From: a candidate division WOR-3 bacterium
Lineage (GTDB): Bacteria; Hydrothermota; 32-111
DNA: 64,000 nucleotides
NCBI GenBank assembly: GCA_037481815.1
Contig: JBBFKX010000003.1
Span: forward strand, 128,001 to 192,000
Direction of reading: 5' to 3'
Shown here: positions 1 to 64,000 of the stretch, in pieces
Layout: each line of letters starts with the position of its first letter
How positions within the stretch are numbered: the stretch's first letter is position 1
Made by a program: the position numbers and the translations under genes
The notes under the pieces: generated by a model
Seen by the model: the letters and a program-made list of their open reading frames with translations, nothing else
The model's database searches: none
What the model was told of the DNA's origin: nothing

Positions 1-226
1 GGTATTTCAGAATACCCAGAATTTCATCAAACACTTTTTTTTCTTCAACGGTGAGTCCACTTTCCATTTTTTTATAAATGAATTCAAGTATATCGATAGA
101 GTGTGAGGCACTTTCAAGGTCGAGTTTTGTTTCAATCCCCGGGATCTCAATAAGTTTCATATTTGCAAGGGATTGAATATAGAACGGATTTATAACATCC
201 ATTATCTCTATCTTTTTATCAGACAA
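1..226 (-). CDS. DUF1844-like small protein (partial, runs off window start)
   Basis: Manual translation from TTG at 226 after GGAGGG: MSDKKIEIMDVINPFYIQSLANMKLIEIPG...DLESASHSIDILEFIYKKMESGLTVEEKKVF; the DL..A...IDIL....K....L..EE pattern resembles DUF1844. Confidence 0.55.
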   Translation of the reverse strand, partial: MSDKKIEIMDVINPFYIQSLANMKLIEIPGIETKLDLESASHSIDILEFIYKKMESGLTVEEKKVFDEILGILKY

Positions 227-1376
227 GATTCCCTCCATTTGTTGCTAGAATGTTTTTCTGATAGTATATGTTACCATTCTTAACAAATATTCTTGGAACT
301 CTCGGCCCTATTCCCGTTAAAATTTCGTAGTTTAAAAGACCTGAGAGTTTAGCAAGTTCGTTTATAGAAATATTCTCTCCAAAAATCTCAACCTCATCAC
401 CAACTTTTACATTTTCAACATCAGAAATATCGATCATCGTAAGATCCATACATACATTTCCAACAACCCTAACCCTTTTCCCTTTCAAAAACATATAAGA
501 TTTATTTGAGAGCAATCTTGAATATCCATCTCCGTAACCTATCAGAACCGTTGCTATCTTCATGTTTTTTTCAGCAACAAAATTTCTACCATAAGAAACG
601 GTGTCTCCCTTTTTTAAGTTTTTGATCTGACATATTCTTGATTTTAAAAACATAACCTGTTTGACCTTTATAAATTCTTTCAATCTCTCATCAGTATATT
701 GTCCATAAAGCATTATTCCAGGTCTTACAAGATTGTACAAACTACCCTTGATGTTCACTATTCCCGATGAGTTCGCAAGATGTCTATATTTAAAATTTAT
801 ACCCTTTTCTTTTAATTTATTTAAAATTATATCATATCTTCTCTTTTGTTCAATAGAAAAACCCTTATCCTCCTTTTCCGCTTCTGCAAAATGAGAAAAA
901 ATTCCTGAAACATAAATATTCTTCAAATCCAGAATTTTAGGTATCTCTCTTTCAGCATCTCTATAGGAGATGCCTGTTCTATTCATCCCTGTATCGATCT
1001 CTATATGTGCTTCTGTGATCCTGTTTTTTCTTTTTGATTCTTTATCTATACTTTTTGCATAGGAGTATGATACAAGATTTGGCATTATATTGTAATCAAC
1101 AATTTTGGGAGCATCCTTTTCGAGTGTAGGACTTAAAATCAAAATTTGATTGGGAATCCTGTGTATTCTCAGTTCTATCGCTTCATCTATCGAAGCAACT
1201 CCAAAAATTTCAATGTATGGAGATAAAACTCTTGTTATCTCTATACTATCATGACCATAAGCGTTCGCTTTAACAGCAGCGAGTATCTTTACATCTTTTC
1301 CTATAACTTTTTTTATAGTTTTAACATTGTAAAGAAGATTATCTATGTTGATTTCAGCCCAGGTTCTATTTTTCAT
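219..1376 (-). CDS. alr: Alanine racemase
   Basis: AAVKANAYGH PLP-lysine motif, HIEIDTGMNRTG, SHFA, VRPGIMLYG, VSYG, GYGDGY, VCMD. Confidence 0.96.
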   Translation of the reverse strand: MKNRTWAEINIDNLLYNVKTIKKVIGKDVKILAAVKANAYGHDSIEITRVLSPYIEIFGVASIDEAIELRIHRIPNQILILSPTLEKDAPKIVDYNIMPNLVSYSYAKSIDKESKRKNRITEAHIEIDTGMNRTGISYRDAEREIPKILDLKNIYVSGIFSHFAEAEKEDKGFSIEQKRRYDIILNKLKEKGINFKYRHLANSSGIVNIKGSLYNLVRPGIMLYGQYTDERLKEFIKVKQVMFLKSRICQIKNLKKGDTVSYGRNFVAEKNMKIATVLIGYGDGYSRLLSNKSYMFLKGKRVRVVGNVCMDLTMIDISDVENVKVGDEVEIFGENISINELAKLSGLLNYEILTGIGPRVPRIFVKNGNIYYQKNILATNGGNLV

Positions 1377-1722
1377 AAACCTCTTTGTATATTGAATCTT
1401 TTGTAAAAATTAAAAATGTATCCTTAAAAGAATATTTCAATTTCAGTTTGTAATCTTTAAAAGAACTCTCATATTCAAAAAAAGAATCAAGTGTAATATC
1501 AAAATATCTTTGAAAAACTTTTAATTCGTAAGGAAAATAATTTTCCTTTCTATAAAACCCATCGATACGATTTTTCAGAGATAAAGTTTTTAGAAGTATC
1601 TCCTCTTTCGTCATCACATTTTTATTTTTTAAATTGAAAACTGGAGGTTTTAAGAATAAACCAAGCAATATGGAAACGAAAATTAAAAGTGTTAAAAGTT
1701 TATAGAATCTGTTATTTTTCAT
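1366..1722 (-). CDS. Hypothetical membrane-anchored protein
   Basis: N-terminal hydrophobic helix; overlaps neighbours in an operon. Confidence 0.6.
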   Translation of the reverse strand: MKNNRFYKLLTLLIFVSILLGLFLKPPVFNLKNKNVMTKEEILLKTLSLKNRIDGFYRKENYFPYELKVFQRYFDITLDSFFEYESSFKDYKLKLKYSFKDTFLIFTKDSIYKEVYEK

Positions 1723-2014
1723 CCTCTATCAAACTCAAATGGTTTTCCTCGGAAATCATCGTCTGATTCCATTTAGGTTCAAACACAAGGTTTATGTTAA
1801 CATTTCCTTCTCCTGCAACTTCTTCTATCTTTTGTTTTAACTCATTTATCATCACCGAAGCAAGTGGACATCCAGGAAAAGTAAGCGTCATATCTATAAA
1901 AACTTTGTTGTTTTCGATTTTGAAACCATATATCAATCCAAGTGTCACGATATCCATACCGATTTCTGGATCTATAACCTCACGCATCTTTTCAACGATC
2001 AACTTTCTATCCAT
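1712..2014 (-). CDS. DUF59/SufT-like Fe-S cluster assembly protein
   Basis: VIDPEIGMDIVTLGLIY, MTLTFPGCP, LVFEPKW. Confidence 0.9.
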   Translation of the reverse strand: MDRKLIVEKMREVIDPEIGMDIVTLGLIYGFKIENNKVFIDMTLTFPGCPLASVMINELKQKIEEVAGEGNVNINLVFEPKWNQTMISEENHLSLIEDEK

Positions 2015-2065
2015 AATGCCTCCATAAAGTTTAAATTTATCATATAGTTAAAATAAATCAATAGT

Positions 2066-3034
2066 TTAATTCAAAATGTTTCTGTATCGCAAAAAGAACT
2101 TTTCATCTTTTCCATAAAAACTGTCGTATCTGCTTACAAGATCGTTGTAAACCTTTTCATCAAGAACAACTTTCCCTATATAAAAAGGTTTACTTTTTGT
2201 CGTGAACGACCTTTTAAATTCACTCAGACCATCTTTTCCATCCTTGGTTCCGCCACCAAGAATCATGACTTTGCTCCCACGATTCTTTGCCAATTCACAT
2301 CCTTTATACAATAAAAGGTTTGAAAGACCTTTTGTGATCTCATCTTTTAATATTGTTGAAAGATGATAATAAGAGTTGAATTCATTTTCTATCAAAAACA
2401 ATGATCCGCCAAAATATTTTTCATCTTTGTATGAGTTAAAAAGATATGAAAATTTTAAATTTTTTAAATTCAAAAAATATTTTTCGTTGAATTTTAAGAA
2501 CTCTCTACCTTTCTTTTCTTCTATCATGTTTCTATAGAGTTCATAAAATTTTAAAAACTCTTCTTCCTTCTTTTCTTCTGAAATGTAAAAATTTTTTCTT
2601 TCAGCCAACCTTATTTTATTCCTGACGGAACTTTTAAACTCTTTTGTGTACCCATCAACAAGATCAATATAGAAAACCTCTCTTATATACTCTATCCTGA
2701 AAAGATTGGACTCTGGAAGAGGGAAAAAAGGGTTAAATCTTATGAATCCAGCTATAAGATTTTCCTTTTTTAAAAGGTTAAAAAGTTCTTCAAAAAAAGG
2801 TTCAGTAAAATCTTTTTCTTTGTTCGTTGTATAAAAAGAAGAATATCCATAAGGTGTCTCAAAATCTCTATATTTTTTGTTAACAAGAAGGATCAAAAAG
2901 ATCAAATCACCATTTTTTTCTTTAAAATATAATTTTGCATCACCATAAAGTTTTGCATACTCTTCTAAAAACTGTAAATCTTTTATATTGTAATCTTTAA
3001 GAAGATTGTTCCAGTTATCACTTATTCTAATCAA
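2066..3034 (-). CDS. GNAT-fold FemAB-like acyltransferase
   Basis: DFETPYGY, FIRFNPF, YYHLS, LGGG...L..FKRSF motifs. Confidence 0.7.
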   Translation of the reverse strand: MIRISDNWNNLLKDYNIKDLQFLEEYAKLYGDAKLYFKEKNGDLIFLILLVNKKYRDFETPYGYSSFYTTNKEKDFTEPFFEELFNLLKKENLIAGFIRFNPFFPLPESNLFRIEYIREVFYIDLVDGYTKEFKSSVRNKIRLAERKNFYISEEKKEEEFLKFYELYRNMIEEKKGREFLKFNEKYFLNLKNLKFSYLFNSYKDEKYFGGSLFLIENEFNSYYHLSTILKDEITKGLSNLLLYKGCELAKNRGSKVMILGGGTKDGKDGLSEFKRSFTTKSKPFYIGKVVLDEKVYNDLVSRYDSFYGKDEKFFLRYRNILN

Positions 3035-3040
3035 AATCTC

Positions 3041-4573
3041 TCACAGGTTATAAAAATATTTGTTATCGAGAATCCTGTACTGGATCGCTTCAGATATATG
3101 TTCATCCTTTATATTCTCGTCTCCTGCAAGATCCGCTATAGTTCTTGCAACTTTGATTATTTTTGTTATCGATCTTGGGGAGAACGAATAATGCTTCATC
3201 GCAGTTTCAAGTAAAAGTTTAGAATCAGAATCGAGTTTACAAAAAATTTTTAAATATTTCGAAGTCAAATGTCCATTTCTTCTGATGTTTTTCAGACCCT
3301 TATATCTTTCTTCCTGTTTGTTGACAACATTTTGAACTCTCTTTCTTATATCTTTTGATCTCTCAACTTTTTCTTCATCAGATTCGTTCAAAAAGTCAAT
3401 TCTTGGGACTTCAATATGAATATCGATTCTATCTAGTATCGGGCCTGAAATTTTTGAAAGGTATTTTTGAATATCAAAGGGTGTACATTTACATATATGG
3501 TTAGGATCTGAATAGTATCCACATCTACACGGATTCATCGCTGCGATCAAGGTAAACCTTGAAGGATAAACGAATGTATTCTGTGCTCTTGATACTGTTA
3601 CATATCCATCTTCAAGTGGCTGTCTTAACGATTCGATTATATTTTTAGAGAACTCAGGGAATTCATCAAGGAATAAAACACCGTTATGTGCAAGTGAGAC
3701 CTCTCCTGGATGTGAGTCCTGTCCTCCACCGATCAGAGCGACATCCGAGATAGTATGGTGTGGACTTCTGAACGGTCTTTCTTTTATTATTCCCTCATTG
3801 TCTTTCAAAAGTCCCCTTATCGAATATATTTTCGTCGTTTCGAGTGACTCCTCATCCGTCATCTCAGGTAAAATCGTTACAAACCTTTTTGCGAGCATAG
3901 TTTTTCCCGTTCCAGGAGGTCCAATCATCAAAACATTGTGTCCCCCGGAGGCTGCTATCTCAAGTGCTCGTTTCTGTAACAACAAACCTTTAACATCCTC
4001 AAAACCAAAATCGTATTCGAAAGATTCTTCTATCTGGTCTTTGTTCTCATAAGGTTTTATCTCTTTTGAACCAGACAGGAATTCAATGACCTCTCTGAGA
4101 TCTTTTACAGGATATACCTTCATACCTTTTACTACAGATGCCTCTTTTCTATTTGAATATGGCAAAATGATTTTTCTTTCACCCTTCTCATAGATGGATG
4201 AAACTATTGCGAGGATCCCGTTAACACCTCTCACTTTTCCATCGAGTGCAAGTTCCCCAACAAAAATATAATCTTCAGAAAAATTTTTCACTATACCCAA
4301 AGATTTCAAAAGGGAAACAGCAATCGGAAGATCAAAATATGAGCCCTCTTTTTTTATATCCGCTGGAGCAAGGTTTACCGTTATTCTTCTATCAGGAAAT
4401 GGAAAGTTTGAATTTTTAATTGCACTTCTTATCCTTTCTTTTGATTCCTTCACAGTTCTTTCAGCAAGTCCAACTATGTTGAAAGCGGGTAGTCCGTTTT
4501 GAACATCAGTTTCAACTTCAACAACATAACCTTCAATACCCCTGATCCCTGCTGATTTTAGTGTTGAGATCAT
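3041..4573 (-). CDS. comM: YifB/ComM family AAA+ ATPase (Mg-chelatase-like)
   Basis: ITVNLAPADIKKEGSYFDLPIA, Walker A GPPGTGKT, PFRSPHH, GVLFLDEFPEF, AAMNPCRCG, KISGPILDRID. Confidence 0.92.
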   Translation of the reverse strand: MISTLKSAGIRGIEGYVVEVETDVQNGLPAFNIVGLAERTVKESKERIRSAIKNSNFPFPDRRITVNLAPADIKKEGSYFDLPIAVSLLKSLGIVKNFSEDYIFVGELALDGKVRGVNGILAIVSSIYEKGERKIILPYSNRKEASVVKGMKVYPVKDLREVIEFLSGSKEIKPYENKDQIEESFEYDFGFEDVKGLLLQKRALEIAASGGHNVLMIGPPGTGKTMLAKRFVTILPEMTDEESLETTKIYSIRGLLKDNEGIIKERPFRSPHHTISDVALIGGGQDSHPGEVSLAHNGVLFLDEFPEFSKNIIESLRQPLEDGYVTVSRAQNTFVYPSRFTLIAAMNPCRCGYYSDPNHICKCTPFDIQKYLSKISGPILDRIDIHIEVPRIDFLNESDEEKVERSKDIRKRVQNVVNKQEERYKGLKNIRRNGHLTSKYLKIFCKLDSDSKLLLETAMKHYSFSPRSITKIIKVARTIADLAGDENIKDEHISEAIQYRILDNKYFYNL

Positions 4574-6446
4574 AAATTTTTTCCAACCTCCTCCTTACAA
4601 CTCCATCTGAAATAGATCTTATAACTTTTGGAATCTCCTGAACTTTTTCATAATATTTTTCTTTATCATTTTTTTTCAAAAATTTTAAATAGTTATAAAA
4701 AAGTTTTGCGTGTTCCAACAACCTGTAGGATGTTTTTAACTTTTCACAACTTCTTTCAAAAATCTTTTCTCTCTCTTTAACATCAACATTTTTCTCACCC
4801 TTTATATAATGGAACATTATTCCATTGGCACGGTCTTTTTTTATCATACTTTCATATTTTCTAACGATCTCCTTTTTCTTTTTTTTACTTTTCAAAAATC
4901 TTGTTAAAAAGAAAACAGATTCTGTTAACAGATAACCGTTTCCTATCTGGACTCCAATATTGTAAGTTTTAAGGTAATAATCTTTTGATTGTTTATAATT
5001 TTTCTTCATCAGATACAATCTTCCAAGATTGTTATAAACCATCCATAGACCTAGTTTATTGTTCAATTTTAAAGCGTTATCGAGTGATTCGAGAAGGTTA
5101 TACTCAGCATCAAGAAATTTCCCCTGCTCCATATACACAAGGGCTATTCCACTCTGACTTCTTACAGAACCGTAAAGATCGTTATAAAAGTGTTTTATGT
5201 CAATAGAATTGAGATAACATTCAGAAGACCTTTCAAAATTCCCCATATTCAGATAAACGAATCCTTTTGCATCATAATATTTTGCAAGATCAAGAGTCAT
5301 CTCTTTTTTGAAATTTATCAACTGGTTGTATTTAACAATTGAAAAATGTTTCTCTGCAAGGGTCTCCTTTTCTTTTTCAAAACTCTCCTCCATTTTATCG
5401 TAAAACTCTTTTGACATATCAAGGTATTTAAACACCTCATCTATATTTTTTCCCATCTTAAAAAACACCATTCCTATATGTCTTGACGCTCTCGATTTTT
5501 CAAGAAGGTTAGCACTTTTACTTTTTAAAACCTTAAAAGAATAATTCAAGGAATTTTCATATTCGTTCAAATAATAGTAACCAGAAGAAAGTTCGTTGTA
5601 AAGTTCATATCTTGAAAATTTTTTATTGTTACCTTTTAAATTTTTTTCAACCTGCTTTAAAATTTTGATCCCATCCTTATTTTTTCCACCCTGAACAAAT
5701 ATTTTCCCAATATTCAAATCTATTAAAAGTTTATCATCTCTATTCTTCATCCTTTTTCTTGCATCCTTCAAAAACAGATAAGATTTTTCTAACGAGTTTA
5801 TACTCTGGATCTTCAATAGATGTAAACCTTTTTCGAGATGAATATAACCCTCATTATAAAGTTGTATAAAAATGTCAACTATTTCGGGATCAAATTGGGT
5901 TTTTGAATTCTTTTTAATTTCTTTTATTGCATTCTCTTCACTTTTTATCTCTTTTTTATAACTTCTTCCTGAAGTCATAGCATCAAACGAATCAGCAACT
6001 GCAATTATGCGTGAAAATAGCGGAATATTTTTTCCCTTCAATCCATCAGGATAACCTTTACCGTCAAACCTTTCATGATGATGTTTGATAGCTTCCTGCA
6101 ATCCATTAACATATTTGAAAGAACCGAGAAGATAAGCACCATAGATCGAATGTCTTTTGATTTCCGAGAACTGGAATCTGTTCAATTTTCTTTTACTGTT
6201 CAAAATTGAAATCGGAACCTTCACTTTTCCTATATCATGTAAAATCGATGCAAGATATAACACATCAAGATCTTTTTTGGAAAGTCCCAATCTTTTTCCT
6301 ATTAGAATAGAATATCTCTGAACTCTCTCGGAATGACCTATTGTGTATTCATCTTTGGCATCTATAACATCTGATAAATATTTTATCGTATTTAAAAAGA
6401 GTTCTTCGTTTTCAAGCGAATTTGATAACTTCTTAAAATCTCTCAT
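4533..6446 (-). CDS. HD-GYP phosphodiesterase domain fused to C-terminal TPR-like repeats
   Basis: HSERV, LHDIGK, HHERFDGKGYPDGL, AVADSFDAMT, then helical TPR-like repeats; start moved to ATG 6446 because the ORF-track 5' extension is the tmRNA T-arm. Confidence 0.85.
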   Translation of the reverse strand: MRDFKKLSNSLENEELFLNTIKYLSDVIDAKDEYTIGHSERVQRYSILIGKRLGLSKKDLDVLYLASILHDIGKVKVPISILNSKRKLNRFQFSEIKRHSIYGAYLLGSFKYVNGLQEAIKHHHERFDGKGYPDGLKGKNIPLFSRIIAVADSFDAMTSGRSYKKEIKSEENAIKEIKKNSKTQFDPEIVDIFIQLYNEGYIHLEKGLHLLKIQSINSLEKSYLFLKDARKRMKNRDDKLLIDLNIGKIFVQGGKNKDGIKILKQVEKNLKGNNKKFSRYELYNELSSGYYYLNEYENSLNYSFKVLKSKSANLLEKSRASRHIGMVFFKMGKNIDEVFKYLDMSKEFYDKMEESFEKEKETLAEKHFSIVKYNQLINFKKEMTLDLAKYYDAKGFVYLNMGNFERSSECYLNSIDIKHFYNDLYGSVRSQSGIALVYMEQGKFLDAEYNLLESLDNALKLNNKLGLWMVYNNLGRLYLMKKNYKQSKDYYLKTYNIGVQIGNGYLLTESVFFLTRFLKSKKKKKEIVRKYESMIKKDRANGIMFHYIKGEKNVDVKEREKIFERSCEKLKTSYRLLEHAKLFYNYLKFLKKNDKEKYYEKVQEIPKVIRSISDGVVRRRLEKIYDLNTKISRDQGY

Positions 6447-6454
6447 ATTAAAAA

Positions 6455-6787
6455 TGGAGGCGGCGGGAATCGAACCCGCGTCCAAAGATAGATGTTCAGT
6501 TCTTCTACATGCTTAGCATCCATGAATTTATCCTGATTGGCTGGATGCGACCTTTCAGGATTTTTGCCCTTCTCTTTTGGTATGATTTGGGCAGATCATA
6601 CCAGCAGTCAGGATAGATGAAGGTCATTTCAAAACCCCTGACCGGTCTTGAAAGCCCTGCCGCTAAATTATGCGGCTAAAGCGAAATTGTTGTCTTTTCT
6701 TTTTCGCCGGTTTTTTTACGAGACACCAGCAATCTCGGCATGCTTCCCCTGAACAAGATTATCCCTGTCGAGACCAATTTCGCCCCC
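6455..6787 (-). ncRNA. ssrA: tmRNA
   Basis: 5' GGGGGCG pairs with 3' CGCCUCC-A (G3.U70 Ala identity); T-arm GCGGGUUCGAUUCCCGC; pk1 (CGAGA/UCUCG, GCUGG/CCGGC); tag GAC AAC AAT TTC GCT TTA GCC GCA TAA = (A)DNNFALAA at 6694-6668; CCA not encoded. Confidence 0.95.
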
Positions 6788-6837
6788 CAACATTATAATA
6801 ACTCAAATTTTATTTTTTTCAACATATAAATTTTTTA

Positions 6838-6865
6838 TTGAAATATTTTTTTTTAATCATATAAT
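6838..6865 (+). promoter_or_regulatory. Sigma70-type promoter of the hybrid kinase (divergent from ssrA)
   Basis: TTGAAA-N16-TATAAT. Confidence 0.55.
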
Positions 6866-6877
6866 ATGATAAGGGAA

Positions 6878-9800
6878 ATGAAAAATATCTTTTTGAACAG
6901 ATCAAACCTTTTAAAATTTATTATACTTATAAATACCTTAATATTCCTCATATTCGTTTTGATATTTTTAAAACAGATAAATTTTGTCAAACAGGAAGAA
7001 AATAAAAAGATATTCAACTCTCTTGAGCATAATCATGAATTTTTCATAATCAAAAAACAAAATCTTTATGAGGACTTAAAATTTATTAGTTATCTTTACA
7101 CAATTAACGACTTTTTGAAAAACAGTTCTGATCCTCTTGTGAGGGAAAGATTTTTAAATAAGGTAAAAGAGATACACAACGCCTACAACGAGATCGTTTC
7201 AATAACTCTATTCGATCGAGACAACAAAATCATATTTTCTGAAAACAACGAAAATTATTCGGACACAACACTTCTTGTAGGTTCAATTATAGAAAAGACA
7301 ATAAAACTTTCAAAAATAAAAAATTCAGGTGAACAGGTCATTTTTGATGCGTATGTGCCGGTTTTTGATAAGAGAACTCAAAAATTTATCGGAACTATAG
7401 AACTTGATATTGATTTTTACAAATTCTATTCTTTCGAAAAAGGACACTTTTTTCCTTTCAAAGATTTAAACACATATTTTGTTCAACTCGATAAAGAATC
7501 ACTCTACTTTTTTCAGATAACAGATTATAAACCTGAAATAAATTCTTTTGAAATTTACGATTTTTCAAATCTTTTTGAAAATCTTGAATCAAAAAACACT
7601 TTCATTCTGTACTCACAAAAGGAAAAGAAAAAATTTTTCTCTTCAGTACAAAAAATCGATGAAAATGAATATCTGATCGCATATATCGATTATAAAAAGT
7701 ATATATCAAACATATTAAGGGTTTTATCATATACTCTCTTATTCTTCATTTTTGTAACAACCTTTTTCGATCTCATTTTAATTTTTATATACCTTTTGAT
7801 AAACAATTTTCTTTACAGAAAGGAAATAGAAAACAAAAAAGAGATCGAGAAAACGAAAAAGTATCTTGAAACACTTTTGAATTCATCTCCTCTTTATATT
7901 CTTGATATTACAAAAGATCTAAAGATCAACTTTTTTATAAACGAATCAGCAAAAATTTTCTTCAATTCCGATAAAAATAGTTTCGATTTCAAAAATGTTT
8001 TGTTAAGAGACGACTATGCAAAGTTAAGAAGTTGTGTCGATAAATTTTATGAAGACAAAGATAAAAATTTTGATTCCTTTGAAACAAAAATAAAAATTGA
8101 TCTTGATGAAAGATATTTAACATTTCTCCTTTCTCCCATAAAGGATCAGGATGGTGAGATTTTATCAATCCTTGTAATAATTTCTGATATCACAGATTTA
8201 AAAAATTATGAACTTGATCTTGAAGATAAAAACAAAAAACTTCTATTCACTTTACAGCAACTCGAATCAACAAACGAGGAGTTACAGACATCTGAAGAAG
8301 AACTCCTCGCAACAGAAGAAGAGTTAAAATACCAGATCGAGGAACTTGAAAAGAAAAGTAAAATTCTCCATGAAACAGAAGAGAAATTTAAAATCGCTTT
8401 AAAAAACTCAAACATTTCAGTGTTCGTTCAGGATAGAGATTTGAAATACAACTATGGTTTCAATATTCCAGACAATATTCCGTTTGAAATGCTTTTTGAA
8501 AAAGTTGATGAGGATATTTTTAAAGGAAAAAATGTTGAAAAGTTCGTACGTATGAAACATCTTGCGATCACAAACGGAGAAAAATTTTCAGGTGAGATAG
8601 AACTGATATTTTTTAAAACAAAACATTACTTTTTCTATACTATAGAACCATTCTATTCAAAGGATGAAAAAATTTCTGGTGTTTTAACTGCACTCCAGGA
8701 TATAAGTGAAAAAGTTGAGATGCAAAAGGAGTTGATGCAGGTTTTTAAACTTGAAGCACTCGGGAACCTTGCAGGTGGTATTGCACATGATTTTAACAAC
8801 ATTCTTGCTGGAATAATCGGTAACGCAGAGATACTTGATATGAGGATCGGGGAGGATCAGGAACTCTCAAAGTATATCAAAAGTATAATCAAAATCTCTG
8901 AAAGTGCTTCAAAACTCACAAAACAACTTTTATCTTTTGCAAGAAAAGGGAAATATCAGAACATTGATTTTTCGGTTCACAAAATTATAAATGAAGTTTG
9001 CGATATACTTGAAAGAACGATTGACAGAAGAATAAGAATTGAACAACACCTTAAGGCAAAACCATCTTCAATAAAAGGCGATCCAGCACAGATAGAAACA
9101 GCGTTGATGAACCTCATTATAAACTCAAAGGATGCAATTTTGGAAAAAGGCGGTGACGGAAAAATAGAAGTTAGAACCGAAACCATAATCGTTGATGAAA
9201 ATTTCAACAGGTTTTTGAACACAAAACTTGAAAACGGAACATATATTCACATATCCGTATCGGATGATGGAATCGGGATGGATGATGAGATAAAAAAACA
9301 TATATTTGAACCATTCTTTACAACAAAAGATGTTGGAAAAGGAACAGGGCTTGGGCTTGCAAGTGTTTACGGAACGATAAAAAATCATAAAGGATATATA
9401 GATTTTTACTCTGAGAGATTCAAAGGAACAACATTTAATATTTATCTACCTCTATCAAACACTGATCTGGAAGAGGAAGTGGAACAGGAAAGCGAAAAAA
9501 TAATTAATCTGAACATGAAAAAATCTATATTGATAATAGACGATGAAGAATCTATAAGAAACAGTTGTAAAGAGATGCTTGAAAAAGAGGGTGTTAAAGT
9601 GTTGACAGCAAAGGATGGAATTGAAGGTGTTGAGATTTTTGAACAAAATAAAGATGAAATTTGTCTGATAATTCTTGATATGATAATGCCCAAGATGTCC
9701 GGGAAAGATACTTTTATAGGAATAAAAAAATTGGATAGGGATATACCGGTTATACTCTGTTCTGGCTACTCTGAGGAGGGGGAAGCTGAAGAGATTATAA

Positions 9801-9880
9801 GCATGGGAGTTGAAGCATTTTTACAAAAACCTTACAGGATGAAAACTTTAATAGAAACAATAAAAAAAATATTAAGGTGA
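6878..9880 (+). CDS. Membrane-bound hybrid sensor histidine kinase (periplasmic sensor, PAS, HisKA, HATPase, REC)
   Basis: Two TM segments, LAGGIAHDFNNIL H-box, NLIINSKDA N-box, DDGIGM, FFTTK..GKGTGLGL, C-terminal IIDDE...ILDMIMP...KP; start placed at ATG 6878 after AAGGGA. Confidence 0.92.
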   Translation: MKNIFLNRSNLLKFIILINTLIFLIFVLIFLKQINFVKQEENKKIFNSLEHNHEFFIIKKQNLYEDLKFISYLYTINDFLKNSSDPLVRERFLNKVKEIHNAYNEIVSITLFDRDNKIIFSENNENYSDTTLLVGSIIEKTIKLSKIKNSGEQVIFDAYVPVFDKRTQKFIGTIELDIDFYKFYSFEKGHFFPFKDLNTYFVQLDKESLYFFQITDYKPEINSFEIYDFSNLFENLESKNTFILYSQKEKKKFFSSVQKIDENEYLIAYIDYKKYISNILRVLSYTLLFFIFVTTFFDLILIFIYLLINNFLYRKEIENKKEIEKTKKYLETLLNSSPLYILDITKDLKINFFINESAKIFFNSDKNSFDFKNVLLRDDYAKLRSCVDKFYEDKDKNFDSFETKIKIDLDERYLTFLLSPIKDQDGEILSILVIISDITDLKNYELDLEDKNKKLLFTLQQLESTNEELQTSEEELLATEEELKYQIEELEKKSKILHETEEKFKIALKNSNISVFVQDRDLKYNYGFNIPDNIPFEMLFEKVDEDIFKGKNVEKFVRMKHLAITNGEKFSGEIELIFFKTKHYFFYTIEPFYSKDEKISGVLTALQDISEKVEMQKELMQVFKLEALGNLAGGIAHDFNNILAGIIGNAEILDMRIGEDQELSKYIKSIIKISESASKLTKQLLSFARKGKYQNIDFSVHKIINEVCDILERTIDRRIRIEQHLKAKPSSIKGDPAQIETALMNLIINSKDAILEKGGDGKIEVRTETIIVDENFNRFLNTKLENGTYIHISVSDDGIGMDDEIKKHIFEPFFTTKDVGKGTGLGLASVYGTIKNHKGYIDFYSERFKGTTFNIYLPLSNTDLEEEVEQESEKIINLNMKKSILIIDDEESIRNSCKEMLEKEGVKVLTAKDGIEGVEIFEQNKDEICLIILDMIMPKMSGKDTFIGIKKLDRDIPVILCSGYSEEGEAEEIISMGVEAFLQKPYRMKTLIETIKKILR

Positions 9881-9883
9881 TCA

Positions 9884-10540
9884 TCACACCTCATTAAAAT
9901 GATGTTTTACACTTTTTCCCGTTATCATAAAAATCGTATCCTCTGCAATATTAGTTGAAAGATCAGCAACCCTTTCGATGTTTTTGGCAACATCTATCAC
10001 TGCAATGTCTACAAGTGAATTTTCCTGACATTTGTTAAGTCCTGAAATCATTTCCTCAACAATTTTATTTCTCAAAAGGTCAACTTCATCATCCTGATTC
10101 AAAACTTCTTTTGCAATATTTATATCCCCATCCACGAAAGATTTTATACTCTTCTCAAACATTTTTTTTGCAACGGAATAGATTTTTTCAAGATCTTTAT
10201 TTTTTTCAAAAATCTTTTCTCCTTTTAAACTATCTATCCTTGAAGATATGTTTACACTATGGTCTCCTATCCTTTCAAGATCATTATTTATTTTCAATAT
10301 TGTAAAAAGTGCTCTTAAATCTGAAGCAACCGGCTGATTGGTTGCAATTATTGAGACACATTCGTTTTCTATTTCTACCTCTTTTCTGTTTGCAAAATCT
10401 TCCATCTCTTTGATTACCCTTTCTGCTATAACACTATCGTTATTCTTTAAAGAAAGTATTGAATCCTCAAACATTTTTTCAATAAACAAAGAGTAGTCGA
10501 TCAACTCTTTTTTCAAACTTTCGATCCTTTCCTTTAGCAT
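9884..10540 (-). CDS. phoU: Phosphate signalling protein PhoU
   Basis: QPVASDLR, DLERIGDH, DDEVD, IERVAD..TNIAE; last gene of the pst operon. Confidence 0.93.
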   Translation of the reverse strand: MLKERIESLKKELIDYSLFIEKMFEDSILSLKNNDSVIAERVIKEMEDFANRKEVEIENECVSIIATNQPVASDLRALFTILKINNDLERIGDHSVNISSRIDSLKGEKIFEKNKDLEKIYSVAKKMFEKSIKSFVDGDINIAKEVLNQDDEVDLLRNKIVEEMISGLNKCQENSLVDIAVIDVAKNIERVADLSTNIAEDTIFMITGKSVKHHFNEV

Positions 10541-10549
10541 AAAAACTCC

Positions 10550-11305
10550 TTATCCAAAAATTCCTGTTATATATTCTTCAGTTCTTTTATTTTCTGGTGC
10601 TGTAAACATCTTTTTTGTTTCTCCAAATTCCACGATCTCTCCAAGATATATAAAAAGTGTGTAATCTGAAACTCTACCCGCCTGTGCTATATTGTGAGTC
10701 ACAATTATTATTGTAAGTTTTTCTTTTAAAACTTCAAGCAATTCTTCTATTTTCTGTGTTGATTTTGGATCGAGTGCTGAAGTTGGTTCATCTAAGAGTA
10801 GAACTTCAGGATCATTTGCAAGAGCCCTTGCAATACACAACCTCTGTTGTTGTCCACCTGAAAGAGAAAGCGCACTATCGAACAACCTATCTTTAACCTC
10901 ATCGTAAAGCCATACATCTTTTAAACTTTTAACAACTTTTTGATCGAGAAAAGACTTATCTTTTATACCTTTAACTTTCAATCCAAAAGCAACATTTTCA
11001 TATATTGAAAAAGGAAATGGGTTCGGTTTTTGAAACACCATCCCTATCTTTGTTCTCAAGAGTGAAAGATCAACATTTTTATCGTTGATGTTCATCCCAT
11101 CAAAGATTATTTTTCCTTCAACCTTTGCGTTATAAAAATCGTTCATCCTGTTGAATGATCTTATAAGTGTTGATTTACCGCATCCAGAGGGACCAATGAT
11201 GGCAGTAACTTTTTTTTCATAAATTGAAAGGTTTATATTTTTAAGGACCTGTTTATCATTGAAATAAAGGTTAAAGTTTTCGACTTTGATTTTTTCGTTT
11301 ACCAT
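10550..11305 (-). CDS. pstB: Phosphate ABC transporter ATPase
   Basis: [47 protein letters not shown]. Confidence 0.96.
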
Positions 11306-12147
11306 TTTCTCTGCCTCCTGAGTCTCTGTCTTATAAGTATCGCTGAAAGGTTCAAAATCAGCACAAGAAGTAGTAGAACAAACGCTGATTTATATGCTAT
11401 AGGAACCTGTTTTTCAGGTGAAACACCCTCTGTTACAAGACCATATATATGATAGGGAATAGCCATAACTTCACTTGAAAGTGATTTTGGCAACTTCCTT
11501 GAATATAAAGTTGCAGCCGTAAACATTATCGGTGCCGTTTCCCCTGCTATTCTACCAACACTGAGTATTAAAGATGTCAGAATGTTTGGAAAAGCGACCG
11601 GAATGGAAATCTTATAAATCGTCTCAAATTTTGAACAACCAAGCGAATACGCTGCCTCTTTAAAAGTTATTGGAACACTTTTCAAGGACTCTTCTACAGA
11701 TTTTATTATTATCGGTAAAGATAAAATTGCAAGTGTTAAACTTCCCGACAAAAGTGATACTTCAAGAGAAAATTTTATTACAAAAAATGATAATCCGAAA
11801 AGTCCAAAAATGATAGATGGAATGCCGGAAAGTGTTGTTATAGAGGTTTTCAAAAGGTCAACCAGAAATTTTGGTTTACCATATTCTGCTAAATAAACTG
11901 CTGTTATAACACCAACAGGAAAAGAAAAAATTGTTGAAAGTATTGTAAGATAAAATGTTCCAACTATTGCAGGGAATATACCACCTTCAGTCATTCCATT
12001 TTTTGGAAATGTAAACAAAAAATCTGGTAAAATACCTCTGTATCCATTTTTAAAAATAGGAACAAGAAAAATAAGCAGTGAAGAGATTGTTAAAATTGTT
12101 GTAATATATATAAGTATCTCAAAACCTTTTTCTTTGATTTTTTTCAT
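11299..12147 (-). CDS. pstA: Phosphate ABC transporter permease
   Basis: [34 protein letters not shown]. Confidence 0.93.
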
Positions 12148-12148
12148 T

Positions 12149-13024
12149 CTATTCTCTTTTTAAATTTTTTATGAATCGATTCGATATCAATGTTAAGATA
12201 AGTGTTAAAAATAAAAGAACAAGTGCTATACCGTAGAGAACATAAAAGTGTGTTGTCCCAACCGCTGTTTCTCCCATCTCAGCGGCGATCGTTGATGTTA
12301 AAGGTCTTACTGGAGAAAAAATCGAATTTGGGAAATTCATCGCACCACCTGCTACCATAAGAACTATCATCGTTTCACCTATTGATCTGCCAATTCCCAA
12401 AAGGAGCGCTGAGATAAGCGCTCCTTTTGTATAAGGTATAACAACTCTTGTAATAGTATCAAATTTTGTTCCACCAAGGGCATATGATGCCTCTTTTAAA
12501 GTTGATGGAACAGTTGAGAGTGCATCTTCAGTTAAACTTGAAATTATCGGTATGATTACTATACCGAGTATAAATGATGCGGTGAAAAGGTTTAACCCCG
12601 TTGGAATATTAAAGAATCTCCTTATGAATGGTCCGATGAAAACTATTCCGATAAATCCAAAGATCACAGATGGTATCGAAGACAAAATTTCGATGAAGGG
12701 CTTTAAAATTTCTTTTGTTTTCAAATTGGCATACTCTGAAAGAAAAATTGCAGAACCAACGCCAAGGGGTAAACCAACAAGTATAGATCCCAAAGTCACA
12801 AATATAGAGGAAACTATAAAATTGAATATCCCAAACGATGGAGGATCCATCGTGGGATAATATTTTCTTCCAAAAATGAAGTTTGTAAATCCAACCTCTT
12901 TGAAAGCGATATAACCTTTCGAAAAAATGTCATAAACTATCAAAGCAAGAATAACAAGAGAGATCAAAGAGATGCTGTGTATTAAAAATGTTGCAAAACC
13001 ATCTCTTATTTTTCTTTTTTCCAT
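12149..13024 (-). CDS. pstC: Phosphate ABC transporter permease
   Basis: AIFLSEY, IPSVIFG, GRSIGETMIVLMVAG, LTSTIAAE. Confidence 0.93.
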   Translation of the reverse strand: MEKRKIRDGFATFLIHSISLISLVILALIVYDIFSKGYIAFKEVGFTNFIFGRKYYPTMDPPSFGIFNFIVSSIFVTLGSILVGLPLGVGSAIFLSEYANLKTKEILKPFIEILSSIPSVIFGFIGIVFIGPFIRRFFNIPTGLNLFTASFILGIVIIPIISSLTEDALSTVPSTLKEASYALGGTKFDTITRVVIPYTKGALISALLLGIGRSIGETMIVLMVAGGAMNFPNSIFSPVRPLTSTIAAEMGETAVGTTHFYVLYGIALVLLFLTLILTLISNRFIKNLKRE

Positions 13025-13025
13025 A

Positions 13026-13835
13026 TTACCTCAAAGGTATGTAACCTGTTTCCTCAACTATTTTTTGACCTTCATCTGAAAGGATGAATTCTATAAACTT
13101 TCCGATATTTCCTTTTGGTTTACCGTTTGTATAAAGATACAAACTCCTTGCAATTTTGTATGTTTTGTTGTTAACACTCTCTTTGGAAGGATAAACTCCT
13201 TCAATTTTGAGTGCTTTTACACTCTCATTAACAAAACCGATTCCAAGATAACCTATTGCACCAGGGGTATCCTTTACAGTTGATAGAACCGCATTGTTTG
13301 AAGCAAGAAGCAGAGCATCCTCTCTATATTTTGTGTTCTCAAGAACCTTCTCGTTAAAAACTTCAAATGTACCTGATGAAACATCTCTTGAAACAACAAC
13401 TATTGACATATCCTTTCCACCCAACTCTTTCCAGTTTCTTATTTTTCCAGTATAAATATCTTTTAATGTCTTCAAATTAATTTCCGAAACAGGATTTGAA
13501 GGGTGAACAACTATCGAAAGTGCATCGTTTGCAATTACCGTTTCATAAATATTTATTCCATTCTCTTTTGCCTGATAGATCTCTTTCTCTTTAATTTTTC
13601 TGGACGAATTTGCAATGTCAACTTTTCCCTCTATAAGGTTTGAAATCCCAACACCACTTCCACCACCTCTTACAGTTATGTTTATTGAAGGATTTTTATC
13701 CATAAACACTTCAGATGCTTTTTGAACGATTGGGAAAACCGTTGTTGAGCCAGACACTGTTATCTCATTATTTTTTGGAAAAACAGAAAGAAATGATATT
13801 AAACAGATTAAAATTAAAGTAAATATTTTTTTCAT
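13026..13835 (-). CDS. pstS: Phosphate ABC transporter substrate-binding protein
   Basis: Signal peptide, SGSTTV, GGGSGVG, DIANSSR, SRDVSSGT. Confidence 0.93.
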   Translation of the reverse strand: MKKIFTLILICLISFLSVFPKNNEITVSGSTTVFPIVQKASEVFMDKNPSINITVRGGGSGVGISNLIEGKVDIANSSRKIKEKEIYQAKENGINIYETVIANDALSIVVHPSNPVSEINLKTLKDIYTGKIRNWKELGGKDMSIVVVSRDVSSGTFEVFNEKVLENTKYREDALLLASNNAVLSTVKDTPGAIGYLGIGFVNESVKALKIEGVYPSKESVNNKTYKIARSLYLYTNGKPKGNIGKFIEFILSDEGQKIVEETGYIPLR

Positions 13836-13845
13836 CTTTCACCTC

Positions 13846-14877
13846 CTATTGTATCGTGTTTGAAAATTTCCATTTCATCTGGAAAACCATACCATTCAGA
13901 TCAACTTTTGTTGTATCCTCATACATAGTTCTATCGTATGATAGTTGCATTATAATACCATTATCTTTAAAGAAATTTAAATTTGTTCCAGCGATAATTC
14001 TTTGATGGCTATCATTATCATTATCAACATTTTTATCCCAGTTATCATATCTGACAATAAATTCTAATGGTATATTCATAAGATTCTTTGCATTTATCAG
14101 ACCTATTCCAGAATATCCATTTCCTTCTACACTATCAATTTTGTTTGAAACATATTCAAACGATAAAGATAAGAAATTATAATTAAACTTTACAAGTCCC
14201 ACATAAGCCATTCTTAAACTGTCTGAAATCAACGTATCAACACTTTCCGGTGAAAGGAGAGTTTTATTTTCATATAGAATTGAACCACCCAATGTCAGAC
14301 CGGCAAATGGAACAACTCTGAGATTTGCAAGAAACGCAGGATTAAGATCAACAGAAGAATCGGTTTTTTTATAACCTTCACCATTCATAACAGAAAGTGC
14401 ATAAAAACCAAAACCACCTGGGAACAGACCGTTGAATGAAACACCATAATCTGCTGAGTTTACTACCTTTTCTTTATCACTCAACTCTGTTTCATAGACC
14501 GGATATTCGTAATCGTAAATAGTACCAAAAAAATTCTTTATCAAACCAAAATTTATATTGCTATTTTTTAATGGAAGATTTGAAAAATCAAGATATGCAT
14601 ATTTTAAACGAACAGATGCTCCTTCAACTCCATCTTTTAATGAAACAAAATCAAGTGTGAATCTTCCCTTTATATCATCTCTAAACTTTGGTTCAACTGT
14701 GAAATAACCTCTTGGAGAGTAAATCTGATTTTTGGTTAAAACGAATTCATTTTCATTTTCAAACGTTGCATGGTATCTACTCCAGATTTCAAAACCGTAT
14801 TTGGTCTCTCCAGCAAAAATAGTAGAAAAAATCAGTGTGAGCAAAAATAAAAGGGATAATTTTTTTAATTTCATCAT
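13846..14877 (-). CDS. Outer-membrane beta-barrel, probable phosphate porin
   Basis: Signal peptide, RLKYAYLDF, NGEG, amphipathic strands; first gene of the pst operon. Confidence 0.65.
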   Translation of the reverse strand: MMKLKKLSLLFLLTLIFSTIFAGETKYGFEIWSRYHATFENENEFVLTKNQIYSPRGYFTVEPKFRDDIKGRFTLDFVSLKDGVEGASVRLKYAYLDFSNLPLKNSNINFGLIKNFFGTIYDYEYPVYETELSDKEKVVNSADYGVSFNGLFPGGFGFYALSVMNGEGYKKTDSSVDLNPAFLANLRVVPFAGLTLGGSILYENKTLLSPESVDTLISDSLRMAYVGLVKFNYNFLSLSFEYVSNKIDSVEGNGYSGIGLINAKNLMNIPLEFIVRYDNWDKNVDNDNDSHQRIIAGTNLNFFKDNGIIMQLSYDRTMYEDTTKVDLNGMVFQMKWKFSNTIQ

Positions 14878-14919
14878 ACCTCCTTTTTGTTATTTTTCAA
14901 ATGGAATATAAAACACAAT

Positions 14920-14947
14920 TGTTAATTTTCTGTTAAGATTGTGTTAA
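14920..14947 (-). promoter_or_regulatory. Pho box (three TTAACA direct repeats, 11-bp period)
   Basis: Minus strand TTAACA-caatc-TTAACA-gaaaa-TTAACA followed by TATATT -10, upstream of porin-pstSCAB-phoU. Confidence 0.8.
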
Positions 14948-14949
14948 AT

Positions 14950-16011
14950 TTATTTTCTCGATTTATACAGAAGAAAGATACTTACAAACAAAAAGAAAAA
15001 ATTTGGATAGAGAAATATTAAAAAAGGATTCCCTTCCCCATTCGAAGCAGCGGATCTAAATCCCTGCAGTACTCCCCAGTATAAAAATGAAAGGAGTATG
15101 CTTATTGAAAGTCCAAAAATTATTCCGGTGTTTTTTGTGTTTACAACAAAACTTGCAGATATTATGGATATAATAATGTTGATAAATAAAAAGTAAAACC
15201 TATACGAAATTTCTGTCTCCTGTTTTGATGGATCACCTTTACTTTTTAAAATTCTGTTCCTTATTTTCAAAAGTTCAGAAATCTTATAAATTTCAACATT
15301 TTCTCTATCAAATACCATCTCATCAGGTTTAGTATTCAAAATATCGTACATTTCTCTATTTTCAAACATTTCAAAACTATTGTTTTCAAGATCATAAACC
15401 TGGCAACTCTCAAATATCCATTTTCCACCACGAAAGATTCCTTTTTTTGCTTTTATATAGATCTTCAAACCTGTTTTATCATCAGTTTTAAAAATTTCTG
15501 GATTTCTAATAAGCATATTTTTTACTGAAAAATACTCTCCTTTTAAGATTGTTTTTTCATCCTGTACAAATATAAAATCCTCTCTGTTGATCTGACTAAA
15601 TTCTTTTGATTCCTTTATCTCTTTATATCTTTTTGTTGAATATGTTTCTACATTCTCTTTTAAAAAGAATTGTATAAATGACAATATTATGACCAAAAAA
15701 AATAATGGCAGTAAAAATCTGTAAACCGAGATCCCACTTGCTTTTATTGCCAAAAGTTCATTATTTTTTATCATGAATCCAACGGTTATAAAAATCGAAA
15801 CAAGAATACCAAGAGGAAAAAGAAGAGTAAGAAGTGAAGGTATGTAAAAAAGGTAGAGAAAAAATATTTCTTTTAAAGTTTTTCCAGATTGAATGTAACC
15901 TGAAAGATTATCAGAAATATCAACTACTAAAAATATGAAAATGAAAAGAAACAGAACTATAAACAAAAACAAAACAAAATTCTTTAAGAGGTATCTATCA
16001 AGTATCTTCAT
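14950..16011 (-). CDS. lptG: LPS export permease LptG (LptF/LptG family)
   Basis: MKILDRYLLK, NELLAIKASGIS, 3+3 TM topology. Confidence 0.8.
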   Translation of the reverse strand: MKILDRYLLKNFVLFLFIVLFLFIFIFLVVDISDNLSGYIQSGKTLKEIFFLYLFYIPSLLTLLFPLGILVSIFITVGFMIKNNELLAIKASGISVYRFLLPLFFLVIILSFIQFFLKENVETYSTKRYKEIKESKEFSQINREDFIFVQDEKTILKGEYFSVKNMLIRNPEIFKTDDKTGLKIYIKAKKGIFRGGKWIFESCQVYDLENNSFEMFENREMYDILNTKPDEMVFDRENVEIYKISELLKIRNRILKSKGDPSKQETEISYRFYFLFINIIISIISASFVVNTKNTGIIFGLSISILLSFLYWGVLQGFRSAASNGEGNPFLIFLYPNFFFLFVSIFLLYKSRK

Positions 16012-17138
16012 TTTTTAAAAACCTTTGAATCTCTTAAAATAAAATAAAAACAAAAAAATAAGGTTAAAAAGTTTGGAAACCAGATCGTTATCGCTGGATT
16101 TAAAAATCCGTTATCAGATATTTGTTCCCCAAGAACAAGCAGAACATAATAGAATACGAAAAGCATCGTAGAAATCGCAAAACCTATTGCAAGTGAGGAT
16201 CGTTTGAGCCTTATACCGATTATTCCACCGAGCAAAACAAAAGCGAACACTCCAAAAGATATTGAAAACTTTTTATGTATCTCAACAAGATATCTGTAAA
16301 CAGATTTTTTTCGCCTGATATCATAATCTCTTCCATTTTTGTTCTCATAACTTTTATTTAAATTTTTTATACTTTCGATAAGCATTTTAACACTCATCTC
16401 TCGATCACCTCTTACATCAAACCCTCCCTCAACTATATCTCCTGAAATTTTGATGCTTTGAACAAAAGTGGAAAAAGAACTCTTTTTGTATTTACCATCG
16501 GAAACGATTTCAAAAATTTCTCCATTTTTCATATACACCGAGATTTTATTTGCACCCTTTAACATTGAGATATGACCGCTGTCCGCTTTTATAAAAATTT
16601 TATCCTTTATGATATTACAACACGAGAACGAGTTATCTTTTCTTATATCATCAAAATAAAAGTAAACTTCATTATCATAACTTTTTTTGAATATTCCCTT
16701 TTCAACACTAACAGCAGGTCTGAGATTCAATATCTGTATAAACAACTGTTTTACTTTATGGTTTGAATAGGGAACCACAATATCCGATATCAGGAAGGTC
16801 AAAACAAAAAGTATCACTGAAAAAAAAGTTAAATTGAATATGAATCTATAAGGATTTATTCCAGATGATTTTAATGCTGTTATCTCAAGATCTGAAGACA
16901 TTCTACCAAAAGTCATGATCGTTGATACGAGAACAGACATGGGTATAGATAAAAATATTATGAATGGAAGATTATAAATGAAGAGTTTTAAAACTATCAA
17001 AAATGGGATGCCCTTTCCTATCAAAAGGTTCACGAGTTCAAAGACCCTGTTCACAAGGAGAACAAAAATTATTAAAGACAGCGCAAGCAAAAATGACGGG
17101 AAAAAATCTTTTAAAATCATTCTATCGATAATTTTCAT
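16008..17138 (-). CDS. lptF: LPS export permease LptF (LptF/LptG family)
   Basis: MTFGRMSSDLEITALKSSGI, VEIHKKFS, W.PN. Confidence 0.82.
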   Translation of the reverse strand: MKIIDRMILKDFFPSFLLALSLIIFVLLVNRVFELVNLLIGKGIPFLIVLKLFIYNLPFIIFLSIPMSVLVSTIMTFGRMSSDLEITALKSSGINPYRFIFNLTFFSVILFVLTFLISDIVVPYSNHKVKQLFIQILNLRPAVSVEKGIFKKSYDNEVYFYFDDIRKDNSFSCCNIIKDKIFIKADSGHISMLKGANKISVYMKNGEIFEIVSDGKYKKSSFSTFVQSIKISGDIVEGGFDVRGDREMSVKMLIESIKNLNKSYENKNGRDYDIRRKKSVYRYLVEIHKKFSISFGVFAFVLLGGIIGIRLKRSSLAIGFAISTMLFVFYYVLLVLGEQISDNGFLNPAITIWFPNFLTLFFCFYFILRDSKVFKK

Positions 17139-17176
17139 AACAAATATAATATCTTAAAAATTCTTCAAGTAAACAA

Positions 17177-17776
17177 TCATCTAAATATTTCAGGCCTTTT
17201 TTCTTTGTAACTATAATAGGATTCCTTTGAAAGTATCACATGATCGTATACTTCTATTCCAAGTATCTTTCCCGCTTCTATAAGACGTGTTGTCACAAGA
17301 TCATCTTCATCCGATGGTTCAACATTGCTTGAGGGGTGGTTATGAACAACTATGATTCCACATGCTCTATCCACAATAGGATCAGAAAAAACCTCTCTTG
17401 GATGAACGAATGTTGTGTTAAGGGTTCCAATAAAAACGGTTCTTTTCTGTATAACTTTCATCGAGGAATCCAAACTGATAACTATAAAATTTTCCTGTCG
17501 CCTTTTTGAAATCTCTTTCAACAATAAGAACACATCTTTTGGTGATGTGATCCTTTTTTCCTTTTCCCTCAATCTCCTGAACAGTTCAAAAATCGAACAC
17601 ATTCTCACTCTATCATCGTTCTCAAGTTCAATGAAAGAATCGTTTGAAACTTCAGGGAAATCTGTGTAGATCTTTTCGACAGTTTTCACAAGAGTATCCT
17701 CTTTATAGTTTTTCTTTAAAATATTTTTTAAAATTTCAACATCTTTCAAATTTCTATATTCGATATTTTCTCCCAT
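17177..17776 (-). CDS. radC: RadC-family JAB domain protein
   Basis: IGTLNTTFVHPREVF, VHNHPS..EPSDED, DHVI. Confidence 0.9.
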   Translation of the reverse strand: MGENIEYRNLKDVEILKNILKKNYKEDTLVKTVEKIYTDFPEVSNDSFIELENDDRVRMCSIFELFRRLREKEKRITSPKDVFLLLKEISKRRQENFIVISLDSSMKVIQKRTVFIGTLNTTFVHPREVFSDPIVDRACGIIVVHNHPSSNVEPSDEDDLVTTRLIEAGKILGIEVYDHVILSKESYYSYKEKRPEIFR

Positions 17777-17787
17777 AGTTCCCCTCC

Positions 17788-18600
17788 TTAAAAAATTTTT
17801 TTTACTTCATAGTCGAAACCTTTTTCAAACAGATCTTTTTCAATAAAAAATCTTTTCAAGTTCTCTTTTACACTTTTCTCAATTTTCTCTTCTGTTCCCC
17901 TGTAAAAAGATATTTCCAGTTTTTTATCACCAGATAGTTTTACATTAAAAACACCTTCAACATTTTTTTCCAAAAACTTTTCAAAGCACTTCACAGGATA
18001 TGCATATTTTTTTGCACTCCTTGTTTCAAAAATCGTAAATCTTTCAAGAGAATAATAAGGAAACGAGAATATCTCAAATCGATCATATTCTCCCTTTTTA
18101 AGGAAATACATCTTGAAACGTTCATCCTGATATACATAAAGATTGATAAAAGTTTCAAGATTTTTTAGAAAATCTTTTTTTATAAAACAGTTACCTTTAT
18201 AGTCCATAAAATAGAACCTTTCCACATAGGGATTTTCTGGATAAACAAAAGAGTTGAAAGCAGACCTGTATAGAGATATCTCATCTATGTCATCAACAAA
18301 AAATGGAATAACTATATCGGTTCTATATTTGAAAAAAACCTCAAGTGGAGATAACCTTTTAAAAAACTCTCTATCACCCAGAATTATGTTGTAAGGTTTT
18401 GACAGAAAAATTTCAACAATCTTTTTGTTAGGGATTTTTTCATCAAAAAAATTTATTTCAAAATTTTTATTCACTCTTTTAAAATCTTCAAAATCACTAA
18501 AAACTATCACAGATCTTTTTCTTTTCTTCATATAATCTGGATACACATTTTTTTCTATAATCTTTTTAATATTTTCAAAAAATTTTTCAAACTCTTTCAT
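17788..18600 (-). CDS. Hypothetical protein
   Basis: Open frame; start placed at ATG 18600, which overlaps the upstream gene's 3' end. Confidence 0.6.
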   Translation of the reverse strand: MKEFEKFFENIKKIIEKNVYPDYMKKRKRSVIVFSDFEDFKRVNKNFEINFFDEKIPNKKIVEIFLSKPYNIILGDREFFKRLSPLEVFFKYRTDIVIPFFVDDIDEISLYRSAFNSFVYPENPYVERFYFMDYKGNCFIKKDFLKNLETFINLYVYQDERFKMYFLKKGEYDRFEIFSFPYYSLERFTIFETRSAKKYAYPVKCFEKFLEKNVEGVFNVKLSGDKKLEISFYRGTEEKIEKSVKENLKRFFIEKDLFEKGFDYEVKKIF

Positions 18601-19906
18601 AATACTTTTTTGTCTCTCTGTTGAAACTTCTGATAAGATTTTTAAGACCCTGAATCTCCTCTTCCGAGTACTTATAGTAAGATGAAAAAACACTTTTGTT
18701 TGTAAGAAGTGGATCTTTTATGATTTCTTCATATCTCTTATAAAAATCGGTTCTTGGAACAGGTGTAAACTCGTTCAAAACAATCCTCACTCTCTTTTCT
18801 TTTAAAAATTTTGCTGTTCGAATAACATCCTCCAAATTTTCATTCGGAAGTCCCACGAGTATATAACAAAAAATTTTTCTTCCATCAAAACCGTTTTTCA
18901 ATAACAGATTCAAAGCATTTTCGATCTCATCAAGGTTTGTTTTATTTCCGGTCTTTGAAAGAATATCTTCCGATATTGTTTCTATTGAAAGTGATATCAT
19001 TCCAAGATTTATTTTTTTAAAAATTTCAAGAACATCATCTTCTATAAACCTCACATGCAAACCGTTTGAGAAATTGAATCTGAAACTATATTTTTTATCT
19101 ATTATTTTTTCAAAGAGAGGTAAGAAATGTTTATCTTTTCTAAAAAGTAAAGCATCGTCATAAAATGTGATATCTTTAACTTTCAACCTTTCGAGAAGAT
19201 CGAGTTGAGATAATATGTTATCAAAAGGTAAACATGAAAAATTTTTATAGAGAACGGAAACAGCACAATAACTACATCTATAAGGGCATCCCCTTTGAGT
19301 TAAAACCGCTGCTGATTCGAGTTCAGGATAAAGATCGTATGCCGGAATAAGTTCTTCAAGTGAAAAGTTTTTTTTCATTTTTATATCAGTATTATCTATT
19401 AGAAACTGGTATAGCCCATCAACATCGGAACTGAAAATATATGATGCACCAAGTTCTTTTGCATGTTCAGGTAAAAGTTTTGCATAGACACCACCAACTA
19501 TTATTTTTGTTTTCGGATCTTTTTCTTTAACACTTTCGATCACCTCTTTTACACCTTCATACCAGTATGTCATCATCGATGTGATAAAAACATAATCATA
19601 ATTTTTCTTTGAGATAAACTCTAAAAATTTATCTTTTGAAACACCATATCTATAATATGGTCTTTTGAACCATTCAAAAATTTCATTTTTTTTCACTTTT
19701 TCTTTTTTGAACTTTCCTGTTGAAAAGAATTTACTTTTGTATTTTTTTTCTAGAAAAATAGACTTTCTATCCATAAAATCAAAATAGTCAAAATCGATAC
19801 TATTCTCTCTCAAAAATGATGCAACATACAAAAGTCCAAGAGGTTTTAACCAGTAATCGTAACAGGTAAAATCATATATTGGGGGATTTACCAAGAGTAT
19901 TTGCAT
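18587..19906 (-). CDS. B12-binding radical SAM protein
   Basis: ILLVNP...KPLGLLYVAS, IIVGGVYA, RGCPYRCSYC CxxxCxxC motif, FYDD. Confidence 0.9.
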   Translation of the reverse strand: MQILLVNPPIYDFTCYDYWLKPLGLLYVASFLRENSIDFDYFDFMDRKSIFLEKKYKSKFFSTGKFKKEKVKKNEIFEWFKRPYYRYGVSKDKFLEFISKKNYDYVFITSMMTYWYEGVKEVIESVKEKDPKTKIIVGGVYAKLLPEHAKELGASYIFSSDVDGLYQFLIDNTDIKMKKNFSLEELIPAYDLYPELESAAVLTQRGCPYRCSYCAVSVLYKNFSCLPFDNILSQLDLLERLKVKDITFYDDALLFRKDKHFLPLFEKIIDKKYSFRFNFSNGLHVRFIEDDVLEIFKKINLGMISLSIETISEDILSKTGNKTNLDEIENALNLLLKNGFDGRKIFCYILVGLPNENLEDVIRTAKFLKEKRVRIVLNEFTPVPRTDFYKRYEEIIKDPLLTNKSVFSSYYKYSEEEIQGLKNLIRSFNRETKKYYERV

Positions 19907-21140
19907 ATTTGAAGATAAAATCACTCTTTGAAAACATTGAAGGGAAATTTTTATAGGATTTTATTCCAAGGATCAGAGTTCTAATGTTGTCAACATAGGT
20001 TAAATAGTTCTCCAATTTTGCAGGATCTATCGAAACATTTTTCTCATTTTTAATTTTTAAAGGATTTATAAACTTGTCATTTTTTTTCACCGCAAAATGG
20101 AGATGGTATCCGGTTGCATAACCTGTTTTTCCAACATAACCGATAACTTCACCCTGTTTCACAAACTTTCCAACCTTAACATTTTTTGAATAAGAATGAA
20201 GATGACAGTACTCACTCTGATACCCATTTTCATGATCAATTTTTATCGTCTTTCCACCGATATAGTTGTATCCAACAAAAATTATATAACCATCAGACGC
20301 AGCGTACACTGGAGTTTTCTTTGGAGCAGAATAATCAACAGCATAGTGGGGAATGTATCTTTTCAAAATCGGATGATATCTTTTCGAAGTGAAAGTGGAC
20401 GATATTCTGTAATAGGTTGCAAGAGGTGATTTTAAAAATCTTCCTTCAAGAGAGTTACCATTCTGATCGTAATAGATCTTACCATTTCCATCATCGTACA
20501 AAAAAGCTTCATACAGATTCTCATTGTTTTCAAAAGAGGCATACAAAATGTCCCCATACTGATAGAATTCATTGTCTATATATTTTTTTTCAAAAAGTAT
20601 TGTAAATTTATCTCCTTTTTTCACTTCTGAAAAAACATCTATTCTCCAGTCAAAAATCTTGGTAAATTTTAAAGCCAATTTTTCGGTTTCACCTTTTTGT
20701 TTGATAGCGTTCACAATGTTATCCTCAACCTCACCTTCTATAAACTCTATAGAAACAGTCGGTTCATGGCTTAAAACATAAGAATTATATTTAGAGGTGT
20801 ATTCAACGATATATGTTTTTGAAAGATCATTTTTGTATTCAAGTCTTCTGAAATTGAAATTTTCATCAGTAAAAATGAATATCTCATCGTTAATATCTAT
20901 CTTTTTGGGAGGATAAATTTTTGAAAAATATTTTATTATGGAATCGATAACATCGTTTTTAAGATGAGACCTTCTTAAAATCCCAACAAAGGTTTCTCCT
21001 TTTGTAATCTCATATTTTACACCAATATAATCTTTTCTTTGATTTTCAATATCTTTTTTTACCTCACCTTTAAGAAATCTAACATATACAAAAGATGTTA
21101 GCAGAAAAATTAAAAATGACAGATAGAAAATCTTTTTCAA
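19872..21140 (-). CDS. M23 family peptidoglycan endopeptidase (MepM-like)
   Basis: RYHPILK...HYAVDY, YCHL, TGYHLHF; N-terminal anchor. Confidence 0.9.
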   Translation of the reverse strand: MKKIFYLSFLIFLLTSFVYVRFLKGEVKKDIENQRKDYIGVKYEITKGETFVGILRRSHLKNDVIDSIIKYFSKIYPPKKIDINDEIFIFTDENFNFRRLEYKNDLSKTYIVEYTSKYNSYVLSHEPTVSIEFIEGEVEDNIVNAIKQKGETEKLALKFTKIFDWRIDVFSEVKKGDKFTILFEKKYIDNEFYQYGDILYASFENNENLYEAFLYDDGNGKIYYDQNGNSLEGRFLKSPLATYYRISSTFTSKRYHPILKRYIPHYAVDYSAPKKTPVYAASDGYIIFVGYNYIGGKTIKIDHENGYQSEYCHLHSYSKNVKVGKFVKQGEVIGYVGKTGYATGYHLHFAVKKNDKFINPLKIKNEKNVSIDPAKLENYLTYVDNIRTLILGIKSYKNFPSMFSKSDFIFKYANTLGKSPNI

Positions 21141-21991
21141 TCTTTTAAACCACTCCTTGAATAACTTTCTATTATCTGTCTCTGCGCAACAAAGAACATT
21201 ATGATAAGCGGTAAAACAACAAATGTTGATGCAGCCATAAGTAAGGTATAATTTGTTGATTGTTCTTGAATGAAATATGCAAGACCTACCTGAACCGGTC
21301 GAATGGAGTCAGAGTTGGTTACCACAAGCGGCCAGATAAACGAGTTCCATGAGGACAGAATAGAAAATATCGATATGGTTGTTAATGCGGGCTTTGAAAG
21401 TGGGACAACAACTTTAAACAAAAAACCTATATCAGAGTATCCATCGATCACAGCAGCATCATAAAGATCTCTTGGTATAGTTTTGAAATGTTGTCTTAAC
21501 AGGAATATCGAAAAAACATTAGCCATCCAGGGCACGATTTGAGCATAATAGGTATCAATCCAACCCATCTTTTGCAAAATCATATAACCTGGAACTATAT
21601 AAACAGGCATTGGAATCATCATAAGACCAAGTAAAGAAACAAAAAGGATCTCACGACCTTTGAAATCCAATCTTGCGAAAGCATAGGCAGCGAGTATCGA
21701 AGTAAACAGTGTCCCGGCAAGTTGTACGAGAGCGATAAAGATGGTATTTAAAAAATATCTTGTAAAATTTACCTTGTTCCATGCTGTGACATAATTTTTC
21801 ACTTGGGGATTTTCAGGCAAGATGGATGGTGGGAACTTAACCGCTTCCACAGGTGTTTTTAAAGATGTTGAAACCATCCAGAAAAATGGGAAAAGTATCG
21901 TTAACGCTATGATGATCAGAATAAGATAGGTAAAAAACATTGACAGGTTTATTCTTTTTAATCTATTCATAAAAGACATTTTTTTCTCCAT
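21137..21991 (-). CDS. Carbohydrate ABC transporter permease
   Basis: PFFWMVSTSLK, AAYAFAR, EAA-like LYDAAVIDG, WNSFIWP. Confidence 0.92.
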   Translation of the reverse strand: MEKKMSFMNRLKRINLSMFFTYLILIIIALTILFPFFWMVSTSLKTPVEAVKFPPSILPENPQVKNYVTAWNKVNFTRYFLNTIFIALVQLAGTLFTSILAAYAFARLDFKGREILFVSLLGLMMIPMPVYIVPGYMILQKMGWIDTYYAQIVPWMANVFSIFLLRQHFKTIPRDLYDAAVIDGYSDIGFLFKVVVPLSKPALTTISIFSILSSWNSFIWPLVVTNSDSIRPVQVGLAYFIQEQSTNYTLLMAASTFVVLPLIIMFFVAQRQIIESYSRSGLKD

Positions 21992-22901
21992 ATTTTTTCT
22001 GGACGATGGTTAAAAAGAGTATTATCAAAAAAAGTATAAAAGCTATGGCTGTACCATAACCATATTTTCCATAGTTGAACGCCATATCGTAAAGATAATA
22101 AACGATAACATTTGTTGTTCCAAGAGGTCCACCAGCAGGAGGTCCGGTCATCATCCAGACGGGAGCAAAAACCTGAAAACTTGTTATCGTTGTCATTATA
22201 AAAACATAGAAAGTCGTTGGGGAAAGTAATGGTAATGTTATATGCCTGAATACCTGCCAGTTTGATGCTCCATCAATTTTTGCAGATTCATAGTAATGTT
22301 CCGGGATATTCTGGAGTCCAGCAAGAAAAATAATCACATTGTATCCTATGGATTTCCAGATCGTCATTATCGATAAAGAAAAAAGAGCAAGAGAAGGTCC
22401 TTCAAGAATTTTCGGTAGATCGGTTTGAAAAATCATTTCAAAAATTCCTCTCGGTTCTTCAAGCCATTTTAATGGGGAGATTCCAAGAGATGTCAAAATG
22501 TAATTGGCAATACCAATCTTCGGATGGTATATCCATTTCCATACAAAGGATATCGCAATTATAGATGTGACCTCTGGAAGAAAATAGGTTGTTCTGAAAA
22601 AACCCTTGAATTTTATCTTCTGGTTTAAAAGAATAGCGATGAACATCGATATCATGATCGTACCTGGCAGTACCATTATAACATACCAGAGTGTGTTCAA
22701 CAACGATTGATAAAATTTTTCATCTCTGAAAATTTCCAGATAGTTTCCAAAACCAACGAAAGATCCTTTTCCAGCGATTCCCCAATTAAAAAAACTGATA
22801 AAAAAGGATAAAATTATTGGAAAAAACCTGAAAACGACGAGAATTATAAGTGCCGGGGATAAGAAAAGCATCGCTTTTAAAAATTTTTTCCTTTCATTCA
22901 T
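21963..22901 (-). CDS. Sugar ABC transporter permease
   Basis: FVGFGNY, FLAGLQNIP..YYESAKIDGA, ITLPLLSP; start placed at ATG 22901 just downstream of a TTGACA-N16-TAAAAT promoter. Confidence 0.9.
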   Translation of the reverse strand: MNERKKFLKAMLFLSPALIILVVFRFFPIILSFFISFFNWGIAGKGSFVGFGNYLEIFRDEKFYQSLLNTLWYVIMVLPGTIMISMFIAILLNQKIKFKGFFRTTYFLPEVTSIIAISFVWKWIYHPKIGIANYILTSLGISPLKWLEEPRGIFEMIFQTDLPKILEGPSLALFSLSIMTIWKSIGYNVIIFLAGLQNIPEHYYESAKIDGASNWQVFRHITLPLLSPTTFYVFIMTTITSFQVFAPVWMMTGPPAGGPLGTTNVIVYYLYDMAFNYGKYGYGTAIAFILFLIILFLTIVQKKYGEKNVFYE

Positions 22902-22912
22902 AATATATTTAG

Positions 22913-22977
22913 ATTTTATATTATCAGAATTTTTTGTCAACATTCTGGTTGACAAAATTTTCTTATATATATAGAAT
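22913..22977. promoter_or_regulatory. Back-to-back sigma70 promoters
   Basis: + strand TTGACA(22949)-N17-TAGAAT; - strand TTGACA(22940)-N16-TAAAAT. Confidence 0.7.
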
Positions 22978-23006
22978 AGTTTTGTCAAATTAAAAAAGGA
23001 GTGTCT

Positions 23007-24155
23007 ATGTTCAACATCAACAAGGAAAGGTTGATCAACGATTTTTTAAATATGGTCAGGATAAACTCTGAATCATATGAAGAAAAATTGATGGGTGATT
23101 ATTGTAAAAAAATTCTCAGGGATGAGTTCGGACTTGAAATATATGAAGATGATGCTTCGTTGAAAATCGGATCAAACCAGTCCAACATAATTGCAAAATA
23201 TAGAGGAAACCCCCGTAAAAAAACTTTACTTTTCTGTGCTCATATTGATACTGTAAAACCCGGAAAAAATATAAATCCTATTTATGAAAATGGTAAAATT
23301 ACATCGGATGGTAAAACTATTCTTGGTGCTGATGACAAATCAGGTATAGCATCCCTTTTTGAAGCGTTAAGGATAGTAAAAGAAAACGAACTCGATGTTC
23401 CAGATATCGAAATAGTGTTAACTGTGGCTGAAGAGGTCGGACTTAAAGGAGCAAAAAACCTCGATTTTTCAGTTTTGAAGGCAAAGGAAGGATACGCATT
23501 AGATAGTGAAGATATCGAGGGAATCTTCAACAGAGCACCATCTCAAAATTTCATAGACATAACGGTTGAAGGGATAGAATCACATGCTGGAATGTCTCCT
23601 GAAAAGGGCATATCTGCGATTAAAGTTTTAAGTGATGCGATTTCAAACATGCCATTTGGAAGGATCGACAGTGAAACAACTGCAAACATAGGAGTTATCG
23701 AAGGTGGACTCGCCTCAAACATAGTTGCAAAAAGATGTTCTATTAAAGGAGAGGTTAGAAGTCACGACGAGGAAAGGTTGAAATATTATACAGAAAAAGT
23801 TAAAGAGGCAGTTTACAACGCAATAAGTAGAAATAGAATCACTTTGCCTGATGGATCTGTAAAAACTGCAACATGTAAAATTGAAGTTGAGAAAGCATAC
23901 TCTGCAATGTATGTGAAAGAGGATGAGCCTGTTTTACAGAGAGCGATAAATGTTTATAAGAATCTTAAAATTCCTTACCGAATTCTAACAGGTGGTGGTG
24001 GTTCAGATGCAAACATTTTTAACGAACATGGTATAAAAACGATTATCTTGGGTACTGGAATGAAAAATGTTCATACTGTCGATGAGTATATTTTTGAAAA
24101 CGATCTTATCATGTTAACCAGAATAATTTTGGGTTTGATGACTTACGATCAATAG
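23007..24155 (+). CDS. M20B family peptidase (peptidase T-like)
   Basis: AHIDTV, LGADDKSG, AEEVGLKG, HAG..PEKG, GGGSDAN, VHT.DE. Confidence 0.9.
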   Translation: MFNINKERLINDFLNMVRINSESYEEKLMGDYCKKILRDEFGLEIYEDDASLKIGSNQSNIIAKYRGNPRKKTLLFCAHIDTVKPGKNINPIYENGKITSDGKTILGADDKSGIASLFEALRIVKENELDVPDIEIVLTVAEEVGLKGAKNLDFSVLKAKEGYALDSEDIEGIFNRAPSQNFIDITVEGIESHAGMSPEKGISAIKVLSDAISNMPFGRIDSETTANIGVIEGGLASNIVAKRCSIKGEVRSHDEERLKYYTEKVKEAVYNAISRNRITLPDGSVKTATCKIEVEKAYSAMYVKEDEPVLQRAINVYKNLKIPYRILTGGGGSDANIFNEHGIKTIILGTGMKNVHTVDEYIFENDLIMLTRIILGLMTYDQ

Positions 24156-24238
24156 TTTTGTCAGATTTTTATTGACATTTTGCTGTAAATCTTTATTATA
24201 TAAAATCTATTTTTTTATAAATTTAAAAGGAGGATATT

Positions 24239-26314
24239 TTGGCTGATATTAAAACAGGTGACATCAGAAACATAGCAATCGTTGGACACAACGGAGCAGG
24301 TAAAACAAGTTTTGGTGAAACTATACTTTTTAATACAGGTTTCACAACAAGATTGAACAAGGTCGATGAAAAAAATTCTATGCTTGACTATACCGATGAG
24401 GAAATGGCAAGGAGTATAACCATAGGTCTCAAACTTGCGACTGTAAAATGGCAGGATAAAACTATCAACTTCATCGATACACCAGGGTTCGTAGATTTCT
24501 TTGGGGAAGTCATATCGGCTTCAAAAGTTGTTGAATCTTTTATTTTCATCATCGACGGTTCAACCGGAGTCGATCTTGGAACTGAAAATGCATGGGAACT
24601 GAGAAAGAAAGAAAAACTTGCAGGACTTTTCGTTATCAACAAGATGAAAAGAGAAAATGTTGATTATGAAAAAGTTTTTCAGGAAATAAAAAATTCACTT
24701 TCAGAAAGCGCAACTCTGATCCAACTTCCAATAGGAAGTGGACCAAACTTTAAAGGAGTGGTTGATCTTATAACCGGAAAAGCGTATGTTTACGAGAATG
24801 GTAAAAAAAGTGAAACTCAGGTTCCCGGTGATATAAAAGATTCTGTTGAAAAGATGAAAAAAGAATTACTTGAGCAGATTGCATCATCCGATGAAACTTT
24901 GATGGAAAAGTTTTTTGCTGATAGTTTATCCCAGGAAGATATTAATACTGGATTTTTAAATGCAATCAAAAATGGAACACTCTATCCTGTATGTTTTACA
25001 GATTCTGTTGAAAATATAGGTGCTGATCTTGTGCTTGATTACATTATAAAATATCTTCCTTCACCAGCAGATCTCAACATCAGAAGACCTATTGAATCGG
25101 AAACTTATCCAGAAAAACCAGATCAGAACTCTCCTTTCGCAGGTTTTGTTTTTAAAACAAATGTCGAAAAACATTTAGGTGATATAAACTTCGTCAGAGT
25201 ATTCTCCGGGGTTTTGAAATCTGGAAGTGAAATCTACAACAGTTCAAAAAATGTTACGGAAAAAGTCAACCAGATGTATATCAATATTGGAAAAGAGAGA
25301 AAAGAGATAGATGAACTAACAACAGGAATGATAGGTGTTCTGGTAAAATTAAAATCAACAAAAACTTCAGATACGATATGTGATAAATCGATAAACATTA
25401 AATTCCCGCCCATAGAATTCCCTCATGCAAATGTTTCAATGGCAATAATTCCTCTTGCAAAAGGTGATGAGGAAAAAATTTCAAATGGATTATCAAAACT
25501 CCATGAAGAGGATCCATCATTCTATTTCAAATTTGATCCCGAAATCAAACAGACACTCATACATGGACTTGGAACTATACATCTTGAAGTGATAATAAAC
25601 AAATTGAAAGAAAAATTTGGAGTGAATGTCAACCTTGAAAAACCGAGGATCAAATACAGAGAAACGATTAAAAAGACAGCATCAGCAGAAGGAAAGCATA
25701 AAAAACAATCTGGTGGAAGAGGACAGTTCGGTGTGTGTAATGTTAAATTTGAACCACTTCCAAGGGGAACTGGATTCCAGTTCGTGGACGAGATTTTCGG
25801 TGGTGCAATTCCTGCAAAATTTGTCCCATCAGTTGAAAAAGGTATAAAAGATGCACTTGAAAAAGGAGTTGTTGCGGGTTATCCGATAGTTGATGTAAAG
25901 GCGATCCTTTTCGACGGAAAATATCATGATGTTGATTCATCCGATATAGCGTTTCAGATAGCCGGATCACTTGCAGTAAAAGGTGCGATACCACAAGCAG
26001 ATCCTGTAATCCTTGAACCTATAATGAATGTTGAGGTAACTGTCCCCGAAGAGTATATGGGTGATATAATGGGAGATATAAACGCAAGAAGAGGAAAAAT
26101 CCTTGGAACAGAACATGCTGGAAGATATCAAAAGATAAAAGCGTTGATTCCTGAAGCAGAAATGTATCAGTACTCATCTCAACTCAGATCGATGACACAG
26201 GGTAGAGGAACATTTAAAATGGAATTTGAGACATACGAAGAGGTTCCAAGAGAAAAGGTTGCAAAGATTATAGAGGAAGCGAAAAGATTTCAAGAGGAAC
26301 AACAGGAGAAATGA
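24239..26314 (+). CDS. fusA: Elongation factor G paralog (EF-G II type)
   Basis: GHNGAGKT, DTPGFVDF, KKQSGGRGQFG, YHDVDSS, LRSMTQGRG; TTG start after AGGAGG; not in an str operon. Confidence 0.9.
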   Translation: MADIKTGDIRNIAIVGHNGAGKTSFGETILFNTGFTTRLNKVDEKNSMLDYTDEEMARSITIGLKLATVKWQDKTINFIDTPGFVDFFGEVISASKVVESFIFIIDGSTGVDLGTENAWELRKKEKLAGLFVINKMKRENVDYEKVFQEIKNSLSESATLIQLPIGSGPNFKGVVDLITGKAYVYENGKKSETQVPGDIKDSVEKMKKELLEQIASSDETLMEKFFADSLSQEDINTGFLNAIKNGTLYPVCFTDSVENIGADLVLDYIIKYLPSPADLNIRRPIESETYPEKPDQNSPFAGFVFKTNVEKHLGDINFVRVFSGVLKSGSEIYNSSKNVTEKVNQMYINIGKERKEIDELTTGMIGVLVKLKSTKTSDTICDKSINIKFPPIEFPHANVSMAIIPLAKGDEEKISNGLSKLHEEDPSFYFKFDPEIKQTLIHGLGTIHLEVIINKLKEKFGVNVNLEKPRIKYRETIKKTASAEGKHKKQSGGRGQFGVCNVKFEPLPRGTGFQFVDEIFGGAIPAKFVPSVEKGIKDALEKGVVAGYPIVDVKAILFDGKYHDVDSSDIAFQIAGSLAVKGAIPQADPVILEPIMNVEVTVPEEYMGDIMGDINARRGKILGTEHAGRYQKIKALIPEAEMYQYSSQLRSMTQGRGTFKMEFETYEEVPREKVAKIIEEAKRFQEEQQEK

Positions 26315-26665
26315 TCATTTTAGATCATATCTTTGTTCAATATACTGTTTAAAATCCTTTAATCCTTCAGAAAATTTGATGAAGAGAGCATCAAGAGTGC
26401 TCTCTTCATCCTGTAATATCTTATTTTTTCCAAAAATTTCAATCTTTTTGGCAAGTTCCATAAGATAGAAAAGATTAAAGTTCCCAACAACACTTTTAAA
26501 CGCATGTGACTGTTTTGCAATCTGTTCAAAATCTCTTTCCTTTATCGCTTTTTCAAGCAAAGGATATCTCTGGTTGTAATCGTATATAAACGATTTCAAT
26601 ATATCCTTAAAATCATCGGAGTCCTTTCCAAAAAGTTCTTCAAGCGATGAAAGATCGTAATCCAT
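26315..26665 (-). CDS. Hpt domain protein
   Basis: SHAFKSVVGNF phospho-His motif, all-helical. Confidence 0.8.
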   Translation of the reverse strand: MDYDLSSLEELFGKDSDDFKDILKSFIYDYNQRYPLLEKAIKERDFEQIAKQSHAFKSVVGNFNLFYLMELAKKIEIFGKNKILQDEESTLDALFIKFSEGLKDFKQYIEQRYDLK

Positions 26666-26669
26666 AAAG

Positions 26670-28778
26670 TTATGGTTTAAACCTGTAAGGTATAGTTGTC
26701 TTCATTTCTGCTGGAACCCCATCGATCGTTCCAGGATTGAATACCGCTTTGTACGCTGCTTCAACTGCTGCGTTATCACAAGCAGGGTTCAAGGATTTTA
26801 TAACCTTTGCTGAAACAACTTTTCCATCCTTTCCGACAACAACCTCAACAAAAACTGTACCTTCAGCACCTATCTTCCTGGCAGCTTCAGGATATGCTGG
26901 TTGAATTATCTGTTTTGGGGTTGGTTGTATCACAACTGAAGGTTTCTTTTCCTCCTCTTTTTTCACGGTATCAACTGGTTGCTGTTGTTGCTGTTGAACC
27001 TGCTGGGAAAGCAACTGTGACGCTGTTGGAGTTTTTACCTGTGTCTCCTCTTTTGGTTTTGTTTCCTCTTTCACCTCTTTTTTAACATTCTTGTTGGTTT
27101 CAACAGTTTTTGTTTCCGTTTTTTGAACAGTTTCTTCAACTTTTGGTGCTGGGAAAAGCAAAGCAAAATCGATTTTCTTCTGGTTCGGTTTTTCTACATA
27201 GAATATATCAAGGTTTGAAATCGGTTCAATGTTTGAGGCATAAACGTTATCGAAAGATTTTAAAATATTGTTCGCTACTATAACCCTGTTTGGAACAAAA
27301 AGGAAAGCGTAAGGCTGATCATCAACGATTATCTGCTGGAACTCTTTCCAGTAACCTCTTGCTTCTTCTTTGTCCATAGTTGTCATCGCAAGGTTAACGA
27401 TAGAATCGACTTTTGGATTTCTGTAATCAACAAAGTTGAATCTTCCAGTTTCTTTTACTGAGGACCAGAAAGGTAGTGGATTGAAATCTTCGTTCACCTG
27501 CCATGAGAGTATGTAAATATCATAATCTTTCGAAAAGAGTTTCAAAATCAAAGAATCTGAAGGTAACTCTTTTAAGTTAACATTTAAACCAGCATTTTTC
27601 AACTGGTTTGTAACCTCTCTTGCAACTTTTACGAGCATCGCATCATTTCTATCTGTTATGAGATTCAAAACAAACGGTTTGTTGTTGTACATGTATCCTT
27701 TTACAGGATCCTTTTTTAAAATATTTTCGACAAGTTTTATTCCATCTTTATTGTATGAAACAGGTTTAATCTCTTCAGAATAAGCCCAGAATGATGGTGT
27801 TATCGGACCATTAGCAGGAATACCATTTTTTATCGTATTTTTTATCAGAAGATCTCTGTTTATCAATTGTGAAACACCTATTCTGAAATCTTTTGAGTCA
27901 AACGGTTTTCTTGAAAGGTTGAATCCAATATATGTATAGATGTTCCCTTTTTTCTGAATTCCCGTCACATTTTTTATCTTCGCTATCTCCTCTATGTTAT
28001 CTGGTGTTATATCGTAAACAAGATCAAGTTTTCCTTCTTTGAGATCACTGATTATAGATTGCTGATCGGTGTATATTCTGTAAACTATTTTATCTATGAA
28101 AGGTTTATCTTCCAGAGAATAGTTTTCATTTTTGACGAGTGATACATATTTACCACTTTCCCATTTTTCGAGTTTGTATGGTCCATTTCCAACAGGTCTT
28201 GTGTTAAAATCTGAATACTGTATCTGATTTTTTTCTTTTTCAAGCAAATGTTTTGGAAGTGGTTTTATGTTTGAATCAAAAAGTGCCATGGGATAAACCT
28301 TGTTGCAATAGAAAACGATTTTATCATCAGATAATACCTTAACCGAATCTATATTCTGTAATTTTGAAAATAACGGAGAATTGTTCTTTGGATCCTTGAT
28401 CAGGTTGAAAGTGAATTCAACATCATACGCCGTAACCGGCTGTCCATCCTGCCAGACAATATCTTTTCTTAGATAATAAGTTATCTTTTTTAGATCCTCT
28501 GAATATTCCCATGAGTTTGCAAGCATGGGAACTATGTTTCCGTTGATATCAGTTTTATGGAGTGGAAGAAAGATCATATCCACTATCTCGTTATGTGCTA
28601 TGAATGATGGATAAATAGGTGAAAGGTTCTCTGGTTCTCCAACTATTCCTACAACAATTTCTCCACCTGATTCTCCAACCTGTGGTGCTCTGGATATCTT
28701 TTTTTCACATGAGATAACAAGAATTATCGCCAATATGATAAGAACTATTTTAGAAATTTTAGAAAATTGCCTCATCAA
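26670..28778 (-). CDS. Lipoprotein: family-5 (peptide/nickel) ABC solute-binding domain + K/E/Q/P linker + TonB C-terminal domain
   Basis: Lipobox LVISC; LANSWE..DLK..TYYLRKD..WQDGQPVTAYDV, PVGNGPYK; C-terminal PAYPEAAR..GAEGTVFVEVVVGKDGKV...AAVEA...FNPG...YRF. Confidence 0.85.
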   Translation of the reverse strand: MMRQFSKISKIVLIILAIILVISCEKKISRAPQVGESGGEIVVGIVGEPENLSPIYPSFIAHNEIVDMIFLPLHKTDINGNIVPMLANSWEYSEDLKKITYYLRKDIVWQDGQPVTAYDVEFTFNLIKDPKNNSPLFSKLQNIDSVKVLSDDKIVFYCNKVYPMALFDSNIKPLPKHLLEKEKNQIQYSDFNTRPVGNGPYKLEKWESGKYVSLVKNENYSLEDKPFIDKIVYRIYTDQQSIISDLKEGKLDLVYDITPDNIEEIAKIKNVTGIQKKGNIYTYIGFNLSRKPFDSKDFRIGVSQLINRDLLIKNTIKNGIPANGPITPSFWAYSEEIKPVSYNKDGIKLVENILKKDPVKGYMYNNKPFVLNLITDRNDAMLVKVAREVTNQLKNAGLNVNLKELPSDSLILKLFSKDYDIYILSWQVNEDFNPLPFWSSVKETGRFNFVDYRNPKVDSIVNLAMTTMDKEEARGYWKEFQQIIVDDQPYAFLFVPNRVIVANNILKSFDNVYASNIEPISNLDIFYVEKPNQKKIDFALLFPAPKVEETVQKTETKTVETNKNVKKEVKEETKPKEETQVKTPTASQLLSQQVQQQQQQPVDTVKKEEEKKPSVVIQPTPKQIIQPAYPEAARKIGAEGTVFVEVVVGKDGKVVSAKVIKSLNPACDNAAVEAAYKAVFNPGTIDGVPAEMKTTIPYRFKP

Positions 28779-28825
28779 TCCTCCTTTTATTTATTTAAAG
28801 ATTATTATTTAAAATTTTGAATTTG

Positions 28826-30073
28826 TCAACCTATTTGATTCTCTTCAGAAAGAGTTTGATCTATTATCATTTCAAGTTTATCTCCCAAACTCTGTTCAGA
28901 ATAAAATTTTAAAATGTAATCTTTTCCCCTCTTCCCCATCTCCTCCCTTTCTGATTCAGACATATTGTACACTTTCATAATTATTGAAACGATTTCATCA
29001 AGATTTTCAGGATCAGCATAGAATCCACAACCCGAGTCCTTAACGAACTCTGAATATTCTGGTTTTGCTGTGATAAGTATCGGTTTCCCTGCAAGCATAT
29101 AATCAAAAAGTTTGTTTGGACTTAAACCGTATTTGTAAAGTTCAGTCTTGTTAACCGTGATCAAACATAGATCAACATTAGCAAGAAAATTCAAAATATT
29201 TCTTTTCGGTATCGTCTTATAGATTCTAACATTTTTTATATTTTCATCCTTAATTCTTTTTTCGATATCTTCCCTCAAAGGGCCTTCTCCGAGTATTAAA
29301 AAATCGATAGGTTTATCTTCAAGTTTTTTTGCAATATCAAGAATAAGGTAAGGGTTGTTTGCAACACCTATCGCACCAGTATAAGCAATAGTAAACTTAT
29401 CTATTTTATATTTTTCTTTGTAATACTCTTTGGGTTTATCGGGTGTAAAATGGTTTGGATATGTGCAGTTCGATATGAAATGTATTTTCTTTTCTTCTAT
29501 ACCTTTTGAAACTATATGATTTTTAAACTTTTCAACACAGACGATTATACTTTTGCTTTTCTGATAGATTATTTTTTCGAGAAGATATAAAAACCATGTG
29601 TAGGGATTTTTTTTCATCTCAGGTTTGAGTTGTATCAGTGACTCAGGCCAGAGGTCAAGAATATCTGATATGAATGGTTTTTTCAATTTTATCGATAGAA
29701 AAAGTGCGGAGAGTGCAGTGATCAACTGTGGTGAAACTCCTATAATTATATCTGGTTTTTCGAGTATCCTTCCAACTCTGTACATCTCAACAGAAAAAAT
29801 TATCTGGTTCAACAATCTCTGAAAATCATTTTTTTTGTAAGTAAAAGTTTTAACCCAGACAAAATTTACTCCGTTAACATTTTCGATTTTATAATATTCA
29901 TCTTTTGCAAGTTTCATATGCTGGAGTTTGTGAACATTGAAATCAGAAGAAATTATATATACTTTATAACCTCTTTTCACAAGTTCGATTCCAAAATCAA
30001 GATGTCTTGTTCCACCTGTCATCTCATAGGTGTGTGCGTTTTGATAACATATCCATATGACTTTCTTTTTCGT
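28826..30073 (-). CDS. Glycosyltransferase family 4 (WbuB-like)
   Basis: GGTRH, DLWPES, YTGAIG.AN, SPNKLFDYMLAGKP; frame extends 17 codons upstream of ATG 30022 to an ACG behind a strong SD. Confidence 0.88.
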   Translation of the reverse strand, partial: TKKKVIWICYQNAHTYEMTGGTRHLDFGIELVKRGYKVYIISSDFNVHKLQHMKLAKDEYYKIENVNGVNFVWVKTFTYKKNDFQRLLNQIIFSVEMYRVGRILEKPDIIIGVSPQLITALSALFLSIKLKKPFISDILDLWPESLIQLKPEMKKNPYTWFLYLLEKIIYQKSKSIIVCVEKFKNHIVSKGIEEKKIHFISNCTYPNHFTPDKPKEYYKEKYKIDKFTIAYTGAIGVANNPYLILDIAKKLEDKPIDFLILGEGPLREDIEKRIKDENIKNVRIYKTIPKRNILNFLANVDLCLITVNKTELYKYGLSPNKLFDYMLAGKPILITAKPEYSEFVKDSGCGFYADPENLDEIVSIIMKVYNMSESEREEMGKRGKDYILKFYSEQSLGDKLEMIIDQTLSEENQIG

Positions 30074-30131
30074 AAAAACTCCTTTTGTTGAATTTTTTAT
30101 TATATTAAAAGGGAATTGAAAGTCAACAATT

Positions 30132-30689
30132 TTAAAATAGCCAGATACCTGTAGACAAAGAAAAACCTGAAAAGATTATTCCTTTGTTCAAAGATGGATC
30201 TGAAAAGAAAAAATATGTATAACCTGCCTGAATCGAAAAACTCAAAGATAAGTTTTCACCAAGATAGAAAAGAAAACCGTTCTCGTTCGCAAGCGTAAAT
30301 GCAGTATACGATTCGGATGGATTATAAACAAGTTTTGTATACCCTGAAGTGAAGTATCCAGAATAAGATCCATCCTTACTCCTTGCTTTTTGATATGTTG
30401 GGATTGAAAAAGAAACACCTAACTGTCCAAACCTTGCTCCATAGGAATAAAGTTTTAGACCAACGATTGGAGTGAACCTTATACCATTTTTTTCAGCAAA
30501 AGCGAGTTCTGATGAGAATGGAAAAAGGTTGATATAGAATGTGTTACTCTGTTCTATCGGTTCAAAATAAACCTGGGGAGAGAATGATATATTGAAAATG
30601 TTGTTGATCTTGGTTTTCTTTTTGACTTTTGAGTATGAAGGGGTAAAAAAAAGCGCCCCTATGATCAAAAACAAAAAAAATCTTTTCAT
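30132..30689 (-). CDS. Hypothetical exported beta-strand protein (possible small OM barrel)
   Basis: Signal peptide, alternating aromatic strands, C-terminal GIWLF. Confidence 0.55.
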   Translation of the reverse strand: MKRFFLFLIIGALFFTPSYSKVKKKTKINNIFNISFSPQVYFEPIEQSNTFYINLFPFSSELAFAEKNGIRFTPIVGLKLYSYGARFGQLGVSFSIPTYQKARSKDGSYSGYFTSGYTKLVYNPSESYTAFTLANENGFLFYLGENLSLSFSIQAGYTYFFFSDPSLNKGIIFSGFSLSTGIWLF

Positions 30690-30783
30690 CTATAAAAAAT
30701 ATACTATAAAAAATAGTTTTTTTCAATGAAAATAAACACTATCAATCTTGACAAATATCAATAAAAGGTTATTATAAAAAATT

Positions 30784-31737
30784 ATGAATCGTTTAAGAAA
30801 TATAGAGATTTTCATAATTTTGCAGATTTTTTTCATCATAAAAATAGATGGATCTAACATCTTAACCGATTTTTTATTTTCAAAATCATCCAATGTTGGT
30901 TTTTCAATTTTAAAGATAACCCCGGATGCATTTTCATCAGCACTTTCGGGAGGTGCGACTACCGGTTATAACTCTCCATCTTCATTTCTTATAAATCCAG
31001 CATCTTCTTCATTCTATAAAGAAAAAGGAATAGTCGTTTCAACGATATACTCTTCAGGGTTCTCGAATATCTATTCGGGAGCGATGAACTATCCTTTCTC
31101 CTTTGGAACATTTTCTTTTTCAGCGACATCATCTATATCGGATACTATTCAATTAAGGAATGAAGATCCTGCGGAAAACCCTCTCGGATATTACAGATTC
31201 AACTCATATTCTTTTTCACTTGGTTATTCAAACAGCATAACAGATGGAATTTTCGTTGGCTTATCATCCTCTGCAATAAATGAAAATTCTTTCCTGTTAA
31301 ACAAAACATCCTTTGTTGCAAGTGCTGGAGTTTTATTTGTTTTTGAGAGGTTTTTCAATTTTAAGGTTGGGATATCCACTTTGAATGTTGGATTCAGAAC
31401 AAGGTATGATGCGACTTCACTTGATTATATCATACCACCTTTTACTTTAAAAATTGGAACTTCTTTCGATCTGAAATTGAATGAAAATTTTAAAAACACG
31501 ATATTTTCCGATTTTACAAAGGTGAACGATCAAGAGTTCAAGATATCTTTTGGATACGACGGAGAAATTTTGAAAACACTTTCCTTAAGGATGGGTTTTC
31601 TGATAAACGATCCTGCAAAATTTTTATCTTTTGGGCTTGGTGTTAGGAATAACAGGTTGTCTTTAAACTATTCTTTTGTTCCGTATAACTATGGGCTTGG
31701 TTTTGAAAACAGTGTTAGTTTGAACTATAACTTTTAG
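30784..31737 (+). CDS. PorV/PorQ-like outer-membrane beta-barrel
   Basis: FSILKITPDAFSSALSG...INPA N-terminal motif, P.TLKIG, LSFGLG, C-terminal YNF. Confidence 0.7.
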   Translation: MNRLRNIEIFIILQIFFIIKIDGSNILTDFLFSKSSNVGFSILKITPDAFSSALSGGATTGYNSPSSFLINPASSSFYKEKGIVVSTIYSSGFSNIYSGAMNYPFSFGTFSFSATSSISDTIQLRNEDPAENPLGYYRFNSYSFSLGYSNSITDGIFVGLSSSAINENSFLLNKTSFVASAGVLFVFERFFNFKVGISTLNVGFRTRYDATSLDYIIPPFTLKIGTSFDLKLNENFKNTIFSDFTKVNDQEFKISFGYDGEILKTLSLRMGFLINDPAKFLSFGLGVRNNRLSLNYSFVPYNYGLGFENSVSLNYNF

Positions 31738-31745
31738 GTGGAAGA

Positions 31746-32423
31746 ATGGCTGGTTTACAGGGAAGTTTAAAAGATTTTGAAATCACCGATATACTTCAAC
31801 TGATAAATATGAATAAAAAGGATGGTTGTCTTGAAATAACAACAAAAGACAGCGTAGGAAGGATTTATTTTGAGGGGGGAAGTGTTACCCATGCAGAAAT
31901 AGATGATAGATTTGGAGAGAGTGCTATACATCAGATACTCGTTATAAACGATGGAAACTTCAAATTTATTCCTGATGTTAAAACACCACGAAACACGATA
32001 AGTTTACCCATACATCATTTGATGCTTGAAGCAGCACGAAGTATCGATGAATGGAAACAGATAGAAAAGCTTATACCTTCTTTAGATCTTGTTGTAAAGG
32101 TTGTTGAAAACCCTGATATCGACACCGATAACATAAAACTCTCAAGTGAAGAATGGAAGATGTTGACATTCGTTGATAACGTTTCAACGATAAAAGAGAT
32201 CGCAAAAAAGGTCAACCAATCAGAGTTTCAGACAGCAAAAACGATCTATGGTCTTATAACGAGTGGACTCATAACTGTTGAAGAAAAAGAGGGACTCGAC
32301 GATATTTTAAAGGAAATAGATGCACAGATAACAGATGAAAAAACGGATAATGAGAATAAAAAAGATGAAAGATCCGATGATAACAATAAAAAGGGTGGTA
32401 TAAAAAAATTCTTTTCAAGATAG
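31746..32423 (+). CDS. DUF4388 domain protein
   Basis: LQGSLKDF..TDILQL....KDG.L...GRIYF..G..HA, LMLEAAR.IDEW. Confidence 0.85.
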   Translation: MAGLQGSLKDFEITDILQLINMNKKDGCLEITTKDSVGRIYFEGGSVTHAEIDDRFGESAIHQILVINDGNFKFIPDVKTPRNTISLPIHHLMLEAARSIDEWKQIEKLIPSLDLVVKVVENPDIDTDNIKLSSEEWKMLTFVDNVSTIKEIAKKVNQSEFQTAKTIYGLITSGLITVEEKEGLDDILKEIDAQITDEKTDNENKKDERSDDNNKKGGIKKFFSR

Positions 32424-33158
32424 AATCTTTAAAAATTCCTCTCTCTTTTTCTCCAAAAAAATCGTTGTGAGTTTTTCAAGGTTGATAACATCAAACATGT
32501 TGTACTCTATCAATGTGTTTAACGAATCTTTTGAACCGTTTTTGTATTCCTGCCAGAGTAAAACAGCATCATAACCGGTTAAATTCTTCACCCTTTTAGA
32601 CCTCTCGATCATAAATTTCTCTTCAAGTTTCTTTAAACCACCTTTCCATCCAACACTCTTTGTTGCTCTGAAAAGATCAAAATGAAAATCTGGTAAAGAT
32701 AGAAAAGGAAACTCTTTTTTTATTTTTGGAATATCAAATGTCTGTCCGTTGAAAGAAACAAGTATTGATGGTATTGAAAACATCTTTTCAAGTTTCAAAT
32801 AGTCCTCACCACTTTTATACACATAAAAATTCCCTCCAACATAAAGTCCTATCAAAGTTATCTCACCCTCAATGGATGTTTCTATATCTATATAACCTAT
32901 CTCATTTTTATAATGTGTTAAAACTCTCCAGTAATCTCTATATTTCAATCTTTTGAAAAAATATTCCATATCATCGTTTTTAAATGAATTTATCGATCTT
33001 TTAACCTCATCTAAGATCTGGATGTTTTTTTTCTCACCAAAAGGAAGTTGGTTCCATTTCTCAACAACATCCCACCAGTTTTTGAAACCTTTTTTCCAGA
33101 GTTGTTCTTCTTTTTTATAACTTATTCCATCAATATGAATGAATGTATTCGTCAGCAT
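32415..33158 (-). CDS. RNase H-like (YprB/DnaQ-like) exonuclease
   Basis: YIDIET, SFNGQTFDIP, GGLKKLE, YNMFDV. Confidence 0.85.
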   Translation of the reverse strand: MLTNTFIHIDGISYKKEEQLWKKGFKNWWDVVEKWNQLPFGEKKNIQILDEVKRSINSFKNDDMEYFFKRLKYRDYWRVLTHYKNEIGYIDIETSIEGEITLIGLYVGGNFYVYKSGEDYLKLEKMFSIPSILVSFNGQTFDIPKIKKEFPFLSLPDFHFDLFRATKSVGWKGGLKKLEEKFMIERSKRVKNLTGYDAVLLWQEYKNGSKDSLNTLIEYNMFDVINLEKLTTIFLEKKREEFLKILS

Positions 33159-33843
33159 AGATCTCTAAAATTTCCTCATAAGAGATAGTATATATTTTTT
33201 TGTTATTTTTGTCTTTAAAAAATTTATTCATATTTCTGTTTCTGTTTTGTGTTAAAAAATTTAAAAAATCCCAAAGTTTGTGATATTTTTTCTCATAATC
33301 CTTTTTTCTTGAAATCGATATAAAAGATGAATCAACCTTCGGTGATGGATTAAACGAGTTTTTTTTGATAATAAAAAGATTTCTGATTTCAAAAAAGATG
33401 TTGACATATATTGAAATTGGAATAAAAAATCTTTTCACAAGTTTTTCCTGAAACTCCTTTTGAACTATAAGATATCCTTTCTTTATACTTTCAGATTCAA
33501 CAACCTTTTTAAAAATCTCTTTTGTTAAACTGTATGGAATACTTGAAACGGTTATCTCTTCTTTTATTTTATAATCAAGACAACTTGTATTTAAAATTTC
33601 AACATTTTCATTTTTTGAAAATTTTTCTTTTAAGATTTCAAAATATTTCTTATCGAGTTCAAGTATCACAAGTTTTTCAGGTTTTTTTGAGAGAATTGTT
33701 TCACTTATTCTTCCATCCCCTCCACCGATTTCAAGCACCCTTTTCCCTTCAAGATCAAAAAGAGAGTCCTCTATTTTTTTCAGCACATTTTTGTCGATCA
33801 AAAAATTCTGTGACAGTTTAACTCTTTTTACCGATGAATTCAT
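33130..33843 (-). CDS. rsmA: 16S rRNA adenine dimethyltransferase
   Basis: LSQNFL, LEIGGGDG, ELD, SIPY, QKE, F.PSPKVDS. Confidence 0.85.
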   Translation of the reverse strand: MNSSVKRVKLSQNFLIDKNVLKKIEDSLFDLEGKRVLEIGGGDGRISETILSKKPEKLVILELDKKYFEILKEKFSKNENVEILNTSCLDYKIKEEITVSSIPYSLTKEIFKKVVESESIKKGYLIVQKEFQEKLVKRFFIPISIYVNIFFEIRNLFIIKKNSFNPSPKVDSSFISISRKKDYEKKYHKLWDFLNFLTQNRNRNMNKFFKDKNNKKIYTISYEEILEIYADEYIHSY

Positions 33844-34600
33844 AAAAATTTTTTTTAACTATTTTTTTCAAATCTTCAATGTCGATATTGAGCAACTCAG
33901 AAATTTTCTTATATATGTAAACAACATACTCTGGTCTATTCCTTTTGCCTCTGAATGGAACAGGAGAAAGGTATGGTGAATCGGTTTCGATGAGCATCCT
34001 TTCGATATGATCTTTTTTGATTATATCTTTTAAATCGTTGTTCTTGAAAGTTATGATTCCATTTATTCCAAAAAAATATCCTTTTGAAACTAAATTTTTT
34101 AGATTTTTTTCTGTACCTGAAAAACTATGGAACTCGAAAACCAGATCTTTATAATCATCAATTATTTCGAAAACCTCTTCGTATCCGTTTCTCACATGCA
34201 ACATCACAGGTTTTTTCTTTTTTCTCGCAAGATCCAACTGTTTTATAAAAAGTTCTTTCTGCTGTTTTAACTCATCCTTTTTGTGCCAGAAAAGGTCAAC
34301 ACCTATTTCCCCGATTCCAGAACAACCTTTTTCATCAAGCAATTTTTCTATTTCGTGAATATCTTGATCAGTGTAATTTGAAGCGTAGTGTGGATGTATT
34401 CCAGCAAAGTGATACACTTCAAAATCGTCAGGGAATTCTATGGAAAAAGATTTTTTGCTACTATCAACATCATATCCGACTATGTTTAAAATCCTGACAT
34501 TGTTTTCCCTCAAACTTGAGGTAAAAACATTCATATTTTTTTCAAACTCAAACTCCTCCATTTGAAGATGGAGGTGAGAATCAAGAAAAGGTTCAGCCAA
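33818..34600 (-). CDS. tatD: TatD family nuclease
   Basis: DSHLHL, GIHPH, IGEIGVD, LHVR, FHSFSG, ETDSPYL.P.P.RGKRN.P; start placed at TTG 34600. Confidence 0.92.
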   Translation of the reverse strand: MAEPFLDSHLHLQMEEFEFEKNMNVFTSSLRENNVRILNIVGYDVDSSKKSFSIEFPDDFEVYHFAGIHPHYASNYTDQDIHEIEKLLDEKGCSGIGEIGVDLFWHKKDELKQQKELFIKQLDLARKKKKPVMLHVRNGYEEVFEIIDDYKDLVFEFHSFSGTEKNLKNLVSKGYFFGINGIITFKNNDLKDIIKKDHIERMLIETDSPYLSPVPFRGKRNRPEYVVYIYKKISELLNIDIEDLKKIVKKNFYEFIGKKS

Positions 34601-36629
34601 CAGTATCCCCTGCTTCACAACTCTCATCAGCAAAAAGAACTTTTACCCTTGTTTTATCTTTATTGGAAGCGGCAAGAAGCATACCAAACGACTTGTTTCC
34701 CCTTATCGTTGCAGGTTCAAGATTTTTCACAACAATTATTTTTTTTCCAGTAAGATCTTCTGGTTTATAAAACAACGCAACTCCTGCAACAATATCTCTG
34801 ATTTCATCTCCAACATCGATTTTCAATTTCAAAAGTTTATCTGAATTCTCAACTTTTTCGCATGAGAGAACTTTTGCAACAACAAGTTGAACCTTTTTGA
34901 AATAGTCGATGGAGATATAGTTTTTATCTTCATCCTTTTTCTCTACTGATACAATTTCCGTTGAAACCTTTTGCCCCATCCTTTTTCTTTCTTCTTCGAT
35001 AACTTTATCCTCTATCTTTGAGAAAAGAATATCAAGTTTTTTATTTTTAAATTCCTGCAAAGGTTCTAAATTTTTTATATCATCCCATCTGAATTCTTTT
35101 ATCTCCAAAAAATCTCTCAGCCTTTTCGACGTGAATGGAATAAATGGATCACCAACACATGATAGAACAACAACCGCCTTCATACAAACATACAGAACAG
35201 TATCAAGGTAATCCCTATCATTTTTTGCAAGAACCCAAGGTTCCTTTGAAGCAAAATATTTGTTCGATTCTCTTGCTATATCCATGAACTCATATGTTGC
35301 TTTTCTCAACTGATAGGTTTCTATGTATTCCCCAACCTTTTGAACCTTTTCATATATCGTTTTCAAAAACTCTCTATCATCATCTTTTAACTCTTTTCCT
35401 TTCTTAACCTTTCCATCATTGTATTTTAAAACGAATTGCACGGTTCTATTTATGAAATTTCCATATATATCGGCAAGTTCCCCATTGTTTCGGTTTTGAA
35501 ACTCTGTCCATGAAAAATCGGTATCTTTATTTTCCGGGAGTATTGATGCAAGAACATACCTTAAAATATCCGGTGGAAACCTTTTAAGATAATCGTCAAG
35601 CCAGACAGCCCAGTTCCTGGATGTCGAAAGTTTTTTTCCTTCGATATTCAAATACTCGTTTGCGGGAATATCATAAGGTAGATTATAACCCTCCTCAACT
35701 CCCATAAGTATTGATGGCCAGATTACAGAATGAAAAACTATGTTATCCTTTCCTAAAAAATGTATGATTCTTGTATCTTTATCCTTCCACCATTTTTCCC
35801 ATCCATTCTTATCACCTTTATTTTCAAAATACTCCATAGTTGAAGATATGTATCCTATAGGTGCGTCAAACCAGACATAAAGAACTTTGTTTTCAAATCC
35901 TTCGATTGGGACTTTCACTCCCCAATCAAGATCTCTTGTTATGGCTCTTGGTTTCAAACCTTCTTTGATCCATCCAAGAGAGAACTCTTTAACATTATCT
36001 TTCCACCATGTCCGCGAATTTATGTACTCTTTCAATCTATCCTGAAACTTATCAAGATCAAGATAAAAATGTTCTGTCTCTTTTACAACAGGTGTAGCAC
36101 CACAGATTTTACATTTTGGATCTATCAACGAAACATTATCTATCGGTTTTCCACAGGTATCACATTGATCACCTCTAGCCCCTTCTGCTTTACAATGTGG
36201 ACAAATGCCTTCAACATATCTATCGGGTAAAAATCTTTTACAATTTTCACAGTAGTACTGTTTCTCAACCTTTTTTGAAACATATCCATTTTGATAAAGT
36301 TTCAAAAAGAAATGTTTTGCATTCTCATGATGTATTGGCCTTGAAGTTCCCGAAAAATTATCGAAAACGATTCCAAATTTTTCAAAAGAATCTTTCATAA
36401 CCTTATGGTAATAATCAACTATCTCTTTTGGAGTTTTCTTCATCTCGTCCGCTTTGATCGTTATTGGAACACCATGTTCATCACTTCCACAGATAAAACA
36501 AACTTCCTCTCCTTTGAGTTTCAAATATCTCACAAAAATATCAGCAGGAAGATAGCATCCTGCAAGGTGACCTATGTGGATTGGACCATTGGCATAAGGT
36601 AATGCAGCGGTTACGAGATACCTTGTCAT
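34593..36629 (-). CDS. metG: Methionine--tRNA ligase
   Basis: ALPYANGPIHIGH, Zn knuckles, YVWFDA, KLSTS, C-terminal tRNA-binding OB domain; start ATG 36629 after AGGAGG. Confidence 0.97.
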   Translation of the reverse strand: MTRYLVTAALPYANGPIHIGHLAGCYLPADIFVRYLKLKGEEVCFICGSDEHGVPITIKADEMKKTPKEIVDYYHKVMKDSFEKFGIVFDNFSGTSRPIHHENAKHFFLKLYQNGYVSKKVEKQYYCENCKRFLPDRYVEGICPHCKAEGARGDQCDTCGKPIDNVSLIDPKCKICGATPVVKETEHFYLDLDKFQDRLKEYINSRTWWKDNVKEFSLGWIKEGLKPRAITRDLDWGVKVPIEGFENKVLYVWFDAPIGYISSTMEYFENKGDKNGWEKWWKDKDTRIIHFLGKDNIVFHSVIWPSILMGVEEGYNLPYDIPANEYLNIEGKKLSTSRNWAVWLDDYLKRFPPDILRYVLASILPENKDTDFSWTEFQNRNNGELADIYGNFINRTVQFVLKYNDGKVKKGKELKDDDREFLKTIYEKVQKVGEYIETYQLRKATYEFMDIARESNKYFASKEPWVLAKNDRDYLDTVLYVCMKAVVVLSCVGDPFIPFTSKRLRDFLEIKEFRWDDIKNLEPLQEFKNKKLDILFSKIEDKVIEEERKRMGQKVSTEIVSVEKKDEDKNYISIDYFKKVQLVVAKVLSCEKVENSDKLLKLKIDVGDEIRDIVAGVALFYKPEDLTGKKIIVVKNLEPATIRGNKSFGMLLAASNKDKTRVKVLFADESCEAGDTVG

Positions 36630-37471
36630 CAATCCTCCTTTGTTTTGTTGAGGTTTGGGACAAATTTCCATTTTTTCTTTTTGATTCTATTGAACTCATC
36701 AAGTGTGTGTGTTATCAGTCCGCCATTCTCTTCAACATCTTTGTATTGTATCGTTACAAGGTCATTGTATATATCAAGTTTCACAATTTTACCTTCACCT
36801 AAAGTTGTTATAACATTTGAATTTATAGGAGGGAATCTCTTATACACATCCTCGTAAAAATCCATTTCGTACATCAGGCAACACATCAATCTTCCACACA
36901 TCCCTGATACTTTTTGAGGTGTTACTGAAAGACCCTGATCTTTCAATGTCTGTAAAGTTATCGCTTCAAAATCTTTCAAAAATCTTCTACAACACAACTC
37001 TTCACCACATGCCCCAAAACCTCCCAACCTTTTAGCATAATCTCTTACTCCTATCTGTTTCATCTGAATTCTCGCATGAAAGTATGAAGCGAGTTGTTTT
37101 ACAAGATTTCTAAAATCGACCCTTTTTTCAGAAATAAAATAGAAGGTTATATGTTGCCCATCAAAATGTATCTCAATATCAACAAGTTTTATATTGAGTC
37201 CATTCTCCTTTATGAATTTCAAAGTTGGTTCATAAGCATCTTTTTCTTTCATCTCGTTTGATTTTTTTAACCTTATATCATCGTCTGTTGCCTTCCTTAT
37301 GATTTTCCCAATAGATTTCTCAAACTCGTATGGAAAGATTTTCAAAAGAATTCCTATATCAAGCCCCTGATCATGTTGACACACAACATATTTCCCTTCC
37401 TCAACATCTATGTTTGTTGGTATTTCAAACATCTTTCTCTCAGCACCTCTGAACTCAACTCTTCCAAACAT
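36629..37471 (-). CDS. ricT: RicT/YaaT (PSP1 domain) protein
   Basis: RVDFRNLVK.LA, QIGVRD.AK..GG.G.CGEELCC, SGMCGRLMCCL.YE. Confidence 0.9.
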   Translation of the reverse strand: MFGRVEFRGAERKMFEIPTNIDVEEGKYVVCQHDQGLDIGILLKIFPYEFEKSIGKIIRKATDDDIRLKKSNEMKEKDAYEPTLKFIKENGLNIKLVDIEIHFDGQHITFYFISEKRVDFRNLVKQLASYFHARIQMKQIGVRDYAKRLGGFGACGEELCCRRFLKDFEAITLQTLKDQGLSVTPQKVSGMCGRLMCCLMYEMDFYEDVYKRFPPINSNVITTLGEGKIVKLDIYNDLVTIQYKDVEENGGLITHTLDEFNRIKKKKWKFVPNLNKTKED

Positions 37472-38480
37472 TATCTTTAACTCCTTCCTTTAAATCAAAG
37501 AGGTGATTTATTATATGAGCAGTTTGAAAGTTCACCCTTATATCCTGTTCAATACTCATCAACTCTTCAAGCATCTCTGACAAATTTTCAGCAGTTTTAG
37601 CATTTTCACTTTCAAGTATTTTTTCGTTCAAATATTTTGATAAAACCTTTAAAAAAAGTTTTAAAAAATATTTTTCTTCTCCCTTTTTTGAAAGGGTTGA
37701 AAAATATTTTAAAAATCCATCCCTATCACCAGACAGAAACATATTCAAACTCTTTTGAGAATCGAAGGTTGTTTCAAGATCGATCTCTGGGCTTATATAA
37801 CCATCAAAAATATAAAGATAGTTTTCTATTTTCTTTTCATCGTATCCAAGTTCTTTATATATTTTATAAAAATCATCCTTTGTCAGATAACCAAATTTTA
37901 AGACCTGACATCTTGAAACTATGGTTGGTAATACACCGTTCAAATTATCAGTTGTTAGAATAAACATCGTGGATTTTGGTGGTTCTTCAAGAATTTTTAA
38001 AAATGTGTTCGCTGATTCTTTTCTCATCATTTCAATGTTCCTGACGATGAAAATTCTCTTTTCACCCAAATATGGTTTTGTCGAAGATTCAACTATAATC
38101 TCTCTTACAAGATCAACCGGGATATTTTCGTTCCCCGAAAAAGAAAAGAAATTTAAAAAAAACAATGTTCTTTCTTTTTTGGTTGTCTTATCTTTTACAC
38201 CTTCCTGTAAAATTTCATTTATAGATTTCAAAATCGAATCTGAACTTATAAGATCCTTTTTCAAAAAAGGATACACGATAAACAGATCTGGATGTTTAAA
38301 CTCTTCAACATGTTTTCTATATTTCTCTCCAAAAATCTGTACAGCGAACTCTAAAGCAAGAGAGAATTTTCCAACACCTTTGTTTCCAGTAAAAAGGTAA
38401 GCGTTTGCTACCTTTTTTTCGAGAATGGATTTTTCAAGAATACTTTTCACTTTTGAATGACCAACGATATTTTCAAACAT
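37455..38480 (-). CDS. holB: DNA polymerase III delta' subunit
   Basis: AYLFTGNKGVGK, HPD, ANTFLKILEEPP, LPTIVSRCQ; upstream of ricT. Confidence 0.88.
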   Translation of the reverse strand: MFENIVGHSKVKSILEKSILEKKVANAYLFTGNKGVGKFSLALEFAVQIFGEKYRKHVEEFKHPDLFIVYPFLKKDLISSDSILKSINEILQEGVKDKTTKKERTLFFLNFFSFSGNENIPVDLVREIIVESSTKPYLGEKRIFIVRNIEMMRKESANTFLKILEEPPKSTMFILTTDNLNGVLPTIVSRCQVLKFGYLTKDDFYKIYKELGYDEKKIENYLYIFDGYISPEIDLETTFDSQKSLNMFLSGDRDGFLKYFSTLSKKGEEKYFLKLFLKVLSKYLNEKILESENAKTAENLSEMLEELMSIEQDIRVNFQTAHIINHLFDLKEGVKDNVWKS

Positions 38481-38481
38481 A

Positions 38482-39702
38482 CTATTTCTTTTTCAGATAT
38501 TGTAAAGGATTTATAGGCTTCCCATCTTTTCTCATCTCAAAATGTAAAACTGGCCCTTCAAGCGAACCCGTATCACCACCTTTTCCTATAACCTCACCTG
38601 CAAGAACCGGCTGGTTCAGCACCACATCTATTTCAGACAGATGAGCGTACAATGTATAATAACCGTTTCCATGATCTATCATCACCACATTACCATATCC
38701 TAAAAATTTATCAGCATAGATTATATCACCATCATAAACGGCGTATATAGGATCCCCGATGTTCACTTTTATATCGATTCCATTATTTATCGTTTTAGTT
38801 CCATATTTTGGATGCATAACTGAACCATAAGATGAAATCACTTTTCCATTTGCAGGCCAGATCACTTTACCCTTGTTCAGATCAAAATAATGTTTACCTT
38901 CAGAAACATCCCTTTTCTTGTCAATCTTTTTCTGAGCGATCCTCAATTTGTTTATAAGATATTGCAAAGATTCCTGTGATTTGATCAACTCTTTTTCGAT
39001 ATCTGTCTGTTTTTTCTGCTCCGTCTGCAAACCTTTCAAAAATTGCTTTTTTTGCTCGATTTTATTCTGGAGTTCCTGTTTTTCTTTTTCAACTTCACTT
39101 TTCACAACAAGCAGTTGTTCTTTGCTCTGGTTGTACTCCTTTAGTTTTGTCTGATATAACACCTGCAACTTTTTGACTTTATCATAAAGTTTTTTATCCT
39201 GTTTTGCCAAAAGCAATAGGTATCTTATCCTTTTTGCAAGATCAGCAAAAGATTTTGAGGTAAATACAACTTCAAAAGTGTGTATTTTTCCTTTTTTGTA
39301 GATGTTTATTACTCTTGTTTTTAATTTTGCTCTTCTATCGTTCAACTCATTTTGAACCTTTACAAGTTCTTTTTCAGTTGTATCTATTTTTAATGTCAAA
39401 AGTTTATCTTTTGTTTCAAGTTGTTTTATCAGAAGATCCGTTAAATATATCTCCTCATCCATCTTGTTTAAACTGTAAAGTGTTTTTGTTTCTTCAAGTT
39501 TTAACGAGTCCTTTCTCTCTTTGATCTGATTTAACTGTTTTTTGAGATCATTCAATTTCTTCTCATTTTCACTGATCTTTTTATCAATATCATCATCAGC
39601 AAAAATCGTTGAAAAAATCAAAAGAAAAAACAGGAAACTAAAAACAACTTTTTTTGATGATACTATCAACGATATCTTCCTTTTTAACATTTTCCATCTC
39701 AC
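38482..39702 (-). CDS. EnvC-like coiled-coil/M23 protein (start uncertain, possibly TTG 39669)
   Basis: Signal peptide, long coiled coil, WPANG, NNGIDI, LYAHL, LHFEMR. Confidence 0.85.
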   Translation of the reverse strand: MRWKMLKRKISLIVSSKKVVFSFLFFLLIFSTIFADDDIDKKISENEKKLNDLKKQLNQIKERKDSLKLEETKTLYSLNKMDEEIYLTDLLIKQLETKDKLLTLKIDTTEKELVKVQNELNDRRAKLKTRVINIYKKGKIHTFEVVFTSKSFADLAKRIRYLLLLAKQDKKLYDKVKKLQVLYQTKLKEYNQSKEQLLVVKSEVEKEKQELQNKIEQKKQFLKGLQTEQKKQTDIEKELIKSQESLQYLINKLRIAQKKIDKKRDVSEGKHYFDLNKGKVIWPANGKVISSYGSVMHPKYGTKTINNGIDIKVNIGDPIYAVYDGDIIYADKFLGYGNVVMIDHGNGYYTLYAHLSEIDVVLNQPVLAGEVIGKGGDTGSLEGPVLHFEMRKDGKPINPLQYLKKK

Positions 39703-40606
39703 CTTTGAATGACAGAATCAACCTGTGTTTTAAAACATAGGGAGCAACTTTTACAACATCATCTATATCGGGCGTAACTCTTCCATCCATCAGTGCATAT
39801 CCTTTTGCTGCAGCGATGATAAAAATTCCAGCCCTTGGACTCGCTCCCCATTTGATATACTCTTTTACAAGATCAACTTCACTCGTTTCAGGTCTTGAGT
39901 TTCTTAAAATTTTTGAAACAGTTTCAACGATGTTCGACCCAACAGGTGCACTTTTAACATATTCCTGTATCTTTATTATATCATCCTTTTTAACTATGCC
40001 CTGATCAATTTTAAAATCTTCGTTCACGATCCTTTGTTTTAAAATCTCCATCTCATATCTTTTTTCAGGATAATCTATCTGTATCATGAACATAAATCTA
40101 TCAAGTTCCGCCTCAGGTAAAGGATATGTACCTTCCTGTTCGATCGGGTTCTGTGTGGCAAACACATTGAACGGTTTTTCGAGTTGATAATCAACACCTT
40201 CATTTGTGACCATTCTTTCTTCCATCGATTGCAAAAGTGCTGCCTGAGTTTTGGGAGGTGTTCTATTTATCTCATCGGCAAGTATTATATTTGCAAACAC
40301 AGGACCTTTTATGAACTTGTACAGGGTTTCATTTCCATCCTTTCTTAGGACTGTTGTTCCAGTAATATCTGAAGGCATAAGATCCGGTGTAAACTGGATT
40401 CTACTATATTTACAATCTATGCTCTTTGCGATAAGTTTTATTATCAATGTTTTTGCAAGACCGGGAACACCAACTATTATTGAATGAGAATCACATATCA
40501 AAGTCAAAAATACCATCCTTATTATCTGATCCTGTCCTGCTACAACTTTTTTTACATTCTCTTCTATTCTTTTATAAATTTTTGAAACATCTATGATTTC
40601 ATTCAT
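39638..40606 (-). CDS. MoxR family AAA+ ATPase
   Basis: [58 protein letters not shown]. Confidence 0.93.
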
Positions 40607-43130
40607 CTTTTTCCTCTAAATTCTCTTCTTCATCTGATCCTTCATCCTCTTCCCCATACTGTTGTTCATCAACATTTTTTTCACTTCCATTTCCATTCTC
40701 GTTGTATTCATGTGCTATTATCGCAACATCGACTAGTTTATCACCTTCTGCAAGGTTCATCAATCTAACACCAGCAGTGTTCCTTCCGATAACTCTTATA
40801 TCCGATACTGCAATCCTTACTATCTGTCCCGATTCTGCTATCAAAAGAAGTTCATCTTTATCAAGAACTTCGATAGCATCAACAACAGCACCGTTCCTTT
40901 CATGTGTTTTTATCGCTATTACCCCTTTTCCACCTCTATGTGTCTTTCTGTATTCCTGCATCTCTGATCTTTTTCCATATCCATTTTCTGTTGCAATAAA
41001 CAGTGTCGATTCCCTTTTAACAACAACCATGCTGACAACCTCATCACCCTCTTCAAGTGTGACACCTTTAACTCCAGTTGCTCCTCTTCCCATATCTCTC
41101 ACTTCATTTTCTTCAAACCTTATCGCCATTCCCCACTTTGTCACTATGATAACATCGTTTGTTCCATCTGTTAAAGCAACATCTGCAACATTATCATTTT
41201 CATTAAGGTTGAGAGCGATTATTCCACCTTTTCGAGGATTGCTGAATGCGGAAAGTTCTGTTTTCTTTGCTATACCATTTTTTGTGATTATGAAGACAAA
41301 ATGTTTATCATCAAACTCTCTTACGGGAACAGTTCCTCTGATCTCTTCATCCTTTTCAAGTTCAAGAAGGTTGACTATCGCTCTTCCTTTTGATGTTCTT
41401 CCACCTTCAGGGATCTGGAAAACTTTCAACCAGTAAACCTTTCCTTTGTTTGTGAAGAATAGAATATACTGATGTGTTGATGCGATAAAAATCTTTTCAG
41501 CGAAATCATCATCCTTTGTTGTTAATCCGATAACTCCCTTTCCCCCTCTATTCTGTTTCCTGTATGAGGAAATAGATTGTCTTTTTATATATCCCTGATG
41601 TGTTATCGTCACTATAACATTTTCATCCGCTATAAGATCCTCTATTTCAAGTTCCTCATCCTCATTTGGAACTATTTCTGTCAATCTTCCGTCTCCATAC
41701 TCTTTTTTGATTTCAAGAAGTTCCTCTTTTACAACATTCAGAATATTTTTTTCAGATGAAAGTATGAATTTCAACCTTTCGATAAGTTTTATCAACTCTT
41801 CATACTCCTGATCGAGTTTCTCCCTTTCAAGGCCGGTCAACCTTGCAAGTTTCATTTCAAGTATCGCGTTTGCCTGAATTTCTGATAGTTTAAATTTTTT
41901 CTGAAGTTTTTCTGATGCATCCTGAACATTCTCTGATGTTTTTATTATTTTTACAACTTCATCGATATTTGAAACTGCGATTTTCAGTCCTTCAACGATG
42001 TGTGCCCTTTCCTCTGCTTTTTTCAGATCAAATTCTGTTCTTCTTCTGACAACTTCTTCTCTATGTTTTATGTAATGATGGATAATATCCTTCAATCCTA
42101 AAACTTTTGGTTCATTGTTCACAAGACAGATAAACATTATGGAATATGAGGTCTTCAGTTGAGTGTGTTTATAGAGTTGATTTAAAACAACTCTTTTCTC
42201 TGCACCTCTTTTGAGTTCAAGCACTATCCTCATTCCATCCCTATCGCTCTCATCTCTTATATCTGAAATATCTTCTATAACTTTGTTGTTAACAAGTTCA
42301 GCGATCTTTTCGATCAATTTTGCTTTATTTGTCTGATAGGGTATTTCAGTTATAATGATCTGTTCTTTTTCATTCTTTTTTGTTTCAAATTTAACTTTTC
42401 CTTTTAAAATTATCTGCCCTTTTCCTGTCTCATACGCTTTTTTTATTCCACTTATTCCCTGAATTATTCCACCTGTCGGGAAATCTGGTCCCTTTATATA
42501 TTTCATCAACTTTTCAACACTGATTTCAGGGTTATCTATGTATGCAACCATTCCATCAACAAGTTCTGTGATGTTATGTGGTGGAATATTTGTAGCCATT
42601 CCAACAGCGATTCCAGAAGTTCCATTCGCAAGAATGTTTGGAAACTTTGATGGGAGAACTACCGGTTCTTTGTAAGAACCATCAAAGTTTGGCATAAAGT
42701 TGACAGTATCCTTATCGATATCAACAAGCATCTCCTCAGCGATTTTTGAGAGTTTTGCTTCCGTGTACCTGTAAGCAGCAGCAGAATCACCATCTATTGA
42801 ACCAAAGTTTCCCTGTCCTTTCACAAGTGGATACCTTAATGAAAAGTCCTGAACCATTCTGACGAGTGTTTCATAAACAGCCATATCTCCATGAGGATGG
42901 TATTTACCAAGAACATCTCCAACAACTGTTGCTGACTTTTTAAACGGTTTGTTGTGGTAAAGCCCAAGTTCTTTCATCGCATAGAGTATTCTACGATGTA
43001 CTGGTTTTAAACCATCACGAACATCAGGTAAAGCCCTGCTTATGATTACAGACATTGCGTAATCGAGATAAGAGGACTTCATTTCATCTTCGATAGTTAC
43101 ATCAATGATTCTCTGTCTGTTGATATCCAT
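40599..43130 (-). CDS. gyrA: DNA gyrase subunit A
   Basis: [27 protein letters not shown], GyrA-box QNRGGKG, beta-pinwheel repeats, acidic tail. Confidence 0.97.
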
Positions 43131-43142
43131 TTACAAAACTCC

Positions 43143-43445
43143 TTAGTATTGTGGATAATTTTTATTTTTCACATTACCATTATTTTTATTGTAAACAAAA
43201 TCCTCTAACGGATTTTCAAGTGTTAGATTTAGTTCAGAAAGATCCTCAGGATACCTTCCATTGTTCATATAAAATGTTGCTATACCATTCCTTAACTTGT
43301 TAAGGTCAGATAACACTTTTGTTTTATCCGGAAGTTGTAAAACCTTTTCTGTTGTTTCTATTGTTTCTTTTTTTGTCTCACAAGCGTTGAATAACATCGA
43401 TATAAATAAAATTATCATAAAAATAAATAATATTCTTTTTATCAT
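43143..43445 (-). CDS. Small lipoprotein, pseudopilin-like C-terminus
   Basis: Lipobox FNAC; FYMNNGRYPEDL. Confidence 0.6.
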   Translation of the reverse strand: MIKRILFIFMIILFISMLFNACETKKETIETTEKVLQLPDKTKVLSDLNKLRNGIATFYMNNGRYPEDLSELNLTLENPLEDFVYNKNNGNVKNKNYPQY

Positions 43446-43519
43446 AATAAGAACTCCTAAAATTTAATGTTTTATTATAACAAAAAACTGAAAATCTTTC
43501 AACTAAAATCAGTTATTTT

Positions 43520-43630
43520 AAAAAATAAAAATGGGCAGATATTGAATCTGCCCGCTGAGCCCCGTAGGGCTTAACAGTTCGGCTTACGCCTTACTGGGAC
43601 TTGACTACAAAACCATTTTAAGTAGAATTT
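43520..43630 (-). ncRNA. tracrRNA
   Basis: Anti-repeat 43593-43628 (32/36 to the repeat, two differences being G.U wobbles), nexus UAAGGC-GUAA-GCC, hairpin AGCCC-UACG-GGGCU, terminator GGGCAGAU/AUCUGCCC + U-rich tail. Confidence 0.92.
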
Positions 43631-43664
43631 AAAAATATTTTAACTATTTAAAAATTTTTGTCAA
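43601..43664. promoter_or_regulatory. Overlapping cas9 and tracrRNA promoters
   Basis: + strand TTGACT(43601)-N16-TAGAAT(43628); - strand TTGACA(43664)-N16-TAAAAT(43637). Confidence 0.65.
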
Positions 43665-43675
43665 GGGGGAATTTT

Positions 43676-46600
43676 ATGAAGTATGTTCTTGGTCTTGATC
43701 TTGGATACAATTCAATCGGCTGGGCTATTTTAGAACAGGATGAAAATGGTAATCCTGTAAAACTTATAAATACAGGTGTTAGATTGTTTGATCCTTCAGT
43801 AGAAGACATGGAAAAGGATGGAAAGGGAAAAACAAAAAATGTCACAAGAAGAGAGGCAAGATTAAGAAGAAGACAACTTTTTAGAAAAACGAAACGACTT
43901 GAAAAACTTTTAAATTTTTTTATAGAAAATAATTTTTTCGAAGATCAAAAAGAAAAGATTTATGATTCTTTTGAAAGGGACGAATTTTTATCCAAACTTG
44001 ATAAAGAATTGTTAAATCCTTATATTTAAGAAGAAAAGGTCTTGATGAAAAACTTGAATTAAAAGAACTCGCAAGGATATTTTACCATATTGCACAACAT
44101 AGAGGTTTTAAAACAACAAAACGAGAACTTGCAAAGATGGAAGATAATAATGAAAAGAAAAAAGAGTCAGGTATTGTGCAGAGTGAGATAAATTCTCTTG
44201 CTGAACAAATAAAACAATCTGGCAGTAGAACTTTGGGAGAATATTTTGCAACACTTTTTGAAAAAGGAGAAAGAATCAGAGGAAAACATACAAGCAGAAA
44301 AATGTATGAAGAGGAGTTTGAGCAGATTTTTAAAAAACAGAAAGAGTTCTATCCAGAAATTTTAACAGATGATTTTAAGAAAAAACTTTACAAACTCATT
44401 TTCTTCCAGAGAGAATTGAAAAGCCAGAAAGATAAAGTTGGAGAATGTATTCTTGAAAAAGGTAAAAAAAGAGCACCCATTGCTCTCCTTGATTCTCAAA
44501 GGTTCAGATATATGTGCAAGGTAAACAATTTGAAACTGATTGATAAAGATACCGGAGAAATAACAGAGTTAACAAAAGAAGAAAAACAGAAAATTTTCAA
44601 TGAACTCGAAAACAATGAAAAACTGACTTTTGATAAGATAAAAAAACTTCTTGGTATAAAAGACAAAGAAAGATTCATTTTCAATATAGAGAAAGGTGGA
44701 GAAAAACATATCACTGGAAACAGAACAAATGTGAAGATGAAAAAGGTTTTTGATGATTGGGACAATTTTGATGAAGAGAAAAAGAACTCCATGATAAACG
44801 AAATCAGAACAATTGTAAAAATAGAAGCACTCGAAAGAAGAGGTTTAAAACTTGGATTTTCCCCTGAACAGGCAAAAAAATTCTCTCAGGTTGTTTTTGA
44901 AGATGGATATTTGAGTTATTCAAAAAAGGCGATCGAAAAACTTTTACCATTTTTAAAAGAAGGTTACAAAGAATATGATGCAATAAAAAAAGTTTACTCT
45001 GTTGAACTTGATAATCCAATACACGAAGAATTTGATTTTCTCCCTGAGATAGAAGATGTCATTCAAGTTAGAAATCCACTCGTTGAAAGAACCCTCTCTG
45101 AAACAAGATATCTTGTGAATTTTCTGATAAAAAAATATGGAAAACCAGAAACAATAAAAATAGAACTTGCAAGAGAATTGAAACTTTCAAATAAACAGAA
45201 AGAACAAAAAGTAAAGGAGAATCGAGAAAACAGGAAAAGAAGAGAGGATGCAATAGAAAAAATAAAAAATGATTTAAACATAACCGAACCAACAGAAGAT
45301 CAGATTTTAAGATACCTTCTTGCAGAAGAATGTGGTTGGCATTGCCCTTATACTGGAAAATCTATTAATATAAACGACCTTTTGGGTCCTCATCCATTAT
45401 TTGATATTGAGCATATAATTCCATTTGATAGATCTCTTGATAACTCTTTCTTAAACAAAACTCTCTGCTACTCAGAAGAAAACAGAAATGTAAAACACAA
45501 CAAAACACCCTATGAAGCATATTTTGGGACCGATAAGTGGGAAGCAATAATTGAAAGAGTAAAAAAATTCAATGGAAACGCCCGACTTGAAAAATTGAGA
45601 AGATTTCAGATGACACCAGAACAGGTTGAAAAACATTTTGAAGATTTTTCATCTCAATATTTGAACGACACAAGATACGCTTCAAAAGAAGCAAAAAAAT
45701 ATCTTGGTTTACTCTATGGTGGAATAAAAGATGATGGAATGGATAATAAAGGAAAAAGAAGAGTCATTGCAAGTTCTGGAAGAGTTACTTCAACATTAAG
45801 AAAAGCCCTTGGATTGAATACAATTTTAAACGAAGAAGATTTCAAAATAAGAGATGACCATCGCCAGCATGCTATTGATGCTATAACAATAGCGTTAACT
45901 GATAATTCAACTATCAAAAAAATTTCTGATGCTGCAAAAAAAGAAAAATCTTTAGAAAAACTTTTCAAAAACTATCCTCTTCCATGGGAAAATTTCAGGC
46001 AGGAGGTTGAAGAAAAAATTACAAACCTTCTCGTTTCAAGAAAAGTTAACAAAAAAGTTTCAGGTCAGATACATGATGAAACATATTACAAAAAACCATT
46101 TGAAGAGAACGGTCAATCTTATACACACAAAAGAGTTAATTTGGAAAGTTTAAGTGAAAAAGATATTGACAATATAGTTGATGAAAGAATAAAAGAGATT
46201 GTAAAAACAACTCTAAACGGAGAAGATCCTAAAATCAAATTCAAAGATCCTAAAAATCATCCTTATGTCGAACAAAAAGATGGAAAAAAAGTTCAAATAC
46301 ATAAGGTTACAATAAAAACCAAATTTGAAACTTATAATGAAATTGGCCCAGAAAAAGCGAAAAGATATGTTCAATCAGCAGATAGCCATCATATTGAAAT
46401 CTTTGAAGATTTGAAAACAGGCAAATGGGATGGATATGTTGTTTCTCTACTTGAGGCATACAAAAGAAAACAGAAAAATCTTCCAATCATAAACAGGAAC
46501 TTCGGAGAGAACAAAAAATTCTTATTTTCTCTTGCAAAAGGAGAGGTTATCGAACTTGATACTGAAGAGGGGAAAAGAGAGTTGTATGTTATAAAAAGAA

Positions 46601-46773
46601 TAGCAGGGAACAATAAACAATTGTTGTTCACTAAAATCCATGATGCAAGAAAATCTGATGAAATTAATAAAAACCCAAAAGGGCTAACAGCTGTTCCATC
46701 TGGACTACAGGCAAGAAATTGTAAAAAAGTTGTTATAAATATTCTTGGAGAAAAACATTACGCAAATGATTGA
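43676..46773 (+). pseudogene. cas9: Type II-C Cas9, ~1032 aa if a 1-nt frameshift at ~44025 is repaired
   Basis: RuvC-I LGLDLGYNSIGWA, Arg-rich bridge helix, NPY/LRRKGLDEKL..HIAQHRGF split across frames, RuvC-II IELARE, HNH DIEHIIP..RSLDNS..NK.LC...N..K.NKTPYE, RuvC-III HAIDA. Confidence 0.93.
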
Positions 46774-47686
46774 AAAAATAGTTGAGATTTCAGAAGGACC
46801 TGTAAAACTTTCTTCTGAGTATGAACAACTGATAGTATCAAAAAATGGAAGTGAAATTTTAAAAATTCCTTTAAATGAAATCGCTGTTATTCTAATTTCA
46901 ACTCCACTTGCTTCAATTTCAACAAATGTAATTTCTCTAATAACCAAAAATAAAGGGATGATTGTAACCTGTGATCAATTCTATCTTCCAGTTGGTGTAT
47001 TTTTACCTTATGAACTCAATTACATTCAATATGAAAGAATACAAAAACAGATTAACGCTTCTTTGCCATTAAAAAAACAACTCTGGAAACAGATAATTTC
47101 AGAGAAAATAAATTCTCAGGCATCAGTTTTAAAAAAACATAAAGGAAACGATTTTGGACTTTTCTACATTTCACAAAAAGTTCAATCAGGTGATTCAACA
47201 AACCTTGAAGCATACTCTTCAAAAATCTACTGGAAACAACTTTTTGGAGAAAAATTCAAACGCGATAAAGATCTACCTGGTGTTAATTCTATTTTAAACT
47301 ATGGTTATACAATTTTAAGAGCGATGACAGCAAGAGCGGTCTGTTCTTCTGGATTAAATCCAACACTTGGTATATTCCATCATAATAAATACAATACCTT
47401 CTGTCTTGCTGACGATCTTATGGAACCATATAGGCCTATAGTTGATGAGTTAACTTATAAGTTGATGATCAACTCAGGAATACAACTCTTTTTAACAAAA
47501 GAGTTAAAAAAAGAAATCATCGAACAACTTCTGGACAAAAAATTTGAAGTTAACAAAGAAAATTATTCACTTAACGAGTCACTGTTTAAATTAGCATCAT
47601 CTCTTGTAAATGTTTATAATGGAAAAGAGAAAAAGTTAAATATTCCAACACCTTATGAAAAGGAAAAAAACACCAACACAAAATAA
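46766..47686 (+). CDS. cas1: Type II CRISPR integrase Cas1
   Basis: KKQLWKQII..KI..Q, SGDSTNLEA..SKIYW..LF, NSILNYGYTILR, GIFHHNKYN.FCLADDLMEPYRP. Confidence 0.96.
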   Translation: MIEKIVEISEGPVKLSSEYEQLIVSKNGSEILKIPLNEIAVILISTPLASISTNVISLITKNKGMIVTCDQFYLPVGVFLPYELNYIQYERIQKQINASLPLKKQLWKQIISEKINSQASVLKKHKGNDFGLFYISQKVQSGDSTNLEAYSSKIYWKQLFGEKFKRDKDLPGVNSILNYGYTILRAMTARAVCSSGLNPTLGIFHHNKYNTFCLADDLMEPYRPIVDELTYKLMINSGIQLFLTKELKKEIIEQLLDKKFEVNKENYSLNESLFKLASSLVNVYNGKEKKLNIPTPYEKEKNTNTK

Positions 47687-48005
47687 CAGATACCATTCGA
47701 TGTGGATTTTAGCACTTTTCGATTTACCAACATTAACAAAAGAGGACAGAAAAAATTACAGGGACTTTAGAAAAGAACTTTTAAAATCTGGTTTTGAACA
47801 ATTACAATTTTCTGTGTATGCAAGATATGTCGGTGACGAAAAAAGAGCGGAAACATTTAAAAACAAAATAAAATCGGTTGTTCCACCAAAAGGTGAAGTC
47901 AGAATAATCTGTTTAACAGATATCCAGTTTGGAAAGATGGAAGTATATTATCAAAATTCCAGGAAAAAACCTGAAAAGAAACTTGAACAACTTCTACTTT
48001 TTTAA
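47655..48005 (+). CDS. cas2: Cas2
   Basis: MWILALFDLP, FRKELLKSGF..LQFSVY, PPKGEVR...LTD.QF, QLLLF. Confidence 0.96.
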   Translation: MKRKKTPTQNNRYHSMWILALFDLPTLTKEDRKNYRDFRKELLKSGFEQLQFSVYARYVGDEKRAETFKNKIKSVVPPKGEVRIICLTDIQFGKMEVYYQNSRKKPEKKLEQLLLF

Positions 48006-48022
48006 TCCAGTTTTAACAATAA

Positions 48023-48053
48023 ACCCTCTCATTGTGTGAACTTAAGAGAGGGT
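48023..48053 (-). terminator. Hairpin between cas2 and array (probable array terminator / leader element)
   Basis: ACCCTCTC-N15-GAGAGGGT, 2 nt from repeat 1, followed by TTATTGTT on the minus strand. Confidence 0.5.
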
Positions 48054-48055
48054 CT

Positions 48056-49742
48056 ATTCTACTTGAAATGGTTTTGTGGTCAAGCCCCAGCAAAGTTTTA
48101 TGCATAGATTCTAAAATTAGTATTCTACTTGAAATGGTTTTGTGGTCAAGCCCCAGCGAAAAATCCTTTGACTTTTCTACAATGCTTATTCTACTTGAAA
48201 TGGTTTTGTGGTCAAGCCCCAGCGCGATTATATTCTTCAAAACAAAATCCTCTATTCTACTTGAAATGGTTTTGTGGTCAAGCCCCAGCTAAACTATGAC
48301 AATAGTGAGGATACTGCTAATTCTACTTGAAATGGTTTTGTGGTCAAGCCCCAGCAACCTTCTTTTGATAATGTCAATATGATAAATTCTACTTGAAATG
48401 GTTTTGTGGTCAAGCCCCAGCGGGATAGCGGAGCAATAGAAAGTGATGCATATTCTACTTGAAATGGTTTTGTGGTCAAGCCCCAGCCAAATAAGAGATG
48501 ATATAGAAGTACTATATATTCTACTTGAAATGGTTTTGTGGTCAAGCCCCAGCTACTCGCTTCTTTCAAGGATGAAAAATAAAATTCTACTTGAAATGGT
48601 TTTGTGGTCAAGCCCCAGCGCTGGAGTTTGTTTCAAGTAATGACTCACCATTCTACTTGAAATGGTTTTGTGGTCAAGCCCCAGCAACTTATGAGGTTTA
48701 TAAAAAATTAAACGAATTCTACTTGAAATGGTTTTGTGGTCAAGCCCCAGCAAAAAAATGTTTTATATATAATAGAAACAAATTCTACTTGAAATGGTTT
48801 TGTGGTCAAGCCCCAGCAGCTTTGAACCCGGTTTATACAGTATTCATATTCTACTTGAAATGGTTTTGTGGTCAAGCCCCAGCCAATTCTTGTGCTTTGT
48901 TTTCAAGTGTGTTATTCTACTTGAAATGGTTTTGTGGTCAAGCCCCAGCAAAGGAATAGGTGTTGGTTTAGGGGCTGGTATTCTACTTGAAATGGTTTTG
49001 TGGTCAAGCCCCAGCCATAGATGGGTCTGATGCATACCCAGATAAATTCTACTTGAAATGGTTTTGTGGTCAAGCCCCAGCTGTTTAATTTGCTTCCTGT
49101 ATTGTAATATTATTCTACTTGAAATGGTTTTGTGGTCAAGCCCCAGCCAAAAACCAAAATGACAGATGTTGAAAGTGATTCTACTTGAAATGGTTTTGTG
49201 GTCAAGCCCCAGCCATAGATGGGTCTGATGCATACCCAGATAAATTCTACTTGAAATGGTTTTGTGGTCAAGCCCCAGCTGTTTAATTTGCTTCCTGTAT
49301 TGTAATATTATTCTACTTGAAATGGTTTTGTGGTCAAGCCCCAGCCAAAAACCAAAATGACAGATGTTGAAAGTGATTCTACTTGAAATGGTTTTGTGGT
49401 CAAGCCCCAGCTATCGATTTGGTTTTGTAATAACATGGTTAATTCTACTTGAAATGGTTTTGTGGTCAAGCCCCAGCCTCGAGTTTGTTTCAAGTAATGA
49501 CTCACCAATTCTACTTGAAATGGTTTTGTGGTCAAGCCCCAGCACCCGGCTTCAATGTTTTTATCTGTATTGAATTCTACTTGAAATGGTTTTGTGGTCA
49601 AGCCCCAGCTCGACTGCACTGGAGATGCTGTTGTTGGAGAATTCTACTTGAAATGGTTTTGTGGTCAAGCCCCAGCTCATTTTTTTGTAAAACTTCCTTA
49701 AAAAATATTCTACTTGAAATGTTTTTGTGGTCAAGCCCCAGC
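48056..49742 (-). CRISPR. Type II-C CRISPR array, 26 repeats / 25 spacers (22 unique)
   Basis: 36-nt repeat ATTCTACTTGAAATGGTTTTGTGGTCAAGCCCCAGC (+), 30-nt spacers (one 31 nt), last repeat has one G>T change; crRNA sense is minus, from tracrRNA complementarity. Confidence 0.99.
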
Positions 49743-49770
49743 TAAGAAGTATATTGTTAAATTGTTATTG

Positions 49771-50058
49771 GGGACGGTGCTTGACTTTTTGACTTTTTTT
49801 TGTAACTTTATTTTTTTACGAAACTTAAAATTGATATAAATTTTTAGTTTTTTTTAATTTTTTTAAAACAAAAAAGTAAACTTTTTTATTCAATATCTTT
49901 TTTTGCCTTTGTTTATGATAGTTTCGGAATAATATAAATAGTGAAAATACAACAAAAACCTTAAAAAAATAAATAAAATTCTAACAGTTTTTTTTCGTAT
50001 AACTTATTTTAAAACAATAAGTTAAAATATTTACTGTCAAAAAGTCAAGCACCGTCCC
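49771..50058. mobile_element. 288-bp non-coding element bounded by perfect 23-bp inverted repeats (MITE/REPIN-like or invertible)
   Basis: GGGACGGTGCTTGACTTTTTGAC at 49771-49793 and its exact reverse complement at 50036-50058; very AT-rich interior; no obvious TSD. Confidence 0.6.
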
Positions 50059-50117
50059 TAAGTTTATTTTTATATTAAAATCTTGTTTTATCTTAAATAA
50101 CCTGTTATAATTATTTT

Positions 50118-50312
50118 ATGAAAAAACCTGTAAAAATTCTAAAGCAAAAGGAAAAAGCAGAATTTAATCGAAGTGTCTGGCATAACATGACTCCTGATGA
50201 AAGATTACAGATTGTTGAAAAATTAAAAGAAAATTATGTCAAAAGTTTTTTAAACAAAAATGCACAAGGATTTAAAAGAGTTTTTAAAAAGTTTAAACGA
50301 AAAAAAAGTTGA
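50118..50312 (+). CDS. Small basic protein, putative partner/antitoxin of the nucleotidyltransferase
   Basis: W..MTPDERL motif; overlaps the next gene; extended -10 lies 6 nt upstream of ATG. Confidence 0.65.
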   Translation: MKKPVKILKQKEKAEFNRSVWHNMTPDERLQIVEKLKENYVKSFLNKNAQGFKRVFKKFKRKKS

Positions 50313-50694
50313 TTACATGATTGTTGGAGGAATAGCAGTAGCATATTACGGTTATCCCCGCTACACTGGTGATATAGACATCTGGATAAAAAAGTCAAAA
50401 GAAAATGCTCAAAAAGTTATTGAGGTGGTAAAAAATTTTGGCTATTCAAATATCGATTTATCACTTGAGGATCTCCTTGAAGATAATATGGTTTTTCAAT
50501 TCGGAGTTGAACCAAATAGAAACGATTTAATCACAGATCTGGATGGTATAACTTTTGAAAAAGCAGAGAAAAATAAACAATTGATATCTCTTTAAAACAT
50601 TTCAGTTTATATTGTTTCTCTTGAAGATTTAAAGAAAAATAAAAAGGCATCAGGAAGATATAAAGATCTTGATGATATTGAAAATCTTCCGTGA
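50260..50694 (+). pseudogene. AbiEii/MenT-like nucleotidyltransferase with in-frame TAA at 50593
   Basis: VGGIAVAYYGYPRYTGDIDIW; after the stop the same frame continues NISVYIVSLEDLKKNKKASGRYKDLDDIENLP*. Confidence 0.75.
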
Positions 50695-50800
50695 TATATA
50701 AATAATCGCAATGTGTATTTTATTGTTATTTTTTGATATTAAAATTTAAAAGAAGCTCTGATTTAAGGGGACAGGTGTTTCAAAGTTCCAAGATCTAATC

Positions 50801-51784
50801 TCAAAATTTTGGAAATACCTCCATGCCATTTTTGTTGAGGTATTTTGTAACACCAACACTACCATTCTCTTTATACTGAAAAATTTCAACAGCATACCCA
50901 TAAACATTGTTCACAAGCATATCCTCTTCATCAGTATAAAAAATCTTTTCAAGTTGTCCTTTTGAGTTGTAAACAAAGCCCTTTTTTGCATAACCAACAA
51001 TAAAACTCTCTTTCAAATTGCCTTTCTCATCATGATAACTTTCTTCGATTTTTCTCCCCTTACTATCATATTTCCATCTTTTTATTGGGACATAAAGTTC
51101 GTTGGCACCTTTTAAACTATCATTTTTATCATAAAAACTTTCCTCTATCAATCTTCCATTGTTATCATATTTCCATTTGATTTTAGCACATCCGTATAAA
51201 TCCTCTGCAATTTCTCCATTTTCAAAATGTTGTTGTTCAACACATCTTCCATCTGAATCATACAAAAATCTGTATTCTGCAACTCCACAATAATCTTTAA
51301 CCTGATTTCCATTTTCGTCAAAATTTATGTTTTGAACAACATGTTTTAAATCTTTTCCTTTTTTATCTTTGAACACCTGATAGAAAAATTTCATTCTATA
51401 TACACCATCACTCGTTTTGATCTGATTATCATCTTTATCTTTAAAAATAAACTCTTTACCTAAACTATCATAATTAATAATAATCTTCGCAACACCAAAT
51501 ATTCCACCATTTTTCAGTTTGTTTTGCTGATAATACTCTATCGTCTTCAAAAGGTCATTTTCATATTTGAAACGATAATACTCAAAATAATTTTCAGGAT
51601 TTTTCAGTTCATCAACTCCAACAAATTCAAAATTCGTTGAAACCCCATAATCAAAACTAAGATAAGTGATTTCTTTCTGGTTCTGATTGCAATTGACTTT
51701 GCAAACATTTCCAACACACTCCCCTGCAGTTAGAAATAAATTTAATACAAAACCTATAATAATGAATAAAAAATTTCTTTTCAT
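50801..51784 (-). CDS. Exported protein with YD/RHS-like beta-hairpin repeats
   Basis: Signal peptide; repeated YD..GR.IEES.YD..G.L units. Confidence 0.65.
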   Translation of the reverse strand: MKRNFLFIIIGFVLNLFLTAGECVGNVCKVNCNQNQKEITYLSFDYGVSTNFEFVGVDELKNPENYFEYYRFKYENDLLKTIEYYQQNKLKNGGIFGVAKIIINYDSLGKEFIFKDKDDNQIKTSDGVYRMKFFYQVFKDKKGKDLKHVVQNINFDENGNQVKDYCGVAEYRFLYDSDGRCVEQQHFENGEIAEDLYGCAKIKWKYDNNGRLIEESFYDKNDSLKGANELYVPIKRWKYDSKGRKIEESYHDEKGNLKESFIVGYAKKGFVYNSKGQLEKIFYTDEEDMLVNNVYGYAVEIFQYKENGSVGVTKYLNKNGMEVFPKF

Positions 51785-51910
51785 AAATCTCCTTTATTTT
51801 TCTAAATTCTATAAAAAAAAATAAAATGTTCAATACTTAATTAAAAAAATTTTTGAGAAAAACCTGATTGTTTGATACATTTCAATCTATAAATCTATTA
51901 TGGATTAAAT

Positions 51911-51937
51911 AAAGGGACAGGCAATTCTGTCCCTTTT
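51911..51937. terminator. Intrinsic terminator hairpin (possibly bidirectional)
   Basis: AAAGGGACAG-GCAATT-CTGTCCCTTTT just after the LVIVD gene stop. Confidence 0.7.
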
Positions 51938-51947
51938 ATCAATTAAA

Positions 51948-54071
51948 CTATTTAACTATAATAAGTTTACCATTATACTCTTTTTTACCATCAACAAGTT
52001 TTATAAAATATACTCCCTTTTTAAGTTTTTTCGTATTCAAAATATAATTTCCTGGATTTTTATCTTTTTCAAAAATCACCTGTTTACCAGAAACATCATA
52101 AACAACTATTTCATTTGTTTTTCCATTCAATGTGTATTCAAAAGAATTAAGATTAATCTCCATTTTAGTAACATTTTCTTTAAGATTTTCTTTTTCAAGG
52201 TTGGTAAGAGTATTTTTCAATATATAAAAACACCCGGATGCAAGATAAACATAATTATTATCAGCCCAAACATCCCTTGCTTCTCCTGGCGTATCATAAT
52301 ATCCAACTTCTTGAGGATTTGTTGGATCTGTTACATCTATAACCCTTACACCCGAATTCTGATCAGCCACATAAGCATAATTTCCAACAACACAAACATC
52401 CCAGGACCAACCAGGTGTATCATAATATCCAACCTCTTGAGGATTTGTTGGATCTGTTATATCAACTATCCTGAGACCAAAAGTTCCATCCGCCAAATAA
52501 GCGTAGTTTCCAGAAACAAATACTCCCCTTGACCAGCCTTGAGAAACATAATATCCCAACACAACTGGTGATGATGGATTTGAAATGTTTACTATTTTAA
52601 AACCATTATTATTTAATGCCAAAAAAGCATAATTCCCATTTACACAAATATTGTAAATATAACCAACAGTATCAACAGAAGCAACTTTTGAAGGAGATGT
52701 GGGGTTTGAAACATCCACAATGCATAAGCCAGAATCACCATCTGCAATATAAGCATAGTTCCCGGAAACAACAACATTGTTTGGATAACCAGGAGTATCA
52801 TAAACACCCACTTGTGTTATGTTTGCAGGATCAGAAATATTCAATATTCGCAAACCCCAACCAACATCAGTTACATAAGCATAATTTCCAGTAACATAAT
52901 GTCCATTGGTATTATTAACATTACTATAACTTCCCACCTCATAAGGATTAAATTTATTTGAGATATCAATTATCCTAAATCCACATTCTCCATTTGTAAC
53001 ATAAGCATAATTTCCAACAACATATACATAATAAGATAAACCATAAAAACCATAACTCCCAATTTGGGCTGGTATCGAAGGATTTGAAACATCAACTATC
53101 ATCAATCCCAAAGTTGAAACACATGCATAAACATAGTTACTATCTTTAAAAATATATTCAACAAACTCACCAAAACTAAAATTACTTACTAACACAGGAT
53201 TAGATTTATCTGAAACATCCAAGATTAAAATTCCCCAATATCCATTTGCCACATAAGCATAGTTTCCACTAACATTAACATTTAAAGCCAAACAATTTGT
53301 GGCATAATATCCTGTTTCAAAAGGAGTTGATGGGTTTGTTATATCAAAAATCCTTACCCCACCCCAGTATCCATCAGCAACATAAACATAATTACCTGAA
53401 ATAAAAAGATCATACGCATAACCAGGGGTATCAACAGAAACAACTTTTGAAGGAGATGTGGGGTTTGAAACATCTACAATGCATAAGCCAGAATCACCAT
53501 CTGCAATATAAGCATAGTTCCCGGAAACAACAATGCTCATTTCCCAACCTGGAGAATTAAAATAACCCACCTCTACTGGATTTAACATATTGGAAATGTT
53601 TAAAATTACAAGACCATTACTACCATCAAGAACATAAGCAATTGTATCTTTTACAAAAATATTATAAGCAACACCTGATGTATCATAAAATCTTATAAAT
53701 GTTGGATTTGAAGGATCAGATACATCATAGATTCCAATACCAGTTAACCCACAGGCAATATATAAATGATTTCCTTCAACAAAAATCCCATTTATATACT
53801 CTGGGGCTCCGATCTCGCTCAAAAACACTGGATTGTTTTTGTTTTTCACATTAAGTAATACCACATAATAATCAGATTGAACGAAAGCGATAGTATCAAC
53901 AACATAAACTTTTCTTGCATAACCATAGTAAGGAACTCTTCCGATTCTTTTCATGTTCAAACTATCATAGGTATTTTTGGGGTTGGCGAAACCTTTAAAA
54001 TATAGCATCTCCTCAGCAGAAACCGAAATCAAAACTAATAAAATAAAAAGAGTTAAATAAACTTTTTTCAT
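51948..54071 (-). CDS. Secreted LVIVD-repeat beta-propeller protein with T9SS-type C-terminal sorting-like domain
   Basis: Signal peptide; ~42-aa repeats V.GNYAYVADG..GL.IVDVSNP..P..VG.YDTPG; C-terminus IVVYDVSGKQV...LKKGVYFIKL...GKLIIVK. Confidence 0.88.
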   Translation of the reverse strand: MKKVYLTLFILLVLISVSAEEMLYFKGFANPKNTYDSLNMKRIGRVPYYGYARKVYVVDTIAFVQSDYYVVLLNVKNKNNPVFLSEIGAPEYINGIFVEGNHLYIACGLTGIGIYDVSDPSNPTFIRFYDTSGVAYNIFVKDTIAYVLDGSNGLVILNISNMLNPVEVGYFNSPGWEMSIVVSGNYAYIADGDSGLCIVDVSNPTSPSKVVSVDTPGYAYDLFISGNYVYVADGYWGGVRIFDITNPSTPFETGYYATNCLALNVNVSGNYAYVANGYWGILILDVSDKSNPVLVSNFSFGEFVEYIFKDSNYVYACVSTLGLMIVDVSNPSIPAQIGSYGFYGLSYYVYVVGNYAYVTNGECGFRIIDISNKFNPYEVGSYSNVNNTNGHYVTGNYAYVTDVGWGLRILNISDPANITQVGVYDTPGYPNNVVVSGNYAYIADGDSGLCIVDVSNPTSPSKVASVDTVGYIYNICVNGNYAFLALNNNGFKIVNISNPSSPVVLGYYVSQGWSRGVFVSGNYAYLADGTFGLRIVDITDPTNPQEVGYYDTPGWSWDVCVVGNYAYVADQNSGVRVIDVTDPTNPQEVGYYDTPGEARDVWADNNYVYLASGCFYILKNTLTNLEKENLKENVTKMEINLNSFEYTLNGKTNEIVVYDVSGKQVIFEKDKNPGNYILNTKKLKKGVYFIKLVDGKKEYNGKLIIVK
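52669..53533. repeat. Near-identical intragenic direct repeat (106 bp x2)
   Basis: 52669-52774 vs 53428-53533, two mismatches by manual alignment. Confidence 0.85.
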
Positions 54072-54148
54072 TTACCCTCCTCTTTAAATTTTATGTTTTT
54101 TTAATTTTTGATTTAACTAAAAAAATTAAATTTGCCAGCCATCCAAAT

Positions 54149-55797
54149 TCATACCTTGAACCTGTCAACATATCTTTTCATCTCCTCAGCAATATTCTTT
54201 AAAGTCAATATCGATTCAGAAAGCGAATTAAAAGAAGCCGTTTCTTCTTCAACCGCCGCTGAGACCTCCTGGGCTGCTGCTGCATTCTGTTCTGACTCCT
54301 TCGTAATCTTTTCAATATATGTTGAAAGTTCACTTACAGCATTTTTAGAAATCTCACTTTTTTGAGCAATATTCTCTATTTCTAAAACAGAGTTTTCCAT
54401 ATCCTCAGATATGTTTTTCAATTTATTCGATATATCAAAAAATATACCTTTTGAACTGTTTATTCCTTCTTTCGTTTTCAGTGATTCCTCAATAAGAGTT
54501 TCGGTTTTCTCTAAAATTTCATTCACTATCACATCTATCTCTTTTGCTCTTTCTTTACTGTTGTTTGCAAGTTTTGTTATCTCCTGTGCAACTACCGAAA
54601 AACCTCTTCCATATTCACCAGCCCTTGCTGCCTCAATCATCGCATTTAAAGATAAAAGAGATGTCTTATTCGAAATGTTGTTTATGGTATCCATTATCTC
54701 AGGTATCTTTTTCAACTCATCAGCAAGGTTTCTTATTCTGTTCGATAAAGAGTCAATCGAATTAACAAGATCTTCAGAACTTTTAAACGCTTTTTCCGAC
54801 TCAAACTTCCCTTCAACTGAATTTTTTAAAGTATTCTGCGACATCTCTTTTGCTTTCAATGCTGCCTGTTGCGTTTCAAAAACATTGCTATTGGTTATTT
54901 TTGCTTTTTCAAGTATATACATTACCGACTCCATCTGTTTTTGTGAACTGTTTGCGATTTCCTGAATCGACGATGAAATCTCTTCTGATGAAGCAAGAAG
55001 TTGTTCTGTTGTTGATGAAAGAGTATCAGATTGTTCAAAAAGTTTTGGAGAGGTTTTTTTTAATTCAACAACGACCTCACTCAACTCATCAAGAAACTCG
55101 TTGATCCCATCAGACAAATATCCTATTTCATTGTTCTCTTTTTTTTCTATTCTTCTTGTTAAGTCGGTCCCAATAGAACTCACTTTGTTTGATATTTTAA
55201 CAACAGGATTAATTAAAATCCTGACCAAGATGGTGGCAGTAAAAATACCAGCCAGAAGTGCTATCAAAGCAAATATCAAAGAAATTTTTAACATTTTAAA
55301 AATTGAACTTTTTAAATGTTCTTCACTGATACCGATTCTGACAAAACCGATAAAAGTTTTTTCAAACGATTCTAAAAAATCTTCTCCACTTACACTTATT
55401 GGATAATAGAATTCCCATATCTTTCCCTCAGTAAAATATGGTTCATCATTTTTCATTCTATCAATAATCTTATTATCGATCAGATCATCAAATTCTATTT
55501 TTGATTGGCAGGATATAACTTTACCATCTTTATCATAGACATAAGAATAAACTATATCATTTTGAGAAGAGAGATTTAACAAGACCTCAGAAATATCATT
55601 ACAGTTTTCTTCAACAACCGATTTCTTACACGCAAGTGAAAATAAAGAAGCGATGGACTCTCCTTTCGTTTTGAACTCTCTTTTTAAAGATCCAATTGAA
55701 AATAAAAAAATGCTTCAAAAACGATTACTATTGAAACAACAAGGATCACTATTATAAAAGTTGACTTTTTCAGCAAACTGTTTCTTTTTTGTTTCAT
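54149..55797 (-). pseudogene. Methyl-accepting chemotaxis-like receptor, 1-nt frameshift near 55704-55710
   Basis: HAMP + [27 protein letters not shown] signalling tip; ATG 55797 overlaps the upstream stop and encodes TM1, then shifts frame at a T7 run. Confidence 0.85.
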
Positions 55798-56666
55798 CTG
55801 TATATCTCTTTAGCACTCTTTAAAACTTTATCATCAAATCTAATATTCAAATCTGATGAAACTTTAAGGTTCACATAAAGATACCCATCAGGCATATCTT
55901 TGGGATTTTCGAGTTTTTTTTCATCAAGGTATTTTTTTATCATTTTTCCCAGAATCATTCCATTTTCAAAGTAATCTGGAGATAAACCAAAAAGCGCTCC
56001 CGCTTTAACAAGTTTGTCAGATGTTACAAACAATGGTATTTTTGTTTTCTGTGAATGCAAAATCATATTGTTGATAACACCAGCAGAAGATATTACAGGA
56101 TCTGTTATCAAAACGATCAAAGAAACATCTTTCAATAAGTTTATCTTTTCATTTACATCATTCTCATTCTCACTTTTTATCTTTTTAACACTGATACCAG
56201 ATTTTTCTGCATCCTTTTCAAACTGCTTAATCAGTTCTTCCTTAGAATATAATATTCCTATACTTTTACAGTCTGGAATAACCGATTTTATAACATTCAA
56301 CTGCTTTGAATAATCTATGTTCAAACTTACTCCTGTAATATTTTCATCTTTTCCAGCGATCAATGTTGGATTGTAAACCATTCCATAGAATATGGGTTTT
56401 TTTATCTTTTCAGATATAACGATTTTCAATGGAGTTTCTCCTAAAACACAGATAAGATCATAATTTTCTATGTTTTTTAATCCATTTAAAACTTCCTCTT
56501 TTTTCCCATCACAATCTAAAAGAACATAATCTTTAATCCCTGACTTTTCGATTCCAGATAATGCAATATTGTATATATCAACATTTTTCCATTTTAGAAT
56601 CAAGATTTTTGATTCAAGATTTTTAACGAGTAACAAAAAAAGTATCAGAATAAAAAACTTTTTCAT
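55794..56666 (-). CDS. Periplasmic ABC-type substrate-binding protein (ABC_sub_bind-like)
   Basis: Signal peptide, NITGVSL, SIGILYS, LVKAGALFGL.PDY...G, YVNLK. Confidence 0.8.
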   Translation of the reverse strand: MKKFFILILFLLLVKNLESKILILKWKNVDIYNIALSGIEKSGIKDYVLLDCDGKKEEVLNGLKNIENYDLICVLGETPLKIVISEKIKKPIFYGMVYNPTLIAGKDENITGVSLNIDYSKQLNVIKSVIPDCKSIGILYSKEELIKQFEKDAEKSGISVKKIKSENENDVNEKINLLKDVSLIVLITDPVISSAGVINNMILHSQKTKIPLFVTSDKLVKAGALFGLSPDYFENGMILGKMIKKYLDEKKLENPKDMPDGYLYVNLKVSSDLNIRFDDKVLKSAKEIYR

Positions 56667-56678
56667 TTTATCCCCATT

Positions 56679-58646
56679 TTATTTGCAGAAACAGTATGTT
56701 ATCTTTAAACCAAATTCCCTATCAAGTCCTGGCATCGGAGCAAATCCTCCATTGTAAGGCTGGATAAATTGGTAAGGTGTATTAAGAATGTTTTTCACAA
56801 AAAATGAAAGAGACAAATTTTTCAACAAGAGATCTTTTATCGTTAAGTTTAAATTTACAAGAATATCGGGATCAAAAGATTTAAATACAAAATCATCAAT
56901 ACTATCATCAAATCTATAATAGGCATATTTGGAAGACAAATATGCTCCATTAAAATTAAGAAAAAGATTTGATAACAAAGAAAAAGTTCCCGAGAATCCC
57001 ATTTTGTGCCTTGGAGCACCTAAAAAAGATTTTTCATCCGTTGGAACACTATATAGTTCTACTTCATTCCTGTTCGCTATATAGTATGAATAATTCATTT
57101 TTATATCAACCTTACTCTTCTTTAACCTGTATTCAATCTCAAAACCTCTTGAACCAATACGTGTATCGTTAAAATAACCTTCAACAAAAGTTTCCTCATC
57201 AAAATAGTATACAATAGGTGAAATAATGTTAACATCATATATGTTTCCCACAACAAACATTTCAGGAGTGATCATATAACCGGCTTCGACCTCAAAAGTT
57301 TTTGTTTTTTCAGGTAAAATGTTTAAATTTACATTCACATTCATAAAACTTGGGGATCTGAATGAGTGTGCATACAATAATTTAATATGAAATTTATCAA
57401 AAACTTTTGTAAAACCAATTCTCGGGACTAAAAATTTCCCATACAATTTGTTGTATTCGAACCTGAAACCTGAAATTGAAAGAAGATCAACTCTGGGAAT
57501 CTTATAAAAAAGTTCTGTGAAAATTGAAATATTTTGATTAACAATTTTTCTTGTTCCATCAGCAAAATCCACCTGTAAACTATCGTTTGCAACGCATCTT
57601 TCATAATAATATTCTTCACCAAACATAAAAGAAAGATCTTTTGAATGCTCATAGTTCAATGAAACATTCTCAAGGATCCTTTCTGCTTTCAAATTCCAGT
57701 AATTTTCCGATACATTTGAACTCGTATCGGTTATTTGCCATGGATACTGTAATTTGTATTTTACTGCTGGTAAAATTTTTATTTTCTCATTCAAATCTAA
57801 GTTGTATTTAATATCAGCAAAATAATAATCAAATTTTTGATTGACACTTTTGGGCAGTATATAATCATAAACATTTCTTACCGTCATATCATATCTATCA
57901 ACCATTAAATTGGCTTCAAGATCTTTAAAAGTAAAATTCAATCTTCCATTTAATGGAATTATATTCGAGTTTGAACTCATAAAGAAACTGTCATTATACA
58001 TATCATAATAAGTTCTAACACTTCTTATAGATTGGTTGTAAGAAAATGAACCACCAATATTAAAAGATGAAAAATTTTTATTAAAAGAAACAACTCCACC
58101 TCTTTTTGAATAGGTTTTCCCAAAACTTGAATATACTAAATCAGTTTTTAAAAACTCTCTATTGTCTTCTTTTTTAGTAACAATATTTATCACCCCAAGT
58201 TCTGCAAAACCACCATATTTTACAGAGCCCGGACCTCTTATGATTTCTATCCTTTCAATGATTTCAGGTGATATATGGTTTCCAAGAATAACATTTGAAT
58301 AGGTCAGTTCATTCATTTCGTGTCCATCAAGAAGCAAAAGAATTTTTCCTTCATTCGCCCAGATACCCCTTACACCCAAACTAACCGTTTGTGAAACATC
58401 TGCACCAAAGAAAAAACCTGGTATAAAATTTAAAATTTCAATAAGGTCTTTTGCCCCACTTTTTTCAATTTCATCTTTAGTTATTATAGTCACAATACCT
58501 GCTGTTTCTCTAACGGTGAGTGATTTTTGTGTGGCAACATTAACCTCTTGCGATAAAAGTTCTTCAAGACCTAACTCCTGTTGAAATGAAAAAATAAAAG
58601 TAAAAAGTATAAAAAAAGAAAAAAATATTTTCAGGGAATTTTTCAT
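56679..58646 (-). CDS. TonB-dependent receptor
   Basis: LEELL...V..AT, plug TIIT.DEI..SGA.DL.EIL..IPG, IERIEIIRGPGSVKYG, C-terminal barrel strand. Confidence 0.9.
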   Translation of the reverse strand: MKNSLKIFFSFFILFTFIFSFQQELGLEELLSQEVNVATQKSLTVRETAGIVTIITKDEIEKSGAKDLIEILNFIPGFFFGADVSQTVSLGVRGIWANEGKILLLLDGHEMNELTYSNVILGNHISPEIIERIEIIRGPGSVKYGGFAELGVINIVTKKEDNREFLKTDLVYSSFGKTYSKRGGVVSFNKNFSSFNIGGSFSYNQSIRSVRTYYDMYNDSFFMSSNSNIIPLNGRLNFTFKDLEANLMVDRYDMTVRNVYDYILPKSVNQKFDYYFADIKYNLDLNEKIKILPAVKYKLQYPWQITDTSSNVSENYWNLKAERILENVSLNYEHSKDLSFMFGEEYYYERCVANDSLQVDFADGTRKIVNQNISIFTELFYKIPRVDLLSISGFRFEYNKLYGKFLVPRIGFTKVFDKFHIKLLYAHSFRSPSFMNVNVNLNILPEKTKTFEVEAGYMITPEMFVVGNIYDVNIISPIVYYFDEETFVEGYFNDTRIGSRGFEIEYRLKKSKVDIKMNYSYYIANRNEVELYSVPTDEKSFLGAPRHKMGFSGTFSLLSNLFLNFNGAYLSSKYAYYRFDDSIDDFVFKSFDPDILVNLNLTIKDLLLKNLSLSFFVKNILNTPYQFIQPYNGGFAPMPGLDREFGLKITYCFCK

Positions 58647-58845
58647 AACCCTCCTTAAATTTTTTTAATTTTATCATAAATTTTTTAAAAGTCAAAAAAT
58701 TTTTCAAATCAGCACATATATCATCGGTCTTTTTAAAAAATCAAAAGTGATAAATTTGAGTTGATTTAAATCGATTAAATTTTATAATAAAAAAATGGGA
58801 ATAAAATTCTCTTTTTTAATACTCAAAAATTAACAAGGAGTATTT

Positions 58846-59967
58846 ATGAAAAATTTTTTCATCTTTTTTATTCTATTATTTTTACTTCTATCTTCCTGTA
58901 ACCTTGGACCACAAGCGGAATATGGACCTGACGACACGGTAAAAATTTCAGGGAAATGTTTTGATATAGATTCAACATCATATAACGATATGGAGATTGG
59001 ATTATGGATATCTTCACCAGAGTCGTTTCTAACAGATTTTTTCGGTTTAACACCTTCAACCTATACTGTTACAGATTCAACCGGTTATTATGAGTTTCTA
59101 AGAAAAGGTAGAGATTTCACTTCAACTAACGGCTCAACTTATAAAGTTTCCGTAATGAACTATAACACAAATCTCCCTTTTGAACCTCACACAAGAATAG
59201 ATTTTTATCCAATACATGTGGATAATCAGGTTCCTGATTTAAAATTATGGAACGGAGAATGCAATTTTACAATAAACGACGATGTCGTTAGATTTACCTA
59301 TGAAGGTATTGAAAAAATTGGAGTTTTAGATGTTGATTCATATAGATTTGAAGTAAAAGCAAAGATAGATGGAATCGGATACAATCTATGGCAAAAAAAA
59401 GTTCATAAAACAGATTCAATCTATTTACCAGTTTATATTTTTGGGGGAACACAATATCTTGGATGGAGAATGGTTTGTGAAAAGAAAGCACCTTCTGACG
59501 CTGATTTTGGTTTTATTTATATGTCCGAAACTGATACGACTTCAATTCCGTTAAATGGATATACAAACATATCTCTTGGGAAAAATTGTTTTAGAGAGGC
59601 AACACCTGAAACAATCAAAACTTTGACGGATGGCGGTTTTGGTCCATATCCTTCATATTCCTTATCTATAAGTTCAACAGATGTATCCTGGATTGTGCTT
59701 GACCTTGGGCAGGTATATGATTCGATATTTTCAGTTGTGGTTTACGGAATAAATCATACTGGCGAAACAGGAAAATACTACCTGATTTTAGATGAAGACA
59801 CAAGTAATGGATGGGATGAAAAAATTGATTCCGTATCTATGGATCAACACTATTTCTATTTTGAAAATATAAATAAAAGAGCAAGATACATAAGATTAGA
59901 ACTAAGTAAGATGTCAAATATGAGCATATCTAACTGCAGGGAAATAAGCGTTTTTAAGAAAAACTGA
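58846..59967 (+). CDS. Lipoprotein, beta-rich, with C-terminal discoidin/F5-8C-like domain
   Basis: Lipobox LLSSC; LTDG...WIVLDLG...ARYIRL...EISVF. Confidence 0.6.
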   Translation: MKNFFIFFILLFLLLSSCNLGPQAEYGPDDTVKISGKCFDIDSTSYNDMEIGLWISSPESFLTDFFGLTPSTYTVTDSTGYYEFLRKGRDFTSTNGSTYKVSVMNYNTNLPFEPHTRIDFYPIHVDNQVPDLKLWNGECNFTINDDVVRFTYEGIEKIGVLDVDSYRFEVKAKIDGIGYNLWQKKVHKTDSIYLPVYIFGGTQYLGWRMVCEKKAPSDADFGFIYMSETDTTSIPLNGYTNISLGKNCFREATPETIKTLTDGGFGPYPSYSLSISSTDVSWIVLDLGQVYDSIFSVVVYGINHTGETGKYYLILDEDTSNGWDEKIDSVSMDQHYFYFENINKRARYIRLELSKMSNMSISNCREISVFKKN

Positions 59968-61353
59968 TCACTTTAAAAATAGGAAAGCTATACTCAAATA
60001 AGTTGCTGTTCCAATTATATCTGCAAGTGATGTTATTAAAGGTGTACTTGCCGTTGCAGGATCTTTTTTCAATTTTGTGAATATGAAAGGTAAAAGAACA
60101 CCTATCAAACTACCTATTATAACATTAAATATCATAGAAATGACAACTATCGATGCTATCAAAAGATTCTTACCCCTTATAAAACCCATTATTGAAATTC
60201 CAAAGCCCATCACAAGTCCAAGAAGTGTTGCTATTAAAAGTTCTCTCAAAATCAAAGTAAACCAATCTCTCATTTCGATAGTTCCCATAGCAAGTGCTCT
60301 TATCACAAGAGTTGCTGATTGTGCTCCAGCATTACCTGCTGTATCAACCAGAACAGGTAAAAATGAAACCAGAACAACATACCTTGCTATCGTGTCCTGA
60401 AAACCCTGAATGATTCCTCCTGTAACAAAATCCATTATAAGAAGTGCCACAAGCCAACTTATTCTCGCTTTGAAGATTTGCATCATCGGAACATCTTTTA
60501 TTCTTGTTATAAAATCAAGATCTATATCGTGCGATTGGATACCAGAAAATTTAGTAAAGTCCTCTGTCTGCTCTTCTCGAACAGCATCAAGAATATCATC
60601 AAAAGTAACGATTCCCAAAAGATGTCTCTCTTCATCCGTAATCGGCAATGCAAGAAGATCATATTTTTCAAAAATTTTGATCGCCTCTTCCTGATCAGTA
60701 TTCGCAGTCAAAAATATCACACTTTTATCCATCAAGGAATCTATCGTTTGAGAAGGTTCGGCAAGTATCAACTTCTTTATCGATATATCATCCAAAAGAT
60801 GCCACTGGTCGTCAACAACATAAATCATGTTTATCGTTTCTACATCTTTTCCATAATTTCTAATGAATGCGATAGTTTTCTCTATGGTCCAAGAGTTTTT
60901 CACAGCTATATAATCTGGATTCATCAATCTTCCAACACTATTTTCAGGGTATCCTAAAAGTTGTAATGCCTTTTTTCGCTCTTCAGGAGAGAGAAGGTTT
61001 ATCATCTTTCTTGTGAGATCTGGAGGCATCTCCTCAAAAAGTTCGGTTCTATCATCTGGTTCAAGTTCTTCGATTATCGTCTTAATATCATCGTTTGTAA
61101 GATTTCTTAAAAGATCCTCTTGCATATCACTATCAAGATAAGAAAATACTTCCTGTTGAAAATCTTTTGGTAACAATCTTAAAATAACAACTCTTTCCTT
61201 CGATTCAATCTCCCTAAATAAATCTGCAATCTCCGGGGGTTGCCAGAAAGAGATCAATTCCTTTAAATTTTTCCAGTCCTTATTTTTTATTATCTCTTCG
61301 AGTTCCGGCTTTAATAATCTCACCATTGGATCAAATTTATAATCGTCAGACAT
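59968..61353 (-). CDS. mgtE: Magnesium transporter MgtE
   Basis: PDDR.ELF, YPENSVGRLM, CBS pair, AGNAGAQS.TLVIRALA, DPA.AS.PLIT..ADI.G. Confidence 0.95.
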   Translation of the reverse strand: MSDDYKFDPMVRLLKPELEEIIKNKDWKNLKELISFWQPPEIADLFREIESKERVVILRLLPKDFQQEVFSYLDSDMQEDLLRNLTNDDIKTIIEELEPDDRTELFEEMPPDLTRKMINLLSPEERKKALQLLGYPENSVGRLMNPDYIAVKNSWTIEKTIAFIRNYGKDVETINMIYVVDDQWHLLDDISIKKLILAEPSQTIDSLMDKSVIFLTANTDQEEAIKIFEKYDLLALPITDEERHLLGIVTFDDILDAVREEQTEDFTKFSGIQSHDIDLDFITRIKDVPMMQIFKARISWLVALLIMDFVTGGIIQGFQDTIARYVVLVSFLPVLVDTAGNAGAQSATLVIRALAMGTIEMRDWFTLILRELLIATLLGLVMGFGISIMGFIRGKNLLIASIVVISMIFNVIIGSLIGVLLPFIFTKLKKDPATASTPLITSLADIIGTATYLSIAFLFLK

Positions 61354-61481
61354 AAAAACCCCTTGAGAAATGAAATTTTTTCTTTGATTATAAAATTTTT
61401 TTCAGTAAAGTCAATTTATTTTTCAAAATTTTTATTTACTTTAAAACTTTGTATGCTAAAATCTCTCTAAAAGGAGGATTT

Positions 61482-62744
61482 ATGACTGGAAAAATAGCGT
61501 ATGATCTGATGCTTAAATTGAAAGGTGAAAGGGTTTCCGGAACAGAAAATCATAAAAAGGCAAATAACATCTTAAAACAGTTTTTAAAAGATTTAAAAGT
61601 TAAATATGAAACTATAGATTTTCCACTATACATTTCAGATATTGGCAAAGGATCTGTAACTCTGGGTTCACAAAGATATGAAGGTGTTCCCTATGGTTTA
61701 ACAGTTCCATATTCGGTTGAAGGGATTTTAGAGTATGCTGAATCTTTTGAGCAGATTCAAAACATCGATCAGAATTTTGAAAACAAAATTCTTATTATGA
61801 AAGATAGACCAAATATGTCAAAATTTCCTGTGCTAAAAGAGAAAAAGATAAAAGGTATAATCACCGCTTCAAGATCTGATGATTTAATCTCATCTTTACA
61901 TCTTTCAAGTTGGATGATCGAAAAAAACTGCATAATACCGATGATCGATATAAAATACTCTGATGTTTTAAAACTTATGGAAAATGTTGGGAAAAGGGTA
62001 AAAATTGAAGGAAAAGGTAAAACTTATAAAACAAGATCTGAAAATATCATCGCAAAAATCGATGGAACAAAAAAGACAGAAGAAAAAATAATCGTTATGG
62101 GACATACAGACACTGTCCCAAGATCTCCTGGTGGTTCTGATAACAGTGGGGGAATCGGAATAATGGCTGAACTTTTAGCATACTTTTCAAAAAATCGAAC
62201 AAAAAGAGAAATAATTTTTTCATTCTTTTCAGGTGAAGAATTGGGACTCTGGGGAAGTAGATTCTTTGTAGCAAGGAACGAAAAAGATCTGAAAAATTAT
62301 ATTCTTGGAATCAATTTCGATGTTGCTGGTGATCCTTTTGGAACAACCCAGTGCATTGTTACAGCAAATGATTATCTTGTCAATGTAATAAATTTTGTTT
62401 CAAAACTTACTGGAAGTTCAATAAATGTTTCAAAAGATATATATTCAAGTGATAACATGCCTTTTTCACTCAAAGGTGTTCCAACCATCAACCTTTTGAG
62501 AGCTGGTGGTGTTCCATCACGCTTTATCCATACAGATAAAGATTCGGTGGATCATATTTCTGAGAAAGGTGTTCTTCCTTTAATAAATTTTGGAAAATTC
62601 TTTATTGAAACTGTTGGGAACTCATCCATAAACCCAATTGAAAAAAATATTGATGAAGGAATAAAGAAAAAAATCGAAGGGTATTTCACCGGAAGAGGTA
62701 CTGAGATCAAGGATGTTGTTGATAGTTTAAAAAAGATCAAATAG
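61482..62744 (+). CDS. M28 family aminopeptidase with PA domain
   Basis: GHTDT...PGGSDNSGG, SGEELGLWGS, INFD, SDNMPF, IHTDKD; start ATG 61482 after AGGAGG. Confidence 0.88.
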   Translation: MTGKIAYDLMLKLKGERVSGTENHKKANNILKQFLKDLKVKYETIDFPLYISDIGKGSVTLGSQRYEGVPYGLTVPYSVEGILEYAESFEQIQNIDQNFENKILIMKDRPNMSKFPVLKEKKIKGIITASRSDDLISSLHLSSWMIEKNCIIPMIDIKYSDVLKLMENVGKRVKIEGKGKTYKTRSENIIAKIDGTKKTEEKIIVMGHTDTVPRSPGGSDNSGGIGIMAELLAYFSKNRTKREIIFSFFSGEELGLWGSRFFVARNEKDLKNYILGINFDVAGDPFGTTQCIVTANDYLVNVINFVSKLTGSSINVSKDIYSSDNMPFSLKGVPTINLLRAGGVPSRFIHTDKDSVDHISEKGVLPLINFGKFFIETVGNSSINPIEKNIDEGIKKKIEGYFTGRGTEIKDVVDSLKKIK

Positions 62745-64000
62745 TTTCAAGATAGTACAGAGTTTTGTTATCTATATTAACATTGTACTTCAAAATCAAA
62801 TAGGAGATATCGAGTAATAACAAAGATTTGAGTTTTCTATCATCAATTCTGGAAATCAACTGAAAAACTTCCTGTAAATTTTTATTGTTTAAACTGTTGT
62901 CCTCTTTTTTGAATGTCTCTTCGAGAAAAAGATACAGTAAAGGTATTTTTTCCTGATTCCCTTTTATTGATTTTATATATTCCAGACCTGATGTAAAATC
63001 ATTTCTGTATATATACATCTTGGAAATAATCGATGGATATTTTTTAAAATCCCTTTTCAAAATTTTTATAAACTCAAAACATGATGAAACACTTCCATAA
63101 TTCGCATACATCTCTGAAATAAGATGAAGATAGAACAAAACATTCTCATCATTATTTGCTTTCATTTCATTAATGAACAATTTTAAAAGTAAAAAACCTT
63201 TTTTATCTTCACCTTTTATCAGATATGTTTCGATCAATTTCAAAAACATTTCATTTTTTAATCTCTCATCTTTAACCATTGAAATATCTTCTATAAGCAG
63301 TTTCTCAATATTTTCATCGTTGTTAAATCTTAAAACCGAAAGTATCATTTTTATTCTTTCGACTCGTTTTGTTATGCTTTTTGCTTCTTTAATCGTCTCT
63401 TTAAAAGAATTTGCTAATTTCACTTTATCGTTTAAAAGATAATAATCGTTTGTCATCTGTGAAAGTAAAAGAGTTTTTTTAACATTATTTTTTATCCTAT
63501 CCTTGTTTTTATAAGCAAGATCCAGATACTTTTTTGAACTCAACGAATCACCTTTTTCGAAGAACTTTTCTGAAATCGTTAGTAAAATCTCAGGATCGTT
63601 TTCAAAACCGAGTTGGATTTCAACAAGTTTCGAATTCACTGAAAGGTTCAATTTTCTATAAGCATCAAAGAGTTCAACAAGAAGAAATGCTTTTTCATTT
63701 TTATTCTTCATTCGATTCGTTTCCCAGAATGCTGAACTTAAAAGAGAAAGAGATTTTGATATTTCTTTTACAAGTCCGAAACCTTTTCCCAGAAGAATCT
63801 TTGTCTGAGTTTTTTCAAAATCATTTTTGATATATGAAAGAAAAGTTTCAGAAAGTTCAAAATATTTTTTTGCCTTCGAAACATTTTGATCTCTCAGGTA
63901 TTCATTAGCGATTTTTAAATAGAATTTCGATTTAAAAGAATCGTTTAGGTTTTCTACCAGTTTTAACGCAAAATCATAATCTTTATTTTCGATGGCATCG
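62737..64000 (-). CDS. Helical-repeat (TPR-like) hypothetical protein, 5' partial
   Basis: Manual translation shows the frame stays open from 63711 to the window edge. Confidence 0.65.
   Translation of the reverse strand, partial: DAIENKDYDFALKLVENLNDSFKSKFYLKIANEYLRDQNVSKAKKYFELSETFLSYIKNDFEKTQTKILLGKGFGLVKEISKSLSLLSSAFWETNRMKNKNEKAFLLVELFDAYRKLNLSVNSKLVEIQLGFENDPEILLTISEKFFEKGDSLSSKKYLDLAYKNKDRIKNNVKKTLLLSQMTNDYYLLNDKVKLANSFKETIKEAKSITKRVERIKMILSVLRFNNDENIEKLLIEDISMVKDERLKNEMFLKLIETYLIKGEDKKGFLLLKLFINEMKANNDENVLFYLHLISEMYANYGSVSSCFEFIKILKRDFKKYPSIISKMYIYRNDFTSGLEYIKSIKGNQEKIPLLYLFLEETFKKEDNSLNNKNLQEVFQLISRIDDRKLKSLLLLDISYLILKYNVNIDNKTLYYLETI

Follow-up and report, generated by a model that had tools for sequence, protein, structure and literature searches.

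The segment at 43593–43676 of the window (the whole 64-kb stretch of WOR-3 DNA that was analyzed) belongs to a type II-C CRISPR-Cas locus and is the control region common to a tracrRNA gene (− strand) and the cas9-cas1-cas2 genes (+ strand), which are divergently oriented. In the best overall explanation of its layout, the + strand promoter found inside the tracrRNA anti-repeat would be the internal promoter of every array repeat, inherited by the anti-repeat, and is probably a by-product of descent and complementarity rather than a conserved device. We consider the chances about even that this inherited promoter drives cas9 in the present genome, all start sites being predicted.

The gene order is tracrRNA (−), cas9-cas1-cas2 (+), and then a 26-repeat array that lies directly 3′ of cas2 and is read on the − strand; gyrA is located upstream, on the opposite strand, and the genes upstream of the control region lie on the − strand. 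A longest-ORF rule could assign a direction to the upstream gene in 32 related loci, opposite to cas9 in 18 and the same as cas9 in 14, but it is too crude in GC-rich genomes for this split to count for much. As judged by the ORF map and Pfam, the gene set is that of type II-C, with cas9, cas1 and cas2 and without csn2 or cas4: cas9 (43676–46773, +, about 1032 codons; HNH_4, RuvC_III and Cas9_a), cas1 (46745–47686, +; Cas_Cas1, E = 5.5e-30) and cas2 (47655–48005, +; CRISPR_Cas2, E = 6.3e-17). The closest Cas9 is an intact 1032-residue protein of a WOR-3 MAG (94% identity), and WOR-3 relatives were recognized as proteins at 62–94% identity. The cas9 reading frame in the window is broken by a frameshift near 44020–44029, with a frame 1 stop at 44027–44029; Cas9 residues 1–117, which include the RuvC-I motif, are encoded in frame 1, and the residues from 118 onward in frame 3. 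The frameshift means that the locus may be decaying, or that the assembly contains an error.

The array (48056–49742, −) comprises 26 repeats (36 nt each) and 25 spacers, of which 24 measure 30 nt and one 31 nt; its reading direction was taken from the orientation of the tracrRNA. Twenty-five of the repeats are identical and the last carries one change, and TTGACC-N16-TAGAAT is present in 26/26. Read in the crRNA sense, each repeat closes with a −10-like box at its 3′ end, as in the repeat promoters of the N. meningitidis type. Repeats of related loci end in TAnnnT in 37/38 cases and have TTG at the −35 place in 32/38. These counts agree with the first-pass annotation, which had read a crRNA-type promoter in the repeat, and point to such a promoter as a predicted feature of the whole array. 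No − strand site matching the promoter consensus at 9 or more of its 12 positions was found within about 360 bp past the far end of the array.

The tracrRNA gene is predicted at 43518–43630 (−, both ends predicted) from its fold, terminator and covariation. The anti-repeat leads into an AAGGC-type linker that bears a small hairpin; a C(UACG)G hairpin comes next, then a terminator hairpin and its U tract (43553–43533), so that the gene has the anti-repeat, 3′ hairpins and terminator expected of a type II-C locus. The fold has an energy of −35.9 kcal/mol (z = −4.81). The module is common to 27 aligned loci, in which two helices covary, with 85.8% of cells paired versus 42–50% with slid partners. 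RNAalifold on the 27-sequence alignment returned the terminator helix only; the middle hairpin was read off the alignment and then counted against controls. A search of 42500–50500 against Rfam at E ≤ 1 gave no tracrRNA family and only two chance matches. A reading of the array on the + strand, with the anti-repeat acting from the cas9 leader, was rejected, since it is on the − strand alone that the anti-repeat is succeeded by the conserved linker, hairpins and terminator.

The anti-repeat itself (43593–43628, −) had been described as a near-full repeat copy, and the alignment bears this out: read on the + strand, it agrees with the crRNA-sense repeat, the reverse complement of the array repeat, at 32/36 positions. 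When it is paired with the crRNA repeat, the four differing positions form two G-U pairs and two C-A mismatches. Outside the array, no other copy of at least 22/36 exists in the 64-kb window. Being almost a complete copy of the repeat in reverse complement, the anti-repeat carries a predicted promoter on its + strand, and the promoter scan reproduced base for base the one reported earlier: TTGACT (43601–43606), a 16-nt spacer and TAGAAT (43623–43628), facing cas9 (43601–43628, +; 10/12 consensus; predicted start near 43635). It differs by one base from the promoter of the array repeats.

Two observations bear on the role of this promoter. First, no other + strand candidate in the 230-bp intergenic gap before cas9 (43446–43675) reaches 9/12, and the 16-nt spacer of this promoter is that of 9 of the 13 strongest promoter-like sites in the window, eight of which are intergenic, with six of these eight lying 1–77 nt before an ORF. 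As the only good + strand candidate before cas9, and one that fits the promoter style of the genome, it plausibly drives cas9. Second, the distance from the anti-repeat to the cas9 ATG is only 47 bp, and this gap is filled by the tracrRNA promoter and the ribosome-binding site, which makes the inherited promoter the most likely cas9 promoter here.

The tracrRNA promoter (43637–43664, −; 11/12 consensus; predicted start near 43630) consists of TTGACA (43664–43659), a 16-nt spacer and TAAAAT (43642–43637), letter for letter as first annotated, and would start the tracrRNA at the first base of the anti-repeat. Its position is conserved: 26/36 related loci have a − strand promoter that scores at least 9/12 (at least 10/12 in 19/36), mostly at the same offset from the anti-repeat, and in 18 of those 26 its −10 edge lies 6–9 nt from the anti-repeat end. 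The cas9 ribosome-binding site, read from the sequence as AAGGGGGA (43663–43670) with the ATG start at 43676 (43663–43678 in all, +), adjoins the −35 hexamer of this promoter (TGTCAAGGGGGA). The same fusion of ribosome-binding site and −35 hexamer (CAAGGrG, with the start codon 5–10 nt later) recurs in 10/36 related loci.

Start sites were predicted with the usual 7-nt distance from the −10 box, and the crossed geometry noted in the first-pass annotation was recovered. The two −10 boxes are 8 bp apart (gap 43629–43636), and each promoter lies within the stretch transcribed from the other, with predicted starts at about 43635 (+) and 43630 (−). Sites scoring at least 10/12 number 56 in the window once the array is set aside, or about 0.45 per kb per strand, and this pair is the only one in 64 kb with crossed opposite −10 boxes at a gap of 0–20 bp. 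The pairing is nevertheless not an independent coincidence, as it follows from a repeat with a terminal −10 box, a full-length anti-repeat and a tracrRNA start at the anti-repeat edge. If both promoters fire, their open complexes would share 43627–43638, and one RNA polymerase would exclude or dislodge the other; such mutual exclusion can fairly be inferred from the geometry. In E. coli, according to the portion of PMC12825309 available to us, competition at bidirectional promoters occurs only when one direction is strongly activated, and is negligible at basal activity.

To place the layout in a wider context, we compared it with related loci retrieved as DNA, all of which are distant (Cas9 identity at most 44%). 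Anti-repeats were located by local alignment and extended without gaps to the repeat ends, global alignment with cheap gaps giving scattered and unusable results. In 36/38 loci an anti-repeat with the same orientation stands no more than 170 nt upstream of cas9. The first-pass annotation had held that one repeat-derived sequence serves as crRNA promoter, cas promoter and anti-repeat, and had proposed conservation in related II-C loci as a check; on this point the comparison went against it. A promoter of at least 9/12 is kept in 5/36 related anti-repeats versus 18/36 of their own repeats, as scored against an E. coli-type consensus that is a weak yardstick for the many relatives from GC-rich phyla. 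TTG is kept in 11/36 anti-repeats and TAnnnT in 21/36. The two T residues of the −35 hexamer survive in 11 and 8 of 26 anti-repeats, and over the last 20 positions of the anti-repeat none is less conserved than the final T of the −10 box (21/27). With only 5/36 anti-repeats reaching 9/12, most relatives must drive cas9 in some other way. The best + strand site reaches 9/12 in 17/36 loci; five of these loci have it inside the anti-repeat, seven downstream of the anti-repeat and five upstream of the tracrRNA gene, and loci with more room have separate predicted cas9 promoters.

These data weigh on the proposal that the anti-repeat is a selected three-function element, and that it became interlocked with the tracrRNA promoter in evolution so as to keep cas output and tracrRNA output in balance. 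Such a design would accord with two promoters that are both strong by consensus, with a geometry unique in the window, and with a stretch from anti-repeat to ATG that leaves no space for a further cas9 promoter. Moreover, the locus closest by repeat sequence among those fetched (L002) likewise has a gap of 47 nt, and its anti-repeat retains TTGACA-N17-TACATT intact, while the anti-repeat of a further locus (L015) also keeps 10/12. Against this stand the low retention among relatives and the behavior of positions 9, 10 and 36, key promoter bases that are the least conserved of their anti-repeat neighborhoods although nearly invariant in the repeats. Loci with a short gap to cas9 are not enriched for retention (2/14 versus 3/22 in the others; Fisher p = 1), and in the window itself, four substitutions placed at random would leave all six key promoter bases untouched in 47% of cases (p = 0.47). 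The crossed geometry, moreover, comes automatically from known features. A selected design is, in our judgment, improbable: the promoter within the repeat, and the standing of its anti-repeat copy as the only + strand candidate before cas9, are supported, whereas the evolved three-in-one design is not.

A different reading is that cas9 is driven by the tracrRNA promoter read backwards, as a pseudo-symmetric bidirectional promoter with starts about 18 bp apart, the anti-repeat promoter being silent or minor. The alternative cas9 −10 box would then be the mirror-image hexamer TATTTT (43636–43641, +; predicted start near 43648), which overlaps the tracrRNA −10 box. A + strand TAnnnT ending 9–13 nt past the anti-repeat is found in 14/27 loci, the window included, where other single offsets from +1 to +40 hold 0–3 loci, and the mirror hexamer is present in 3/7 full-length anti-repeats whose own −10 box is broken (L008, L035 and L043). 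Overlapping −10 boxes with starts 18 bp apart are also the commonest bacterial bidirectional class in the excerpts of PMC12825309. However, TATTTT in the window matches the consensus at 4/6 positions only and is preceded by neither a −35 box nor a TG extension, and AT-rich −10 boxes are partly symmetric by nature, such that some enrichment is expected even without function. We regard backward reading as distinctly unlikely for this locus. That the + strand promoter has no role at all, with cas9 transcribed from further upstream through the tracrRNA gene or not usefully expressed in a decaying locus, would suit the frameshift after codon 117 and the weaker or more distant + strand sites at 43391–43418 (9/12) and 43130–43159 (10/12). 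It would also suit the 17 related loci with a + strand site of at least 9/12, since in 5 of them the best such site precedes the anti-repeat end by 150–198 nt. We nevertheless hold it to be highly improbable. The upstream sites fall within an ORF of opposite orientation, and transcription from them would run antisense through the entire tracrRNA; 25 of the 26 repeats are identical, with one change in the last, which argues for a recently active system; and a frameshift of a single base could be an error of a MAG-type assembly.

Returning to the inherited anti-repeat promoter, a stronger version may be considered for the WOR-3 lineage and the few loci that, like L002 and L015, keep both hexamers. 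Here the inherited promoter would be the real cas9-cas1-cas2 promoter, a single module would set the initiation of both crRNA and cas mRNA, and the interlock (about 12 bp of shared open complexes, each promoter being transcribed by the other) would make firing of one promoter block the other, so that tracrRNA output and Cas9 output are tied to each other with every individual binding of a polymerase. We put this forward tentatively and hold it to be rather doubtful. If cas9 is indeed driven by the inherited promoter, this would illustrate how a repeat-derived tracrRNA can supply the adjacent cas operon with a ready-made promoter, and the transcription of crRNA, cas9 and tracrRNA would be linked without a regulator protein. 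A firmer point, from the sequence comparison, is that in a large clade of compact Cas9 loci the tracrRNA promoter is confined to the short stretch from the anti-repeat to the cas9 ribosome-binding site. It follows that a cas9 promoter in a short-gap locus has to overlap the tracrRNA gene or its promoter, and when such loci are moved or trimmed for genome editing, a cut at the tracrRNA boundary may remove the cas9 promoter.

Finally, we compared the locus with described systems. Bacterial bidirectional promoters place two divergent promoters on one stretch of DNA, where binding of one polymerase blocks the other, and the geometry here is similar. In that class, as far as the accessible text of PMC12825309 describes it, the −10 boxes overlap and the starts are 18, 10 or 23 bp apart, whereas here the boxes are separate, crossed and 8 bp apart, with starts about 5 bp apart. 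The TAGAAT/TAAAAT pair accordingly lacks the overlapping −10 boxes of pseudo-symmetric bidirectional promoters, a geometry that the weaker TATTTT/TAAAAT pair fits, and the WOR-3 pair stems from two unrelated sources (a repeat copy and a tracrRNA promoter) and not from sequence symmetry. In S. pyogenes, a tracrRNA locus directly upstream of cas9 is likewise tied to control of cas9 transcription. There, in the sections available of PMC10120712 and PMC12477760, tracr-L acts through an RNA-guided Cas9 complex that binds the cas9 promoter, whereas direct promoter overlap is proposed for the WOR-3 locus. The first-pass annotation had set the two layouts apart, and 43665–44100 contains no − strand site of at least 9/12 that could be a tracr-L-type long tracrRNA promoter.

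The locus also resembles the type II-C loci of N. meningitidis and C. cellulolyticum; repeat-embedded promoters have already been described for type II-C systems, in the case of C. cellulolyticum as a proposal (PMC12477760; PMC7038990, in the parts accessible). As presented there, these loci share the minimal gene set cas9, cas1 and cas2 and an array likewise read opposite to the cas genes, and C. cellulolyticum also has its tracrRNA upstream of the cas genes, as here (PMC7038990). In N. meningitidis, and by proposal in C. cellulolyticum, repeats end in a −10-like box and crRNAs would start inside the spacers, an arrangement shared by the present array; those papers describe an extended −10 box, whereas the WOR-3 repeat has a near-consensus −35 hexamer and a 16-nt spacer. 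The available sections of the two papers do not discuss a promoter on the strand opposite the anti-repeat, and a full-text literature search, which covered its sources in part, returned no description of that strand as a cas9 promoter, although one may stand in the literature on N. meningitidis repeat promoters or in type II-C reviews. What sets the WOR-3 locus apart is that its near-full-length anti-repeat directly adjoins cas9, so that the inherited promoter points into cas9.

The control region at 43593–43676 heads a type II-C CRISPR-Cas locus. On the + strand, cas9 starts at ATG 43676 and encodes HNH, RuvC-III and Cas9 alpha-helical lobe domains (Pfam); cas1 (46745–47686) and cas2 (47655–48005) follow on the same strand, and then a CRISPR array (48056–49742) of 26 repeats of 36 nt and 25 spacers (24 × 30 nt, 1 × 31 nt). 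Upstream, a 100-codon ORF without Pfam match (43143–43445) and gyrA (40599–43130) occupy the - strand, which makes cas9 the first gene of its own transcription unit. The encoded Cas9 has 94% and 92% identity to intact 1032-residue Cas9s from candidate division WOR-3 MAGs, and its gene is frameshifted: residues 1–117 of the intact relative map to frame 1, which stops at 44027–44029 after 117 codons, and residues from 118 map to frame 3, where 900-odd codons remain. The break (44015–44030) fits a one-base difference near 44020–44029 and may be genuine or an artifact of assembly; since 25 of the 26 repeats are identical, it is either recent or an assembly error.

Within the array, a single G-to-T change is found in the repeat furthest from the cas genes (49707–49742). 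Three repeat-spacer units (48980–49177) are exactly duplicated as 49178–49375, such that spacers 15–17 equal spacers 18–20. Spacers 9 (48620–48649) and 22 (49478–49507) share 28 matching bases of one protospacer, offset by one or two bases, a pattern suggesting that one target was sampled twice, in separate acquisitions. In the gap from the cas2 stop to the first repeat, a GC-rich hairpin with T-rich flanks on both sides (48021–48052), read by eye and not listed by the scan of the array region, could serve as a terminator in both directions, for the cas operon and for the array transcripts converging on it.

The anti-repeat (43593–43628) agrees with the + strand repeat, once reverse-complemented, at 32 of 36 positions, bearing out its description in the first-pass annotation as a near-full repeat copy, and is the sole repeat-like copy outside the array in the 64-kb window. 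The predicted tracrRNA runs on the - strand from ~43630 through the anti-repeat into a linker of AAGGC type that contains a small hairpin, then through a C(UACG)G hairpin to the terminator hairpin (43553–43533) with an adjoining U tract; its fold z-score is -4.81 relative to shuffles. The linker/hairpin/terminator module recurs 3' of the anti-repeat in 27 aligned loci, where two specified helices hold standard pairs in 85.8% of cells, compared with 42–50% when partners are slid by 1–3 columns; in 39 cells both partners have changed, and none of 500 shuffles came up to the observed values. The position of the module on the - strand side of the anti-repeat places tracrRNA on the - strand and requires the same reading direction for the crRNAs, against that of the cas genes. 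This orientation is already on record in other type II-C systems (Chylinski 2013) and in C. cellulolyticum (PMC7038990).

Promoters were scored as matches to the twelve bases of the E. coli-type -35/-10 consensus. The + strand promoter (TTGACT 43601–06, 16 nt, TAGAAT 43623–28; 10/12) and the - strand promoter (TTGACA 43664–59, 16 nt, TAAAAT 43642–37; 11/12) have the hexamers, spacers and coordinates first assigned to them, and the 8-bp separation of their -10 boxes, the cas9 ribosome-binding site AAGGGGGA and ATG 43676 were likewise recovered. Outside the array, sites of at least 10/12 occur at 0.45 per kb per strand, and the 43601–43664 pair is the one crossed -10 pair with a gap of 0–20 bp in 64 kb. 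The + strand site differs by one base from the TTGACC-N16-TAGAAT of all 26 repeats and is the repeat's predicted internal promoter, carried along by the anti-repeat; the - strand site is the putative tracrRNA promoter. The crossed geometry is inevitable given that the last six bases of the repeat form the -10 box, the anti-repeat is full-length and tracrRNA starts at the anti-repeat edge. A second divergent pair of strong promoter-like sites (22913–22977, 11/12 each) stands back to back in the ordinary way, its -35 boxes separated by 8 bp. A weaker - strand site (43615–43643, TTAAAA-N17-TAAAAT, 9/12) has its -10 box within the anti-repeat and, if used, would yield a shorter tracrRNA starting inside it.

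We analyzed 38 loci: the window and 37 of 74 retrieved loci. The rest of the retrieved loci had no repeat consensus reaching 30 nt, or no recognizable cas9 N-terminus, in the stretch covered; L050 and L058, two Flavobacteriia loci with oppositely facing arrays, were set aside. All retrieved relatives are distant (Cas9 identity at most 44%). In 36 of 38, the anti-repeat precedes cas9 by at most 170 nt and is oriented as in the window, with gaps of 27 to 160 nt (43–51 nt in 12). Just past the anti-repeat, 26/36 loci have a - strand promoter of at least 9/12 (at least 10/12 in 19); in 18 of these 26, its -10 edge is 6–9 nt away from the end of the anti-repeat. In 10/36 loci, from several phyla, the tracrRNA -35 hexamer is fused to the cas9 ribosome-binding site (nnnCAAGGrG, start codon 5–10 nt on), reading TGTCAAGGrG in the window (43659–43670), L002, L007, L008, L011, L012, L026, L035, L043 and L055. 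In L008 and L026 an ATG follows this motif by 5–7 nt, which suggests that their cas9 starts were called too far downstream.

Could the repeat-borne promoter drive cas9? It is the only site of at least 9/12 that the + strand offers across the 230 bp of intergenic DNA (43446–43675), and the tracrRNA promoter and ribosome-binding site take up the 47 bp from anti-repeat to ATG. A 16-nt spacer, as in this promoter, is customary in this genome: nine of the window's 13 sites of at least 11/12 share it, and six of the eight such sites outside long ORFs lie 1–77 nt before a same-strand ORF start. Among the related repeats, 37/38 end in TAnnnT and 32/38 carry TTG in the -35 position. Promoters scoring at least 9/12 are found in the repeats of 18 of the 36 loci, and are retained with A2 and T6 in 5/36 anti-repeats (L002, L010, L015, L059 and the window). 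TTG is kept in 11/36 anti-repeats, with AAG a common replacement, and TAnnnT in 21/36; in nine loci the anti-repeat ends before the -10 box. In the 27 full-length anti-repeats, positions 17–35 agree with the repeat in 23–27 cases and the T that closes the -10 box (position 36) in just 21; for the -35 TT (positions 9 and 10), agreement is 11 and 8 of 26. In the anti-repeat strand, AA very often takes the place of this TT, a change that would create a U-U/U-U internal loop in the crRNA:tracrRNA duplex and also destroys the -35 box on the cas9-sense strand. Retention is no commoner at short gaps than at long ones (2/14 vs 3/22, Fisher p = 1). With four substitutions among 36 positions, all six key bases would be spared in 47% of cases, and promoter intactness in the window therefore carries no signal of selection. 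Across the relatives, anti-repeat placement and the tracrRNA promoter are conserved but the anti-repeat promoter is not; of the proposed three-role element, the repeat promoter and anti-repeat identity are supported, and a selected, conserved cas promoter is not.

A + strand site of at least 9/12 exists in 17/36 loci, the best one lying in the anti-repeat (5), 19–75 nt downstream of it (7) or 150–198 nt upstream (5); L029 has a separate TTGACT-N16-TATAAT between the tracrRNA promoter and cas9. As a second candidate, cas9 may be transcribed from a + strand TAnnnT hexamer overlapping the tracrRNA -10 box. Such a hexamer, ending 9–13 nt past the anti-repeat, occurs in 14/27 loci, including L008, L035 and L043, all among the seven whose full-length anti-repeats have a broken -10 box of their own, and the overlap is that of pseudo-symmetric bidirectional promoters, for which 18 bp is the commonest divergent-start spacing (PMC12825309). 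In the window, the hexamer is TATTTT (43636–41) without a -35 box, and is therefore weaker than the anti-repeat promoter.

If the anti-repeat and tracrRNA promoters both fire, the open complexes of the two strands would unwind a shared segment (~43627–43638), and each elongating polymerase would traverse the opposite promoter. The mutually exclusive polymerase binding originally proposed may soundly be inferred from established footprint sizes; any regulatory effect would depend on promoter occupancy. For five bidirectional promoters tested in E. coli, competition was not measurable at basal activity and arose only with one direction strongly activated (PMC12825309).

The first-pass annotation had called the layout unfamiliar, and full-text searches of the papers accessible likewise returned no description of the strand opposite the anti-repeat as a cas promoter; the idea, drawn from sequence, is new, and by the comparison of loci it is not a conserved design. 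Already known are the locus type, repeat-borne promoters, divergent tracrRNA upstream of cas9 and overlapping divergent promoters. The repeats of the window and its relatives agree with earlier accounts of promoters embedded in type II-C repeats (PMC12477760, PMC7038990).
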